Source: Candidatus Sericytochromatia bacterium
GTDB lineage: Bacteria; Cyanobacteriota; Sericytochromatia; UBA7694; JACMQJ01
NCBI GenBank assembly: GCA_046328015.1
Contig: JAXLXH010000001.1
Location: forward strand, 796,131-860,130
DNA: 64,000 nucleotides
Direction of reading: 5' to 3'
Shown here piece after piece: positions 1-64,000 of the stretch; position 1 is the first letter of the stretch; each line of letters starts with the position of its first letter. Both the position numbers and the translations under genes were made by a program. The notes under the pieces were generated by a model. It was not told the DNA's origin, did no database searches, and worked only from the letters and a program-made list of their open reading frames with translations.

Positions 1-610
1 ATAAAAAAAGATTTGATACTAAGTTTTTCATTTTTAAAAGAGTTTCTTTTTCATAATCTCTTTCTATTATTTTAAAATATTTAAAATTTATTCTATATTC
101 ACCTAAAAGATAATTATTTTCTATCAAATCATTAATATTTATTTTAGCTGTCCAGCTTATATCTCCGTTATATAATAAAATTGGAAAAACAGGTGGTAAC
201 ATTTCTATATTTTTTACTTTATTTTTTTCATTAGCTTTATTTTTATTTGCTTTTTTTACTTCCATTTTTTATGAATTTATCATATCTATGTATAAATTTG
301 TTATATAGTTTAGGATTCTTACACTCATAAATTTATCTACTGTGCTTTGAAATTCCATTAATACATAAATATAAACTTCTTTTTCTGTATTTTTTAATTT
401 TACTTTGTATATTAAATCGCTCTCTGTTTTATCATATTTCTTTGATACAAAGCTTTTATCTATTTTTTCACACTTATTAAAATCTATTTCTTTTACAAAT
501 TCTTCAGATACAAAATTCTCCAATAATTGCCTAAAAAAAGTGATGTTCCCAAACATTTGTTTATATGGTAAATCTTTTGTTTTTTTAAGATCTTTTTTAT
601 CTTTTACCAT
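1..610 (-). pseudogene. Rpn family recombination-promoting nuclease / PD-(D/E)XK putative transposase, interrupted by an in-frame TAA and running off the left edge
   Basis: ATG at 610 (MVKDKK). Motifs ESDLIYKV and YVLMEFQSTVDKFMSVRILNY. After TAA at 269-271 the same frame continues as MLPPVFPILLYNGDISWTAK to position 1. Confidence 0.85.
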
Positions 611-675
611 CTTTATTTTTTTATAAAAATTATAAACTAATTTTATAGTTATTACTTCAAAAATACAATATAAAA

Positions 676-790
676 TTACGCAAAACGTTTTGTGTAACTT
701 TATCAACTATTAGTAAGCGAAGTATTTTACTCTTCTAACTTTTAACTTTTAACTATTCACGCTTGTCTACTAAGCCTGTCGAAGTATCAC
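676..790 (-). repeat. Composite intergenic repeat: TTACGCAAAACGTTTTGYGTAA palindrome, heptamer array and GATACTTCGACAGGCTCAGTAG-type REP unit
   Basis: Palindrome 676-697 recurs at 25128-25149. The 34-bp heptamer block 727-760 is identical to 1796-1829. The REP unit 764-790 resembles copies at 17467, 20543 and 20647. Confidence 0.85.
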
Positions 791-808
791 TATTTTAAGT
801 TATAATAA

Positions 809-922
809 AAATATGGTAAAAAAGTATCAGAGATGTTATTTAATGCGTTTGAATCTGTAAATGGAGATCCAGTAAAACAAAGAAAAAATGTAAAAATGGA
901 ATTATTTGAAAGATGGAGTTGA
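809..922 (+). pseudogene. Start-less 37-codon fragment, possibly the C-terminal remnant of a polymorphic toxin
   Basis: KYGKKVSEMLFNAFESVNGDPVKQRKNVKMELFERWS* ends 3 bp before the Imm11-like gene and begins just after the repeat block. Confidence 0.35.
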
Positions 923-925
923 ATT

Positions 926-1576
926 TTGGAACAAATAAATAAGATTTTTAAATTGTATAGTGATCCTAAATTTAATATATTGAATTATAATGATAAAGAT
1001 ATATATTTAACAGAAGAATTAAATAAACTTTGTATAATTTCAAAATTTGATATTTTTTTTGAAAGAGTAAAAATATCTGATATATGGAAACCAATTAACA
1101 TAACTTTTACAGAAAGAGATTTAGGAAAAAAATTAAGAAAAGATCCTGATTTTATCGAATATTTTATAAAAGGTTTTAGTAAAAAAGCACTTGAATCTTT
1201 AAAAGATTTAATACCTAATGATATAGAAATTTTACCTGTTAACAATGTGTACTCAAAAAAAGAATATTTTTTTATTAATATTCCTTATGATTTAGATTGT
1301 TTGGGTGAAAAAACAATTAAAGATGGAATACATTTTGAAAGATATGATTTTAATTTAAATAAACTTGATAAACATATTTTTACAATAAAGGAAGATCTTA
1401 TGGAGATATATGTTACAGATATATTTGTAAAAAAAGTCCTTGAAAATAAATTAAAAGGATTTGGATTTTCTCCTGTATGGATAAAAGGTGATAGAAAAAT
1501 ATATAAAGACCCTTTTGTAAATGTAGATGATATTGATTCATCAGATGAGTCAACTTGGAAGTACCTTGATATTTAG
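926..1576 (+). CDS. Imm11 (DUF1629)-like immunity protein
   Basis: Pattern EILPV...YFFINI...LDCL...HIFTI...IYVTDIFVKKVLENKLKGFGFSPVW matches the C-terminal signature of this family; TTG start. Confidence 0.65.
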   Translation: MEQINKIFKLYSDPKFNILNYNDKDIYLTEELNKLCIISKFDIFFERVKISDIWKPINITFTERDLGKKLRKDPDFIEYFIKGFSKKALESLKDLIPNDIEILPVNNVYSKKEYFFINIPYDLDCLGEKTIKDGIHFERYDFNLNKLDKHIFTIKEDLMEIYVTDIFVKKVLENKLKGFGFSPVWIKGDRKIYKDPFVNVDDIDSSDESTWKYLDI

Positions 1577-1905
1577 TCAGAATCAGGATTTACAAGATTT
1601 TAGGGTTGTCTGAACTTTAATTTACAAATGATTTTTATGATTAACAGGATTTTTGGTTATAAGGGAGTTGCTATTTATATGTTTTTACCTAAAATTATTA
1701 AAGAGATGAATTTTTTTTAGACTTTAGCCGCATCATAGATATTTTTTAGTTGAGAATTAAAAAAACTTTTTTCAACTATTTTTATACTAATTATCTTACT
1801 CTTCTAACTTTTAACTTTTAACTATTCACACTTCACGATTCACGGAACTCTACTTCTAACTTCTAACTTTTAACTTTTCACTATTCACGCTTCTATTCTT
1901 CTGAC
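1577..1905. repeat. Composite repeat: nonamer module (TCAGAATCAGGATTTACAAGATT), shared spacer and heptamer arrays (TTCTAAC/TTTTAAC/TTCACGA)
   Basis: Modules and spacer align with 25015-25258; the 34-bp block duplicates 727-760. Confidence 0.8.
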
Positions 1906-2002
1906 CTCATAATTAAATAAAAATTAATATTTTCTTAAACTATATATAAGCAAGAATTATATTTTTTTTTGTAAAATTATATATAGTCTATATTTTTTTG
2001 GT

Positions 2003-3235
2003 ATGCTAAAAATGGAAGTTTCTAAATCATCTAATGTAAATAATAATAACCCTTCTCCTTCACCTGTAAAAAACACCATAAATACAGTAAAAGAATATAC
2101 TTCAAATGCTTTAAAATCTGGTGATGATTTTCTTACAAAAAAAGTAAAAAATGAAGGCAACAACCCTTTTGGAAATAGAAGTGATGTTAATGAAAAAAAT
2201 GCACCTAAAGGTGAATTAGAAAAACAATTTATTGCTACTATGAAAAGAATAGATATAAATAATGATGGTTTTATAAATAAAAGAGAATTAAGTACTTTTG
2301 AAAATTGTAATAAAGTTGATAACAAAGAAGCTGCTATGATTGGAGCTTTATTAGACTCTTATGGAAAATTAGAGAACCTTAGCGATGATGAGATGGGATT
2401 AGAGATAAAAGGAATTACAAAAAAAGATATTATAGCTCTTGATGAATTACCAGAAAGTAGCGATTTAAAATCTAATACAGAAGGACTTTATTACAATAAC
2501 TTATATAAAATCAGTTCTGCTGAAAGCACACTAAAAAAAGACGGTGAGTTTAAATTACCTGCTAAAGCAACTGATGTAAATTATAAAGATATCCACCAAG
2601 GATCTTTAGGTGATTGTTACTTTTTAGCTTCTTTAGCTTCTTTTGCACAAAAAAATCCACAAAAAATTGTTGATATGATTAAAGATAATAAAGATGGTTC
2701 TTTTGATGTAAAATTCCCAGATAGAACTGTAAGAATTTCAGCACCTAATAAAACAGAACTAGGGATGTATTCTTCAGAAGGAAAATCGGCTTGGGTTCCT
2801 ATTATAGAAAAAGGCTATGCAGAATATAGAAAACAAGTAGCACCTATAAAAAAGACCAATGAATACGATCATATTGGTAAAGGATCTATGATAATCGGAA
2901 GAGGAATTTATGAACTAACAGGACATTTATTTGATACCGATATTTTAAAAGTACATACTACTGATGATTTAAGAAAAAAACTTACCAAAGCTACTGATAA
3001 TGATAAAATGATGGTTGCAGCTTTAAACAAAGGTATAATTTCTAAAAATAAGTACGACCTGCCGGACGGACATGCATATACCGTATTAGGATATGATTCT
3101 AAAACAGATATGGTAAAAATAAGAAATCCTTGGGGTTCTGGAACTGGAAATGTAAAGGGTGGTCAAGAAGGTATTTTTGAATTACCATTATCGGAATTTC
3201 AAAAAACTTTTTCTGAAGTAGCTTATGAAAGATAA
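2003..3235 (+). CDS. C2 family (calpain-like) cysteine protease with N-terminal EF-hand
   Basis: Triad motifs QGSLGDCYFLA, GHAY and RNPWG; canonical EF-hand loop DINNDGFINKRE; no signal peptide. Start may be ATG 2012. Confidence 0.88.
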   Translation: MLKMEVSKSSNVNNNNPSPSPVKNTINTVKEYTSNALKSGDDFLTKKVKNEGNNPFGNRSDVNEKNAPKGELEKQFIATMKRIDINNDGFINKRELSTFENCNKVDNKEAAMIGALLDSYGKLENLSDDEMGLEIKGITKKDIIALDELPESSDLKSNTEGLYYNNLYKISSAESTLKKDGEFKLPAKATDVNYKDIHQGSLGDCYFLASLASFAQKNPQKIVDMIKDNKDGSFDVKFPDRTVRISAPNKTELGMYSSEGKSAWVPIIEKGYAEYRKQVAPIKKTNEYDHIGKGSMIIGRGIYELTGHLFDTDILKVHTTDDLRKKLTKATDNDKMMVAALNKGIISKNKYDLPDGHAYTVLGYDSKTDMVKIRNPWGSGTGNVKGGQEGIFELPLSEFQKTFSEVAYER

Positions 3236-3267
3236 TCAATAAAAAAATTATAGACTAAAATAAAAAA

Positions 3268-4455
3268 ATGAAAAAACTTTTACCCTTTATATTAGCTTTA
3301 TCAATATTTTCTTGTTCGCAAAAAATTGATACAAATGATTTTATTTCTAATGATAGTGAAATTCAAAGTAATACAGAAAAAAAAGCTAAATGGACTGTAA
3401 TGGTTTATATGTCTGGAGATAATGATTTAGAAGAATATATTGTAAAAGATTTAGAAAAAGAATTAGGCTCAGTTGGTTCTACAGATGCTATTCAGGTAGT
3501 AGCAATTGCTGATAGAAATGAAGGTTATGATACTAGTAGAGGCGATTGGAAAACCACAAAATTATTCCATATCAATAAGGGTTTAAAAGCAACATCTGAA
3601 AGTGCTGTAACTGATTTAGGTGAAAAAAATATGGGAGATCCAAAAACTTTTTCTGATTTTATAGATTGGAGTAAAAAAAATTATCCTGCTGAAAATTATG
3701 CTTTATATATGTGGGGTCATGGTTGGAACTGGCATAAAGGTTTTACAATGGAAGATAAAACTAATAAAGACTCTTTGGATATGCACGAGGTAAAATCTGT
3801 TTTTGATAAAATAGGTAAAATAGATATGATTGCTTATGATGGTTGTAATATGGCTTCTGTAGAAGTTGAAGCTTTATGGTATGGAAAAGCAAAAGCTATA
3901 GTTCATTCTCAAGAATATGTAGGTTGGGATGGAATCGAGTACGACACTGTTTTGAAAGCATTAAATAAAAATCCTAATATGTCCGCAGAAGAATTAGCTA
4001 TTATTACAAATAAAAGTGCTAGTGTTAATAAAGAAAAAACAGGTTCAGCGGTTATTCTAAATGAAAAATATGGAAACCTTTTAAAAACTATTGATGATTG
4101 GTCTGTAGCTCTAAAAAAAGGACTAAAAGATAATATTAAAAATTATGATAAAGCCTTTTCTAAATCTCAACATTTTGTAGAAGATCATGAAAATAAAGAT
4201 TTATATGATTTAGCACAAAAAATTAGTGAAAATGTAACTGACCCTGTTATAAAAGAAAAAAGTCAGAAAGTAATGGATGCCGTTAAATCTGCTGTTATAG
4301 ATGAGTGGCATATAGAAAAGCAATATCCTAATGTTCATGGCATTACTATTTCTAAAGTAAAACCTACTGATGAACAAAGACAATATTATAAAACCTTGGA
4401 TTTTACTAAAAAGGTATCTAATTGGGATAGCTTTTTAACTGAATATAATAAATGA
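3268..4455 (+). CDS. Clostripain-family (C11) cysteine peptidase, lipoprotein
   Basis: Lipobox IFSC; KWTVMVYMSGDNDLE; catalytic His in WGHG and Cys in YDGCNM. Confidence 0.9.
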   Translation: MKKLLPFILALSIFSCSQKIDTNDFISNDSEIQSNTEKKAKWTVMVYMSGDNDLEEYIVKDLEKELGSVGSTDAIQVVAIADRNEGYDTSRGDWKTTKLFHINKGLKATSESAVTDLGEKNMGDPKTFSDFIDWSKKNYPAENYALYMWGHGWNWHKGFTMEDKTNKDSLDMHEVKSVFDKIGKIDMIAYDGCNMASVEVEALWYGKAKAIVHSQEYVGWDGIEYDTVLKALNKNPNMSAEELAIITNKSASVNKEKTGSAVILNEKYGNLLKTIDDWSVALKKGLKDNIKNYDKAFSKSQHFVEDHENKDLYDLAQKISENVTDPVIKEKSQKVMDAVKSAVIDEWHIEKQYPNVHGITISKVKPTDEQRQYYKTLDFTKKVSNWDSFLTEYNK

Positions 4456-5567
4456 AGAAATTTATTGATTTAATAGAAGAAAATAAAAAAAGCATCAAAG
4501 AAATTAGTATTTCTGAATTATTACAAAAAGAAAATTATACTTTAATAGATATTAGAGAAAAAGAAGAAGTAGAAGAAGGTTTTATAGAAAATTCTATTCA
4601 TATTTCAAGAAGTTTTTTAGAACAAAAAATAGAAGAGTTTTATCCAGATAGAAATAGTTTTTTAGTTTTATATTGTGCTAGTGGTAATAGGTCTGTTTTA
4701 GCTTGTAAAAGCTTAATAGAAATGGGCTATAAAAATAGTTACTCTCTAAGTGAAGGTATAAATGGTTGGAAAAATAAAGGTTATAAAATAATAAAACCTC
4801 AAAAAGACGATTTAACTAAAAATGAATTATTAAGATACAATAGACAAATTATTTTACCTGAAGTTGGTAAAAAAGGACAAAAAAAACTTTTAAAAGCTAA
4901 AGTACTTATTATTGGTGCAGGTGGTTTAGGTTCTCCAGTTTGTTATTATTTAGCAGGTGCAGGGGTTGGAACTTTAGGCATAATAGATAAAGATATAGTA
5001 GATTTAAGTAATCTTCATAGGCAAATTATACACACTACATCCAGAGTAGGTTTTTATAAAACAGAATCTGCTAAAGAAAATATTAAACAATTAAACCCAG
5101 ATATTAATGTAATTACTTATAATGAAGAAATAACAGAAAAAAATGCTCGTGAAATAATAAAAAATTATGATTTAGTAATAGATGGAAGTGATAATTTTAA
5201 AACTAAATATTTAATCAATGATATTTGTTTTGAGTTAAATAAACCTAATGTTTATGCAAGTATTTCTAAATTTGATGGTTATTTAAGTGTTTTTGATAGT
5301 AATGATAATACGCCTTGTTATAGATGTTTTTTTCCAGAAGCTCCTAATACCAAAATACAAAACTGTTCTGAAGCAGGTGTTTTGGGTGTAATGGCAGGAA
5401 CTATGGGGATTTTACAAGCAACCGAAGCCATAAAAGTTATTTTGGGAATAGGTGAAATTGTAAAAAATAAAGTTTTAGTTTATAACTCCTTAGATACTTC
5501 TTTTAGAGAAATAAAATTGAAAAAAAATAAAAATTGTCTTTTATGTGGAGATAAAAAAGCTATATAA
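4452..5567 (+). CDS. moeB: MoeB/ThiF-family adenylyltransferase with N-terminal rhodanese domain
   Basis: Rhodanese loop YCASGNRS; RYNRQIILPEVG; GAGGLG; SNLHRQ; CYRC and CLLC zinc sites. Confidence 0.88.
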   Translation: MKKFIDLIEENKKSIKEISISELLQKENYTLIDIREKEEVEEGFIENSIHISRSFLEQKIEEFYPDRNSFLVLYCASGNRSVLACKSLIEMGYKNSYSLSEGINGWKNKGYKIIKPQKDDLTKNELLRYNRQIILPEVGKKGQKKLLKAKVLIIGAGGLGSPVCYYLAGAGVGTLGIIDKDIVDLSNLHRQIIHTTSRVGFYKTESAKENIKQLNPDINVITYNEEITEKNAREIIKNYDLVIDGSDNFKTKYLINDICFELNKPNVYASISKFDGYLSVFDSNDNTPCYRCFFPEAPNTKIQNCSEAGVLGVMAGTMGILQATEAIKVILGIGEIVKNKVLVYNSLDTSFREIKLKKNKNCLLCGDKKAI

Positions 5568-5675
5568 GACTAAAATCTTAAACTTTATATTAAAACTTTT
5601 TATCAAAGCTTTCAAAATAACTAAAATAGTGGTTTAATATGATTTTGGAATGATTTTTTTAGGTTTTTAGTTTAG

Positions 5676-7025
5676 ATGTTTAACCCAAACTTAGTAGAAA
5701 AATTTAGATTTGTTTCTTATGAATTTGATGAAAATACTTTTATCGCAAAATTAAATTATGCGTTTGATGACAATTATTTTTTTACCGAACAAATAGCTTT
5801 TAATAATGCTAATACTGTTTTTGATGATGAAAAAAGAAAAGCCTTAGATTTATGTCTGAAAAATCTTCATTTAGTAGCAGGTTCTAGTTATTACAAAGCT
5901 GCTATTCCACCAAAAATAGTAATAGAAAACCAAGAAATAACAAAAGAAACTTCAGATTTTATGCAAAAATTATATTTAAATGGATTAGGTGAGTTTGCTT
6001 ACAGAAACAATTTAGATTTAAAAGAAAAACTTATTTTTCCTTACTCCGATAAATCACAAGCAGAACCTTCAAATATATCCTTAAAAAGAAGAACTGCCGT
6101 TACTGTTGGAGGGGGTAAAGATTCTATTGTAACTATAGAATTATTAAAGAAAAAAAATGAAGACATTATTTTATTTTCAGTAGGAAATCCTAAGGCTATA
6201 AAACAAACTGTAGAAGTTTCTGAATTACCACATATAACTGTTACCAGAACTTTATCACCTGTTCTTTTTGAATTAAATGCTCAAGGAGCTTATAATGGTC
6301 ATGTTCCAATCTCTGGAATAATAGCTTTTATTTTAGCTTGTTCTTCAATCATCTATGGTTTTGATAGTGTGGCTATGTCTAATGAACGTTCTGCAAATGT
6401 TGGTAATCTAATCAGAGATGGCTTAGAAATAAATCATCAATATAGCAAAGGCTTAGAATTTGAAACAGATGTATCTAACTATTTTCAATCTCATATAATG
6501 AAAAATTTTAATTATTTTTCTTTTCTAAGACCTCTTTCAGAATTAGGTATAGCAAAAATTTTTAGTAAATTTGAAAAATATCATAGTGTTTTTACTAGTT
6601 GTAATGCAGCGTTTAAAATACAACAAGATAAAAGAGTTGATAGATGGTGTCTAAATTGTGATAAATGTAGATTTGTATTTTTAGCTATTGCTCCTTTTTT
6701 AAGTAAAGAAAAAATGTTAAATATTTTTGGAAAAAATTTATTAAATGATGAAACTCAAATAAAAGGCTTTGAAGAACTTATAGGTATTTCTGGACATAAG
6801 CCTTTTGAATGTGTAGGAGAAGTAGAAGAGTGTAATGCTTCCTTTGGGTTACTAAATAAACAAGATGAATGGAAAGATGATATTATGGTAAAAATTTTTA
6901 GAGAAAAAGCTTTGCCTCAAATTAGTAATTTAGATGAAATAATAACTAAGACCTTTAATCTTTCTGATAAACACAGATTAAACACTGATTATTTTAAGCT
7001 TTTAAGTGAAAATTCAAATTTTTAA
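5676..7025 (+). CDS. murL: UDP-MurNAc-L-Ala-L-Glu epimerase MurL
   Basis: Motifs LHLVAGSSYYKAAIP, GGGKDS, YNGHVP, SNERSA, NHQYSK, FTSCN, WCLNCDKCRF, HKPFECVG; directly upstream of a MurD-type ligase. Confidence 0.85.
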   Translation: MFNPNLVEKFRFVSYEFDENTFIAKLNYAFDDNYFFTEQIAFNNANTVFDDEKRKALDLCLKNLHLVAGSSYYKAAIPPKIVIENQEITKETSDFMQKLYLNGLGEFAYRNNLDLKEKLIFPYSDKSQAEPSNISLKRRTAVTVGGGKDSIVTIELLKKKNEDIILFSVGNPKAIKQTVEVSELPHITVTRTLSPVLFELNAQGAYNGHVPISGIIAFILACSSIIYGFDSVAMSNERSANVGNLIRDGLEINHQYSKGLEFETDVSNYFQSHIMKNFNYFSFLRPLSELGIAKIFSKFEKYHSVFTSCNAAFKIQQDKRVDRWCLNCDKCRFVFLAIAPFLSKEKMLNIFGKNLLNDETQIKGFEELIGISGHKPFECVGEVEECNASFGLLNKQDEWKDDIMVKIFREKALPQISNLDEIITKTFNLSDKHRLNTDYFKLLSENSNF

Positions 7026-7046
7026 AAATAATAGCACCTATTTTTT

Positions 7047-7127
7047 GTAAAAAATGTTTTTTTGGACACCATCGTTGGGGGCGTAATCCCTCAATTACTC
7101 AGAAGAAAATCTTCTAGTAATTCTATA
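7047..7127. repeat. MITE-end remnant plus hairpin
   Basis: TTTTTTGTAAAAAATGTTTTTTTGGACACC resembles the right end of the 29803-29904 element; followed by hairpin AATTACTCAGAAG...CTTCTAGTAATT. Confidence 0.55.
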
Positions 7128-7228
7128 AGATTAAAAATAAAAACAAAAAGATTTATTTTTATAATTATTTGTAATATACTTTTAGTTTTTAATGTTCAAA
7201 TGTTTTTTAATTTTATGGGTATATAAAA

Positions 7229-8593
7229 ATGCGTATTCAAGATCTTAAAGATAAAAAAGTTGGAATTTGGGGCTTAGGAGCTGAAGGTTGGTCAACCCTT
7301 AAATTATTAAGAAAAAAATTCCCCGCTACTATTTTTACTTTATTAAATGATACTCATTTTTCTGAAGAAATGGAACAAACCTTAAAACAAGATCCTTTTT
7401 TAGAATTGGTTATCGGAGAAGAAATAGATAAAAAAGCATCTTCTTTAGATGTAATAATAAAATCACCAGGGGTAAGTTTTTATAAAGAACCTATCCAAAA
7501 TGCCTTAAAAAATGGTGTTTATTTTACTTCTGCAACAAAATTATGGTTTGCAGAACATCAAAATGATACCACTGTTTGTATAACAGGAACTAAAGGGAAA
7601 AGTACTACTTCTAGCCTTGTAACACATTTTTTAAGAAATGCAGGAAAAAGAGTAACTTTGGGTGGAAATATTGGTACCCCAATGTTAGATATGTTTGATG
7701 TAGAACCTAAGCCAGAAATATGGGTTATGGAACTTTCTAGTTATCAACTAACAGATTTTGAAGGTTGTTCTCCAACTGTAGCCTTATTATTAAATCTTTT
7801 TCCAGAACATTTAGATTGGCATAAAGGTGTTGAAAACTATTATAAAGATAAAACCAATGTTTTTTCTTATCAAAAAGATAATAGCTTTGCTGTAATAAAT
7901 AAAATAGATAAAAATACTAATTTATATTTAAAACCAGAAAATTTAAAAAACCCTGTATATTTTAATGATAAAAATGGTTTTTATGTAGAAGATGGTTATG
8001 TATGTTATCAAGATAAAAAACTTTTACATGCTTCAGAAGTTCCAATTCCTGGTGAACATAACTTATCTAATATTTGTGCCGCTTTAACTGTAGTAAAATC
8101 TTTAGGAATTGATTTTGAAAAATGCTATAAATCAGTTTCAAGTTTTAAAGGTTTACCTCATAGACTCTATCCTTGTGGAAAAATAGATAACAAATTATTT
8201 ATTGATGATAGTATTTCAACTACTCCACAATCTGCTGTAGCAGCTATGGAAACTCATAAAGATAAAAAAATTACTATTTTATTAGGTGGTTTTGATAGAG
8301 GGTTAGATTTTTCTGAACTAGCTGAATATGTAATAAATAAAAATATTCATGCTGTTATAACTATGCCAGATAATGGAGTAAGAATTGCAGAAGAAATAAA
8401 AACTCGTTTATCAAAAAGTAATGCAACTACTATATTAAAAGAATCCTCTTCTTTGGAAGAAGCTGTTAAATTGGCTAAAGAAATTACACCAGAAAATGGA
8501 GTTGTAATTTTATCTCCTGGTTCACCTAGTTATGGTAAGTTCAAAAATTTTGCTGAAAGAGGTGATTTTTTTGCTAAATATGCAGGTTTTTAA
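7229..8593 (+). CDS. murD: MurD-type UDP-MurNAc-L-Ala:glutamate ligase (probably MurD2, L-Glu specific)
   Basis: WGLGAEG, KSPGV, ITGTKGKSTT, GGNIG, ELSSYQ, NLFPEHLDWH, GLPHRL, DDSISTTP, LSPGSPSYGKFKNFAERG; adjacent to murL. Confidence 0.9.
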   Translation: MRIQDLKDKKVGIWGLGAEGWSTLKLLRKKFPATIFTLLNDTHFSEEMEQTLKQDPFLELVIGEEIDKKASSLDVIIKSPGVSFYKEPIQNALKNGVYFTSATKLWFAEHQNDTTVCITGTKGKSTTSSLVTHFLRNAGKRVTLGGNIGTPMLDMFDVEPKPEIWVMELSSYQLTDFEGCSPTVALLLNLFPEHLDWHKGVENYYKDKTNVFSYQKDNSFAVINKIDKNTNLYLKPENLKNPVYFNDKNGFYVEDGYVCYQDKKLLHASEVPIPGEHNLSNICAALTVVKSLGIDFEKCYKSVSSFKGLPHRLYPCGKIDNKLFIDDSISTTPQSAVAAMETHKDKKITILLGGFDRGLDFSELAEYVINKNIHAVITMPDNGVRIAEEIKTRLSKSNATTILKESSSLEEAVKLAKEITPENGVVILSPGSPSYGKFKNFAERGDFFAKYAGF

Positions 8594-8594
8594 T

Positions 8595-8963
8595 ATGAAA
8601 AAAATATTAAAAAAAATATTATTGTTTTCTGTTTTTTTACTTAATTTTTCTTGTTACCAAATAAAAGAAGAAGTGGAATTTAAAGATACTTTTGATCTTT
8701 TGGAAAGACAAAATAAAAAAACTATTTCAGAACAATTAAGAATAAGATTTGAGAAAATAGAAGAGTTAAAAAATAATATTCGTAAAATAGAAAATTATAA
8801 TAAAAAATTTTTAGTAAAACTTGATTTTGAAAAAGAAGGTTTTAGTAAGACAGAAGATATTTATAATAATATAGAAAAAAATAAAGAATTAATTAGAAAT
8901 TATAATTTTCAAATAAAAAAACTAAAGATGGAGATAAATATTATAAATGGTGAGATTCCATGA
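8595..8963 (+). CDS. Hypothetical coiled-coil lipoprotein
   Basis: ATG 8595 just after the murD stop gives MKKILKKILLFSVFLLNFSC (lipobox-like). Confidence 0.6.
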   Translation: MKKILKKILLFSVFLLNFSCYQIKEEVEFKDTFDLLERQNKKTISEQLRIRFEKIEELKNNIRKIENYNKKFLVKLDFEKEGFSKTEDIYNNIEKNKELIRNYNFQIKKLKMEINIINGEIP

Positions 8964-9130
8964 AGCGAAAAGAGTTTCGTGAAGCGTGAACCGTGAAGCA
9001 ATAAAAATGTTTATGGCTTTTTTATTTATTAGCAGAATAATAAATAGAATACTCAATATAAAGTTTCCATTCACTCTTCACCCTTCACGATTAACGATTA
9101 ACGATTAACGCCTCACGATTAACGACCCAC
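8961..9130. repeat. Inverted pair of heptamer arrays (GTGAAGC/GTGAACC left; TTCACGA/TTAACGA right)
   Basis: Left array about 8961-9000 and complementary right array about 9070-9130 flank an AT-rich spacer. Confidence 0.8.
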
Positions 9131-9242
9131 ACTTTATATCTCCTAAAAAAAAGATATTAATATTTTTTTGAAATTATTAAAAGAGATCTATTTTAAATGG
9201 TAAAATAATTTTAGGAACTTATTAGCTAAGACATAAAGGTTT

Positions 9243-10886
9243 TTGTTAAAAATGAAAAAAAAAGAGTGGATTTCTAAAAATAATAAAGCAGAAAGAAAAG
9301 ATGGTTATTTTAAAAACTTATCTGAAAAAGATATTGATGTAGTTTATACAGAAGAAGATATAGAAAATCTTTCTTATGAAAATGATTTAGGTAACCCTGG
9401 TGAATATCCTTATACAAGAGGGATTCATACTAATATGCACAGAGGAAAACTCTGGACAATGAGACAATTTGCAGGTTTTGGAACTCCAGAAGAAACTAAT
9501 AAAAGATTTAAATACCTTTTAGAACAAGGACAAACAGGTTTAAGTACCGCTTTTGATATGCCAACCTTAATGGGTTATGACTCTGATCATGAAATGTCTG
9601 AAGGTGAAGTAGGAAAAGAAGGTGTAGCAGTTTCTTCTATAGAAGATATGGAATTACTTTTTAAAGATATTCCTTTAGATAAAGTAAGTACTTCTATGAC
9701 TATAAATGGCCCTGCATGCGTTTTATTAGCTTTATATGTTGCTGTAGCAGAAAGACAAGGCATAGATCCTAAATTGTTAAGAGGAACCTTACAAGCTGAT
9801 ATTTTAAAAGAATATATTGCTCAAAAAGAATGGTTATTTCCTCCAAGACCATCTATGAAAGTTATGACTGATATGATGGAATTCTGCAAAGATAATTTAC
9901 CTCAGTTTAATAGTATAAGTATTAGTGGTTATCATATCAGAGAAGCTGGTTCTACAGCAGTTCAAGAATTAGCTTTTACTCTTGCAGATGGTTTTGCTTA
10001 TGTAGAAGCTGGTATGAAAGTAGGAATGGATGTAGATGATTTTGCTCCAAGATTATCATTCTTTTTTAATTGTCATAATGATTTTTTTGAAGAAATAGCT
10101 AAATTTAGAGCAGCAAGAAGAATTTGGGCAAAAAGATTAAAAGAAAAATATGGTGCAAAAAATCCTAAATCTATGATGTTAAGATTCCACACACAAACAG
10201 CTGGTTGTTCTTTAACAGCTCAACAACCTGAAAATAATATCGTAAGAACTGCTATACAAGCTTTAGCAGCAGTTTTAGGTGGTACTCAATCTTTACATAC
10301 TAATTCTATGGATGAAGCTTTAGCTTTACCTACAGAAAAAGCTGTAAGAATAGCATTAAGAACACAACAAATAATTGCTTATGAAACAGGTGTAACTCAT
10401 ACTGTTGACCCATTAGGAGGTTCTTATTATTTAGAAGCTTTAACTAATCAAATGGAAGAAGAAGCAAATAAATATTTTGATAAAATAGATGAATATGGTG
10501 GGGTTATACCTGCGATAGAAGATAACTTTTTCCAAAAAGAAATTATGGAAGCTTCTTATATTTTCCAAAAAGATGTTGAACAAGATAATAGGTTAATTGT
10601 TGGAGTTAATTGTTATCCTGAAGGTAATGAAGAAAATAGTATTGAGATTTTAAAAGTAGATCATAAATTTGAAAAAGAACAAGTAGAAAGACTTAAAAAA
10701 TTCAAAGAAATAAGAAATGAAAAAGTTGTACAAGATGTTCTTGAAGAAATAAAAGATTCTGCTAATAAAAATGAAAATATTATGTATCCTATATTAAAAG
10801 CTGTAAAATTAAATGCTACTTTAGGTGAAATTTGTGATGCCTTAAAAGTAGTTTATGGTGGTTATAGAGAAAAAGCAGTTTTTTAG
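9243..10886 (+). CDS. icmA: B12-dependent acyl-CoA mutase large (substrate-binding) subunit, isobutyryl-CoA mutase IcmA type
   Basis: [18 protein letters not shown] (Phe at the specificity site), [27 protein letters not shown]; no B12-binding domain. Start may be 9252. Confidence 0.8.
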
Positions 10887-10915
10887 TTTAAAATATATAA
10901 AGATAAAAGTAATTA

Positions 10916-11638
10916 ATGGCTGAAGATAAACTTAAAAGATTTCAACTTGCTGGTTTTATTACAGCCATTATTATTTTTTCTGGATATTGTTATTCCATAA
11001 GTTCTGATGATAATGAGAGCAGTGAAGATAAAACTAACAATGTAATTAAAAATACAAAAGAAAATAATACTCAAGATACAATAATTCAAGATTTTCAAAA
11101 AAAATATCTATTAAAAAAGTTTATAAATAAATATGCTATAGGTTATTATTACTTATGGTGGAAAACAGAAAAAGATTTAGATTTTACTAAATCTAAAACT
11201 AAAGAATTAATTTTACAAATAAATCAAGAGATTTTAGGCATAGAATCATATATTATAAATGATATAACAAGAAATTTGGAAGTTATTATAAATGAAGAAA
11301 AATTCGAAATACCTAATAATGAAAGTGATTATAATTTAACATTCAAAACTATCGATAATAAAATAATTTTACTTACTATTGATAAAAATTTAGGTTTAAG
11401 TTTTCATTTTAGAAAAGAAGATGGCGAAACTTATAGAGATGAATTTTTAAATGATTTATATAATTATATAAAAGCTATGAAAAAAATAATAACTTCTAAT
11501 AATAAAGAACTTGATAAAAATACTAGCGAATGCTTAGATTTTACTAAATTAATAATAAAAGAATCCTTAAACAAAGAAGAAGTTGATAAAGTAGGTATAA
11601 TTTTAGTTAGTAAAGATATAAAGCGTAAAAAAGATTAG
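10916..11638 (+). CDS. Hypothetical protein with N-terminal membrane anchor
   Basis: 240-aa ORF with hydrophobic LAGFITAIIIFSGYC near the N-terminus; no recognised motif. Confidence 0.6.
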   Translation: MAEDKLKRFQLAGFITAIIIFSGYCYSISSDDNESSEDKTNNVIKNTKENNTQDTIIQDFQKKYLLKKFINKYAIGYYYLWWKTEKDLDFTKSKTKELILQINQEILGIESYIINDITRNLEVIINEEKFEIPNNESDYNLTFKTIDNKIILLTIDKNLGLSFHFRKEDGETYRDEFLNDLYNYIKAMKKIITSNNKELDKNTSECLDFTKLIIKESLNKEEVDKVGIILVSKDIKRKKD

Positions 11639-11649
11639 AGGTAAATAAA

Positions 11650-12396
11650 TTGAGTAATTTTTCAATAATAGCGAATAAATATTTAGAAATAAATAATCCT
11701 ATTAGTAAAAGTAAGATAGAACAAGTAATAAATTTATTAAACCTAGAAAAAAATGCTAAAGTTGTTGATATAGGTGGCGGTAAAGGGTTAATACTTAAAA
11801 TTATTTTTGATAAATATGATATAAATGGTCTAATTATAGAAAAAAATTCAGATTTATTAGTAGATATAGAGAAAAATTTAATTAATTACAAAAATAACTT
11901 AGAAATAGAATTAAAATCTTATGATGAATTTATCACAGAAAATCAAGATATAACTTTTGATTGTATTATATGTATAGGTTCAATTCAAGCCATTTCTAAT
12001 AATTATGAAGAAGGCATTAAAGAATTAAGTAAAAAATTAAAAACTGGTGGAAAACTTTTAATAGGGCAAGGATATTGGAAAAAAGAGCCTGAAACAAAAT
12101 ATTTAGAAAATACAGGTATAAATAAAAATGAATTATTAAAATATCATGAAAATATTGAAATAGCTCAAAAATATAATTTTAGTTATTTATATTCAATTAC
12201 GGCATCTGAGGATGAATTTGATAATTTTGAAGGTCTTTTTAATATGGCTATAAAAGATTATTGTTTTGAAAATAAAGAAGTTAATAGTGATGAAAAAGTA
12301 GTTTTTTTAGAAAGAATAACTAAATGGAATAATAATTATGTAAAATATGGTAGAGAAACTATGGGGTTTGCTTTATATCTTTATAGAAAAATATAA
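11650..12396 (+). CDS. Class I SAM-dependent methyltransferase (YjhP-like)
   Basis: VVDIGGGKG motif I; FDCIICIGS; LKTGGKLLIGQGYWKKEP; YGRETMGFALY. Confidence 0.85.
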   Translation: MSNFSIIANKYLEINNPISKSKIEQVINLLNLEKNAKVVDIGGGKGLILKIIFDKYDINGLIIEKNSDLLVDIEKNLINYKNNLEIELKSYDEFITENQDITFDCIICIGSIQAISNNYEEGIKELSKKLKTGGKLLIGQGYWKKEPETKYLENTGINKNELLKYHENIEIAQKYNFSYLYSITASEDEFDNFEGLFNMAIKDYCFENKEVNSDEKVVFLERITKWNNNYVKYGRETMGFALYLYRKI

Positions 12397-12496
12397 TAAT
12401 TTAGTTTTTTTATAAAAAGCACATTTACGTAAAAAAATATTATGTTATACTTTTGTGGATATATATAAGTACTTCGCTTTTTATCCTTTTTGGTTG

Positions 12497-12570
12497 TATA
12501 TACGAACCTTTTGATTTTTTATAATTGGAATATATACGAACTAGTGGGTGTGTACAGGTGTTGTGCGACA
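12497..12570 (+). repeat. Degenerate attC-like site (TATATACGAAC twice, ending GTTGTGCG)
   Basis: TATATACGAAC at 12497 and 12531; imperfect stem TATATAC/GTGTGTA; GTTGTGC about 45 bp before ORF 12611. Confidence 0.35.
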
Positions 12571-12610
12571 GCATAAAAAGTAAAATTAGGTTTTTAGGAT
12601 TTCAGTTTGT

Positions 12611-13711
12611 ATGAATATAAAAAGTAGTTTATTTAAAATATCTGTAATCGTTTTGTCATTTCAATCATGTAACCTAGAACAAAATATAAAAACAACAAAT
12701 AATAAAGAAGAAATTATTGAAAATGCCAAAGATGAGAAATTAAATAACTTATTAAATTCTAAAGATACTATAATTAATAATCATGCTGAAAAATTTATAA
12801 CTGAAAGTAAATATACAATAACAGAAGAATTTAAAAATGTATCAAATTTTATTTGGAGTAATAAAGATGAAAATAAGTTATATTTTATATATAGTAAAGG
12901 AATTAGTAAAAATAATAAAATAGCACTAATATTATATAGCTATGATGTTAAATATAATTTTTTTAATAGAATAAGTGAAATTTTTTATATTGAAGCTGAT
13001 AAAATAAAAAAAAGTGAAATTTTAAATTATATTGGAAGCTTTAATATAAATTTTGATGATGATAATGATACATTTTTATACTATGATAATAATAAAGGTA
13101 TTATAAAAAAACAATTTAACTCCAATTCTGAATATTTGCTAAATTTAGGATTATTAGATAATGGTTCTATATCAAGGAATTTAAAATACCAAATATATAC
13201 TGATAAATCTGAGAAACCTATTATTAAATATAATTATGAAAATAAGAAATATTTTGTTAATAGACTTAAAGATTTATCTTTTAAGAATAAAATAATAAAA
13301 TTCTTAATAAATAGCGATAAATATGTAGATATAAATGAATTTTCTCAAGATACTATATTTAATATAGAAAGTAATGAATTTATAAAAATACCCCAAATAA
13401 AAGTTAGTTATGATACGTTGAATGATGATATATATTATTTTTCAGATAAATTAATTAAATATAATATTAAAGAAGATAGAACTACTAATTTAGGTGATTA
13501 TCTTAATAAAGATACAAATTTATTTCATAGTATAAAGTTATCAAGAAATGGTAAATATGTTTCTTATATTGGAGTATTTGGAGAAGAAAAAAAAAGTAAT
13601 TGGCAAAGCAAATTAGTTATTTTTAATATAGAGTCTAAAGAATACAAAATTTTAGATATATATGAACTAGAAAAATCTGAGATGGTTACTATGTTTGATA
13701 TTGCATATTAA
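12611..13711 (+). CDS. Hypothetical lipoprotein, possibly TolB-like beta-propeller
   Basis: Lipobox SFQSC; LSRNGKYVSY motif; extremely AT-rich coding sequence. Confidence 0.6.
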   Translation: MNIKSSLFKISVIVLSFQSCNLEQNIKTTNNKEEIIENAKDEKLNNLLNSKDTIINNHAEKFITESKYTITEEFKNVSNFIWSNKDENKLYFIYSKGISKNNKIALILYSYDVKYNFFNRISEIFYIEADKIKKSEILNYIGSFNINFDDDNDTFLYYDNNKGIIKKQFNSNSEYLLNLGLLDNGSISRNLKYQIYTDKSEKPIIKYNYENKKYFVNRLKDLSFKNKIIKFLINSDKYVDINEFSQDTIFNIESNEFIKIPQIKVSYDTLNDDIYYFSDKLIKYNIKEDRTTNLGDYLNKDTNLFHSIKLSRNGKYVSYIGVFGEEKKSNWQSKLVIFNIESKEYKILDIYELEKSEMVTMFDIAY

Positions 13712-14061
13712 GAATATATTTAAGATTATAATTTCAAAATAAGAATATTTTACTATAAAAATTTTATTTATAAAAATAGATTCAAATAGTTGTAGTTATT
13801 TAGTTTAAAGAGTTAAATTATTTTGAGTTAAACTTTTATTGATTTCTATGTTTTGGAATAAACTAGGTACTTTTGGTACACTTTAAAGTTAAACTGTGTA
13901 AAAGTTTTTCTATATAAAAGTAAAAAAACATTTTTTTGGTCTTTTTTGATAGAAAATAAGTTATCTAGTGCTATAATTGGGTTTATTATTTTTAATATTA
14001 GTTTAGTCTTTTTTAGAATTTAAAAAGCTTATGGATAAATAGAAATATCCAACTTCATAAT

Positions 14062-14147
14062 ACTAACTACACGAAAATATGATAAAGGAATAGCTGTAAT
14101 CATTTTATGTAGTACCTAGTTTGTGCTAGATACGTTGTGCAAAATAT
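14062..14147 (+). repeat. attC-like imperfect hairpin ending GTTGTGC
   Basis: ACTACACGAAAATATGAT pairs imperfectly with ATCATTTTATGTAGT; GTTGTGC lies about 13 bp before ATG 14160. Confidence 0.4.
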
Positions 14148-14159
14148 AGAAATAAATAA

Positions 14160-14579
14160 ATGAGTTTTAGTAATTCAAAAAGAATAGTATTAAATACAAA
14201 GCTACCAAAAGGTAAAAGGTATATATATTTAAATTCTTGCTTTGAAAATGTTTCATTTGCTATTCGTTTACAATTTCAAACAATAAATATTACTTATTCA
14301 AATCTAAGGGAAAGTATTTTTAAAAAATTAAACTTAAAAACTCAAAATGTATTTTATTCTCCTGAAATTTCATCAATAGAATTTGTTATTCCAGAAGAAA
14401 AGATTACTAAAGCTCTTGAAGAATTAGAAAATTTACGTAATAAATTTATTATGTATAATAAAGAGTATTCAAATTATAGGAAATTAAAAAAATTAAATGG
14501 TCAAAATAAAGTATCTAAAAAAGATTATTTATACCTAAAAAGCCTTGAAAACAGACTAATTTATGAATTTAAAATATGA
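14160..14579 (+). CDS. Hypothetical protein
   Basis: 139-aa ORF directly after the attC-like site; no recognised motif. Confidence 0.55.
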   Translation: MSFSNSKRIVLNTKLPKGKRYIYLNSCFENVSFAIRLQFQTINITYSNLRESIFKKLNLKTQNVFYSPEISSIEFVIPEEKITKALEELENLRNKFIMYNKEYSNYRKLKKLNGQNKVSKKDYLYLKSLENRLIYEFKI

Positions 14580-14610
14580 ATAAAAAAGATTAATTAACCC
14601 AATTATTAAA

Positions 14611-14890
14611 TATTTAGTTAAATATGAAAAACCTTCTATTATTTTAACTTCTAATAAACATTTTGTAGATTGGGCTGAAATATTTGGAGATAATGTTATT
14701 GCTTCTGATATTTTATACAGATTACTAAATCAATTCAGTGTTATTAATATTAAATGACAAAGTTACAAAATTAAAAATCGTAAAAATACTTTCTTTTCTG
14801 GAGGTTATAACAAATGATTATTTAATTTTTTTAGCACAATTGACGGTTTTTCAATTAACATTTTTGACTATTTTTCAATTAGTGTTAACA
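14611..14890 (+). mobile_element. istB: IS21-family remnant: istB 3' fragment and right end
   Basis: YEKPSIILTSNKHFVDWAEIFGDNVIASDILYRLL...VINIK*QSYKIK with TGA at 14755. Direct repeats TTGAC..TTTTTCAATTA at 14840 and 14864; terminal TGTTAACA at 14883-14890. Confidence 0.85.
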
Positions 14891-14980
14891 TTATCCAAAG
14901 GTAATAAAGTCCTAATATTGATTAAAAACCATAAAAATAGGTATATAATTTAATATGTATTATTTTTATGGTTTTAGTTT

Positions 14981-15943
14981 ATGGTAAAAAGTAAAGGAAT
15001 AGAAAAGAAGTTAGTAAGGTTTGACTGGGCGATAAAAAATATCCTCAGAGATAAAGCTAATTTTGTTATTCTTGAAGGTTTTTTATCAGAGTTATTAAAA
15101 CAAGATGTAAAAATAATAGAGTTACTTGAAAGTGAGAGTAACAAAGAAAGAAAAGTTGAGAAATTAAACCGAGTAGATTTGCTTGTAAAACTAAATAAAA
15201 ACGAAATTGTAATAATAGAAATACAAAATGATGATGAGTACGATTATTTTCAGCGTATTCTATATGGAGTATCAAAATCAATATCAGAGAATTTGGAACA
15301 AGGAAAAAAATACAAAGCTGTAAAAAAGGTCATATCCATAAGTATAGTATATTTTGAATTAGGATTAGGGAGTGATTATATATATCATGGAACAACAAAT
15401 TTTGTTGGTATTCATAAAAAAGATAAATTAGAATTGACATTGGAACAAAAAGCATTATTTAAAAAAGAAGAATTGTCTGAAATTTTTCCTGAGTATTATA
15501 TTTTAATGGTAGATAAATTTGATGAAAATACAAAAGATGGATTAGATGAATGGATTTATTTTTTAAAAACAGATAAAGTAAAAGAAGAGTTCAAAGGAAA
15601 AGGACTAAAAGAGGCTTTTACTCAATTAGATGTTTTAAAAATGAATGAGAAAGAAAAAAGAGGATATGATTATTATTTAGCTGATTTAAGTTTAAGAGCA
15701 AGTTTGGCTGATACTCAAAAGTTTAAATTAGAGCAAGCTGAAGAACAAGGAATCAAAAAAGGTAAAATTGAAGGTAAAATTGAACGTGATATTGAGATAA
15801 TTATAAGTGGAAATAAAGAAGGGGCTTCAAATGATTTTTTATCTAAAATTACAGGTTTAAGCATAAAAGAAGTAGAAAAAATAATAAAAGAGTACCAGCC
15901 ACGCCACGAAGAGAAAAAGAAAACAGGAAAAAAGAGTAAATGA
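14981..15943 (+). CDS. Rpn family recombination-promoting nuclease / PD-(D/E)XK putative transposase
   Basis: RFDWAIKNILRDKANF, NRVDLLV, IIEIQN, QRILYG, LDEWIYFLK; C-terminal GKIEGKIE repeats. Confidence 0.92.
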   Translation: MVKSKGIEKKLVRFDWAIKNILRDKANFVILEGFLSELLKQDVKIIELLESESNKERKVEKLNRVDLLVKLNKNEIVIIEIQNDDEYDYFQRILYGVSKSISENLEQGKKYKAVKKVISISIVYFELGLGSDYIYHGTTNFVGIHKKDKLELTLEQKALFKKEELSEIFPEYYILMVDKFDENTKDGLDEWIYFLKTDKVKEEFKGKGLKEAFTQLDVLKMNEKEKRGYDYYLADLSLRASLADTQKFKLEQAEEQGIKKGKIEGKIERDIEIIISGNKEGASNDFLSKITGLSIKEVEKIIKEYQPRHEEKKKTGKKSK

Positions 15944-16044
15944 ATACGCCACGCCAAATAGAAGAAAATAAGATTCACCACCCATCACTGTCAATAAAAA
16001 ATAAATGTTATATTTATAAAAAAAAGCATTAAAGATCCAGATTA

Positions 16045-16398
16045 ATGAAATATATAAAAATAATAAATAAAAAAAATCAATCCATAATAGGTGATAAAAT
16101 TGGTTATGCTAATAATCCTCTATCAAGATTTATAGGTTTAATGAATAGAAAAGAATTACAAGAAAATGAAGGTTTATTATTAACCCCTTGTAATTCTATA
16201 CATATGTTTTTTATGAAAATACCTTTAGATGTTGTTTTTATAGATAGAAAAGATAAAATAGTAAAAACCATTGAAAATATAAAACCTTGGAAAATAAGCC
16301 CTGTAGTATTTAAAGCACAATCTGTTTTAGAACTACCTGTGGGACATATAAAAAAATATGATTTACAAGAAAATGATAATTTAGAGTTAGTTTTTTAA
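16045..16398 (+). CDS. DUF192 family protein
   Basis: RFIGLM, EGLLL, SIHMFFMKIPLDVVFID, IKPW, VLELP. Confidence 0.88.
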   Translation: MKYIKIINKKNQSIIGDKIGYANNPLSRFIGLMNRKELQENEGLLLTPCNSIHMFFMKIPLDVVFIDRKDKIVKTIENIKPWKISPVVFKAQSVLELPVGHIKKYDLQENDNLELVF

Positions 16399-17046
16399 AT
16401 GAAAAAAAGTGAATTAAAAGAAATTTTTAAAGTTTTAAAAGAAGAAGTAAAACAATGGAAACAACCTGTAGTTGGTGCTGCCTATAGAGACCCTTTTAAA
16501 ATTCTAATTGCTACTATTTTAAGCCTCAGAACTAAAGATTCTGTTACAGAAGATGCTTCAGATAGATTGTTTAGTTTAGCAGAAACTCCTGAAAAAATGA
16601 TCACATTAGAACCAGAAATAATTGAAAAAGCTATTTATCCTGTTGGTTTTTATAAAAGAAAAGCTATTAATATTTTAGAAATTTGTAAATTATTATTAGA
16701 TAAATATGATGGAAAAGTACCTGATGATTTAGATGAACTTTTGAAAATAAAAGGTGTCGGTAGAAAAACAGCAAATCTTACTATAACTTTAGGTTATAAC
16801 AAGTTAGGTATTTGTGTGGATATTCATGTGCATAGAATTACAAATAGATGGGGTTATGTAAAAACCAATGTTCCTGATGAAACAGAAATGGAATTAAGAA
16901 AAATTTTACCAGAAGAATATTGGCTAGAAATAAATGATTTATTAGTTTGTTATGGACAAAATCTTTGCAAACCTATATCGCCTTTTTGTAGTAAATGTAA
17001 AATAAATGATTATTGCAAAAAAGTTGGTGTAGATAAATATAGATAA
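16399..17046 (+). CDS. nth: Endonuclease III
   Basis: PFKILIATILSLRTKD; HhH motif LKIKGVGRKTA; VDIHVHRI; 4Fe-4S motif CKPISPFCSKCKINDYC. Confidence 0.93.
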   Translation: MKKSELKEIFKVLKEEVKQWKQPVVGAAYRDPFKILIATILSLRTKDSVTEDASDRLFSLAETPEKMITLEPEIIEKAIYPVGFYKRKAINILEICKLLLDKYDGKVPDDLDELLKIKGVGRKTANLTITLGYNKLGICVDIHVHRITNRWGYVKTNVPDETEMELRKILPEEYWLEINDLLVCYGQNLCKPISPFCSKCKINDYCKKVGVDKYR

Positions 17047-17079
17047 AAAAAACTCCCTCTTTTGAAGGGAGCTTTTTTT
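17045..17079. terminator. Bidirectional intrinsic terminator between nth and rpsU
   Basis: A-tract, CTCCCT...AGGGAG stem, T-tract, between convergent genes. Confidence 0.75.
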
Positions 17080-17091
17080 AATAATCCTAGT

Positions 17092-17253
17092 TTATTTATT
17101 TCTTCTTGCTTCGCTGCTTTTTCTTTTTCTTTTAACACTTGGTTTTTCGTAGTGCTTACGAGCTTTTATTTCTTTAAATACGCCTTCTTTAACTAATTTT
17201 TTCTTTAAAATTTTTAAAGCACTGTCGAGGTCTTTTTCTACTCTTACCTGCAT
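17092..17253 (-). CDS. rpsU: 30S ribosomal protein S21 (53 aa; not in the supplied ORF track)
   Basis: Manual translation MQVRVEKDLDSALKILKKKLVKEGVFKEIKARKHYEKPSVKRKRKSSEARRNK*; RBS GAAGGAG upstream. Confidence 0.92.
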   Translation of the reverse strand: MQVRVEKDLDSALKILKKKLVKEGVFKEIKARKHYEKPSVKRKRKSSEARRNK

Positions 17254-17389
17254 TAAATCAAATCACTCCTTCAAAAATAAACTTTTTAATATATTATAAT
17301 TTTAAAACAAGAAATTGCTTTTTAATCTCTATTAAGTTTACTCTATAAACAAAAACTTGTAAATATAGGGTGTATTAAATTTTATATTT

Positions 17390-17575
17390 TGAAGCGTGAA
17401 CTGTGAACCGTGAACCGTGAATAGTGAGTGGGAAGAGTTAGAAGTTAGAAGATAGGAGCGTGAGCCGTGATACTTCGACAGGCTCAGTAGGCAGTCGTGA
17501 GTGGGAAAATTTTTATAAAATTTAGACTAAGTATTCATCTAATAACGCTTTACGCTTCACGCTTCACGCTTAACT
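17390..17575. repeat. Composite heptamer array with REP unit and inverted right arm
   Basis: GTGAACC/GTGAATA/AGTTAGA units, GTGATACTTCGACAGGCTCAGTAG at 17467, and complementary CTTCACG units at about 17545-17575. Confidence 0.85.
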
Positions 17576-17666
17576 AATATGTCTAAGTATCATCCATTAA
17601 ATCAAATTTCCATTTCATTAAAGAAAAGTTATAATAATAGCTTATTAAATTGATATAATTTTATTT

Positions 17667-17900
17667 ATGAGAAAATTTACAGCCTTATTTAATTTAGGAA
17701 CAACTTTTGTGCTTTTAGGAGCACTATATACTGGCATGGATACATACAATCATAAAACAGATCCTACTTTGCACAGTCTAACAGCTTTTTTAACTTTTGT
17801 AGTAGTAGCTGCCTGTATAGCAAATGCTATGCTGTATATAAATACCTTACACAGAGAAATTGATGAATTAAAAACAAAATTAGATAAAAAAGATAACTAA
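17667..17900 (+). CDS. Small two-TM hypothetical membrane protein
   Basis: Two hydrophobic segments and a short coiled tail; 1 bp from glpD. Confidence 0.6.
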   Translation: MRKFTALFNLGTTFVLLGALYTGMDTYNHKTDPTLHSLTAFLTFVVVAACIANAMLYINTLHREIDELKTKLDKKDN

Positions 17901-17901
17901 A

Positions 17902-19635
17902 ATGGAAACAATAATAGATGAATTTTCAGCCTCTAAAAGGACAAAAAATATAAAAAAATTAAAAGAAGAAGAATTTGATCTTTTAATAATAGGAGGCGGT
18001 ATTACAGGTGCAGGTGTTTCTTGCTGTGCTACTAATTCAGGATTAAAAACTGCTTTGGTAGAAATGAATGACTTTGCCAGTGGAACTAGTAGTAAATCTT
18101 CTAAGCTTTTACATGGAGGAGTAAGATACTTACAACAATTTAAATTTAAATTGGTATTTGAAGCCCTAAAAGATAGAAATTATTTATTTAAAAAATTACC
18201 CCATTTAGCAAAACCCTTATCTTTTTTAGTTCCTGTTTATAAAGGAAGTAAAGAACCTCTTTTTGTAGTAAATGCAGGGTTATCTATATATGATGCCTTA
18301 TCTTTTATTTCTAGAAATACAGCTACTAAATTTCATAAAATAATTTTTGGTTCTAAAATAAAAAACTATGAAGAAAAAATTAAAACTAAAAATTTAAAAG
18401 GTGCCATAAAATATTTTGATGGTATTTGTGATGATGCCAGATTAACTTTAGAAAATATTAAAACTTCTGATTTTTTGGGTACAACTATTGCAAACTATAT
18501 AAAAATAATTGGTTTTGATAGAAATGAAGATCTAGAAGTATCACATGCTATTGCAAAAGATTTATTATCAGGGGAAACTTTTAAAATAAAAGCTAAAAAG
18601 TTTTTAAATGCTAGTGGTCCTTGGGTTGATGCAGTAAATAAAACAGAAAATGCGAGTTATGAAAATAAATTAAAACCTACAAAAGGAATACACCTTGTTT
18701 TACCTAAATTAACTAATGAAAATGCTTTATTTTTAAAAACTCCTAACCCTCCACAAAGATGGTTTTTTATTATTCCTTATGGTAACTACACTTTAGTAGG
18801 AACGACAGATACAGAAGCAAAAATAAATGATGAAAATGATTTTTCTTATCTTGAAGAAGATAATTATGCTAAAGATGATGAAATAAAATACTTATTAGAT
18901 GCTGTTAATTTCTATTTTCCTGAAGCTAATTATACAAAAAAAGATATAATTAGTTCTTATGGTGGTTGGAGACCTTTAGTAGCTCCGCCTAAAGAAGAAG
19001 TTTTTTCTGAATCTGATATTTCTAGAGAGCATGAGATTTTTGAAACAGAATCAGGGATTGTTTGTATAGCTGGTGGAAAATTAACTACTTATATTTCTAT
19101 GTCAAAAGAAATAACAGAGTATATTTTAGATTCTTTAGATTTTGACTATGAAAAAGTTGAATATCCTAAAGTTATTAGTTGGAACAGTAATTTAGATAAA
19201 AACACTTTTATAAAATTAGAAAAAACTCTTAGAAATTATCAAAATGAAGATGTTTTAGAGTATTTAATTAATAAATATGGTACGGAATTTTATAAAATAT
19301 TAGAAATAATTAATTATTCACCTGATATGTCTAAATTAGTAGAAGGATTAAGTGAAGATGCAAAAATATACAGAGCGGAAATAATATACTCTGTTTTATA
19401 TGAAATGAGTATTAATCTCAAAGATTTTATGCTTAGAAGAAATAGAATAGCCCTAAAAGATAAAGATAAGGGTTTAAATGCAGTTGATGAAATTTTATCT
19501 ATTATGAGTTACACTCTTACCGAAGTAATGAACTGGTCTGAAGAATATAGAAAAAATTGGGTTCAAGTTCAAAAAGAAGAGTATATTTTAGAAATAAATA
19601 GAATAGATAATTTTTTAGTAACTTCTAAAACTTAA
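17902..19635 (+). CDS. glpD: FAD-dependent glycerol-3-phosphate dehydrogenase/oxidase
   Basis: IIGGGITG, DFASGTSSKSSKLLHGGVRYL, DDARL, NASGPWVD, KGIHLV, GWRPL, AGGKLTTY. Confidence 0.92.
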   Translation: METIIDEFSASKRTKNIKKLKEEEFDLLIIGGGITGAGVSCCATNSGLKTALVEMNDFASGTSSKSSKLLHGGVRYLQQFKFKLVFEALKDRNYLFKKLPHLAKPLSFLVPVYKGSKEPLFVVNAGLSIYDALSFISRNTATKFHKIIFGSKIKNYEEKIKTKNLKGAIKYFDGICDDARLTLENIKTSDFLGTTIANYIKIIGFDRNEDLEVSHAIAKDLLSGETFKIKAKKFLNASGPWVDAVNKTENASYENKLKPTKGIHLVLPKLTNENALFLKTPNPPQRWFFIIPYGNYTLVGTTDTEAKINDENDFSYLEEDNYAKDDEIKYLLDAVNFYFPEANYTKKDIISSYGGWRPLVAPPKEEVFSESDISREHEIFETESGIVCIAGGKLTTYISMSKEITEYILDSLDFDYEKVEYPKVISWNSNLDKNTFIKLEKTLRNYQNEDVLEYLINKYGTEFYKILEIINYSPDMSKLVEGLSEDAKIYRAEIIYSVLYEMSINLKDFMLRRNRIALKDKDKGLNAVDEILSIMSYTLTEVMNWSEEYRKNWVQVQKEEYILEINRIDNFLVTSKT

Positions 19636-20473
19636 CTCTAAAAGTTTGACTAGCAGGATGAGATCCATAATAGCCCATTACAACCCAATGATATAAACCA
19701 TTATTGGTACTTAAACCTTGTAAATCAGCAGCAGAAATATAATGGATTCCTCCTACTTTTCTACTAACTTTACCTACATTTTCAGATAAACTCCAATTAA
19801 AAGTATTTGGATCTGCTACAGGATTACCAGCTATATATAGTTTATATGGTGTTTCACAATAACTTCCACCAGTTTGCCAAGCAAATTCATAAACTTTTCC
19901 ATAAGATAAATCTATTTCTTCACAAGGTCTAGGAGTAATTAAGGTAATATTACAACCTCCTGAAACTTCGGCAGGTAAAAAATTCTGATTACAATCTACA
20001 TTATTTTTTGCAGTTTTATTATTGTTTTTACCACTATTACTTTTATTATTTGTAGTACTTTTACCTTTATTTACTTTTTTAAATCTTATTTGATCTCCTT
20101 CTGGAAAAGTAATGATTAAATCTTCTCCTTGAAAAGAGTATTTATAATCAACTTCACCATATGTTTCATATACTCGAATAGCATTATTATAAACAGCATA
20201 GTTAAAAACTTCACCATTAAAATCTAATTGATCTTTAGAAATAAAATTTAATTGATAAGTATCTACACCATCATTAGCAATCCAAGAACCTTCTAAAGTT
20301 TTTGCTTTAGATGTAGTAGTTTTATTTTTAGGAGTTAATGCTATTTTATTTTTAGTATTTATATTAGATTTTAATTTTAGTCCTATTGGACTACTATCTT
20401 TAATAGTAAAAGCAGATAAAGGAACAATTAAAGCTAAAGTAAAAAAAGGACTTAATTTAATTTTTTTATTCAT
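19625..20473 (-). CDS. Secreted hypothetical protein
   Basis: N-terminal signal peptide; K/T/N-rich linkers; Cys-containing C-terminal domain. Confidence 0.65.
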   Translation of the reverse strand: MNKKIKLSPFFTLALIVPLSAFTIKDSSPIGLKLKSNINTKNKIALTPKNKTTTSKAKTLEGSWIANDGVDTYQLNFISKDQLDFNGEVFNYAVYNNAIRVYETYGEVDYKYSFQGEDLIITFPEGDQIRFKKVNKGKSTTNNKSNSGKNNNKTAKNNVDCNQNFLPAEVSGGCNITLITPRPCEEIDLSYGKVYEFAWQTGGSYCETPYKLYIAGNPVADPNTFNWSLSENVGKVSRKVGGIHYISAADLQGLSTNNGLYHWVVMGYYGSHPASQTFRVKF

Positions 20474-20542
20474 AAATAGTTTTATAACAAAAATAATATA
20501 ATAAGTATATTACAAATTTTTTAATTGTGAATTATAAAAAGC

Positions 20543-20750
20543 GTGATACTTTGACAGGCTCAGTAAGCAATCGTGAAGCGTGAAGCGTGAATAGTTAAAA
20601 GTTAGAAGTTAGAAGTTAGAAGTTAGAAGAATAGAAGAGTTAAGCTTGATACTTCGACAATCTCAGTAGACAAGCGTGAATAGTTAAAATTTATAGATTT
20701 ATTTATTATTATAGTAGGGGTAAAGCACTGCTTTGCCCTCTTTTTAGAAA
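20543..20750 (+). repeat. Composite repeat: two REP units, heptamer array and GTAGGGG...GCTTTGCCC palindrome
   Basis: REP units at 20543 and 20647; AGTTAGA x4; GTAGGGGTAAAGCACTGCTTTGCCC near 20715 resembles the palindrome inside 29803-29904. Confidence 0.85.
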
Positions 20751-20896
20751 CCACAATAATGTAAATTAAAAATACAAAAATACTTTATTAGTAATTCTTG
20801 AATTTACCATAAAATGCCTCTTTTTAAATAATCCTATAGTCAGAACAAAAAATAAAACTCTATAATAAAAACATATTGTGAGATAAGGATAAAAAA

Positions 20897-21568
20897 TTGA
20901 AAAAATACTATAATGAGGTTTTGTATTTAATTATTTGTTCTTTTATTTCTTATAGTTTTTTTTATATCAGAAATACTTATATAGAACCTGAAGATTTTCA
21001 TTTTAGGTTTATGATTTGGAATTTAATTTTAGCTTGGATTCCTTATTTATGCTCATTTTTATTTTTATTTTTTCAAAGTAAAAGATTTTTAATATTTTCT
21101 TTTCCTCTAATTATCGTATGGTTTTTCTTTTTTCCTAATTCTTTTTATTTAATAACAGATTTAATTCATATAAAAAGACATGTTAATAATATTCATTGGT
21201 TTAGTGTAATTATGCTTTTTTCTTTTACTTGGACAGGTATAATATTAGGTTTTGCATCTCTTAATCATATTTTCGAAAGTATAAAAAATAAAACTAAATT
21301 TTTAGAGCAAGTTGTATTTATAGAATCTTTTATTTTCCTTACTTCTCTTGGTATTTATTTAGGTAGAATCCCTAGATGGAATAGTTGGGATGTATTATCT
21401 AAGCCTATAAACTTAATAAAAGAAACTTTAGATATTTTTATAAATTATGAAAAAAATAAAGAAGCCTTAATTTTTATAGGTTCTTATTTTATAATAATAA
21501 ATATGATTTGGTTAGGAATCTCTTTATTTAAGAAAAATACCATCTTTGAATCTAATTTTGATATATGA
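20897..21568 (+). CDS. DUF1361 family membrane protein
   Basis: WNLILAWIP, FFPNSFYLITDLIH, GIYLGRIPRWNSWD. Confidence 0.85.
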   Translation: MKKYYNEVLYLIICSFISYSFFYIRNTYIEPEDFHFRFMIWNLILAWIPYLCSFLFLFFQSKRFLIFSFPLIIVWFFFFPNSFYLITDLIHIKRHVNNIHWFSVIMLFSFTWTGIILGFASLNHIFESIKNKTKFLEQVVFIESFIFLTSLGIYLGRIPRWNSWDVLSKPINLIKETLDIFINYEKNKEALIFIGSYFIIINMIWLGISLFKKNTIFESNFDI

Positions 21569-22617
21569 ATAAATTTATAACAGTTAATATAATACCAACA
21601 GGTATAGGGGCAAATATAGGTGGCTTTGCAGGAGATGCTAACCCAGTAAATACCTTATTAGAAGAAATTTCAGATGTAGTTATTACACATCCTAATGCTG
21701 TAAATGCAGCTAGTTTATATCCTGCTACAAAAAAAACCCTATATGTAGAAGGTTTTGCTTTAGAGAAATTTATAGAAGGTAGTTGGGGCTTAAAAACAGT
21801 TAATTCAAATAAAATAGGCATTATTATAGATAAAAAAACTGAAAATAATCTAACAGCTATAATAAATGCAATAAATGCAACAAGAACTGTGTTTGGAGCT
21901 AATATTATTGGTTATACTATTACAGAAGAAGAAATTGGTGCTAAAGTAATAAAAAATCAAGATAAAAATGCTTCTATACCTTATGATGGAATAATAAAAA
22001 ATCAACAAACAATTTTTAATGCGGCAGAAAAACTTATTAAAAATGGAGCTGAAGCTATTGCTATTTTTGCCTATTTAGAAAATCCTTATGAAGATGATGA
22101 TGAAGACTATTTAAGTGGTGTAGGAGCAGACCCCATAGGAAGATTAGAAGCTAAAATATCTCATTTAATTGTAGAAAAATATAAAATACCTTCTGCTCAT
22201 GCTCCTATAATAGATGATTATGAAAGAAAAATTTCTGATCCTAGAGTTTCAGCAGAAGAAATAGGTTTTACTTATATACCTTGTGTTATAAAAGGTTTGC
22301 AGTTTGCACCAAAAATAGTAGATATTCAAAAAGATAATTTTTTTAGTTATACAAATAAGGATATATCTTGTGTTTTAGCTCCATATTCAGCTTTAAAGCA
22401 TAAATGGGTTGAAGATTGTATAAAAAATAAAATACCTATTATTGCTATAAAAGAAAATACGACTGTATTAAATAATACTCCTGAGATATTAAATATTACT
22501 GAAGAAATAATAAGTGCTGATAATTATCTAGAAAGTATTGGTATAATAACATCAATAAAAGCTGGTATTGATTATAGATCTGTAAGAAGACCTATAAACC
22601 AAATTAATATTATTTAA
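21565..22617 (+). CDS. DUF3326 family protein
   Basis: IIPTGIGANIGGFAGDA, ITHPNAVNAA, YVEGFALE, GADPIGRLEAKISH, SAEEIGFTYIPCV. Confidence 0.8.
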   Translation: MNKFITVNIIPTGIGANIGGFAGDANPVNTLLEEISDVVITHPNAVNAASLYPATKKTLYVEGFALEKFIEGSWGLKTVNSNKIGIIIDKKTENNLTAIINAINATRTVFGANIIGYTITEEEIGAKVIKNQDKNASIPYDGIIKNQQTIFNAAEKLIKNGAEAIAIFAYLENPYEDDDEDYLSGVGADPIGRLEAKISHLIVEKYKIPSAHAPIIDDYERKISDPRVSAEEIGFTYIPCVIKGLQFAPKIVDIQKDNFFSYTNKDISCVLAPYSALKHKWVEDCIKNKIPIIAIKENTTVLNNTPEILNITEEIISADNYLESIGIITSIKAGIDYRSVRRPINQINII

Positions 22618-22618
22618 T

Positions 22619-23956
22619 ATGTATATTTTAAAAATAACTAATACTAAAAGATATATAGATAAAAAAGATATAATTAGTAAAATTTTTCCTAAAATAACTG
22701 AAAATATCTTAAATATAATTTTTTCTAATGATCCTGTTTTTATTACTTGTACTACTAGAAATGCCTTTCATTTTATTGCAGAAAAATTTACTTATGAAGC
22801 AGAAATAGAATTAGAAAAATTAGACGCTGTTCCTAAAGAAAATACTATATTAACCTCTTTTGTTTTACCTTATCCAGAAAATAATAATATTTATGATTTA
22901 ATTTATATATGGGGTAAAAGTGCTCCAAAAGAATTATCTATAGAAATAGAGGCTATTACAGAATTAAATAAAAAAGATTTTATTGCAGAATCTAATGCTT
23001 GTAAAACTTGTTATAAAGAAACACCTGAAGATATAAATTTCTGTATTTTTTGTGGTTCAGACCATAATAAAAATATTACAGAACAAAGAGAAGAATATAG
23101 TATAAAAATAAATAGAATTTCAGAACTATCAACTAGAGTAAAAATAGCTAAATATTTATACGATAATGGAGAAAATAAAGACTACAAAAAAATATTAGAT
23201 TCTTTTAATAAATTTCCAATTAATATAGAATTAAGAGCTTTTAATAAGAATTTTACTAAATTTAAGGAATTATTAAATGAATATTCTATAGATTTTTCAT
23301 ATCATAATAGTAATAATGTATCAAAAATATTAACTATTTTTGGTAATAAAATTGATATAGGTAATTTTGAAATAAAAAATGATTATTTTGATCCCATTTT
23401 ATCAAAAAATATTTCAGAAACACTAAAAACATCCTCTTCTCCTATTTTAAGAAAGTCTCTTAGCAAATGTCTGTTTGAAATTTATAGAACTTTTGATTTT
23501 ATGAAAACTTCAGAAAGTAATGCTAAAGTATTATTAGATCAAAATAAAAAAGATTTAGAAGATATTTTAGTTAAATTTTTAACTTTTATGCGAAGAGCTA
23601 ATAAATTATATACTTATTTTCAAGAAAAAAGCTTAGAACAAATAAATAGTGAGATTTTATTTATAAAAGATAAAATAGAAAAATCTTCTGAAACTAAAGC
23701 AGTAGATATGTATAAGCAATCTTTAGAAATAAAAGAAAAAGAAATAGAAGAATACATGAAATTAAATAAATCTGTTGAAATAATATATTCTCAAATTATT
23801 TCTGTAACAACTCTTTTAGGCTCTATAAGAACAAAAATTGCCTTTATAGATACTCATGATATTCAAAATGAAAAAGGTGATTTTGCCGAAATAAACAAAA
23901 TGAAAGAAAATATCATGAGCAATTTAAAAGCTGTAGAAGGTGTTTTTTACACCTAA
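22619..23956 (+). CDS. Hypothetical protein with central zinc ribbon and helical C-terminus
   Basis: CKTC...FCIFCGS; coupled to the upstream gene (1-bp gap). Confidence 0.65.
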   Translation: MYILKITNTKRYIDKKDIISKIFPKITENILNIIFSNDPVFITCTTRNAFHFIAEKFTYEAEIELEKLDAVPKENTILTSFVLPYPENNNIYDLIYIWGKSAPKELSIEIEAITELNKKDFIAESNACKTCYKETPEDINFCIFCGSDHNKNITEQREEYSIKINRISELSTRVKIAKYLYDNGENKDYKKILDSFNKFPINIELRAFNKNFTKFKELLNEYSIDFSYHNSNNVSKILTIFGNKIDIGNFEIKNDYFDPILSKNISETLKTSSSPILRKSLSKCLFEIYRTFDFMKTSESNAKVLLDQNKKDLEDILVKFLTFMRRANKLYTYFQEKSLEQINSEILFIKDKIEKSSETKAVDMYKQSLEIKEKEIEEYMKLNKSVEIIYSQIISVTTLLGSIRTKIAFIDTHDIQNEKGDFAEINKMKENIMSNLKAVEGVFYT

Positions 23957-24501
23957 CCTAGTTCAAAATTATCATCAAAAAGACCTTGTAAATTTTCTAT
24001 TGTTACTTTTTTATTTTTAGTATCAACATCTTTAACCAAAGCATTTACAAAAGGTACTAAAACCTCTTTATTATCTTTAGTAACTATCTCCAAAACAACA
24101 TTTGGTTCTTCATATACATCTCTTACTTTACCAATATAAGTGCCATCTGTAAGATACGCATCCAAACCTAAAAGATCATCTATATAAAAAACATCTTCTT
24201 CTTCTATTTCATATCTTTCAGAAAAAGGAATTTTTATTAATGCACCTTTGTATAAGTTTACAGTTTCAGGATCTTTAAAAAAGTCAAATTTAATAAGTAA
24301 AAACTTATTAGAATCTTTAATATCTTCTATTTGAAGTTCTATAGGTTTTTTATCTTTATGAAATAAAAATACCCTCTCTAAGTCATCAAATCTTTCTATA
24401 TAATCGGTAAGAGGGTAAACTTTGGCAAAACCCTTAACTCCATGTGAGCCCGAAATTTTGCCTATTGAAATAAATTTATTATCCACGAATTTCTGTAACA
24501 A
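23953..24501 (-). CDS. rimM: Ribosome maturation factor RimM
   Basis: IGKISGSHGVKG, FYIDDLLGL, IGKVRDV, VLVPFV. Confidence 0.93.
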   Translation of the reverse strand: MLQKFVDNKFISIGKISGSHGVKGFAKVYPLTDYIERFDDLERVFLFHKDKKPIELQIEDIKDSNKFLLIKFDFFKDPETVNLYKGALIKIPFSERYEIEEEDVFYIDDLLGLDAYLTDGTYIGKVRDVYEEPNVVLEIVTKDNKEVLVPFVNALVKDVDTKNKKVTIENLQGLFDDNFELG

Positions 24502-24904
24502 CTCCGTCTTTTACTACTATTATAGCATTAGACATTTTTTCATATAAATTATCGCCTACTTTTAATTCAACATAATTATCAATTGTTCCTTGTGGGAATA
24601 AAGTTCCTAATTCTAATTGACCAATCATATTTAATTTTTGTAATAACTCTTGTTTACCAGCGTTTAATCTTTGTCTTTCAGCTTCTATTTGACCTTTTAC
24701 ATTTTCAAGTTCAGCAGGAGAAGCTTTTTGTTTTTCTAAATCAGCTAATGCTCTTTTACCTTGAAATTCAAGTTGTTGTAAATTGCTATCCATTTGTTGC
24801 AAATTTTGTTGAATTTCATTTGCAGCATTTGTTTTAAATACTTCTGTTACTATTGCCTGTACCAATACTTGTCTTTTTACACTTATAGAATTTAATGAAC
24901 TCAT
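24479..24904 (-). CDS. ylqD: YlqD family protein
   Basis: VKRQVLVQAIVTE, QQLEFQG, VELKVGDNL, IVVKDGVVTEIR; directly upstream of rimM. Confidence 0.85.
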   Translation of the reverse strand: MSSLNSISVKRQVLVQAIVTEVFKTNAANEIQQNLQQMDSNLQQLEFQGKRALADLEKQKASPAELENVKGQIEAERQRLNAGKQELLQKLNMIGQLELGTLFPQGTIDNYVELKVGDNLYEKMSNAIIVVKDGVVTEIRG

Positions 24905-25014
24905 TTATTTTTTATTCCTCTAAAAAATCTAAACACATCAATTATACTTTACTAGGGTTTTTATGAAAAGAGTAGGTAATTTATCTGGATTAATATTACA
25001 TAGGTTTTTATGCT

Positions 25015-25258
25015 TGTCAGAATTAAGATTTACAAGATTAAAGGATTAACAGGATTTTTAGCTATGATTTTTATTTTTTTAGTTAAAAATTAAAAAACTT
25101 TTTTCAACTCATCAGTAAAAGAAAAAGTTACGCAAAACGTTTTGCGTAATTCTCTCAACTATTTTTATACTAATTATCTCAATACTTCTCACTTTTTACT
25201 TTTCACTCTTAACGGTTCACGACTCACGTTTCTATTATTCTCACTTTTCACTTTTCAA
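25015..25258. repeat. Composite repeat: nonamer module, palindrome insert and heptamer array
   Basis: Aligns with 1577-1905; an extra 51 bp containing TTACGCAAAACGTTTTGCGTAA is bounded by a TCAACT duplication. Confidence 0.8.
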
Positions 25259-25329
25259 TCTATCGACATACTCTTAATAAAATAGCATGATATAATAAAA
25301 ATCTAATTTTTTATTATTTTGGATTAAAT

Positions 25330-26652
25330 ATGAAAATAGCAGTTATAGGCACAGGTTATGTTGGTTTAGTAACAGGAACTTGCTTTTCTGAAATGGGAAA
25401 TGATGTTATTTGTGCAGATATTAATGAAAATAAAATTGAAGGTTTAAAAAAAGGTATTATACCTATTTATGAACCTGGTTTAGAAGAATTAGTAAAAAGA
25501 AACTATAAAGAAAAAAGGCTTAATTTTACAACTAATATAAAAGAAGCAATAGAAAAATCTCTAATTATTTTTATAGCTGTAGATACACCTGCTAATGAAG
25601 ATGGAACCCCTAATTTAAATAGTATAAAAAAAGTATCTGAAACCATTGGTGAATATATAAATTCATATAAAATTATAGTTAATAAATCTACCGTACCTGT
25701 TGGAACTGCTGATTTTGTTAAAAATGAAATTTTATCTGTAATGAAAAAAAGAGAAATTGAATTCGAATTTGATATGGTTAGTAACCCTGAGTTTTTAAAA
25801 GAAGGTGCTGCTATAGATGATTTTATGAAACCAGATAGAGTAGTTATTGGTACAGATAATGTAAGAACAGCAGAAATAATGAAAGAGCTTTATTCTTCAT
25901 TTGTAAGAAATGAACATCCTATAATTTGTATGGATATAAAATCAGCTGAAATGACAAAATATGCAGCTAATGCTTTTTTAGCTACTAAAATATCTTTTAT
26001 TAACGAAATTGCAAATATCTGTGAGCTTTTAGGTGCAGACGTTACTAATGTAAGAAAAGGTATAGCTGCTGATAATAGAATAGGAAATAAGTTTTTATAC
26101 CCTGGTGTTGGTTATGGAGGTTCTTGTTTTCCTAAAGATGTAAAAATATTAATTGATATGGCTAAAAATGTTAATTATGAAGCAAAAATTTTTGAATCAG
26201 TTAATAATTTAAATAACTATCAAAAAAATGTATTAGTAGATAAAATTATAAGTTATTTTAATAAAGAAGATTTAACTGGTTACACTTTTGGAGTTTGGGG
26301 ATTAGCTTTTAAACCCCATACAGATGATGTTAGAGAAGCTCCATCTGAAATAATAATTAAAAATTTAATAAAAAGAGGGGCAAAAATAAAAGCTTTTGAT
26401 CCTGAAGCTATTGATACCTTTAAAACACTTATAGGTAATACAGATTCAATTACTTATTTTGATAATATGTATGAACTTTTAGAAAATATTTCAGCTCTTT
26501 TATTAATAACTGAATGGCCTCAATTTAGAAAGCCCGATTTTGATAAATTAAAAGAATTAATGAAAGAAAAAATAATTTTTGATGGTAGGAATCAATATGA
26601 TCCTTTTATCATGAAAAAATTAGGCTTTGAATATATTTGTATAGGAAGATAA
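25330..26652 (+). CDS. ugd: UDP-glucose 6-dehydrogenase
   Basis: [49 protein letters not shown]. Confidence 0.95.
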
Positions 26653-26653
26653 A

Positions 26654-27595
26654 ATGAATAAAAAAATTTTGATAACAGGTGGTGCTGGTTTTATAGGTAG
26701 TCATCTAGCAAAAGATCTTTTAACTAGAGGTAATAAAGTAACTGTTTTGGATAATTTTTTTACTGGTTCTAAAAATAATTTACTAGATGTTTTGGATAAT
26801 CCTAATTTTACTTTAATAGAGCATGATATTATAGAACCTTTTTCTTTAGACGTAGATGAAATATATAACTTAGCTTGTCCTGCTTCACCCGTTCATTATC
26901 AATATGATCCTATAAAAACGATGAAAACTAATTTTAATGGTATGTTAAACATGTTAGAGTTAGCAAAAAAAAATAAGGCTAAAATTTTACAAGCTTCTAC
27001 ATCTGAAGTATATGGAGATCCAGAAGTTCATCCACAAAAAGAAAATTATAGAGGTTGTGTCAATCCTATAGGAATAAGAGCTTGTTATGATGAAGGTAAA
27101 AGAATAGCAGAAACTTTATGTTTCGATTTTTATAGACAATATCAAGTTGAAGTTAGAGTTATTAGAATTTTTAATACCTATGGTCCAAATATGTTAGAAA
27201 ATGATGGTAGAGTGGTTAGTAATTTTATTGTTCAATGTTTAAAAAATGAAGATATAACTGTATATGGAGAAGGTGCACAAACTAGATCTTTTTGTTATGT
27301 GTCTGATTTAGTTTCAGGTATGATAAAAATGATGGAAAATAGTCAATCCTTTATAGGTCCAGTTAATTTGGGAAGACCTAGTGAAAACACTGTTTTGGAA
27401 ATAGCTAATAAAATAAAAGAAATGACAAATAGTTCTTCTAATATTATTTTTAAAGAGCTTCCAAAAGATGATCCTACCAGAAGAAAACCAGATATTTCAT
27501 TAGCAAAAGAAAAACTTAATTGGGAACCAGTTGTAAACCTAGAAGATGGTTTAGCTAAAACTATTGAATATTTTGCTAAAATTAAAAGTATTTAA
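26654..27595 (+). CDS. UDP-glucuronate decarboxylase (UDP-xylose synthase)
   Basis: [54 protein letters not shown]. Confidence 0.92.
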
Positions 27596-27739
27596 TTTTT
27601 TTGATAATTATAAATTACACTAATATTTAACAAATAAATAACTTTTTTTTTATTGTGTTGGTTACTACTTTTTTTTTTATTTAATACGTGTTAAAAATTA
27701 ATTTGCATAATATTTGTATAGAAATAATGGTGGTAAAAC

Positions 27740-29794
27740 ATGAAATTACTAAAAACAGCTATTGCCTTAAGTTTTTTATTATCCGCTCAAAATGCTTTTG
27801 CTGAAGAAGATACTTCTTTAGAAAATGAAGCAGCAGTTCTTATAAAACCTACCGTTTCGATAGCGTCTAAATCAAGCTTGGAAATAAAAAAATCTCCAGG
27901 GGTTATTACACTTATAACTGAAGAAGAAATAAAAAAATCAGGTGCTAGAACTATACAAGAAGTTTTGGAAAAAGTACCTGGTATTGTTTTTAATGTTGAC
28001 GTTCAAGGTGGAGTTGGTATAAGTATAAGAGGATTATGGGGGCATGAAGGTAAAGTATTATTATTAGTTGATGGTCAACAACTTAATGATACTCTTTGGT
28101 CAACAACACTTTTTGGAAACCATATCACTACTAATCAAATAAAAAGAATAGAGGTATTAAGAGGACCGGGGTCTTCTATTTATGGTGGATACGCAGAATT
28201 AGCTGTTATTAACGTAATAACAAAAAAAGCAGAAGATTTAAAAGGTCTTTCTGCTAAAATTTCAGCAGGAGCTACTTATAATAACCCTATAAACTCATAT
28301 ACTAAAAGAAATTTAGAATTATCTTTTGGTGATAAATTTGGTGATTTAGGAGTTGCTTTACATAGTACCTTTGGTATGGGTAATACTAGTGATAAAGTTT
28401 TTACAGATTTTTATAGTAACTCTTTTGATATGTTAGGAAATCAAAACGAAAATCCTATGTATTTAAACTTAAATGTTCAATATAAAGATTTTTCTGCATT
28501 ATTAATTTCAGATCTATATAGAAGAAAATATGTAGATGGATACTCATATACAACTAAAAAAGATTTTGGTGCTATTCCTATAAACCATGATTCATATTTA
28601 GCTGAATTAAAATATGATCTTAAGCTAGGAAAATCTTTAACTTTAACACCAAAATTTAATTATATGAAATATTATCCTTGGTTTGCTGATGATGCGAAAG
28701 TAAAAGAATTAAATAAAGATCCTAATTATTCAGGTGTTTATTTTAATAGAACATCTGAAAGATATTCAGCAGATTTAACAGCTAATTATGATATTAATGA
28801 TAACTTTAACTTATTAGGTGGTGTTAATTATTACTATGATTTAGGAAAATCATTAGATAAAGATTTTGCTGATTTTGGTAGTGATAAAAAACAAGATTCT
28901 GTTACTTATAATACTTTAGCTGCTTTTGCACAAGGTTTATATAAAAATGATTTTATGACATTTACTTTAGGTTCTAGATATGAAAATAATAATGCTTATG
29001 GAGCTTCATTTGTTCCAAGAGCTTCTTTGGTAGGTTTTGTAGGAGATTTCCATACTAAATTATTATATAGTAAAGCTTTTAGATCTCCTAATATTATGAA
29101 TTTGGCTAAATTTTATAATACTTATAGTAAAAAGAATAATATAAGTCCAGAAAATACTACTGTTATGGAGTTAGAAGCTGGTTATGATATTACAAAAGAT
29201 TTATCTTTATCTCTTAATTTATTTGATATTAATATTCAAGATCCTATAATATTCTTCTATGATGAAAAAAATAAAGAATCTTATGATAATTTCCAAAAAA
29301 CTGGAACTAGAGGTGTTGAGGCTGAGATTAAATATTCTAATAGAAAAAATGTTTCTGTAGATTTATCATATTCTTTATATAATCAAAATGAAAATAAAGT
29401 AGATGTTTATAGCGTTCCAAATAACACCTCAGCTTTATTGGGTGCTCCTATGCATAAAGCAAATTTAGATGCTTCTTTTAGTTTAACAGATCATCTTTCT
29501 ATTAATCCTTCATTAATGTTTTTAGGGAATAGATTTGCTTATGGCTCTGTTACTAAAGATGATAAAGGACAAGACCAATTTATGATAAAAGAGTTTTCTC
29601 CAGTATTTTTACTTAATTTAAATATTTTATATAAAGATCTTCTTACTAAAGGTTTAAATTTAAGCCTTACTGGTTATAATTTACTTAATCAAAAAGATTT
29701 TTATTTACAACCATATAATGGTGGTCACGCCCCAATCGAAAGAAATTCTACAGAAATATCATTAAACCTTCAATATGATTTTATGATGCATTAA
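27740..29794 (+). CDS. TonB-dependent receptor
   Basis: Signal peptide; plug motifs ITEEEIKKSGARTI and IEVLRGPGSSIYGG; beta-barrel with terminal aromatic strand. Confidence 0.9.
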   Translation: MKLLKTAIALSFLLSAQNAFAEEDTSLENEAAVLIKPTVSIASKSSLEIKKSPGVITLITEEEIKKSGARTIQEVLEKVPGIVFNVDVQGGVGISIRGLWGHEGKVLLLVDGQQLNDTLWSTTLFGNHITTNQIKRIEVLRGPGSSIYGGYAELAVINVITKKAEDLKGLSAKISAGATYNNPINSYTKRNLELSFGDKFGDLGVALHSTFGMGNTSDKVFTDFYSNSFDMLGNQNENPMYLNLNVQYKDFSALLISDLYRRKYVDGYSYTTKKDFGAIPINHDSYLAELKYDLKLGKSLTLTPKFNYMKYYPWFADDAKVKELNKDPNYSGVYFNRTSERYSADLTANYDINDNFNLLGGVNYYYDLGKSLDKDFADFGSDKKQDSVTYNTLAAFAQGLYKNDFMTFTLGSRYENNNAYGASFVPRASLVGFVGDFHTKLLYSKAFRSPNIMNLAKFYNTYSKKNNISPENTTVMELEAGYDITKDLSLSLNLFDINIQDPIIFFYDEKNKESYDNFQKTGTRGVEAEIKYSNRKNVSVDLSYSLYNQNENKVDVYSVPNNTSALLGAPMHKANLDASFSLTDHLSINPSLMFLGNRFAYGSVTKDDKGQDQFMIKEFSPVFLLNLNILYKDLLTKGLNLSLTGYNLLNQKDFYLQPYNGGHAPIERNSTEISLNLQYDFMMH

Positions 29795-29802
29795 TTTTAA
29801 AT

Positions 29803-29904
29803 TGGGAGTGTCCAAAAATGGGCAAAGCATTGCTTTGCCCCTACGAAAATACTTGGTTTGATACCAATATTTTTCGTAAAAAAATGGCTTTTTGGACAGC
29901 CCCA
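29803..29904. mobile_element. 102-bp MITE with terminal inverted repeats and two internal hairpins
   Basis: TIRs TGGGAGTGTCCAAAAA / TTTTTGGACAGCCCCA (14 of 16 match); internal GGGCAAAGCATTGCTTTGCCC and TACGAAAA...TTTTCGTA. Confidence 0.75.
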
Positions 29905-30044
29905 ATTAACTTTTTTTTATACTACCAACAATAATTTTACTTACTTAATTCTACTTCATACTTTAACATTATTAATTTAAGCTATGATTGTCTAAAAGCC
30001 TTATTTAGATTATCATTATTATAATTATCATATTTGAGTTTTTT

Positions 30045-30695
30045 ATGGGTTTAATTAATACAATAATTTTTGATTTTGATGGGTTATTAGCAGATTCAGA
30101 ACCTATTTATTTAAAATGTAATAGAAAATACTTAGAAGAAATAGGTGTTAAAAACTACGCTATAGAGGATAAGTTATTTGGTATGAGAGCCGAAGAAGCT
30201 TTTACTGTAATAAAAAACGAATATAATTTAACTCAAGATATTACAGAAATGATAAAAAAAAGAAATGCTTATATGATTGCTGATTTTAGAGCAGGAGAAT
30301 TAAAAATGATGCCTTTTGCTATAGATAGCATACATAAGTTATCAAAAAAATATACTCTTGCTATAGGCTCATCTTCAAAAAAAGAATTATTAGATGAAGC
30401 TTTAGCTTTTTATGATTTAAATAGTTTTTTTCAAGTTATTGTATCTGGAGATGATGTTATAAATGGCAAACCAGAGCCTGATATTTATTTGAAAGTAGCT
30501 AATTTACTAAATAAAAAACCTGATGAATGTATTGTTTTAGAAGATTCACCTCATGGTATTAGTGCAGGTAAAAAAGCTAAAATGATTTCAATTGCTATAC
30601 CAAATGATCAAACTAAAACACTCAAGTTTTATGATAAACCTGACTATATATTAAATAATTTGGGTGAATTAGAAAATTTTATTAGTAATATTTAA
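30045..30695 (+). CDS. HAD family phosphatase (CbbY/beta-PGM-like)
   Basis: FDFDGLLADSE, GSSS, GKPEPDIY, LEDSPHG. Confidence 0.9.
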   Translation: MGLINTIIFDFDGLLADSEPIYLKCNRKYLEEIGVKNYAIEDKLFGMRAEEAFTVIKNEYNLTQDITEMIKKRNAYMIADFRAGELKMMPFAIDSIHKLSKKYTLAIGSSSKKELLDEALAFYDLNSFFQVIVSGDDVINGKPEPDIYLKVANLLNKKPDECIVLEDSPHGISAGKKAKMISIAIPNDQTKTLKFYDKPDYILNNLGELENFISNI

Positions 30696-30715
30696 AATTT
30701 TTAGGGAGAAGAAAA

Positions 30716-31255
30716 ATGCTTGATGATTCAATAAGAGATCCTTTAACAGGAGTATATAATTATGAATATTTTCAGGCTAGAATGAAAGAGGAAATATTAC
30801 GTTCTAATAGATATTCTAAACCTTATTCTGTGGTAAGATTTGATATTGATCATTTTAAGCAAATAAATGAGCAATATGGATTTGATTTTGGAAATAAAAT
30901 TTTAAAGCAATTTGCTGAATTATTACTAAATACAACTAGAGCAACGGATTTAATTGCAAGGCAAGAAGCAGAACAGTTTTTAGTTTTATTACCAGAAGTT
31001 AGTTTAGATGATTCTTTTTCTTTTGCAGAAAGAGCAAGAAAAATTACTGAAGAATGCGAAATTTTTGGGGATGAAAAAAATAGAATAAATATAACCGTTA
31101 GTTGTGGAATTGTTTCTTATGTAAGAAAAGAAGAAATGGATGTACAACAAATGTTACAATTATTAGATACTTCTGTATATCAAGCTAAAGATGATGGAAG
31201 GAATTGTATAGTTCCTTATACAATGTTTTTAGCAGAAAATAATGATTATGTTTAA
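30716..31255 (+). CDS. Stand-alone degenerate GGDEF-domain protein
   Basis: DPLTGVYN and FDIDHFKQINEQYG present; signature reads ARQEAEQF instead of RYGGEEF; RATD I-site upstream. Confidence 0.85.
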   Translation: MLDDSIRDPLTGVYNYEYFQARMKEEILRSNRYSKPYSVVRFDIDHFKQINEQYGFDFGNKILKQFAELLLNTTRATDLIARQEAEQFLVLLPEVSLDDSFSFAERARKITEECEIFGDEKNRINITVSCGIVSYVRKEEMDVQQMLQLLDTSVYQAKDDGRNCIVPYTMFLAENNDYV

Positions 31256-31257
31256 AA

Positions 31258-33207
31258 ATGATAAAAGCACCTATAATAGAAAGAATATGTCCTTTTTGTG
31301 TAAGTAGTATTGCAGAAGCTCAAGAATGTGTTTTTTGCTTTGATTGTAAAAAACCACATCATAAAGAATGTTGGCAATATAACTTAAATAGATGTGCTGC
31401 TTTTGGTTGCAAAGGTAATAAAATAGATACCAATTATTTAAAACCTGTTGCTTCTCCGAAAAAAATAGAACCTGTTCCTATCATTATAAATCCACCTCAA
31501 GAGATAGTAAAACCAGCAGTAAAAGAATTAAAGCTAAAACCTATAAAAAATAAAAAATATAAATATCCTAAGATTTTTAATAAAAAAGAAGCTAGGATTC
31601 CAGATTCAGTTCCAAAACCAGAGCAAGAGTTACCAGACTATATAAATGACCCTTTAAAACCAGAAGTTTTTTCTTTTGACCCTAATAAAAAAAGATATAT
31701 TAGAAAAGCTTTCCCTTTACCTGTAATAAGATACCCTAAGAAAAAAGAAGAAGTTTTTGAAACTATTCCAGTTCCTGAATTTCAAATTCCAGACTATGTT
31801 ACTCAAGAAGTAGTAAAACCAGAAGAGCCACCACCAGCTTATGTACCCAAAATGCCTGAATATTTAAGATTAAAAATAGAAAGTATTCAAAAGAAAAAAG
31901 ATAAAGATAAATTAAAAAAATATGGTAAAGCTCCAAAACCAGAAAGATACGTTCCTGATTATGTACATTTAAAAGAAATACCTAAAAAAAAGAAGAAAAA
32001 AAAGATACCGCAATATTTTAAACCATTAATAATGTATCCTCCTATGCCTATTAATGAAGACCATTTAATTTTAGAATCTAAGATAGAAAAACCTGAAGCT
32101 TATATTCCAGATTATGTTTATTCAGAGGTAGATGAAAATGATAAGTTTTTAAAAAGCCTTTTACCAGAAGAATTAGTAAAAAATAAAAAATGTATTCATT
32201 GTCATAAAACTTTTACTATAGAAGCTTTAATTTGCCCTCATTGTAAAAAAACACAAAGTTTAGAGGATTATAAATATTTAAATTATATAAAACCTGAAGT
32301 AAATGAAATTCGTGAAAATGATGAAAATATACAATACACAACTATTTTTGTTAATGTGGTAGGAATAAAATTTCTTACTTTACACAGAAATGGTTATTAT
32401 TTATCTTTTGGTTGTAAAGATAAAAATGTAAAAGTTTGGGATTTGAATAAAAAACAATTAATTTATGATTTAGAAGGTCATAGAAATTATGTAAATTGTG
32501 TTGATTTTAGTCCAGATGGAAGATATTTTGCCTCTGGAAGTGTGGACACTACTATAAGAATTTGGGGTGTTGAAGATGGAAGCTGTAAAAGAGAAGTAAA
32601 AGGTAATCCTATGGGTTTTAATCATATAAAATATAGCCCAGATGGAGATTATATTATATCTTCTAGTGGTGAAGGTATGATTAAAGTTTGGGAAAGATTC
32701 AATGGCCTATGTGTTAGGATGTTAAGGGCAGATCTAAGTTGGGTTAATTTGGCTACTTTTAGCCCAGATATGGAATATGTTTGTTCTTGTGATGCTGATA
32801 ATATGATAAGAATATGGGAAATCATGGAATCTAAACATATAAAAACTTTAGTAGGACATTTTGATTCTGTTAATACCATTGCTTTTAGTCCTAATGGACG
32901 ATATTTAGCTTCAGGTAGTAATGACAATACTATAAAAATATGGGATCTAAAAGGTGATGAACCTATTAGAAATCTTTTAGGACATTTTGATTCTGTTAAT
33001 GAAGTATCTTTTAGCCCAGATGGACGTTACCTAGTTTCTTGCAGTAATGATAAAACCGTTAAAGTATGGGATTTATACACCTTAAAATGTGTAAGAAATA
33101 TGAGAGGTCATAATGGAAGTGTAACTTCTGTAGTTTATGGTCATAATGGAACTTATGTTATTTCAGCTGGTGATGATAAAACCGTAAGGATTTGGTATTT
33201 AATTTAA
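31258..33207 (+). CDS. WD40-repeat protein with N-terminal RING-like Cys/His domain, Pro-rich PDY repeats and zinc ribbon
   Basis: CPFC...CFDCKKPHHKECW...CAAFGC; CIHC...CPHC; several GH...WD repeats in the C-terminal ~290 aa. Confidence 0.88.
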   Translation: MIKAPIIERICPFCVSSIAEAQECVFCFDCKKPHHKECWQYNLNRCAAFGCKGNKIDTNYLKPVASPKKIEPVPIIINPPQEIVKPAVKELKLKPIKNKKYKYPKIFNKKEARIPDSVPKPEQELPDYINDPLKPEVFSFDPNKKRYIRKAFPLPVIRYPKKKEEVFETIPVPEFQIPDYVTQEVVKPEEPPPAYVPKMPEYLRLKIESIQKKKDKDKLKKYGKAPKPERYVPDYVHLKEIPKKKKKKKIPQYFKPLIMYPPMPINEDHLILESKIEKPEAYIPDYVYSEVDENDKFLKSLLPEELVKNKKCIHCHKTFTIEALICPHCKKTQSLEDYKYLNYIKPEVNEIRENDENIQYTTIFVNVVGIKFLTLHRNGYYLSFGCKDKNVKVWDLNKKQLIYDLEGHRNYVNCVDFSPDGRYFASGSVDTTIRIWGVEDGSCKREVKGNPMGFNHIKYSPDGDYIISSSGEGMIKVWERFNGLCVRMLRADLSWVNLATFSPDMEYVCSCDADNMIRIWEIMESKHIKTLVGHFDSVNTIAFSPNGRYLASGSNDNTIKIWDLKGDEPIRNLLGHFDSVNEVSFSPDGRYLVSCSNDKTVKVWDLYTLKCVRNMRGHNGSVTSVVYGHNGTYVISAGDDKTVRIWYLI

Positions 33208-34361
33208 TGGATAAGTTAATCTCTAATATTGATAAAATAGCAAAAAATCTGAAAGAAAAATTTGTTTCTAAAGATAATATTATAGATGTTTTAATTATTG
33301 GTTTGATAGCAGGAGAAAATGTTTTTTTATTTGGACCTCCAGGAACAGCAAAAAGTGCTATAGTAAATGAATTAGCTAATTTGATAAATGGTAAAACTTT
33401 TGAGTATTTATTAACTAAATTTACCGAGCCAAATGAATTATTTGGTCCTTTTGATATAAGAAAGTTAAAAGAAGGTGAATTAATAACTAATACAGCAGGA
33501 ATGTTACCAGAAGCTAATTTTATTTTTTTAGATGAGTTATTAAATGCTAATAGTTCTATTTTAAATAGTTTATTAATGGTATTAAATGAAAAAGTTTTTA
33601 GAAGAGGTCAAGAATTAAAAAAATTACCTATTCTAATGACTGTAGGTGCAAGTAATCATTTACCTGAAGATGAAGCTTTACAAGCTCTATTTGATAGATT
33701 TTTATTAAGGGTTAATAGTGATAATGTATCAGCAGATTTTTTATTAAATGTATTAGATTCTGGTTGGGAATTAGAAAAAAATAGGACTAAAAAAGATATT
33801 TTAGAAAAAAAAGAAACTTATATATCTATAGAAGATTTATTCTTAATTCAAAAACAAATTTTTAGTATAGATTTAACTATGATAAAAAATGAATATTTAA
33901 AACTAATTCAAAATTTAAAAAATTCAGGCATTGTTATTTCAGATAGAAGAGCAGTTAAATTACAAAAATTAATCTCAGCTAGTGCTTTAATCTGTAATAG
34001 AAAAGAAGCTATAATTTCAGATTTATGGGTTTTAAAATATATTTGGGATAATCAAGAACAAATAGAAATTATAGAAAATCTTGTAGATAGTGTTATTAAT
34101 CAATTTTCGGAAGAAAATAATATACATCATCCAAGAGCTTTTATAAAAGATAATCCTAATCCAGATGAAATATTAAAAGATATTTTAGCTTTAAAAGAAA
34201 AATGGGATGATATTAATACCTCTTTAGAGGATAAAGCTATAATAAAAGATAAATTACGACATCTTAATGGAAGAATTTATTGGATTAAAAATCAAACTCA
34301 AAAGATATATTTAGAAGAAGAAATTAATAATTTTTGGAATAAAATAATTTTAGAAAATTAA
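33207..34361 (+). CDS. MoxR/RavA-like AAA+ ATPase
   Basis: GPPGTAKS, FEYLLTKFTEPNELFGPFDI, IFLDELLNANS, GASNHLPEDEALQALFDRF, SDRRAVK; TAATG overlap with the WD40 gene. Confidence 0.9.
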   Translation: MDKLISNIDKIAKNLKEKFVSKDNIIDVLIIGLIAGENVFLFGPPGTAKSAIVNELANLINGKTFEYLLTKFTEPNELFGPFDIRKLKEGELITNTAGMLPEANFIFLDELLNANSSILNSLLMVLNEKVFRRGQELKKLPILMTVGASNHLPEDEALQALFDRFLLRVNSDNVSADFLLNVLDSGWELEKNRTKKDILEKKETYISIEDLFLIQKQIFSIDLTMIKNEYLKLIQNLKNSGIVISDRRAVKLQKLISASALICNRKEAIISDLWVLKYIWDNQEQIEIIENLVDSVINQFSEENNIHHPRAFIKDNPNPDEILKDILALKEKWDDINTSLEDKAIIKDKLRHLNGRIYWIKNQTQKIYLEEEINNFWNKIILEN

Positions 34362-34374
34362 ATGCTAAAAAGAA

Positions 34375-34470
34375 GGGTATCCAAAAAGTAGTTTTTTACA
34401 AAAAATGTTTATGTCAAACCCATTGTTTTACCCTACATTACCCCGAAGCAGAGCTTCGAGGAATTATATA
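34375..34470. repeat. MITE-end remnant plus palindromic element
   Basis: GGGTATCCAAAAAG...TTACAAAAAA matches the 7047 and 29803 ends; TACCCCGAAGCAGAGCTTCGAGGAATT resembles the 39321 and 55597 hairpins. Confidence 0.6.
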
Positions 34471-34473
34471 AGA

Positions 34474-36063
34474 TTAAAAAGGCATATCAGATAAAGGAAT
34501 ATTAGGATTTTTTTCAATAAAATAGTTTAACGACCAATCACTAGTAAATAAAATAACCGTATTTTGATTTTTATCTTTTGCTGTTACTGCTCCTACTGGT
34601 ATAGTTGGTGATACCAAAATATCAGGATCAACTTCAGGAGAAACCCATCTTAATACACTCCAATTAGTCTGTTCTAATTTAGAATCTGCATTATATTCAC
34701 TTTTTAAACGGTATTGAACAACTTCAAATTGTAAAGGACCAACAGCTCCCAAAACAGTGGTTCCTTCATAAGGTCTATTTAAATCAAATGCTTGTAAAAC
34801 ACCTTCTTCTAATAATTGAGTCAAACCTTCTTTGAATTTTTTATAGTCTGATGTATTAGGGTTTATTAAGGTTATAAAATGCTCTGGAGCAAATTGAGGT
34901 ATTTTACTATAAATAATTTTATCATCTTCTGTAAGTGTATCTCCTATTTGAAAAGCTGCATTTCCAATTAAACCAACAATATCACCTGCATAAGCCTCAT
35001 CAATAGTTTCTCTTTGTTGTCCAAAAACAGAGTGAGCACTAGAAAGACGTATTTTTTTACCAGTTCTAGAATTAGTAGCTGAAATATTTCTTTCAAATTT
35101 TCCAGAGCATATTCTCAAAAAAGCTATTCTATCTCTATGTTTTGGATCCATGTTAGCTTGTATTTTAAATACAAATCCAGAAAAAGCAGGGTTATCAGGT
35201 TGAATAATATCACCATTTTTAGATTCTGTCGGTTGAGGAGCTAAAGAGTATTTTAAAAAATAATTTAATAGTAATTCTACTCCAAAATTATTCATAGCAC
35301 TACCAAAAAATACAGGTGTAATTTCGCCCTTAATCACTTTTTCTATTTGAAATTCTTCACCAGCAATATCTAACATTTCTATTTCTTCTTTCATAGTATT
35401 ATGAAGATTTTCTGGTAATCTTTCTTTTATAATATCAGCATCCAAATCACCTATATCAACACCAGCTTTATAAGCTCCACCAATAGTTTTTTCAAAAAGG
35501 TGTACTTGTTTTGCTAATCTGTCATAAACCCCTTTAAAATCTGAACCTGTGCCTATAGGCCAATTTATAGCGTAAGTTCCTATTTTTAAAATATTTTCTA
35601 TATCATCCAAAAGATCTATAGGCTCCATAGTCGGACGATCCATTTTATTTATAAAAGTAAAAATAGGTATTTTTCTTTTACTACAAATTTCAAAAAGTTT
35701 TTTAGTTTGAGTTTCTATACCTTTTGCTGCATCAATTACCATTACAACTGCATCTACTGCTGTAAGGATTCTATAAGTATCTTCAGAAAAATCTTGGTGC
35801 CCAGGTGTATCTAATAAGTTTATTCTGTAACCACTATATTCAAATTGTAAAACAGTAGATGTAATAGAAATACCTCTTTTTTTCTCCATTTCCATCCAAT
35901 CTGAAGTAGCGGTTCTTTGATTTTTTCTAGCTCTTACTGCACCTGCTTCTTGTAAAGCTCCACCATATAATAAAAATTTCTCTGTAAGAGTTGTTTTACC
36001 CGCATCTGGGTGAGATATAATAGCAAAATTTCTTCTTTTATTTATTTCTTCTAATAAACTCAT
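34474..36063 (-). CDS. prfC: Peptide chain release factor 3
   Basis: RRNFAIISHPDAGKTT, SDWMEMEKKRGISIT, DTPGHQDFSEDTYR, GAVGPLQFEV. Confidence 0.97.
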   Translation of the reverse strand: MSLLEEINKRRNFAIISHPDAGKTTLTEKFLLYGGALQEAGAVRARKNQRTATSDWMEMEKKRGISITSTVLQFEYSGYRINLLDTPGHQDFSEDTYRILTAVDAVVMVIDAAKGIETQTKKLFEICSKRKIPIFTFINKMDRPTMEPIDLLDDIENILKIGTYAINWPIGTGSDFKGVYDRLAKQVHLFEKTIGGAYKAGVDIGDLDADIIKERLPENLHNTMKEEIEMLDIAGEEFQIEKVIKGEITPVFFGSAMNNFGVELLLNYFLKYSLAPQPTESKNGDIIQPDNPAFSGFVFKIQANMDPKHRDRIAFLRICSGKFERNISATNSRTGKKIRLSSAHSVFGQQRETIDEAYAGDIVGLIGNAAFQIGDTLTEDDKIIYSKIPQFAPEHFITLINPNTSDYKKFKEGLTQLLEEGVLQAFDLNRPYEGTTVLGAVGPLQFEVVQYRLKSEYNADSKLEQTNWSVLRWVSPEVDPDILVSPTIPVGAVTAKDKNQNTVILFTSDWSLNYFIEKNPNIPLSDMPF

Positions 36064-36285
36064 AATTTAATTCCTTCCTTAAAAATAAAGATAATTTTTT
36101 AAATGTCTTTAAAAATAGAATTAGAAACTTATTAGAAGAAAAACTTATTGTTTAGTATTTTTAGATTTTCTATAATTAGTAAATTTCTAACTCAACCAAA
36201 ATTAACAAGCTAAAATACTTGTTTGGTTAAATAGGCTAATGAAAATCTAAAAATAATACCATTTTTGTTATAAATCCTTTTTTTA

Positions 36286-37134
36286 TTAAGATCCTAAAAA
36301 CTTAGAGATAAGTTCTAAGAATGATTTTTGATTGAATTGATCTTTTATTATAAAAGCATCTGCACCAGATTCCATACATCTTTTTTTATCTTCATCAGAA
36401 GAATGAGAGGTAATCATGATAACAGGTGTTTTTTTGTATTCAGGAGTATCTTTTATCCATTTTGTTAGAGTAATACCATCCATTTCAGGCATTTCTATAT
36501 CTGTAACTATAATATCAGGGTTATGTTTTTCTATATTCTTTTTACCTTCAACCCCATTTTTAGCTAAAATAACTTCAAATCCAGCTGATTCTAAGATACC
36601 TTTTTGTAAATTCCTTAAAATTACAGAATCATCAATAACAAGAGCTCTTCTTTTAGTTCTTGCTTGGGTATCTTCTTTTATTTCACCAAATTTATCTTTA
36701 TAGTGTTCTAATTCAGTTTTTATAGTTTCTAATTCTTGATTAACTTTTATATTAGTTGAAGCAGAACTAGAAGCCATTTCTGTCATCTTAGCATTTATTT
36801 TTGCTAATTCATTTTTTAATGTTGAGTTTTCATTTCTAAGTGTATTTAATTCAGATTCACTAGATTCTAATTTTTTCTTTAAAGTATTTAGCTCTGCATT
36901 CAAGCTTGCTTCAACTGAGACAGAATCATTATTAGAACTAGATATTTGCTGTAATTTATCTTCAGTAGCACGTAATTTATTCTCTTCAATAGAAAGTTTT
37001 TCTTTATAAGATTTAGTTTCATTTTCAGCTTCTATTAATGAGTTTTCAAGAGAAGAAACTTTAGACGTTAACTCTTCTATTTTTTTTAAGTTTTCAGAGT
37101 CTCCAGAAAATAAACCAAATAATTTCTTTAACAT
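36286..37134 (-). CDS. Response regulator: long coiled coil plus C-terminal receiver domain
   Basis: ALVIDDS, IIVTDIEMPEMDG, PVIMITS, GADAFIIK; heptad-rich N-terminal region. Confidence 0.88.
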   Translation of the reverse strand: MLKKLFGLFSGDSENLKKIEELTSKVSSLENSLIEAENETKSYKEKLSIEENKLRATEDKLQQISSSNNDSVSVEASLNAELNTLKKKLESSESELNTLRNENSTLKNELAKINAKMTEMASSSASTNIKVNQELETIKTELEHYKDKFGEIKEDTQARTKRRALVIDDSVILRNLQKGILESAGFEVILAKNGVEGKKNIEKHNPDIIVTDIEMPEMDGITLTKWIKDTPEYKKTPVIMITSHSSDEDKKRCMESGADAFIIKDQFNQKSFLELISKFLGS

Positions 37135-37363
37135 ATAAAAAATAAACCTCCAAAGCTAAAAAGCTTTTAATAACAAAGAAAATATATAATATCTTCCTTT
37201 AAATTCAATGCCCTAAATTTAATCTCAATAATTTACAAATTATACTTACACTAAGGATTTAACCTTTTTAAATTTAATACATAATATCAAAAAAACAGGA
37301 TAAAAAATATTAATATAATACTTTTTTTATTTAAGATTATTTAAGAAAAAGTGGATTAAAACT

Positions 37364-38119
37364 TCACAAATTGTTTATTTCAAGCTTTGCTTCTTCAAAT
37401 ATTTTTAAAGATTTTTTATCAAATTGATAGTTTTTTATTAAATCAGGTCTATTTAATAAAGTTCTTTTAAATTTTTCTTTTAATCTCCATTTATCTATAT
37501 TTTTATGATGACCAGATAGTAGTATTTCTGGAACACTCCAACCATTAAAATTAGCTGGTCTAGTATAATGAGGACAATCTAATAAACCATCACTAAATGA
37601 ATCTTGTTTTGCGGAATCTTCATTGCCTAAAACATTTGGTAAAAACCTAATAACTGAATCTATTATAATCAAAGTAGGAATTTCACCACCTGTTAAAACA
37701 TAATCTCCCACAGAAATTTTTTCGTCTATAAGATGATCTATAATTCTTTGATCAATTCCTTCATAATGTCCACATAAAATATTTATCTCATCTAATTTTG
37801 CATATTCTTGTGCTTTTTTATGATCATAGTTAACTCCAGTAGGGCAAGTAAAAATTAATTTTTTTTGGTAGTTTTCTGTATTGGGTTGTTTTTTATTTAA
37901 AGCTTCGATGGCTCTAAAAATAGGTTCTGGTTTTAATACCATACCACAACCGCCACCAAAAGGTGCATCATCAGCTTTTTTATGTTTATCAAAAGTAAAA
38001 TCTCTGATATCTATAATATTTACTTCTAAACTTTCAGCTTCAATAGCTCTTTTTATAATACTAGTATTTAATGGTGAAACAAAAAACTCAGGAAAAAGTG
38101 TTAATATATTAATTTTCAT
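37364..38119 (-). CDS. trmD: tRNA (guanine-N1)-methyltransferase
   Basis: ILTLFPEF, DDAPFGGGCGMVLKPEP, CGHYEGIDQR, SVGDYVLTGGE, PHYTRP. Confidence 0.97.
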   Translation of the reverse strand: MKINILTLFPEFFVSPLNTSIIKRAIEAESLEVNIIDIRDFTFDKHKKADDAPFGGGCGMVLKPEPIFRAIEALNKKQPNTENYQKKLIFTCPTGVNYDHKKAQEYAKLDEINILCGHYEGIDQRIIDHLIDEKISVGDYVLTGGEIPTLIIIDSVIRFLPNVLGNEDSAKQDSFSDGLLDCPHYTRPANFNGWSVPEILLSGHHKNIDKWRLKEKFKRTLLNRPDLIKNYQFDKKSLKIFEEAKLEINNL

Positions 38120-38528
38120 CTTTTTCTTTATTTACGTTAGAATAATAATCTTGGTTAAATATTTTTTCTGCACGTAATTTTAAGTATCCAAGACTAACAA
38201 AATCTATTTTTTTTTCAAAATAACCAGAAAAAATAAATAAAGCCATAAATAAAATTAAAATAAACGAAATGCCCTTAAAAAATATATTTTCTTCTCTATG
38301 TTGTATAAAAATTCTATATATAAGTGATTTTTCATACATTTTTTCAACAGTAGGAATTAACTTATCTGTTTCTACAGACATAGTCTTAAAAATTTCATTT
38401 TCTATTTTACAATTATTACAAGTAACTATATGATTTTCAATATCATTAGTTTCTTCTTTAGATAGTTGACCTCTAGAATATTCTGTTAAATAAAGAGAAA
38501 TATGTTCACAATCATTTATAATAGCCAT
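38109..38528 (-). CDS. Zinc-binding anti-sigma factor (zf-HC2) with TM helix
   Basis: HIVTCNNC (HxxxCxxC); one TM segment; downstream of the ECF sigma gene. Confidence 0.82.
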   Translation of the reverse strand: MAIINDCEHISLYLTEYSRGQLSKEETNDIENHIVTCNNCKIENEIFKTMSVETDKLIPTVEKMYEKSLIYRIFIQHREENIFFKGISFILILFMALFIFSGYFEKKIDFVSLGYLKLRAEKIFNQDYYSNVNKEKDEN

Positions 38529-38534
38529 TTTTAT

Positions 38535-39248
38535 TTATATACCTTCTTCATTTTTTAATTCTTCAGCTACTATATTATTTTTATCATTTATAGATAATAA
38601 TTCAGAGTTAAATTCTTGAGTAGAATTAGAACCTAAATCATTTATTTCATCAGAGTTATTATTAGGTACTATAACTTGAGGGAGATTTAATAAACCAGTT
38701 CTATTTTGTAGATAAACTTCTTTTAATTCCCTTTTTACTCTATATAAAAGTCTTCTTACTTCTATATCTTCTAAGCCCAAAATAAAACCAACTTCTGGAG
38801 CACTTAAACCTTCAAAATCCATCAGGACAAAAACAGCTTTTTCTTTATCATCAAAAGTTCTAATTTTTTCTAAAAATTGAGCCAACTGCTTTTTTTCTTC
38901 ATCATCAAAAGCTAACATGGTTGAATAATTTATTTCTATTAAATTATTTTCATTATAAAAAGAACTATTTATGCTTTTGCCCTTAGGTCTTATTTCTTCA
39001 ATATTTTTTAATAACAAATCATATAACCAAGAAACAAAGCCTTCATATGAATATAAATCTTTTATATTTTCTGTTACTTGTTTAAAAGTATTTTCTATTG
39101 CTTTTTCTGCTAGTTTTTGATCTTCTATCAAAGTTACTGCTAATGAAAAACAAAAATTTAAATATTTTACCAATAAAGCTTCTACAGCTCTTTTATCGCC
39201 TTTGATAGAAAGTTTAATTAGTTTTTTATCTTCTCTTGTATATAACAT
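38535..39248 (-). CDS. ECF-type RNA polymerase sigma factor (divergent region 2)
   Basis: LIKLSIKGDKRAVEALL, GFVSWLY, KAVFVLMDFEGLSAPEVGFILG...VRRLLYRVKREL; likely start MLYTRE at 39248. Confidence 0.8.
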   Translation of the reverse strand: MLYTREDKKLIKLSIKGDKRAVEALLVKYLNFCFSLAVTLIEDQKLAEKAIENTFKQVTENIKDLYSYEGFVSWLYDLLLKNIEEIRPKGKSINSSFYNENNLIEINYSTMLAFDDEEKKQLAQFLEKIRTFDDKEKAVFVLMDFEGLSAPEVGFILGLEDIEVRRLLYRVKRELKEVYLQNRTGLLNLPQVIVPNNNSDEINDLGSNSTQEFNSELLSINDKNNIVAEELKNEEGI

Positions 39249-39316
39249 AATAAGTATTATTCTATCATAAAAGAAAAGTACTAAAAACACACTGTTTTAT
39301 TTTTTATTTTTATTAT

Positions 39317-39400
39317 AGAATACCTCAGAGCTCTGCTCTGGGGTTTCAGTGGGTATGGGGGCAGAGCCCCCGATACCCCGTAGGAGGTCTTAAATTCATT
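39317..39400. mobile_element. Short palindrome-bounded element (PATE/REP-like), copy 1
   Basis: AGAATACCTCAGAGCTCTGCTCTGGGGTTTCA...GGGGGCAGAGCCCCC GATACCCCGTAGGAGGTCTTAAATTCATT; homologous to 55593-55699. Confidence 0.7.
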
Positions 39401-39434
39401 AACAGTAAATCATAAAAATCTGATTAATCCTAAT

Positions 39435-39914
39435 TCAGAAATTTAGAACATATTTTACATAACTAAAATCATTCTTATCTTCTTTTTCAGCTATTTTCCA
39501 AATATTTAAATCTAATTTAGGAAAAAAAATATTACAATCATAATCTCCTTTTACTTCTGTAGCATAAATTTCATGGCAATAAGGTAAAAATAAATTATAA
39601 ATTTCTCCTCCTCCAAATATCCATCCAGAATCTATTTTTTCTAAAATATTATTATAATCATCAAATAAAAGTGTATTTTCATAATTTAATTCTTTTATTT
39701 TTTTACTCAAAACAATACTATTTCTTTTTGGTAAGGGCTTTCCTATTTTATCAATAATACTTTTAAAAGTTTTATAACCCATAATAATATTTTGATTTAG
39801 TGTTAATTCTCTAACTCTTTTTAAATCTTCTGGAAAATACCAAGGTATAAGTAAATCTTTACCTATGCCATTTTTTTCATCATAAGCTACTATTATTTTA
39901 TAATCTTTTTGCAT
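39435..39914 (-). CDS. folA: Dihydrofolate reductase
   Basis: IVAYDEKNGIG, PWYFPEDL, IIMGYKTF, PLPKRNSIVLS, IFGGGEIY, FFP. Confidence 0.93.
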   Translation of the reverse strand: MQKDYKIIVAYDEKNGIGKDLLIPWYFPEDLKRVRELTLNQNIIMGYKTFKSIIDKIGKPLPKRNSIVLSKKIKELNYENTLLFDDYNNILEKIDSGWIFGGGEIYNLFLPYCHEIYATEVKGDYDCNIFFPKLDLNIWKIAEKEDKNDFSYVKYVLNF

Positions 39915-39915
39915 T

Positions 39916-41532
39916 TTAAACTTCTTTTAATACCGAAAGAGGTATTATACCATCAGCAAAAAGATGTTTGGCATGTTCTTTAAAAGTAGTTATACAAAAA
40001 GAATTAAACTTTTTGGCAACTTCAGTAAAATCATCTTTATTTATCAAATCTACTAATTCTTTATTAACTCTAACTATTTCAAAAGTAGCTATCATACCTT
40101 TATAGCCTCCTAAACAATAATTACAGCCTCTTATATCAGGTTCATAAGGAGTTATAAATGCATCATCTGATAAAGCTAATGCTTTTTTTAACTCATCAGA
40201 ACTTTCAACTCTTATTTTACAATTATCGCATAAACATTTTAATAATTTTTGATTTATAATTGATTGAATTGAAGAAAAATTAGGAAATCCTAAAGCTTTC
40301 ATTCTTTTAAGAGCTGAAACAACATTATAAGATCTAAAGCTTGTTAATACAAGCATTCCTGATAAAGCTAATTCTTCTATTAATAATGCCCAAGAAGGAT
40401 CTTTTGATTCTTCAAACATTATCACATTAGGATTATGCTTTATCATATCATAAACTAATTCTTTTAAAGATGTATTTTTATCCAATTTAGTTTGTGAAAC
40501 ATAAGTGTCAAAAATATATTGAATATTTTCTTCAATAGTCATTAATTGATGTTTATTAGATATTTTACTTTTTAAAATAGAATATAATGTTGTTGTTTTA
40601 CCAGAACCTGAATCTCCTACTACTAAAACCAAGCCTTTATTTTTTTCAATAGATTTATAAATTTCTAAATAAGCTTTATCCGTATAAAAAAGCTTTTCTA
40701 TATCTGGTATGGGATAGCCAATTCTTAAAATTAATTTTTCACCATTTATAGTATTTAAACTATCTAATAAAATATTAAACTCTCTTTTATTTGAATCAAA
40801 AAATCTATAATTCCCTGAAAAATTATGCTTTTTAGCAGGATCTATGGCAAATGCTTGTCTAATTTGATTTATAAATTGAGTATATATTTTTTTACTTAAT
40901 CTTGCTTCTTCATAAAAAGCATCATCTATTTTAAATCTTATTCTTACATCTTCTAAGGCGGGTTCTATACTTATCTGACCAGCAAATTTTTTTATTGCAC
41001 TTTCAATCATTTTACCAATCAATCTATTAATTGAGCTTTCAGAATTAACATCACTAACATCTTTTTGTGTAATACTTAATTCATTAGATTCAACTTTTTC
41101 TGCCCCTGTTTTTAAAAACTTCTTAATTAAATATTCATGTTCTTCTTTAGAGATAGCACAAGTTTGTAAAGCGGTACTTTTGCCCAATACCATACTTACT
41201 GAATCTTTAGTTAAAAGGTCTTTTACATTTACCATAGCTAAAATAAGTGCATTATTTTCAAATTTTAAAGGAAATACTTTGTTGTTTTTTATGATATGCT
41301 CAGGAAGCATTTTTATAACATTAGGATGTATATAAATATCTTTTATATCAATATCCTCTAAATCATAAGATTCTAAAATATCTTTGATTCTAGCTTCAGT
41401 AGTTAAGCCTTTTTCTATAAGAATTAAAGTTAAATTTTTATTAGTTCTTAATTGCTCTTCTAAAGCTACTTGAAGATCATGAGGAGTAACTTCTCCAGAC
41501 TCCATAAGTTTTTTTACTGCTTTATCTAACAT
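39916..41532 (-). CDS. GspE/PilB-family ATPase-like protein with degenerate catalytic motifs
   Basis: MshEN-like N-terminus; SIEP...VRIRFKIDD; Walker A GDSGSGKTTT; Zn motif CDNC...CNYC; altered Asp box, Walker B and His box. Confidence 0.85.
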   Translation of the reverse strand: MLDKAVKKLMESGEVTPHDLQVALEEQLRTNKNLTLILIEKGLTTEARIKDILESYDLEDIDIKDIYIHPNVIKMLPEHIIKNNKVFPLKFENNALILAMVNVKDLLTKDSVSMVLGKSTALQTCAISKEEHEYLIKKFLKTGAEKVESNELSITQKDVSDVNSESSINRLIGKMIESAIKKFAGQISIEPALEDVRIRFKIDDAFYEEARLSKKIYTQFINQIRQAFAIDPAKKHNFSGNYRFFDSNKREFNILLDSLNTINGEKLILRIGYPIPDIEKLFYTDKAYLEIYKSIEKNKGLVLVVGDSGSGKTTTLYSILKSKISNKHQLMTIEENIQYIFDTYVSQTKLDKNTSLKELVYDMIKHNPNVIMFEESKDPSWALLIEELALSGMLVLTSFRSYNVVSALKRMKALGFPNFSSIQSIINQKLLKCLCDNCKIRVESSDELKKALALSDDAFITPYEPDIRGCNYCLGGYKGMIATFEIVRVNKELVDLINKDDFTEVAKKFNSFCITTFKEHAKHLFADGIIPLSVLKEV

Positions 41533-41602
41533 TTACACACTCTCTTTCTTTATAGTAAATAGTTGAAATTTAAAATATATTACTTCTAACTTATTACCTT
41601 AT

Positions 41603-42703
41603 TTATTTTTTTATAATAAAACTAACATTGGCATAAGATGGTAAACTTTGACTATACTTATTAAATTCTTCTTTATTTTTAAAAGTTCCAGCTAGAAAGT
41701 CTAACTGATGTAAGTTTGGTAAAAATGCACCACCTGTATCTCCTATTATACCCATTTTTAAATGAGTTTTATCAGCTATTTTGTAATTTAATAAAACTAT
41801 TTTGCCTACTCCTATATTAAATACATCTCCTGCAAAGGTTACAGAATCTTCTATTTTTATTCTATGTTCTATATCTTTTCCATAACCATTTATACCTTCT
41901 ACATTTTTGAAGTACCAATATCTTTTTTGATTTTCTCTTTTTAAGCCTTTAACATATGCTATAGAATTGTTTCTATCTACATTGTAATATTTTTTAGAAC
42001 CATCAGGAAAATTTACTAAAAGAGTTCCTTCCATTAGAGCTTCCTCTAATCCATCTCTAGTCAAATAAACTAAGGCTTTAGCTTTTCCAAACTCTTTACC
42101 TCCTTTTTCAAAAATACCAGTCAGAACTTCTTGTTTGGTATATTTTTTATAAAAGTCATCTTTGGCTACTATTTCATAAAGAGGTATATTAAATTTAGCT
42201 GTTTTAGTTTTAGAACCTTGATGATTAAAAATAGCATATTTAGTTATTCTTACTTTATCCTGATTTAAATCTTTTGGATTATAAGGTTTCCAATTTATTA
42301 TTCTAAAGTTTTGATTTAAAAATTCAGGTTCAGCTAATCTATTTTTACCTGATTTCAAATCATCTTCCAAAATTATTTTCATGAAATTAAGAGTATCTAA
42401 AAGAGTATCTAAATCTACTCCATATTGTCCCAAAATACCAGCTCTTTCTATAACTTTATCCGAACCTAGATTTTTATTAAAATAATCTAAGGTATTTTCA
42501 ATTGTTTTTAATAATTTTTTTTGATCAAATTCAATTATTTTTTTTTCTTTTATAGTTGAATCATAAAAATATTTTGAATCATTTACTTTGAAGCTCTCCT
42601 TTTCAAACTCATCTACAGCTGAATAAGAAAAATCATCTGCAAAAGCAGAACTACTAAAAATTAAAGTACCTGCAATAAGTAAACTAGAAATAAATTTTTT
42701 CAT
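41603..42703 (-). CDS. MltA/3D-domain-like secreted protein (lytic transglycosylase-like)
   Basis: Signal peptide; C-terminal GIIGDTGGAF...QLDFLAG; ALMEGT. Confidence 0.65.
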   Translation of the reverse strand: MKKFISSLLIAGTLIFSSSAFADDFSYSAVDEFEKESFKVNDSKYFYDSTIKEKKIIEFDQKKLLKTIENTLDYFNKNLGSDKVIERAGILGQYGVDLDTLLDTLNFMKIILEDDLKSGKNRLAEPEFLNQNFRIINWKPYNPKDLNQDKVRITKYAIFNHQGSKTKTAKFNIPLYEIVAKDDFYKKYTKQEVLTGIFEKGGKEFGKAKALVYLTRDGLEEALMEGTLLVNFPDGSKKYYNVDRNNSIAYVKGLKRENQKRYWYFKNVEGINGYGKDIEHRIKIEDSVTFAGDVFNIGVGKIVLLNYKIADKTHLKMGIIGDTGGAFLPNLHQLDFLAGTFKNKEEFNKYSQSLPSYANVSFIIKK

Positions 42704-42861
42704 CTCTTATTTTTCCTAAAAAAATTTGGTTAAAAATACTAATTAATTATATCAGAAGATACAATGTTTATAAGAAAATAAGGTGTTTTTAATCTATCAA
42801 TTTTTGAATAATTCTTTATTTAAATATTTAAATTTAAACCTTTATAAGTTTAGGGTTTTTA

Positions 42862-42883
42862 TTATTCTAATCTTATTCTAATC
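42862..42883 (+). promoter_or_regulatory. Tandem 11-bp direct repeat, candidate OmpR/PhoB-family binding box
   Basis: TTATTCTAATC occurs exactly twice in tandem about 53 bp upstream of the TolC start. Confidence 0.5.
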
Positions 42884-42935
42884 TTACTTTTATTAAAATA
42901 TCTATTTTTAAGTATCTAATTAATTTATTTGTAAT

Positions 42936-44159
42936 ATGAAAAAAATATTTTTAAGTTGTTTTTTAATTTCCCTAAATTGGGGAAATATATCTTATGCAGA
43001 AAATCTTATAGATTTATATAAGTCTGGTGTAAAAAACTCACCTAATTTTAAAGCTTTTGAAATAAAAAATACGGCTTTAGATTTTAATAATAAGTCTATA
43101 GAAAAAAATAGATTCATTAATTTTAATACAGAACTAAAAAGAAATATTTTTAACTCTTTTAATGAACTTTCTTCTGGAGAAAATATTATTTTTAATGCTA
43201 ATTTTGACTTATTTTATAAAAAGAAACCAGAAATAGAAAAAAATATTTTAGAAATAGAAAAAAACTTATCCTTATTAACTTTAGAAAAAAAAGATTTATT
43301 TATAAAAATAACAGATTTGTATTTTGAATATATAAAATATAAAAAATTATTGGAAGTTCATAAAAAAAATTTAGATTGGGTAATAAAAAATATTTTTATT
43401 GTAGAAAAGGGAATTGAAGGTGGAATTTATCCTTCAAATGAAATATTTAGATGGAAAATAGAAAAATATAAACAAGAAAATATTTTAGAAAATGATAATT
43501 TACAACTTAAATTAATTTTAGAAGATCTAAAAAAAATAACTTTTTTAGATAATATAAAAATTACTGAAGAACTAAAAAGTAAAAATATTTTTAGCTTAGA
43601 GGCTATTTTAAAAAATGATCCTCAACAAAAAATAACTAATCTTTCTAATTCACAAGTAGAAAAAGAAATAGAAATAGAAAAAAATTATTGGTATCCAGAA
43701 TTTAAGTTATCAAATGAATATAATTTTTCTAGAAATATAACTATAAAAGAACCTAATTTTAATAATAATCTAAATATGTCACTTTCTATTAATTTGTACT
43801 TTAATATTTTAGATGGAGGTAAAGAAGATAAAATAGCTTCTTTAGGTAAAAATATAGAACTAAATAATATAGAGTTTTTAAAATATAATCAAGAATTAAA
43901 AAATACCGTTAATTTAAAGCTTTTAGAAATAGAAAGCCAAAATAAACAAATAAACAATGCTAAAAATATTATTGAAGTATCTGAAACTAATCTTAGTAAA
44001 CTTTTAATTGGATATCATAAAAAATTTATTGATTTAAATACTTTGATAACTTCATATAAAGAAAATTTAGTTTTACAAGAAGACTATATTAATTTATCTG
44101 TGAATTTAGAAAAAAACAAAGAAATACTTTATCATCTTTCTTCAGGAGATATATATTAA
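42936..44159 (+). CDS. TolC family outer-membrane efflux protein
   Basis: Signal peptide, helical repeats, NILDGG strand motif; first gene of the operon, directly abutting the MFP gene. Confidence 0.8.
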   Translation: MKKIFLSCFLISLNWGNISYAENLIDLYKSGVKNSPNFKAFEIKNTALDFNNKSIEKNRFINFNTELKRNIFNSFNELSSGENIIFNANFDLFYKKKPEIEKNILEIEKNLSLLTLEKKDLFIKITDLYFEYIKYKKLLEVHKKNLDWVIKNIFIVEKGIEGGIYPSNEIFRWKIEKYKQENILENDNLQLKLILEDLKKITFLDNIKITEELKSKNIFSLEAILKNDPQQKITNLSNSQVEKEIEIEKNYWYPEFKLSNEYNFSRNITIKEPNFNNNLNMSLSINLYFNILDGGKEDKIASLGKNIELNNIEFLKYNQELKNTVNLKLLEIESQNKQINNAKNIIEVSETNLSKLLIGYHKKFIDLNTLITSYKENLVLQEDYINLSVNLEKNKEILYHLSSGDIY

Positions 44160-45413
44160 ATGAAAAATATTAATTTAACTTTATTAGCAAAAAAAATAAA
44201 AGAAATAATATTAGAAATTAGTAATTTATTATTCTATATTCGTTTAAAAAAGAAAAGTAAGTTTAGTTTATTATTAATCTCTATGATATTTATTTTTTCT
44301 TGTACTGAAAATGAGAAAAAAGAAAAAGAAGATAAAAAAGAAAAAACTGAAACTAAATCTTCTGCAAAAGATCATAAAGAAGAAAAAGAAGATGAACATG
44401 GAGAACATAAAGAAGCAGAAGAAAAAGATGAACATGAGGGCGATGAAGAAAAGGTAGCCGCTCTTATTACTGTTAGTACCATAAAACCAAAATTAGAAAA
44501 TGATAACCTTTTTATAGAAGCTCAAGGTAAAGTATTAGCAAAAAAAAATAGTACTATAACTTCTTTATCCGAAGGAGTTATAAAAAAAATAAACTTTTCT
44601 ATCGGAGATAATATAAAAGCAGGTGAAATTATAGCTATTTTGGATAACAAAGAATCAGACAATGAAATTGAAATTTTAAATAATAAGCTAAAAATAAATC
44701 TAAATACTATAAAAAATTTAGATGATAAACTAAAAAGCTATAGTGAAATGTTAAAAATAGGAATAGTTGCAAAGAATGATGTTGATAATATAAAAAATGA
44801 AATAAATAATAAAAAATCTGAAAATGAAGATATAAAATTAAATATAAGTAAGCTTTCTATAAGAAAAGGTAATAATGAAATAAAAGCTAATATTAATGGG
44901 TATATTTCTGATATTTTATCAGATGGAGCTTTTGTTAATAAAGGACAAAGTATTGCTACCATAATTTCAGAAAAAGATGAATATATAGAAGCTTTGGTTC
45001 CTGCTGAAAATATAAAAAGTATTTATAATAATCAAAAAGTTAAAATTATAGCTTCTACAAATACTAAAGCTATAAATGCTTTTGTTAATAATATTTCTCC
45101 TGTAGCTTCTTTTAATATGATAAAAGTAATTTTAAAAGCAGATCAAGTTTTACCTTTAAATTTAGATGTAAAAATACAAATTCCATCTAAAGCTTTATCA
45201 GGATTAAGTATTCCTAAGACCTCTGTTGTTTTAAATGAAGGGAAAACTTCAGTTTTTATTGTTAAAGATGGAAAAGCTGTAGCAAAAGAAATTGAAATAC
45301 AAAAAGATTTTGATAATAAGGTTATTGTTTCAAAAGGAATTTCTAGTAATGATCAAATTATAGTAAAAAATGCAGATGTATTAGCAGATGGAACAAAGGT
45401 AATAGTAAAATGA
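44160..45413 (+). CDS. RND periplasmic adaptor (MFP) with His/Glu-rich N-terminal segment
   Basis: Lipoyl-like GVIKKINFSIGDNIKAGEIIA; IKANINGYI; IPKTSVV; DGTKV; lipobox IFSC. Confidence 0.88.
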   Translation: MKNINLTLLAKKIKEIILEISNLLFYIRLKKKSKFSLLLISMIFIFSCTENEKKEKEDKKEKTETKSSAKDHKEEKEDEHGEHKEAEEKDEHEGDEEKVAALITVSTIKPKLENDNLFIEAQGKVLAKKNSTITSLSEGVIKKINFSIGDNIKAGEIIAILDNKESDNEIEILNNKLKINLNTIKNLDDKLKSYSEMLKIGIVAKNDVDNIKNEINNKKSENEDIKLNISKLSIRKGNNEIKANINGYISDILSDGAFVNKGQSIATIISEKDEYIEALVPAENIKSIYNNQKVKIIASTNTKAINAFVNNISPVASFNMIKVILKADQVLPLNLDVKIQIPSKALSGLSIPKTSVVLNEGKTSVFIVKDGKAVAKEIEIQKDFDNKVIVSKGISSNDQIIVKNADVLADGTKVIVK

Positions 45414-48400
45414 AAGAATCTTTTTATCTAAAACTTATAAAAAACAAATTAGCTATTTTTTTAATTATTTTTTTATTATCTTTTATTGGTTATAAAGTTT
45501 CTAGCAGTATTCCTAAAAGTGTTTTTCCGAATGTTTTTTTCCCAAGAATACAAGTTACTATAGAAAATGGCTATAGCCCTGTAAAACAAATGCTTTTTCA
45601 GATAACTAAAAGTTCTGAAGAAAAATTGAAATCTATTCAAGGAATAGAAAAAGTTGTTTCAGCGACTTCTGTAGGTTCTATAGAAATAAATCTTTATTTT
45701 GATTGGAATACAGATCCTTATTTAGCATATCAACTAGTCCAAGCTAGAATGGCAGAATTAAAAAATGAAATTCCTCCAGAAGCAAAAATAACTATTATTC
45801 AAGCAACTCCAAGTAGATATCCTGTTAGTATTTATGCTTTAGGCTCTGATTCTAAAAAAAGGAGTGAATTAACAAATGAACTTTTTTATAAAATAAAACC
45901 CTATTTACTTTCTGTAAGTGGTATTTATGATGTTGAAATAATTGCTCCAGAATGGGAAGAGTATAAAATAGTTTTAAATACTGAAAAAATTAAAAGTTAT
46001 TCTTTAGATGTAGAAAACATAACTAAAATAATACAAGCTCAAGATAATATTAATTTTTTAGGTTTAATAAAAAATTATCAAAAACAATATGTAGTATCTT
46101 TATACCAAAAAGCAGAAAGCACTAATCAACTTTTAAATTTAAAAATCCCTCTAAATGAAGATAAATACATTAACCTAAGTGAAATAGCTACTATTATAAA
46201 AGATAAAGCTCCAGCTACTAAAATGTCTGCTGGTAGTGGTAATGAGTTTTCAGTAGTATTTAATATTTTAAGGCAACCTAGTGCTAATACTTTAGATGTA
46301 GCAAAAGATGCTGAAGAAAAAATTAATGAGCTTAATAAAGAATTAAAAGCTCAAAATATGGTTATAAAAAAATACTATGACGAAAGTGATTTTATTAATA
46401 AATCTATTCAAGGTGTAAAAGATGCTGTTATTTTAGGAACACTTATAACAACTTTAATAGTTTTTATATTCTTAAGAAAATTTAAATTATCCTTATTTTT
46501 ACTTATATCTGTTCCAGCTGTTTTTATGATTACATCTATAGGATTAAAATTATTTAAATTTGATTTTAATATTTTTGTTTTAGGTGGAATGGCAGCTTCT
46601 GTAGGAGGTTTGATAGATCATATAATAATAGTAATAGAAAATATAGAAAAACATTATAAAAAAACAGGAAATAAACTTGAAGCTGTTATAACTGGTTCTA
46701 AAGAAATTATACCTATAATGAGTATAGCTACTATTATTTCTATATCTTTGTTTTTCCCTTTATTATTAGTATCTGGAGTTGTTGGTGTATTTTTTAAACA
46801 ACTTTCTTTTGTTATTATTAGTTCTTATATAATATCTCAGTTATTAGCTATCTTTTTTACTCCTATTATAGTTTATATATCTTTATCAAATAAAAAATTA
46901 GATAGCAAAAATTTAGAAGAAAAAGGCTTATTTAATTTTATTACTAATATTTCTAATAAATTTTTAGGTAGTATATTTAAAATATCATTTATTTCAATTC
47001 CTCTTACTGTTATTCTAATTTATAGTACTTTTTATATGTATAAAAAAATACCGTATACTTTTTTACCAGAATGGGATGAAGGTGGTGTAGTAGTAGATAT
47101 AGTTTTACCTCATGGAACTTCTTTAGAAAAAAGTTTTGAAGAGTTTATGAAAGTAGGAAATGTTTTAAATAAAATAGAAGAAATTAAAAATTGGACAGTT
47201 AGAGTTGGAGCTTCATTGGGTTCAGTCTCTTCTCAACCTAATGTAGGTGATTTTTTAGTTATTTATAAGGATGATAGAAAAAAATCAGGTGAAGAAATAA
47301 AAGATGAAATAAGAGAAAGGGTTCAAAAAAAGTTTGCTAATTTTGACGAGTTTGATCTACCACAAGTTTTAGAAGATAGATTAGCAGATATTTTAGGTGA
47401 AGAAACACCTATTAGTGTTTTGCTATTTGGAAGTGATCCTGACCAACTAATAGAATGGGGAGATAAATTACAAAAAAGATTAAAAAAAGTAGATATTTTA
47501 GAAGAAGTTAATCTAAAAACTAGTTATACCTCACCATCTATAAATGTGAAACTAAAAGAAGATGCTGAAGTCTTATATGGTATAGATGTTAATGCGTTGG
47601 CTGAACAAATAAATTCCTTATATTTTGGAGAGTTAGTTGGAAATATGGTGAAAGGAGAAAAAATAATAGGTTTAAGAATAATACTTAGTTCTCCAAAAGG
47701 AGATTTGATCAATTATTTAAAAAATGATTTTAAAGTATATTCTCCAAAACTAAAAAACTTTATTCCTATTAGTTATGTCGCAGAATTAAGTTTTTCTGAT
47801 AACATTCCTGAAATAAACCATTATAACCTTTCTCCTATTTCCTTAATTACATTACGTTTTAAGGGAGATAATATGTCTTTAGCTGTTGAAAAAGTAAAAG
47901 AAGAAATAGAAAAATTAAAATTACCTTCGGATATTATTCCAGAAGTAGCAGGTTTTTATAAAGAACAACAAAAATCTTTTGAAGAAATGGTTTTTGTAAT
48001 ACTATTAGCTATTCTAATTATTTTTATTTCTATTCTTCTATTATTTAATGATCTGAAAATAACTATAGCTATAATGCTTGGATTACTAATTAGTCTTTTT
48101 GGCGTTTTTGCAAGCTTAATTATTACCAAAAAACCTCTAGATATTACAGGTTTTATGGGAATGCTAATTGTACTTAGTATTGTTATTAATAATAATATTT
48201 TAATTTTTTATGATTTTATAAGAAATTCTAAAGAGCTTGAAGATAAAAGTAAAGCTTTGCAAATTGCTGTAAAGGAAAGATTTAGAGCCATAGTAATGAC
48301 TATGATCTCTAATGTTTTTTCACTTTTACCCATAGCTTTAGCAATCGGAGCAGGAACAGAAATAATACAAAATATGGCTATATCTATTATGGGTGGCTTA

Positions 48401-48505
48401 GGAATGTCTATTATTTCTAGTTTATTTATTGTACCAATGATTTTTAATTTTTTGGTAAGTTTTGATAGAATGATAAGAATTAGAGTTTTAGGATATAAAT
48501 CATAA
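45410..48505 (+). CDS. RND efflux permease (CusA/CzcA/AcrB superfamily)
   Basis: 1031 aa; VFFPRIQV; TM4 GGLIDHIIIVIENI; LPEWDEGG; RFRAIVMT; 12-TM pattern. Confidence 0.92.
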   Translation: MKESFYLKLIKNKLAIFLIIFLLSFIGYKVSSSIPKSVFPNVFFPRIQVTIENGYSPVKQMLFQITKSSEEKLKSIQGIEKVVSATSVGSIEINLYFDWNTDPYLAYQLVQARMAELKNEIPPEAKITIIQATPSRYPVSIYALGSDSKKRSELTNELFYKIKPYLLSVSGIYDVEIIAPEWEEYKIVLNTEKIKSYSLDVENITKIIQAQDNINFLGLIKNYQKQYVVSLYQKAESTNQLLNLKIPLNEDKYINLSEIATIIKDKAPATKMSAGSGNEFSVVFNILRQPSANTLDVAKDAEEKINELNKELKAQNMVIKKYYDESDFINKSIQGVKDAVILGTLITTLIVFIFLRKFKLSLFLLISVPAVFMITSIGLKLFKFDFNIFVLGGMAASVGGLIDHIIIVIENIEKHYKKTGNKLEAVITGSKEIIPIMSIATIISISLFFPLLLVSGVVGVFFKQLSFVIISSYIISQLLAIFFTPIIVYISLSNKKLDSKNLEEKGLFNFITNISNKFLGSIFKISFISIPLTVILIYSTFYMYKKIPYTFLPEWDEGGVVVDIVLPHGTSLEKSFEEFMKVGNVLNKIEEIKNWTVRVGASLGSVSSQPNVGDFLVIYKDDRKKSGEEIKDEIRERVQKKFANFDEFDLPQVLEDRLADILGEETPISVLLFGSDPDQLIEWGDKLQKRLKKVDILEEVNLKTSYTSPSINVKLKEDAEVLYGIDVNALAEQINSLYFGELVGNMVKGEKIIGLRIILSSPKGDLINYLKNDFKVYSPKLKNFIPISYVAELSFSDNIPEINHYNLSPISLITLRFKGDNMSLAVEKVKEEIEKLKLPSDIIPEVAGFYKEQQKSFEEMVFVILLAILIIFISILLLFNDLKITIAIMLGLLISLFGVFASLIITKKPLDITGFMGMLIVLSIVINNNILIFYDFIRNSKELEDKSKALQIAVKERFRAIVMTMISNVFSLLPIALAIGAGTEIIQNMAISIMGGLGMSIISSLFIVPMIFNFLVSFDRMIRIRVLGYKS

Positions 48506-48577
48506 ATAGGTTAAATTTAAAATACCTATTGTTTTAAAAAAAGATTTATAAGTATTTTGTTTGTATAAACTTAGTTA

Positions 48578-49255
48578 TTGGGTATTTCTAAAATAGTGAA
48601 AATATTAATTGTAGAAGATGAAATAGCTTTAGCTAAAATAGTTAAAATGGGGTTAGAAGAAAATTTTTTTTATGTTGATTTAGCCCATGATGGTGAAATA
48701 GCATTAGATAAAATAATAAAAAATGAGTATTCTGCTATTATATTAGATTTGTCTTTACCTAAAAAAGATGGTATTTCTATACTCAAATTTATTAGAGAAA
48801 ATAATTACAATACCCCTGTTTTAATTCTTACAGCTAAAAATAATATCTCTAATAAAATTGAAGGTTTTAATTCTGGTGCAGATGATTATATTACAAAACC
48901 TTTTGATTTTTCTGAATTATTAGTTAGATTAAATGCAATTATAAGAAGAAGTAAAGGTAAAGCTAATAGTATTATAAAAATTAAAGATCTAGAAATAGAT
49001 ATGAATAAAAGAATTGTAAAAAGAAACCATTTAGAAATAAAGCTTTCTAATAAAGAATATAATTTACTACAATTTTTAGCATTAAATAATGATAGAGTCA
49101 TTACTAGATTTGAAATTTCTGAAAATCTTTATGATTTTGAAACTGATAGTAATATGATAGATGTATATATAAATTACCTTAGAAATAAAATTGATAAAGA
49201 CTTCGAATATAAACTAATAAAAACAATAAGAGGTACTGGATATATTTTACAATAA
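48578..49255 (+). CDS. OmpR-family response regulator (CusR/CzcR-like)
   Basis: LIVEDE, ILDLSLPKKDG, GADDYITKPF, VYINYLRNKID, TIRGTGY; likely start GTG 48596. Confidence 0.93.
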   Translation: MGISKIVKILIVEDEIALAKIVKMGLEENFFYVDLAHDGEIALDKIIKNEYSAIILDLSLPKKDGISILKFIRENNYNTPVLILTAKNNISNKIEGFNSGADDYITKPFDFSELLVRLNAIIRRSKGKANSIIKIKDLEIDMNKRIVKRNHLEIKLSNKEYNLLQFLALNNDRVITRFEISENLYDFETDSNMIDVYINYLRNKIDKDFEYKLIKTIRGTGYILQ

Positions 49256-49358
49256 ATACTTTAAATCTATAAAAAATAAATTATTTTTACTATTTATAAT
49301 TTTATCAATAATATTATTTATAATTTTAGGCTTAATTTTAACTTCTATATCTGAAAAA

Positions 49359-50648
49359 ATGTCTTATGATCTTATATTTGATGAAGTTTCATATAAAATG
49401 AATGTTTTAATAGGTTTATTAGAATATGAACATGGTAAAGTAGAACTAGAATATGAAGAGTTTTTATCAAAGCAAGATTTAACACCTAAATCTGGTCATT
49501 ACTATAAAATAAAAATAGATGATAAAATAACTTTTTTTTCTCCTTCATTAACTAGTAAAAATTTTTCTTTTGATGAAAAAAAAGTATTAAAAAAAACAAC
49601 TAATAAAAAATATTTTTTATCTGTTGGTCCTGCTAATGAAAATCTTATAGTTATGAAAAAAACTATAAAATTCCATCATAAAAAAATAACTTTATATGTA
49701 GCAGAAAACATTGATAATAAACTAGTAAGTATTACTAATTTTAAAATATTTACTTTTATAATATTTTTATTTTTTATAGCTATTTATTCAATAAGTATGT
49801 ATTTTATAATAAAAAAATCTTTTAACCCTCTAGAAGAACTTTCATATGAAATAGAAACGATAACTCATAAAAATATAAATAAAATAATTTCACTAAAAAC
49901 TAATGATGAAGAATTAGTAGTTTTGGTTAATTCTTTTAATCGAATGATTCAAAGATTAGATAATGCTTTTCAAACAGAAAAAAATGTAATAGCTGAAGCC
50001 TCTCATAAATTAAAAACACCTATTAGCGTAATAAAAACTCATTGTCAAATAATTCTTTCTAAAGATAGAAATAAAGAGGATTATATAGAATCTATAAAAA
50101 TTATAAATAACTATATAAATCAAATAACTAGGTTAATAACTGATATTTTATCTATAGCTTACTTAGATTCTGAAGAAATTTTATCTTCTGAAGATAAAAA
50201 TATTTCTATTTTAGCTTGTATAAAAGATGCCTTGGAAATTCTAACCTATTCTATAAAAGAAAAACAAATTATTATAAAAATAAATAATGATGATAAAGAT
50301 GATGTTTTTATTAATGCAGATAAAAATAAAATAATTGATATTTTTTATCTAATTTTAGAAAATGCTATAAAATATAATAAATTAAAAGGAGAAATAGAAA
50401 TAAAATTTTATTCTGAAAATAATTATAATATTATTTGTTTTATAGATACTGGAATTGGAATTTCAGAAAAAGATCTTAAAAATATTTTTGATAGATTTTA
50501 TAGATCTAATGAAGTTTCAAATATAGAAGGAAGTGGATTAGGTTTAAGTATAGCAAAAAAAATTGTGGAAAAATATAACGGTAAAATTGAAGTTGAAAGT
50601 ATTTTGGATAAAGGCTCTTGTTTTAAAGTATTTTTACCAATAATATAA
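49359..50648 (+). CDS. Sensor histidine kinase with HAMP domain; true start probably upstream
   Basis: EASHKLKTP, NAIKYN, DTGIGI, FDRFYR, GSGLGLSI; the frame is open upstream to 49230 and encodes the first TM helix. Confidence 0.9.
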   Translation: MSYDLIFDEVSYKMNVLIGLLEYEHGKVELEYEEFLSKQDLTPKSGHYYKIKIDDKITFFSPSLTSKNFSFDEKKVLKKTTNKKYFLSVGPANENLIVMKKTIKFHHKKITLYVAENIDNKLVSITNFKIFTFIIFLFFIAIYSISMYFIIKKSFNPLEELSYEIETITHKNINKIISLKTNDEELVVLVNSFNRMIQRLDNAFQTEKNVIAEASHKLKTPISVIKTHCQIILSKDRNKEDYIESIKIINNYINQITRLITDILSIAYLDSEEILSSEDKNISILACIKDALEILTYSIKEKQIIIKINNDDKDDVFINADKNKIIDIFYLILENAIKYNKLKGEIEIKFYSENNYNIICFIDTGIGISEKDLKNIFDRFYRSNEVSNIEGSGLGLSIAKKIVEKYNGKIEVESILDKGSCFKVFLPII

Positions 50649-50652
50649 GCAT

Positions 50653-50682
50653 AAAAAAAGAGAGGCATTAACCTCTCTTTTT
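50653..50682. terminator. Bidirectional intrinsic terminator
   Basis: AAAAAAAGAGAGG CATTAA CCTCTCTTTTT between convergent genes. Confidence 0.8.
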
Positions 50683-50695
50683 AAGTTTAATTTAT

Positions 50696-51952
50696 TTATG
50701 AAGCAGATGTTGTAGTAGCTGTACTAGCAGTGGTAGATGCACTAGCATCACTTGCTGTAGTAGTAGCTGCTTCAGTAGCTTCAACTTTAGCTTCAACACT
50801 TGCTACAGTTTCAGTTTTTGGTGCTGCACCATCAACTGCTGTTGTTACCATTGCAGAACCATCAGTTTTTTCTTCAACAGTTACAGTTGCTTTAGTAGCA
50901 GGATCTTGAACCATAGTTTTTACTCCACCTGTTGTGGTTATATTAGAGGTAAAATCACGTTTGGTAACTTTTCCATCTTTTGCAGTTATAGTAATTGTAC
51001 CAACTGCACTTCCATTTCCAGATGCATCTAAAGTGGTTTCTCTATGAACTTCTCTTTTTCTTCCATCTTTCCAAGTTACTACAGAATCAAATACTATTTT
51101 TTTAGAACCATCATCATTAGCTGTTACGGTTCTTGTTACTTTTCTATCAAAGTTTTTGTGTGTAGCTGTTAATTCATGTGTTGCATTATCAAGTTTACCG
51201 TCAGAACCTACTGTTCTTACGTTAACAATATCTCTTTTGATTCCAGTTCTTTTGTTTTCAAAATTAACTGTAGCTGTTTTTGTGTTAGAACCATCATCAT
51301 TTTTTTGTTCTTTTACATCAGAAGTTCTTACCACATTATTTTTTCTTTTTAATTTTTCTAATTCTTGTTTAGCAATTTCTTTAACTGCTTTAAAGTTTTC
51401 TTTTAATTTTGCAGTATCTACAGTAAGAGTACCATTTTCATTTCTAGTTACTGCACCATTTCCAAGTATTGCTTTTTTAATTTGAGCTCTTGGTTTTGCT
51501 GTAGCATTAGCTTTAGCCTCAGCTTTTAATTCAGCTTTTATTTCTTTTACATCTGCTTTAGCATCAACTTTAGCAGCAATAGCAGTTGCTAAAGGTCCAG
51601 ATTGTAAAGGTAAAGCTGCTTTAACAGAAAAAGATTTATCAGAACTAGATAAAGATGTATCTGAATCATCTAAGTATTTTTCATCTTCAGAATCCATTAA
51701 AAGGGCATCTTGAACTTCAGCAGAAAAAGTTTGTGCATTTTGAGGTGCAGTTGAAGATGTATAATCAACTGTAGCTGTTGAAGTAGAAGTGTTAGCAGAG
51801 CTAGAAGAATTAGAGCTTGATGAAGGATTTGTTACAGAACTATTATTATTTGTAGTTGCTGGTTTATTAGCCATAGGTTGTTGGCATCCAGAAATTCCAC
51901 CTACACCAATTAATAATGCTAAGCTTAATCCTAAAAATTTACTTGTATTCAT
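50696..51952 (-). CDS. Hypothetical lipoprotein with Ser/Thr-rich linkers and beta-rich core
   Basis: MNTSKFLGLSLALLIGVGGISGC lipobox (start 51952); biased codon usage suggests high expression. Confidence 0.75.
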   Translation of the reverse strand: MNTSKFLGLSLALLIGVGGISGCQQPMANKPATTNNNSSVTNPSSSSNSSSSANTSTSTATVDYTSSTAPQNAQTFSAEVQDALLMDSEDEKYLDDSDTSLSSSDKSFSVKAALPLQSGPLATAIAAKVDAKADVKEIKAELKAEAKANATAKPRAQIKKAILGNGAVTRNENGTLTVDTAKLKENFKAVKEIAKQELEKLKRKNNVVRTSDVKEQKNDDGSNTKTATVNFENKRTGIKRDIVNVRTVGSDGKLDNATHELTATHKNFDRKVTRTVTANDDGSKKIVFDSVVTWKDGRKREVHRETTLDASGNGSAVGTITITAKDGKVTKRDFTSNITTTGGVKTMVQDPATKATVTVEEKTDGSAMVTTAVDGAAPKTETVASVEAKVEATEAATTTASDASASTTASTATTTSAS

Positions 51953-52067
51953 TTTCTTTTTTCCTTTCAAAAACTAAATTTATTTTCTATAACTTAATCA
52001 TAAAATATTACTGTTTACATTTTTGATTACAATAATATAAAAAAAATTATGTAAACTGTTTACATGC

Positions 52068-52571
52068 TTATTTCTTAGTAAAATTTGCAAAAGAAGAAAC
52101 TTTTGCTACACCATATTCAACATTAGAAAGCTTTTCAGATTTACTTCTTACATTTCTAATTCTAACTCTAAAATAATCATCTACTTTTTCTTTTGGATCA
52201 ATGTTTAATGAAATTTGTGTAACTTTACCTTTTTTATCTTTATCAAGCGGATCAGGAACGTGTTGAACAAAACTTACATTACATTTTTTACCATCAACTG
52301 CTGTAAACCATTTACCTTTTATAGGTATAACATGCTCTACTAAATAATTATCAGGATTTTTTACAGATTTAGATACCATATCTTGCTTCCATCTTATCTC
52401 TAAAATAGCAAATTTATCAGATTTAGTATAAGTTACTGCTTTAACCATTTTACTATCTGTTGGAACTAAAGTAACAGCATTAACTATTTTGTCATAAAGA
52501 AATACTGATAAGAAAACTAATAACACTATAACAAATGTAGCCATAATTCTTATCTGAAGTCTTCTAGTCAT
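52068..52571 (-). CDS. Hypothetical membrane-anchored protein
   Basis: N-terminal TM segment followed by a beta-rich domain. Confidence 0.65.
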   Translation of the reverse strand: MTRRLQIRIMATFVIVLLVFLSVFLYDKIVNAVTLVPTDSKMVKAVTYTKSDKFAILEIRWKQDMVSKSVKNPDNYLVEHVIPIKGKWFTAVDGKKCNVSFVQHVPDPLDKDKKGKVTQISLNIDPKEKVDDYFRVRIRNVRSKSEKLSNVEYGVAKVSSFANFTKK

Positions 52572-53027
52572 TAAAATATCCTCTCGATTATATATTATTT
52601 TTTGAGCATTAATATATTATAACAATCAATTTAAAAAAGTTTAAATATTAATATAAAAAAAAAATGTTTAAAATTTATAAAAAAACGTAAAAAAAACTTT
52701 TTTCTAAAAAAGATTAATATTTGTTATTTATAACTAAAAAATGCTTATATTAAATTCAATCTATTTTTTACTATTATTTTTATTATTTATTTTTATTTTA
52801 ACTATAAAGTTACCTTTAAAGGTATATTCAACGGAAAAAAAAGTTAAAAAAATTACTTAAAAACCCTAAAAAACCTACAAAAAGGTATAGACATATTTAA
52901 ATATTTAAAATAAAATAAGTTTTTAGAATTTGTATAACATATTATGAATGTCAATATAACAAATGTTTTGGTTTTAATATTCTGATAGTTATGCATTCTT
53001 GTGATTGTTAATAAGAGGAATTCTACC

Positions 53028-53354
53028 GTGAACAAAGAAGAATTAGTAAGTGCGATTGCAGCAGCAACTAAAATGACCAAAAAAGACGTTGGCACAGCAT
53101 TAGATGGAACTTTAAAATGTGTTTCTGATGCTCTTAAAAACGGAGATAAAGTTACATTAGTAGGTTTTGGAACATTCCAAGTTAAACAAAGAGCAGCTAG
53201 AGAAGGAAGAAACCCTAAATCAGGTGAAGTTTTAAAAATACCTGCTAAAAAAGTTCCTTCATTTACAGCTGGTAAAGGTTTAAGAGATGCTGTTCAACCA
53301 CCTGTAGCAAAAGCAGCTCCAGCTAAAAAAGCAGCTCCAGCTAAAAAGAAATAA
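53028..53354 (+). CDS. hup: HU DNA-binding protein with C-terminal PAKKA tail
   Basis: GTG start with AAGAGGA RBS; MNKEELV, VTLVGFGTF, GRNPKSGE, FTAGKGLRDAV; tail PPVAKAAPAKKAAPAKKK. Confidence 0.95.
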   Translation: MNKEELVSAIAAATKMTKKDVGTALDGTLKCVSDALKNGDKVTLVGFGTFQVKQRAAREGRNPKSGEVLKIPAKKVPSFTAGKGLRDAVQPPVAKAAPAKKAAPAKKK

Positions 53355-53366
53355 TAGAAAATATTT

Positions 53367-53393
53367 AAAGAGCCTTTTTTAGGCTCTTTTTTT
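53367..53393 (+). terminator. Intrinsic terminator after hup
   Basis: AAAGAGCCT TTTTT AGGCTCTTT followed by a T-run. Confidence 0.8.
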
Positions 53394-53413
53394 GTTTAAA
53401 TACTTTAATAACT

Positions 53414-53608
53414 ATGGAAAGCCTAAAAGAATTTTTTAAATATCCTCAAGTTCCTTTAACATTAGGAGTTATACTTCTTTGTACAGCCTTTTTAGAAGTT
53501 ATTAATGTTTCTATTTTTTTTATAAAAATAAAAATGTCTTTTGGTATAATCCTTTTAGGATTCTATCATATTCTTAAAGGTATCTCTACCATAGGAGATT
53601 CAGATTAA
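53414..53608 (+). CDS. Small two-TM membrane protein
   Basis: 64 aa with two hydrophobic helices; 2 bp from the next ORF. Confidence 0.5.
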   Translation: MESLKEFFKYPQVPLTLGVILLCTAFLEVINVSIFFIKIKMSFGIILLGFYHILKGISTIGDSD

Positions 53609-53610
53609 TA

Positions 53611-54330
53611 ATGACTTCAAATTTTATATTTCCTAAATTTAGTAAAAAAAATTTAACAAAGCTACTGATTATTACTTTTAATTTATTACTTATTACCTTA
53701 AATGCTACTGCAAAAGAAATAACTTATATTACTATAGGTAATCATCAATCTCAAAATATAACCGAATTAAATAAAGTTTTAAATAAAAATGGCTACCCTT
53801 CTTTTACTGGTAATGCTTATTATTGGGGGACAGGGAGTAGAAACATAAGTGGTAATATTGTTACAGGTAGTGAAACTAATACTGTATTAGAAACTAATGT
53901 TTTAAGAGATAATAAAATACACTCTTCGTATATTTCAGGAAAATTTAGCTCTATATTAAATGTTGGTTATACTGTTTATAATAGTGAAAATTTTAATATT
54001 TATCCTTTAGTTGGTTTAGGTTTAGGAGCAGAATATTTAGACTTTTATAAAAAACCGTCTTCAACAAATTTTGAAGATATTTTGAAAAACCCTGAAAATG
54101 GCTCTAGTCTTATAAATACAACATTTGTAAGTGATATAGGTTTAGCTATGGACTATGTAGTAAGATTTGGTAAAAAAGATAAACCAGTTGGAATTACATT
54201 AGGTTTTAGTTTAAAAGAATATAAATTAGTAAATACACCTGATTTAAATAGCTCAGGTTTTTATATAAAAATGTTTGCAGGATACGAAGAAGGTATTATT
54301 CCTGCTGTATTAGGGCTTTTTTCTAACTAA
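53611..54330 (+). CDS. Hypothetical exported protein, possible outer-membrane beta-barrel
   Basis: Signal peptide; alternating patterns such as LNVGYTVY and IYPLVGLGLG. Confidence 0.6.
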   Translation: MTSNFIFPKFSKKNLTKLLIITFNLLLITLNATAKEITYITIGNHQSQNITELNKVLNKNGYPSFTGNAYYWGTGSRNISGNIVTGSETNTVLETNVLRDNKIHSSYISGKFSSILNVGYTVYNSENFNIYPLVGLGLGAEYLDFYKKPSSTNFEDILKNPENGSSLINTTFVSDIGLAMDYVVRFGKKDKPVGITLGFSLKEYKLVNTPDLNSSGFYIKMFAGYEEGIIPAVLGLFSN

Positions 54331-55577
54331 TGATTGAATTTTATCCAATAATAAGACCTTTTTTACAACCTATTATAGGTGCCTTTCATGGTTGGTTTGC
54401 AACTAGAATGGTTGTTGTAATGTTATTTAGACCCCATGAAACCTATTATATTTGGGGAAGGAGAGTACCTTTTACTCCAGGTATTTTTCCAAGAAGAAAA
54501 TCAGCCTTAGCAAGTAATATAGGCAGAACTGTTACAGAGTCTTTATTAACACCTCAAGATATAGGTAAAAGATTAGAAACTTTTATAACAGAAGAAAATA
54601 TTAATAAAGTAGTAAATCTAATTATAGAAAAATTTTTACCTAATTTAGAAAGTCCAGAATTATTAGAAAAAATATCTAATAATGTAGTTAGATTTATTCC
54701 AACTTCTATAGATGGTTTTTCTAAAAAATATCTAGAAGAGCTTATTAATAATAAAGATGATAAATTATCAAAAATAGTTGATTATATTGTAAATGATGTT
54801 ATTTTAGAATTAAAAATAAAAGAAGAAGATGCTACATCTATTATTAATTATGTTTTTGAAAACTTTATTTCACCCCAAAATGTAAGAGTAACTTTATACA
54901 ACTCTTTAACTCCAGAGAGAGCTACAAATTTACAGAATATGCTCAGAGAAAGAACTTCTGGTGCCTTAAAATTTATTTTATCTTTTGCCAACTTAGAAAG
55001 TATTTTTAATAACTTAAAAGAATATTTAAATAATGAACCAGAAGCATCTGAAGAATTAATAGCTGATATTATTAATCAATTAAAACTAAAAGAAGATCTT
55101 ATTTCTAAACTACTTACTTTAGATTTAAAAACACTCTCTTTTAAAGATATAGCTAATATAAAACATACTTTATATACAGGTATTTCTGATTATTTAAAAA
55201 ATAATCAAGCAACTATAGATAATGCACTATCTTCTATAAAAGGCTCTTTGGAAAATATTGTAAGAGATAAAATAATTAGCTTTAAGATAACTAGTATAAA
55301 ACCAGAATTATTTGATAGCGTTAAATCACAACTTACCATCTTTATTTTTAATTATTTACAAAGAGAAGCAATAAACTTAGTTGATAAAGGATTATCAACT
55401 TTAAAACCTAGAGAAATGATAGAAACTAAAATAAATGCTTATAGTTCTCAAAATGTAGAAGATCTAATTTTGGGTATAATGAAAAAAGAACTTAAAAATT
55501 TAGAGATTTTAGGTTTAATTATAGGTATTTTACTTGGAATAATAGCATTAGGAATAGAAAAATTTTTACCTTATTAA
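54330..55577 (+). CDS. DUF445 family protein
   Basis: IIGAFHGWFATRMVVVMLFRP, PFTPGIFPRR, C-terminal KELKNLEILGLIIG. Confidence 0.85.
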   Translation: MIEFYPIIRPFLQPIIGAFHGWFATRMVVVMLFRPHETYYIWGRRVPFTPGIFPRRKSALASNIGRTVTESLLTPQDIGKRLETFITEENINKVVNLIIEKFLPNLESPELLEKISNNVVRFIPTSIDGFSKKYLEELINNKDDKLSKIVDYIVNDVILELKIKEEDATSIINYVFENFISPQNVRVTLYNSLTPERATNLQNMLRERTSGALKFILSFANLESIFNNLKEYLNNEPEASEELIADIINQLKLKEDLISKLLTLDLKTLSFKDIANIKHTLYTGISDYLKNNQATIDNALSSIKGSLENIVRDKIISFKITSIKPELFDSVKSQLTIFIFNYLQREAINLVDKGLSTLKPREMIETKINAYSSQNVEDLILGIMKKELKNLEILGLIIGILLGIIALGIEKFLPY

Positions 55578-55592
55578 ATTCATTCTTACTAG

Positions 55593-55699
55593 AGAATACC
55601 TCAGAGCTATGCTCTGGGGTTTCATAGGGGTACGGGGGCTCTGCCCCCGCTCCCTTCCTCCTTCGGAGTTGATACCTCGCAGGAGGTATTAAATTCATT
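55593..55699. mobile_element. Short palindrome-bounded element (PATE/REP-like), copy 2
   Basis: Same ends as 39317-39400; TATTAAATTCATTCT occurs at 55572-55586 and again at 55687-55701. Confidence 0.7.
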
Positions 55700-57071
55700 C
55701 TATACAATCTTTAGGTATTTCAACAGTAAAAAGTTCTTCTTTAATAATTTTTTCATTGATAGAAGAGTTTTTTATAATATTGATAGGGTTATCTGAACAA
55801 CCACCTATACATACTTTACAATTAAGTTTATCTATTGCTATAACATAAAATTTATCTTTAACTTCAATTATTTTTCCACAAAAACCTTGGTTATTATCCC
55901 AATAATTAATACAAACCCTACTACCTTCCTTCATATCAGGTTTATTAGTATTTTCTACTTTTTTTATATAATTATCATAATCAAAAATTAGCTGTCCTTT
56001 TTTATTTATATAATAAAGATAATTTACTTTAGCTAATCCAGAATAAAATTTTTCTGCAAAATCAAATTGAGGTTCAATAACATAATTACCTGTATTATCT
56101 ACATATCCATATTTATTATCTATTTTTACTAAAGAAAGACCTTCTGAAAAATTATCCGCAAAATCAAAGTTATTTCTACTTATAATTTCCCCTTTTTTAT
56201 CTATAAAAGTCCATTTACCATTTATTTTAGCTGGAGCTATATTTTCTTTAAAATCTTTAATAGCTTCAAAAATAGGCTTTATTACAAAACTTCCTTTTTT
56301 ATCTATAAAGCCAAATTTACCTTCAAATTTTACTTTGGCTAAACCTTCATGAAATTTTTCTGCATACTGAAATTTATTTTCAATTATTTTTTTAGATGTT
56401 TTATCTACATATCCGTATTTACCATTAATCAAAGCATAAGAAAGACCTTCTGAGAAGTTTTTCATATAATCGGTTTTTGCTCTAAGTATAACTTTACCTT
56501 TTTTATCTATATAAGTAGTATCTCCATTAGATACACTAGCCCAAGCAATACCATCAGAAAATTTTTCTGCATAATCATATTTAGCTTGAATAACTAATTT
56601 ACCATTTCTATCTATAAAACCATATTTATTATTGTATTTTACTTTAGCTAAATCTTCATAAAAAGGGAAAGCTTCTTCATATAAAGGTTTAACTACTATT
56701 TTTAAATTATTTTTATCTATAAAACCATATTTACCATTTTTATCTCTTACAATTAAAAAATTATCGTCAGTATAGTTTTTTATTTCATAAAATTGAGGTT
56801 CTAAAACTTCTCCTTTATTATTAACAAAGCCATAAAGATTTTTTATTCTTATTACAGAAACATCATTAATAAAATTTCCTGCATAATCAAATTTAGCTAT
56901 GATAGATATATTCCCAGAAGTATCAATAAAACCATATTTTTGAGTTAAATGATTTTCAAAAGGTAAAAGTTTAACCTCTTCTGCTTTGGAAGAATTAATA
57001 AAAAATAAATTAAAAAGCAAAAATAAATTTATAAAAAATATAAGTTTTTTTTTATCTTTTCTATGGTACAT
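55695..57071 (-). CDS. WG-repeat-containing secreted protein with Cys-rich C-terminal domain
   Basis: Many YGFIDxxG...FSEGLA repeats; signal peptide; C-terminal CINY...FCG...CKVCIGGC...DC. Confidence 0.9.
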   Translation of the reverse strand: MYHRKDKKKLIFFINLFLLFNLFFINSSKAEEVKLLPFENHLTQKYGFIDTSGNISIIAKFDYAGNFINDVSVIRIKNLYGFVNNKGEVLEPQFYEIKNYTDDNFLIVRDKNGKYGFIDKNNLKIVVKPLYEEAFPFYEDLAKVKYNNKYGFIDRNGKLVIQAKYDYAEKFSDGIAWASVSNGDTTYIDKKGKVILRAKTDYMKNFSEGLSYALINGKYGYVDKTSKKIIENKFQYAEKFHEGLAKVKFEGKFGFIDKKGSFVIKPIFEAIKDFKENIAPAKINGKWTFIDKKGEIISRNNFDFADNFSEGLSLVKIDNKYGYVDNTGNYVIEPQFDFAEKFYSGLAKVNYLYYINKKGQLIFDYDNYIKKVENTNKPDMKEGSRVCINYWDNNQGFCGKIIEVKDKFYVIAIDKLNCKVCIGGCSDNPINIIKNSSINEKIIKEELFTVEIPKDCIE

Positions 57072-57082
57072 AATTATTAATT

Positions 57083-59446
57083 TTACTTTAATAAAGGAGC
57101 TATAACTTCAAAAGAATGATCTTCTTTTTTATACTCAATAAGATTTAAATGAAAACCTCTTCCAAACCCTATTCTTACAAACCCTTTATATTTAGTAAGT
57201 AAATCTAATGAAGCTAAACTAAACCCTTTTCTTGGTTCTACAGTTCTTTCATAAAAAAGTTTTAAGCTATCTGAAGAAAATTCTTCATTTGATATATATA
57301 TTGCTGCACCTATATCACCAGCTTTAACCAATTTTTTCTTTACTTGAATACTATCTTCTAAAAATTTTTCTATAGTTTCTTTCTTTCCATTACCAAAACC
57401 AACTAAAAATAATAGCTTTTTATAACCTTCTCCCTTTACTTCTCCATGTATTACCATTGGAAATTTATAAAAATTACCATCCTCACCTTGATATTTTTCA
57501 AAAAATTTAAATTTTTCAATAGCTGGAATCCAAGAATAAACATATTTTAAAGAGTTCATATTTCCAGAAGAATTTAATAGATAAAAATACTCATGAGTAA
57601 ACCACTCGGCAAAATAATTATAAATAGTATTTTTAATAAAACTTTCAATTGATATATTTGATTCTTCAATAAAACTAAGATTTTTTTCAATGTCTATTTT
57701 GAAGTCTAAAATAGTATTTTGTTTTACTTCTTTTACTATATGTATAGGGATCTCTTGGCTACCTAAGTCTAAAATAGTATTTAAAGTTGATTTATTATTA
57801 TCAGTATACTTTAATCTTATTTCAACATTTTTTATAATTTCTTCGATACTAGGTCCTATTATTTCAGGAATTATTTTGTAAGCATTAAAAATTACTCCAG
57901 TAGAAATTAAAAGTGTTTTTAAATTTTTAATTTCTGATAAACCAAAAGCTTCTGAACTATTTAAATAAGTAAAAAATATTTCTTCGCCTTGATAATAACC
58001 TGCATAAAAAACATTATTTTCAGTATAACAACTAATATAACCAGTAAATTTTTCAGACGCTAAATTTTCTATTATAGGTATAATATCAACAATAGAAGAA
58101 TCTAAGGATTTATGAATAGAATCATGTTTTCCAGAAATAATAGAAGATATAATTAACGGGGCATAAAAATCTTTGTCTTGTGGTATTTTTAGTTCTAACT
58201 TATCAACTTTACTTGGTAAATTATAAAAAACATTATCTCCTACAGCTAAAGATTTTGTACATAAAGAACCAACAAAATTACCATCATAAACAAATAAATA
58301 TTGTTCATGATTTACTAGCAATAACCCTGTAAAAGCTCTTCCAAATAAAGAAGGTTCTATTACTTTTTTTATAGCATCTTGTAAAGATATTTTTACACTT
58401 TCTGTTTTCCAAGAGCTAATCATTCTATCAACCCAGTTATAATCGCTTTTTAACTCTTGGATAAAAACCTTATTTACAGAAGTTTTTTTCAAAGAAGTAG
58501 TTCTAAAAGATGTATTTCCACTATCATTTAATATGAGCGTATTTTGTTGATTATTACTAGTAGAAACTGTTACTCCAAAAAAACTTCCTATATTTATATT
58601 AGAAATTTCACTATTAAATAACTTAGAAATTTCTTTAGCCATTTCTGAAGCTCTTTGATAACGCCTATTTGGATCTTTTTCAAGAGCCTTAGAAATAACT
58701 AAATCTGCAGCTAATGGAAGTGTTTTATCAAATGATGTAACTGGGTCAGGAATTTTTTTCATAATCTTAAAAACCATATCACCTAAATTTTTCCCATCAA
58801 AAGGAACATTTCCTGTTAAAAGTTCATATAGAGTTGCCCCTAAGGAGTAAATATCAGCTCTATGATCCACACTAGCTGAGTCTTCTAATTGTTCTGGAGA
58901 AATATACATCATACTACCTAATAAAGCACCTGTTTGAGTTAATCTCTTTTTTTCTTTACTAAGTTGGGCTATACCAAAATCAGTTAATTTAGGAATCCCT
59001 TTTTTAGATAAAATAATATTATCTGGTTTTATATCTCTATGAACAATTCCATTATCATGTGCATAATCTAGAGCTGCACATATTTGTAATATTATATTTA
59101 TGGTTAATTCTACGGGTATCTTTTTTTGTTCTTTTACTATAGTAGATAAAGTTTTACCATCTATATATTCCATAACCATATAATATTGCTCATTTACATT
59201 ACCTATATCATAAATACTAACAATATTAGTATGCGATAATTTAGCAATAGCTTTAGCTTCTCTTTTAAATCTGCCTACAGCTTCATCTATATCTACATCT
59301 TGAGAATTTGAAATTTCTAAAACCTTTATAGCAACTTGTCTTTCTAATCTATTATCGGTAGCAAGGTAAACAGTACCCATACCACCTTTTCCAAGTTCTT
59401 TTTCTATTGTATAGTTTTTAGCTAATTCGGTTAAAAGGTCACTCAT
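57083..59446 (-). CDS. Hanks-type Ser/Thr protein kinase with long cytoplasmic C-terminal region
   Basis: LGKGGMGTVY, VAIK, HRDIKPDN, DFGIA, YISPEQ; no TM segment. Confidence 0.93.
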   Translation of the reverse strand: MSDLLTELAKNYTIEKELGKGGMGTVYLATDNRLERQVAIKVLEISNSQDVDIDEAVGRFKREAKAIAKLSHTNIVSIYDIGNVNEQYYMVMEYIDGKTLSTIVKEQKKIPVELTINIILQICAALDYAHDNGIVHRDIKPDNIILSKKGIPKLTDFGIAQLSKEKKRLTQTGALLGSMMYISPEQLEDSASVDHRADIYSLGATLYELLTGNVPFDGKNLGDMVFKIMKKIPDPVTSFDKTLPLAADLVISKALEKDPNRRYQRASEMAKEISKLFNSEISNINIGSFFGVTVSTSNNQQNTLILNDSGNTSFRTTSLKKTSVNKVFIQELKSDYNWVDRMISSWKTESVKISLQDAIKKVIEPSLFGRAFTGLLLVNHEQYLFVYDGNFVGSLCTKSLAVGDNVFYNLPSKVDKLELKIPQDKDFYAPLIISSIISGKHDSIHKSLDSSIVDIIPIIENLASEKFTGYISCYTENNVFYAGYYQGEEIFFTYLNSSEAFGLSEIKNLKTLLISTGVIFNAYKIIPEIIGPSIEEIIKNVEIRLKYTDNNKSTLNTILDLGSQEIPIHIVKEVKQNTILDFKIDIEKNLSFIEESNISIESFIKNTIYNYFAEWFTHEYFYLLNSSGNMNSLKYVYSWIPAIEKFKFFEKYQGEDGNFYKFPMVIHGEVKGEGYKKLLFLVGFGNGKKETIEKFLEDSIQVKKKLVKAGDIGAAIYISNEEFSSDSLKLFYERTVEPRKGFSLASLDLLTKYKGFVRIGFGRGFHLNLIEYKKEDHSFEVIAPLLK

Positions 59447-59673
59447 TAAAAAATTAGTTCCATTAAATATTAAGCATAGTAAAATTATAACTTAAAAATA
59501 TATATTAGTTAATTATATGTATTAATTTGATTTTCATTACTTCCTTTATATTAGTATGTAAAATATTTTTTAAGTTTTTTTTAAATTATTTATATAATAT
59601 GATTTAGAGCATGGCTAAAAGTAATTTTTTATTGTATATTTTTATTTAACCTTAAATGTATTAGAGTCTAAAA

Positions 59674-60057
59674 ATGTTTAATATTTTAAAATCTAAAAAA
59701 AATAAAATATCTGATAGTGATAATCCTTTGGCAATGATTAATGAAGCTAAAGCTATGACTAATGATAGAGATGAAAAAAGATTAGAAACAGCAAACAATT
59801 TATATAATGAAGCTTTAATACTTATTGAAGAGTTTAAGAAAACCAATGATGCTAATATTTTAGAAGAAGCTTCAGGAAAACTTGAGGAGTCACTTAAATA
59901 TAGTAGATCAAAAGGAGAAACTTATTTCTGGTTAGCCTATGTTTTATATATATACAAAAAAGATAAAGAAGCTTTTGCTTATTTAAAAATAGCTGAGGAA
60001 TTATCTCCAGACTACCCAAAAATAAACGAATTTAAAAATATAATTTCTAGTACATAA
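59674..60057 (+). CDS. Small TPR-like protein
   Basis: Helical pairs; GETYFWLAYVLY...AFAYLKIAEELSPDY. Confidence 0.7.
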   Translation: MFNILKSKKNKISDSDNPLAMINEAKAMTNDRDEKRLETANNLYNEALILIEEFKKTNDANILEEASGKLEESLKYSRSKGETYFWLAYVLYIYKKDKEAFAYLKIAEELSPDYPKINEFKNIISST

Positions 60058-60069
60058 AGGAGCTTTAAA

Positions 60070-60813
60070 ATGATAACACCTTCAAGCGTAGGTATCCCTA
60101 CTTATAAACCTGTTACAACAAAAGATGTTGATCAAGTTAAACAGCAAGTAGTAAATACTATTAAGCAAGAAATTCCTAAAGTTCCTAGTTCTATATCAAC
60201 ACCAGTAAAATCTGCTATTTCTAGTTTATCATCAGTATCAGATTCAATTTCAGGAGTAAAAGCAGATGTAGATAGAATAAAAAAATTAGCTTCTATAGAT
60301 ACCGAAATTCATACTTCATCATCTTCAAGCTCTGATACTATGAGTCATGGAACTAAAATTACTGACTCTGGAGTTTCAGGTCATGCAGAAGTTGCACATG
60401 GTAGTGCATCAACTAGTGCAGAGTTTAATGGAGCTAAAGTAGATGCTAATGCACATGGTAAATTACTTTCTGTAAAAGGTAGTGCGAATCTTGAAGATGG
60501 TTTACATGCAGAAGTTAGTGTAGCTCATGGTAAAGCTTCAGCTTCAGCTACAATTGGTGGAAAAGGAGTTGAAGCTTCAGTTGAAGCTGGTGTATTATCT
60601 GCAAGAGCTGGAATTAACTCTGAGTTTGTTGGAGCAAGTGCTACTTTAGGAAAAGTAAGCACAGGAGTAGATGTTGCAGGGGTTGGTTCATTTGGAGTTG
60701 GATTAACTGCTGGAGCAGGATTTGAAATTAATCCAGATAAAATTACTGTATCTCTAGGTGTTGAAATTACAATACCTAATCCAGCTAAATTAATAAAATC
60801 ACTTTGGTCATAA
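60070..60813 (+). CDS. Ser/Gly/Ala-rich hypothetical protein with repetitive beta-strand C-terminus
   Basis: AGGAG RBS; repeated AEVAHG/AEVSVAHG and ASATxG segments; no signal peptide. Confidence 0.75.
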   Translation: MITPSSVGIPTYKPVTTKDVDQVKQQVVNTIKQEIPKVPSSISTPVKSAISSLSSVSDSISGVKADVDRIKKLASIDTEIHTSSSSSSDTMSHGTKITDSGVSGHAEVAHGSASTSAEFNGAKVDANAHGKLLSVKGSANLEDGLHAEVSVAHGKASASATIGGKGVEASVEAGVLSARAGINSEFVGASATLGKVSTGVDVAGVGSFGVGLTAGAGFEINPDKITVSLGVEITIPNPAKLIKSLWS

Positions 60814-60843
60814 TATAAATTAAAACAACTTTTGGTTAATTAC

Positions 60844-60885
60844 ATGGTATATCTAAGTATTTAAATTTTAGATATACCATTTTTT
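60844..60885. terminator. Bidirectional terminator hairpin
   Basis: ATGGTATATCTAA...TTAGATATACCAT followed by a T-run, between convergent genes. Confidence 0.75.
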
Positions 60886-60888
60886 AAA

Positions 60889-62262
60889 TTAATTTTTTGT
60901 AGAAACAGTTAAAACATGTGGTGGTGTAGCATCAGCAGGATAAACATAAGAAACTTTCACATTTTTTACTTCATTTGGTTTTAAAACAAAATCTTGTAAA
61001 GAAATTCCTTTTTGCCCAAATCTTTGAACTAAATGTATATATTTTTCATTATTATCAAATTCTAATTTTATTTCACCTCTAAAACAAATTCTTTCTGGAG
61101 GCTCTTCAAAAAAACTTAGCTCTTTTTGCTCTTTTTTCTCTGGTAATCTTATTGGGCTATCAAAACTAAGTGAAACGGTTTTATTTTCATTAGTATTATT
61201 ATACAAAGGTATTTCTACTTCGTATGTTACTCCATAATTAGAATGAGATTGATATGCAGTATCATCATATCTTTTTTTCATTTCACCACTTTGTACTTGG
61301 TTTGTTCCAAAAGTATTGTTATAAACTGTATTTAATACAAAAGAAAATCCATTACCTTTTTCAGGGATAAGCAATTTATCATTATCATTAACTATTTTAC
61401 CAATCCATTTATTTCCTTCAGCTACTCCAGAAACTCTACCATAAATAAAAGGTTTACCTTTTTCTAAAGGTTTATCTAAGGGGCTAGGTATTTTATCTCT
61501 TTGTTCTGATAAATTACCTTTATTTAGTATATTTATCCAATCTTGTAAAGTTGGTTTGGTTGAAAAGAAAAACATTTCTTTTTCATATAAAGCTAAATCT
61601 GCAATATTTACAGGGCCAGAGCTTTTTAATTTGATTAGAGTAGTTCTTCCATTGATATAAGGGGCTAACAAAGTTTTTATCGGAATAGGTAGTTCTTTTA
61701 ATAAAATTATTTCATTAGGTTGTAATCTTATTTCTTTTTCTAAAAAATTTTTTTCTCTTAAAATATCTTGAGATACTCTATCACCTGGGCCTGCAAAAAA
61801 TCTACCATCATTATTTTCAATAAAATTATCTAGTTTTACAAAAGGTGCATCAGGTTGACTTAAATAACTTGCAGAAGCTAAAATTTTTACTCTTATTAAT
61901 TTATTTGTAGGATTTCCTAATAAAATACCTTGGTATAAAGTAGTTAAATCTCCTTTTTTTCTTTCTACTGCTATATGATGAGTAAATATATCAAATTCAC
62001 CTTCAAATTCTTGTTCTAAATGAGCATTTTTATTTTCTTTTCCTTCTGATGAAAAAGTAGAAAGTAAAATACCTTCTGTTTTTACAATTTCAGGACTATT
62101 ACTATTAAAAACCAAATTTTTAGTTAATTTTCCTTGTAAAGGATAAGTTTTATAAGGTAAGTTAAATTTTTTAGGTTCAATTTTTTTATCTTCAGCAGAT
62201 GCAAAAAAACAAGATGAACATAATAAAATAGTAGTTAAAAATATTTTTGTATTGAATTTCAT
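60889..62262 (-). CDS. DUF3370 family protein
   Basis: LVFNSNSPEIVKTEGILLSTF, DIFTHHI, SYLSQPDAPF, GPGDRV, YGRVSGV, NYGVTY, YPADATPPHVLTV. Confidence 0.82.
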   Translation of the reverse strand: MKFNTKIFLTTILLCSSCFFASAEDKKIEPKKFNLPYKTYPLQGKLTKNLVFNSNSPEIVKTEGILLSTFSSEGKENKNAHLEQEFEGEFDIFTHHIAVERKKGDLTTLYQGILLGNPTNKLIRVKILASASYLSQPDAPFVKLDNFIENNDGRFFAGPGDRVSQDILREKNFLEKEIRLQPNEIILLKELPIPIKTLLAPYINGRTTLIKLKSSGPVNIADLALYEKEMFFFSTKPTLQDWINILNKGNLSEQRDKIPSPLDKPLEKGKPFIYGRVSGVAEGNKWIGKIVNDNDKLLIPEKGNGFSFVLNTVYNNTFGTNQVQSGEMKKRYDDTAYQSHSNYGVTYEVEIPLYNNTNENKTVSLSFDSPIRLPEKKEQKELSFFEEPPERICFRGEIKLEFDNNEKYIHLVQRFGQKGISLQDFVLKPNEVKNVKVSYVYPADATPPHVLTVSTKN

Positions 62263-62604
62263 TTTTCTTATTGTTATACCATAATAAACATTTTAAAATA
62301 TAATATCATTTTATCTGAATACATTAGACATATATCATTTTTATATAAAAATAGATTAAAAATTTAAATTTATTGAGATTATAAAAGATATTTTTAATGC
62401 TATAAGTATGCTATTGTGTGTTCCCTGTAGAAAAATTTGTTTTTTATTTATATTTGTTGAAAGTATTGTTAGATTAAAAATAGTATTTCTACAGTTTAAT
62501 TTTTATTTAAATTTACCTTATAAAAAACACTTTTTTATATTACAAATAAACCTTACTATGCTATAATTTATTATTATCTTTTTTATAATATTTGGGTCCT
62601 ATTT

Positions 62605-64000
62605 ATGAAAAAAAGTTTAGCACTATCATTATCTTTTTTAGTTATTTCAACATCTTTTGCTTGTAAAAACAATAACTCAGAAACAATTACAACAGAAGAA
62701 AACTCTTATATTTCATCTACTCCTAAAAAAGGAGAAAGTAGAACTACTGGAAATAATATTTTTTTATTTGCCAAAAATAATGCCAAAGTAAAATTACAAA
62801 AATCTGGTTCTATAAAAGGAGATGGTATTTATAGCGATCAAACAGAATTGTATTTTTCTGATACAGATGTAAGTAGAAATGAAAATGTAAAAGTAAAACT
62901 AAGATCTTATAAAGATAATTTAGATTCAGCTTCTATTTCTTTTAGTGATGGAAGAAATGTAGAAATGAAAAAAGATAGTACTGTTAAAAATGATATTTTT
63001 GACTTTTGGGTAGCAGATGTTAACTCAGGTTCTTCTAATTCTAGATACAAGTTTGTACTTAAAAGTGGTAATGACACAGCTTATTATGATGCTCTAGGTT
63101 TTTCAGGAAATGATAGAGGTTTTGATGTAAGCTTTTTTATGACTCCAGATTTTAAAACTCCAGATTGGGGTAAAGATGCTATATATTATCAAATATTTGT
63201 AGATAGATTTTATAATGGAAATACTAAAAATGATGTAAAAGATAATGAATACATGTTCCCATATCCAGAAGATCCTAATAACCAATTTAATAATAAAGTA
63301 AAAGCTATGAAATGGGGAGATCTTCCAGAACAACCTGCTAAAAACAGAGATTTCTTTGGAGGAGATATAGAAGGTGTAAGACAAAAGTTACCTTACTTAC
63401 AAAGTTTAGGTATTAATACTATTTATTTTAATCCTATTTTTACTTCACCTAGTAATCATAAATATGATACACAAGATTATAGAACAATAGATCCTCATTT
63501 TGCTAGTAATGAAGAATTCAAAAACTTTGTTAAAGAAGCTCATTCAAAAGGCTTTAAAGTAGTTTTAGATGGAGTTTTTAATCATACAGGAAGTTGGCAC
63601 AGATGGTTTGATAGAGCTGGTAAATACGATACTGTAGGAGCTTTTGAGAATCAAAGTAGTCCTTGGATTGATTTTTATAACTTTAGCCAATGGCCTAAAA
63701 ACTATATCAGTTGGTGGGGTTTTGATACATTACCAAAATTAAATTATGCTTCTTCTAAATTAAGAGGAGAAGTTTATGGAAATTCTGATTCTATTGCAAA
63801 AACTTGGATAAAAGAATATGGTATAGATGGTTGGAGATTAGATGTACCTAATGAAGCTGGTCCTAATGGTGGTAGTGATGACCATTCAATTTGGAAAGGT
63901 TTCAGACAAGCAGTAAAAAGTGCTAATCCTAATGCTATTATTCATGGAGAACTTTGGAAAGGTGCTCAACCATTTTTACAAGGTGATGAGTTTGATGGTG
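62605..64000 (+). CDS. GH13 alpha-amylase family (neopullulanase/cyclomaltodextrinase-like) lipoprotein, truncated by the window end
   Basis: ATG 62605, lipobox SFAC; YQIFVDRFYNG, FFGGDIEG, SNHKYDT, LDGVFNH, GWRLDVPNE, HGELW. Confidence 0.92.
   Translation, partial: MKKSLALSLSFLVISTSFACKNNNSETITTEENSYISSTPKKGESRTTGNNIFLFAKNNAKVKLQKSGSIKGDGIYSDQTELYFSDTDVSRNENVKVKLRSYKDNLDSASISFSDGRNVEMKKDSTVKNDIFDFWVADVNSGSSNSRYKFVLKSGNDTAYYDALGFSGNDRGFDVSFFMTPDFKTPDWGKDAIYYQIFVDRFYNGNTKNDVKDNEYMFPYPEDPNNQFNNKVKAMKWGDLPEQPAKNRDFFGGDIEGVRQKLPYLQSLGINTIYFNPIFTSPSNHKYDTQDYRTIDPHFASNEEFKNFVKEAHSKGFKVVLDGVFNHTGSWHRWFDRAGKYDTVGAFENQSSPWIDFYNFSQWPKNYISWWGFDTLPKLNYASSKLRGEVYGNSDSIAKTWIKEYGIDGWRLDVPNEAGPNGGSDDHSIWKGFRQAVKSANPNAIIHGELWKGAQPFLQGDEFDG

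Follow-up and report, generated by a model that had tools for sequence, protein, structure and literature searches.

Known MurL/MurD2 systems and the present locus

The MurD2/MurL route has been described as rare, occurring in Xanthomonadales, a few Alphaproteobacteria and Micromonosporaceae, and on the basis of this narrow range the two enzymes have been proposed as a pathogen-specific drug target (PMC8788868). The MurL enzymes of X. oryzae, Micromonospora and Salinispora have all been shown to epimerise. The reaction consumes one ATP per turnover, releases AMP and converts the L to the D form unidirectionally; its mechanism is hypothesised, and adenylation of the Glu alpha-carboxylate has been proposed (PMC8788868). 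Relative to E. coli MurD, X. oryzae MurD2 features the changes D182 to E197, K348 to R358, A414 to P433 and L416 to F435. E197 and R358 set the specificity for L-Glu, and the double mutant E197D/R358K switches completely to D-Glu; conversely, E. coli MurD gains the use of L-Glu upon the K319T mutation (PMC8788868). A genome devoid of both glutamate racemase and D-amino-acid aminotransferase (Dat) is the criterion by which Feng et al. (reviewed in PMC8788868) recognised MurL/MurD2 organisms. The literature searched contains nothing on MurL in Sericytochromatia or in other phyla beyond two reviews.

We analysed a window of 64,000 nucleotides, the whole stretch of DNA under study, contained in an assembly of 5.14 Mb (3 contigs, 93.2% complete). 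As in published systems (PMC8788868), murL is located directly upstream of murD2, the MurL profile is matched along its full length, the ligase features the MurD2 residues E, R and P plus an aromatic residue, and neither murI nor a Dat gene is found. In contrast to those systems, the host is a low-GC (~25%), non-photosynthetic member of the Sericytochromatia, the two genes are separated by a repeat-derived spacer of 203 nt, Tyr replaces Phe at position 416, and identity to the Rhodanobacteraceae orthologues is only 42–45% for MurL and 36–38% for MurD2. The host does not belong to any of the published genera.

Both genes are on the forward strand. The murL reading frame (5676–7025, 449 aa) matches NF041275 and the murD2 reading frame (7229–8593, 454 aa), which starts 203 nt downstream, matches TIGR01087, in agreement with an earlier note on this DNA that had placed a MurL-type protein just upstream of a MurD-type ligase. 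The spacer (7026–7228) holds a truncated, degenerate repeat copy at 7085–7137. The G+C content is ~25% in the window and ~27% in the murL and murD2 genes, like that of the rest of the genome. The note had also assigned the DNA to an apparently Cyanobacteria-related lineage. Among the matches listed, the named MurL proteins and loci that come closest (68–70% identity) belong to ‘Candidatus Sericytochromatia bacterium’, and Candidatus Sericytochromatia is the label carried by the family of the window in NCBI records. Photosystem reaction-centre genes were not found in the three genomes of this family that were tested, including that of the window, whereas they are present in a comparison genome of the same phylum. 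The neighbouring moeB (upstream) and methylmalonyl-CoA mutase (downstream) genes were considered as parts of the unit; this flanking synteny is not kept in relatives, and both genes are therefore placed outside the murL-murD2 unit.

The MurL protein

The product of 5676–7025 matches the MurL profile NF041275 over model positions 4–443 of 447 (E 1.6e-154). Its score of 514.7 bits falls below the equivalog cut-off of 700 bits, which is tuned to Xanthomonadales. The domains PF26298 and PF26299 are listed for the window MurL and all its relatives in the precomputed protein-database annotation; a scan of the same protein against a copy of Pfam-A lacking the MurL_N/C models gave no match. All residues that are invariant in 24 diverse MurL homologues are present in the window MurL, including the PP-loop motif GGGKDS (residues 145–150) and Cys309, Cys325, Cys328 and Cys331. 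Identity to the MurL proteins of Dyella, Rhodanobacter and Frateuria is only 42–45%; of the families compared here, these Rhodanobacteraceae stand closest to the characterised X. oryzae enzyme. In public records, MurL proteins of the window's clade are named ‘endonuclease domain-containing’ or ‘hypothetical’.

A sequence search of the PDB with the window MurL returned no meaningful match and no MurL structure. The AF2 model of the protein has a mean pLDDT of 94 and a pTM of 0.93, and the best matches in a fold search of the PDB are the PP-loop ATP pyrophosphatases QatC, QueC (2pg3 and 3bl5, target TM 0.66–0.67), Cap9, TtuA and MnmA. The core fold, corresponding to MurL residues ~140–350, and the PP-loop motif are common to MurL, QueC (2pg3/3bl5), QatC (9y02) and Cap9 (9nto), although sequence identity between MurL and QueC-type enzymes is only 12–15%. 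MurL additionally features an N-terminal beta/alpha domain (~1–135) and a helical C-terminal extension, and its substrate is a UDP-muramyl dipeptide. The C-terminal Cys cluster (C-x15-C-x2-C-x2-C) presumably resembles the zinc site of QueC. The modelled structure contains a PP-loop core of the QueC type, consistent with the published ATP-to-AMP chemistry.

QueC-type enzymes form amides or nitriles via adenylation, and for MurL the published mechanism of epimerisation is itself no more than a hypothesis. Both facts could be taken to suggest that the PP-loop protein acts differently on the stem peptide after adenylation, for instance by amidating the Glu alpha-carboxylate to iso-glutamine. Such a role is extremely unlikely, since the protein matches the profile of a characterised epimerase family along its full length, orthologues from lineages as distant as Xanthomonas, Micromonospora and Salinispora all epimerise, and the genome would be left with no source of D-Glu. 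Epimerisation is hence the activity that we assign, provisionally, to the window MurL.

The MurD2 ligase

The protein encoded by 7229–8593 consists of three Mur-ligase domains and scores 342.7 bits against the murD model TIGR01087 (cut-off 212), being the only protein of the genome to exceed this cut-off. The genome has four Mur-ligase genes, namely the window's murD and those for MurC, MurE and MurF; a second, canonical murD, which the earlier note had suggested looking for, was not found in it.

Comparison with E. coli MurD (PDB 2jff and 1e0d) revealed that the three domains and the catalytic residues H183, K198, D317, T321 and S415 are kept, whereas the Glu pocket is altered by the replacements D182E, K319I, K348R and A414P. 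Alignment positions follow the crystal numbering of E. coli MurD, in which Met is residue 0. The residues printed in PMC8788868 and the MurD2 proteins of Dyella, Rhodanobacter and Frateuria served as proxies for X. oryzae MurD2. At positions 182, 319, 348, 414 and 416, E. coli MurD features D, K, K, A and L, and the window ligase E, I, R, P and Y. Among 68 MurL-adjacent MurDs from other genomes, E182 is found in 65, I319 in 67, R348 in all 68 and P414 in 66, and position 416 is F or Y. In contrast, 30 canonical MurDs of the window's class carry D/N, K, K, A/T and F/Y at the same positions. P414 and I319 thus discriminate MurL-adjacent from canonical MurDs. Position 416, which is Tyr in the window ligase and Phe in X. 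oryzae MurD2, does not discriminate, because both groups feature F or Y.

Overall similarity follows the same division. The window ligase is 62–79% identical to MurL-adjacent MurDs of its own family and 36–44% identical to proteobacterial ones, whereas it shares only 27–33% identity with canonical MurDs from its class. In an unrooted tree built from 41 sequences (quick IQ-TREE search, LG+C20), a branch with 100% SH-aLRT support separates all MurL-adjacent ligases, that of the window among them, from E. coli MurD and the canonical MurDs. The identification of the ligase as MurD2, proposed before this analysis, is supported both by its specificity residues and by its grouping, which is with MurD2 proteins and not with the MurDs found in its class.

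Other sources of D-Glu

No match to the glutamate racemase model TIGR00067 was found at E ≤ 0.01 in the window's genome (93.2% complete), and a search there for any member of the Asp/Glu racemase family (PF01177) likewise found none at E ≤ 1. Two class-IV aminotransferases (PF01063) are encoded. Both are IlvE proteins, with scores (310 and 434 bits) above the cut-offs of the IlvE models; on the Dat model TIGR01121 (cut-off 277) the PF01063 proteins score 109 and 47 bits, and the genome thus has no D-amino-acid aminotransferase. The searches for murI and a D-amino-acid aminotransferase that the earlier note had named therefore both came back empty, and the genome shows the double absence described by Feng et al. 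Peptidoglycan precursor synthesis is otherwise complete. Given that there is neither a racemase nor Dat, and a single MurD, the murL-murD2 pair is the sole visible source of D-Glu.

It could be argued that the ligase is an ordinary MurD using D-Glu, that D-Glu comes either from the environment or from a racemase encoded in the 7% of the genome missing from the assembly, and that the MurL-like protein does something else. In line with this, the assembly is 93.2% complete, and one of the six genomes of the family (G049) features a weak, sub-threshold racemase-like match (E 7e-10). However, murI is above the cut-off in none of the six family genomes, five of which lack any match. Moreover, the ligase carries the E182/R348 pair, shown by mutagenesis to set L-Glu specificity, and shares only the low identities given above with canonical MurDs from its class. 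The adjacency of murL and murD is also kept across phyla: of 80 loci from many phyla, 75 have a murD homologue directly after murL, and contig ends account for three of the remaining five. The two genes are likewise adjacent in all relatives of the window's family. An ordinary MurD is for these reasons very unlikely, and we retain the L-Glu-specific MurD2 as the probable identity of the ligase.

Proposed pathway

In the pathway that we propose, MurD2 (7229–8593) would ligate L-Glu, not D-Glu, onto UDP-MurNAc-L-Ala. MurL (5676–7025) would then convert the attached L-Glu to D-Glu at the expense of ATP, and its product would be extended by the ordinary MurE and subsequently MurF. Compared with the canonical MurI and MurD route, the genome has no racemase, and the stereocentre would be inverted after ligation, with one extra ATP spent. 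In the ancestor of a single Sericytochromatia family, the pair probably took the place of both glutamate racemase and canonical MurD, with lateral transfer as its most likely way of entry. A short repeat element would later have split the formerly abutting genes in the window's genome.

This explanation as a whole, comprising a working pair that is the only D-Glu route, lateral replacement of murI and MurD, and a later repeat insertion, is in our view highly probable. It is based on homology, specificity residues, gene order, the absence of other D-Glu genes, phyletic complementarity and fold. Use of the MurL/MurD2 route by this lineage, as put forward in the earlier note, is favoured by all tests made at the sequence level, and we infer the substrate specificities and chemistry of the window pair by analogy with the X. 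oryzae, Micromonospora and Salinispora enzymes (PMC8788868).

Distribution of the pair within Cyanobacteriota

The search covered 301 genomes sampled from the phylum. Strong matches to MurL (380–514 bits) are confined to the family of the window, where the murL-murD2 pair is present in all six genomes, representing five genera. The MurL gene of one of these genomes is cut by a contig end, and that of one (G127) is fragmented and for this reason scores lower (218 + 129 bits). In contrast, murI is present in 284 of the 301 genomes. In the sister family of the same order, murI is found in 10 of 13 genomes and a canonical MurD, fragmentary in some, in all 13. Other families of the class carry murI together with a canonical MurD, the latter forming its own clade with E. 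coli MurD.

The only other holder of MurL in this sample is the genus g120 (G265 and G297), whose MurL is very divergent (33–36% identity). In g120, the MurD adjoining MurL carries the E/I/R/P signature, and murI was not found in either genome. G265 carries psbA/psbD.

In an unrooted MurL tree, the window's family forms a supported clade (99% SH-aLRT) located among sequences from Desulfobacula, Parcubacteria, Uabimicrobium, Myxococcota and Gammaproteobacteria, and g120 lies on a separate long branch. Taken together, the MurL and MurD2 proteins of the family nest among Pseudomonadota, Myxococcota, Planctomycetota and Patescibacteria sequences. Restriction of strong matches to one family is compatible with the transfer suggested in the earlier note and, combined with the nesting in the trees, favours lateral acquisition at or before the ancestor of the family. 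The acquisition is taken to be old, as the G+C content of the pair is like that of the rest of the genome.

The same G+C content (~27%, matching the genome) would also be expected if the pair were ancestral to the phylum or class and had been lost outside the window's family, with no lateral transfer. The occurrence of the pair in all five genera of the family points in that direction as well; in addition, the MurL and MurD trees are unrooted, and no donor is singled out in the MurL tree. Ancestry of this kind is nevertheless unlikely, in view of the murI genes and own-clade canonical MurDs of the sister and other class families, the position of the family's proteins among those of other phyla, and the marked divergence and isolated branch of the pair in g120, the one further holder among the sampled genomes of the phylum. 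Starting from lateral acquisition as the preferred reading, we lean towards viewing murL-murD2 as a transferable cassette that displaced murI and canonical murD at least twice in Cyanobacteriota, once at the base of the family and independently in g120. If so, the route would be a common, recurrent bacterial alternative and not the rarity of the literature, and the proposal to target it with narrow-spectrum antibiotics would be weakened.

Spread across bacteria

At least 7997 protein clusters match the window MurL at E ≤ 0.001 (7997 among 8000 scored candidate clusters), and at least 593 species-representative genomes encode a MurL relative; these relatives are spread over many phyla. Among the matches listed, hosts include Alphaproteobacteria, Methylomonas, Rhodanobacteraceae, Solirubrobacteraceae, Myxococcota and Gracilibacteria. 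The description of the host as an unexpected lineage was therefore too strong, since sequence databases show MurL homologues to be very widespread. The locus places a two-enzyme pathway that is already known in a new host lineage, with clean comparative evidence for the replacement of murI and canonical murD, and provides no new mechanism; given the spread of the protein family in sequence data, the finding is only mildly surprising.

With this locus, the hosts of the route come to include a non-photosynthetic relative of cyanobacteria whose racemase route appears to be fully replaced. This bears on the annotation of MurL in public records, on the metabolic reconstruction of uncultured lineages, in which absence of murI does not equal absence of peptidoglycan, and on judging the real width of the spectrum of MurD2/MurL inhibitors.

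The spacer and a dispersed repeat

In four relatives of the same family with intact genes (L118–L121), murL and murD2 abut or overlap, and the 203-nt spacer is present only in the genome of the window. Nucleotides 7085–7137 match positions 66–118, corresponding to the 3' half, of the consensus of a 118-nt repeat (83% over 53 nt, blastn). The remnant of a MITE end previously noticed between the two genes is thus the 3' half of a hairpin repeat dispersed in the genome, with 114 copies that measure 100 nt or more and a further 74 matches that are shorter. The consensus folds as three G+C-rich hairpins (-61.6 kcal/mol, z -7.0). No Rfam family was found in the window or in two perfect 118-nt copies of the repeat. 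A pattern scan of the spacer revealed no intrinsic terminator, and promoter-like sites are no commoner in it than in shuffled sequences. Insertion of the 203 nt may have uncoupled murL and murD2 in their expression. In folding, the spacer exceeds every one of 200 shuffled sequences (z -3.9).

Distribution of MurL in the phylum

Aside from the family to which the window belongs, MurL-like proteins were identified in a second genus of the same phylum, g120, whose genomes measure 5.5-6 Mb and are 99% complete. MurL is very divergent in this genus (33-36% identity) and is followed by a MurD protein carrying the E/I/R/P signature of MurD2. The two genes map to positions 3432-4829 and 4870-6267, respectively, at locus L123 (G265:C58), and are found in the same order at locus L124 (G297:C225). 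No murI gene was found in either G265 or G297. Because G265 carries psbA/psbD, it looks like an oxygenic cyanobacterium that uses the MurD2/MurL route; photosystem reaction-centre genes had no match in G297.

Distant paralogues resembling MurL, with scores of about 137-145 bits and 28% identity, occur in large cyanobacterial genomes that possess murI; they include the one at locus L125 (G041:C1, 2817-4214) and similar matches in family f14. No adjoining murD gene was found at L125, the one paralogue locus examined. Neither murI nor MurL was matched in three genomes of the same phylum that belong to genus g53 of family f9 (G063, G138 and G206), which are about 1.9 Mb in size and 98-99% complete, and thus neither route explains the source of D-Glu in these organisms.

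Within the family of the window, stops and frame changes break up both murL and murD2 in G127 (locus L122, G127:C4:126000-134000), a 2.6 Mb genome that is 74% complete, leaving several fragments of each gene; either pseudogenisation or an assembly error could account for the broken genes. Relatives of the protein encoded at 5676-7025 are publicly named "endonuclease domain-containing protein", "hypothetical protein" or "7-cyano-7-deazaguanine synthase" in the clade of the window, annotation errors that are worth correcting.

Sequences flanking murD2

The spacer between murL and murD2 hosts a match (7085-7137) to a G+C-rich, 118-nt repeat dispersed through this 25% GC genome. The repeat occurs there in 114 copies that reach 100 nt or more, among them perfect ones at L126 and L127, and a further 74 matches are shorter. 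Additional matches in the window map to 34436-34480 and, on the minus strand, to 39307-39372 and 55590-55695. The consensus, which terminates with GAATTCTATAAGATTAAAA, adopts a fold with three strong hairpins (-61.6 kcal/mol, z -7). No Rfam family was matched when the window and the two perfect copies were scanned. Possible identities for the repeat are a MITE/REP-like element and a family of small RNAs.

Downstream, a small ORF (8592-8963) begins at the murD2 stop codon; a longer version, with its start called at 8532, overlaps murD2 at its end. The sequence starting at an internal methionine of the small ORF (MKKILKKILLFSVFLLNFSC...) resembles the signal peptide of a lipoprotein.
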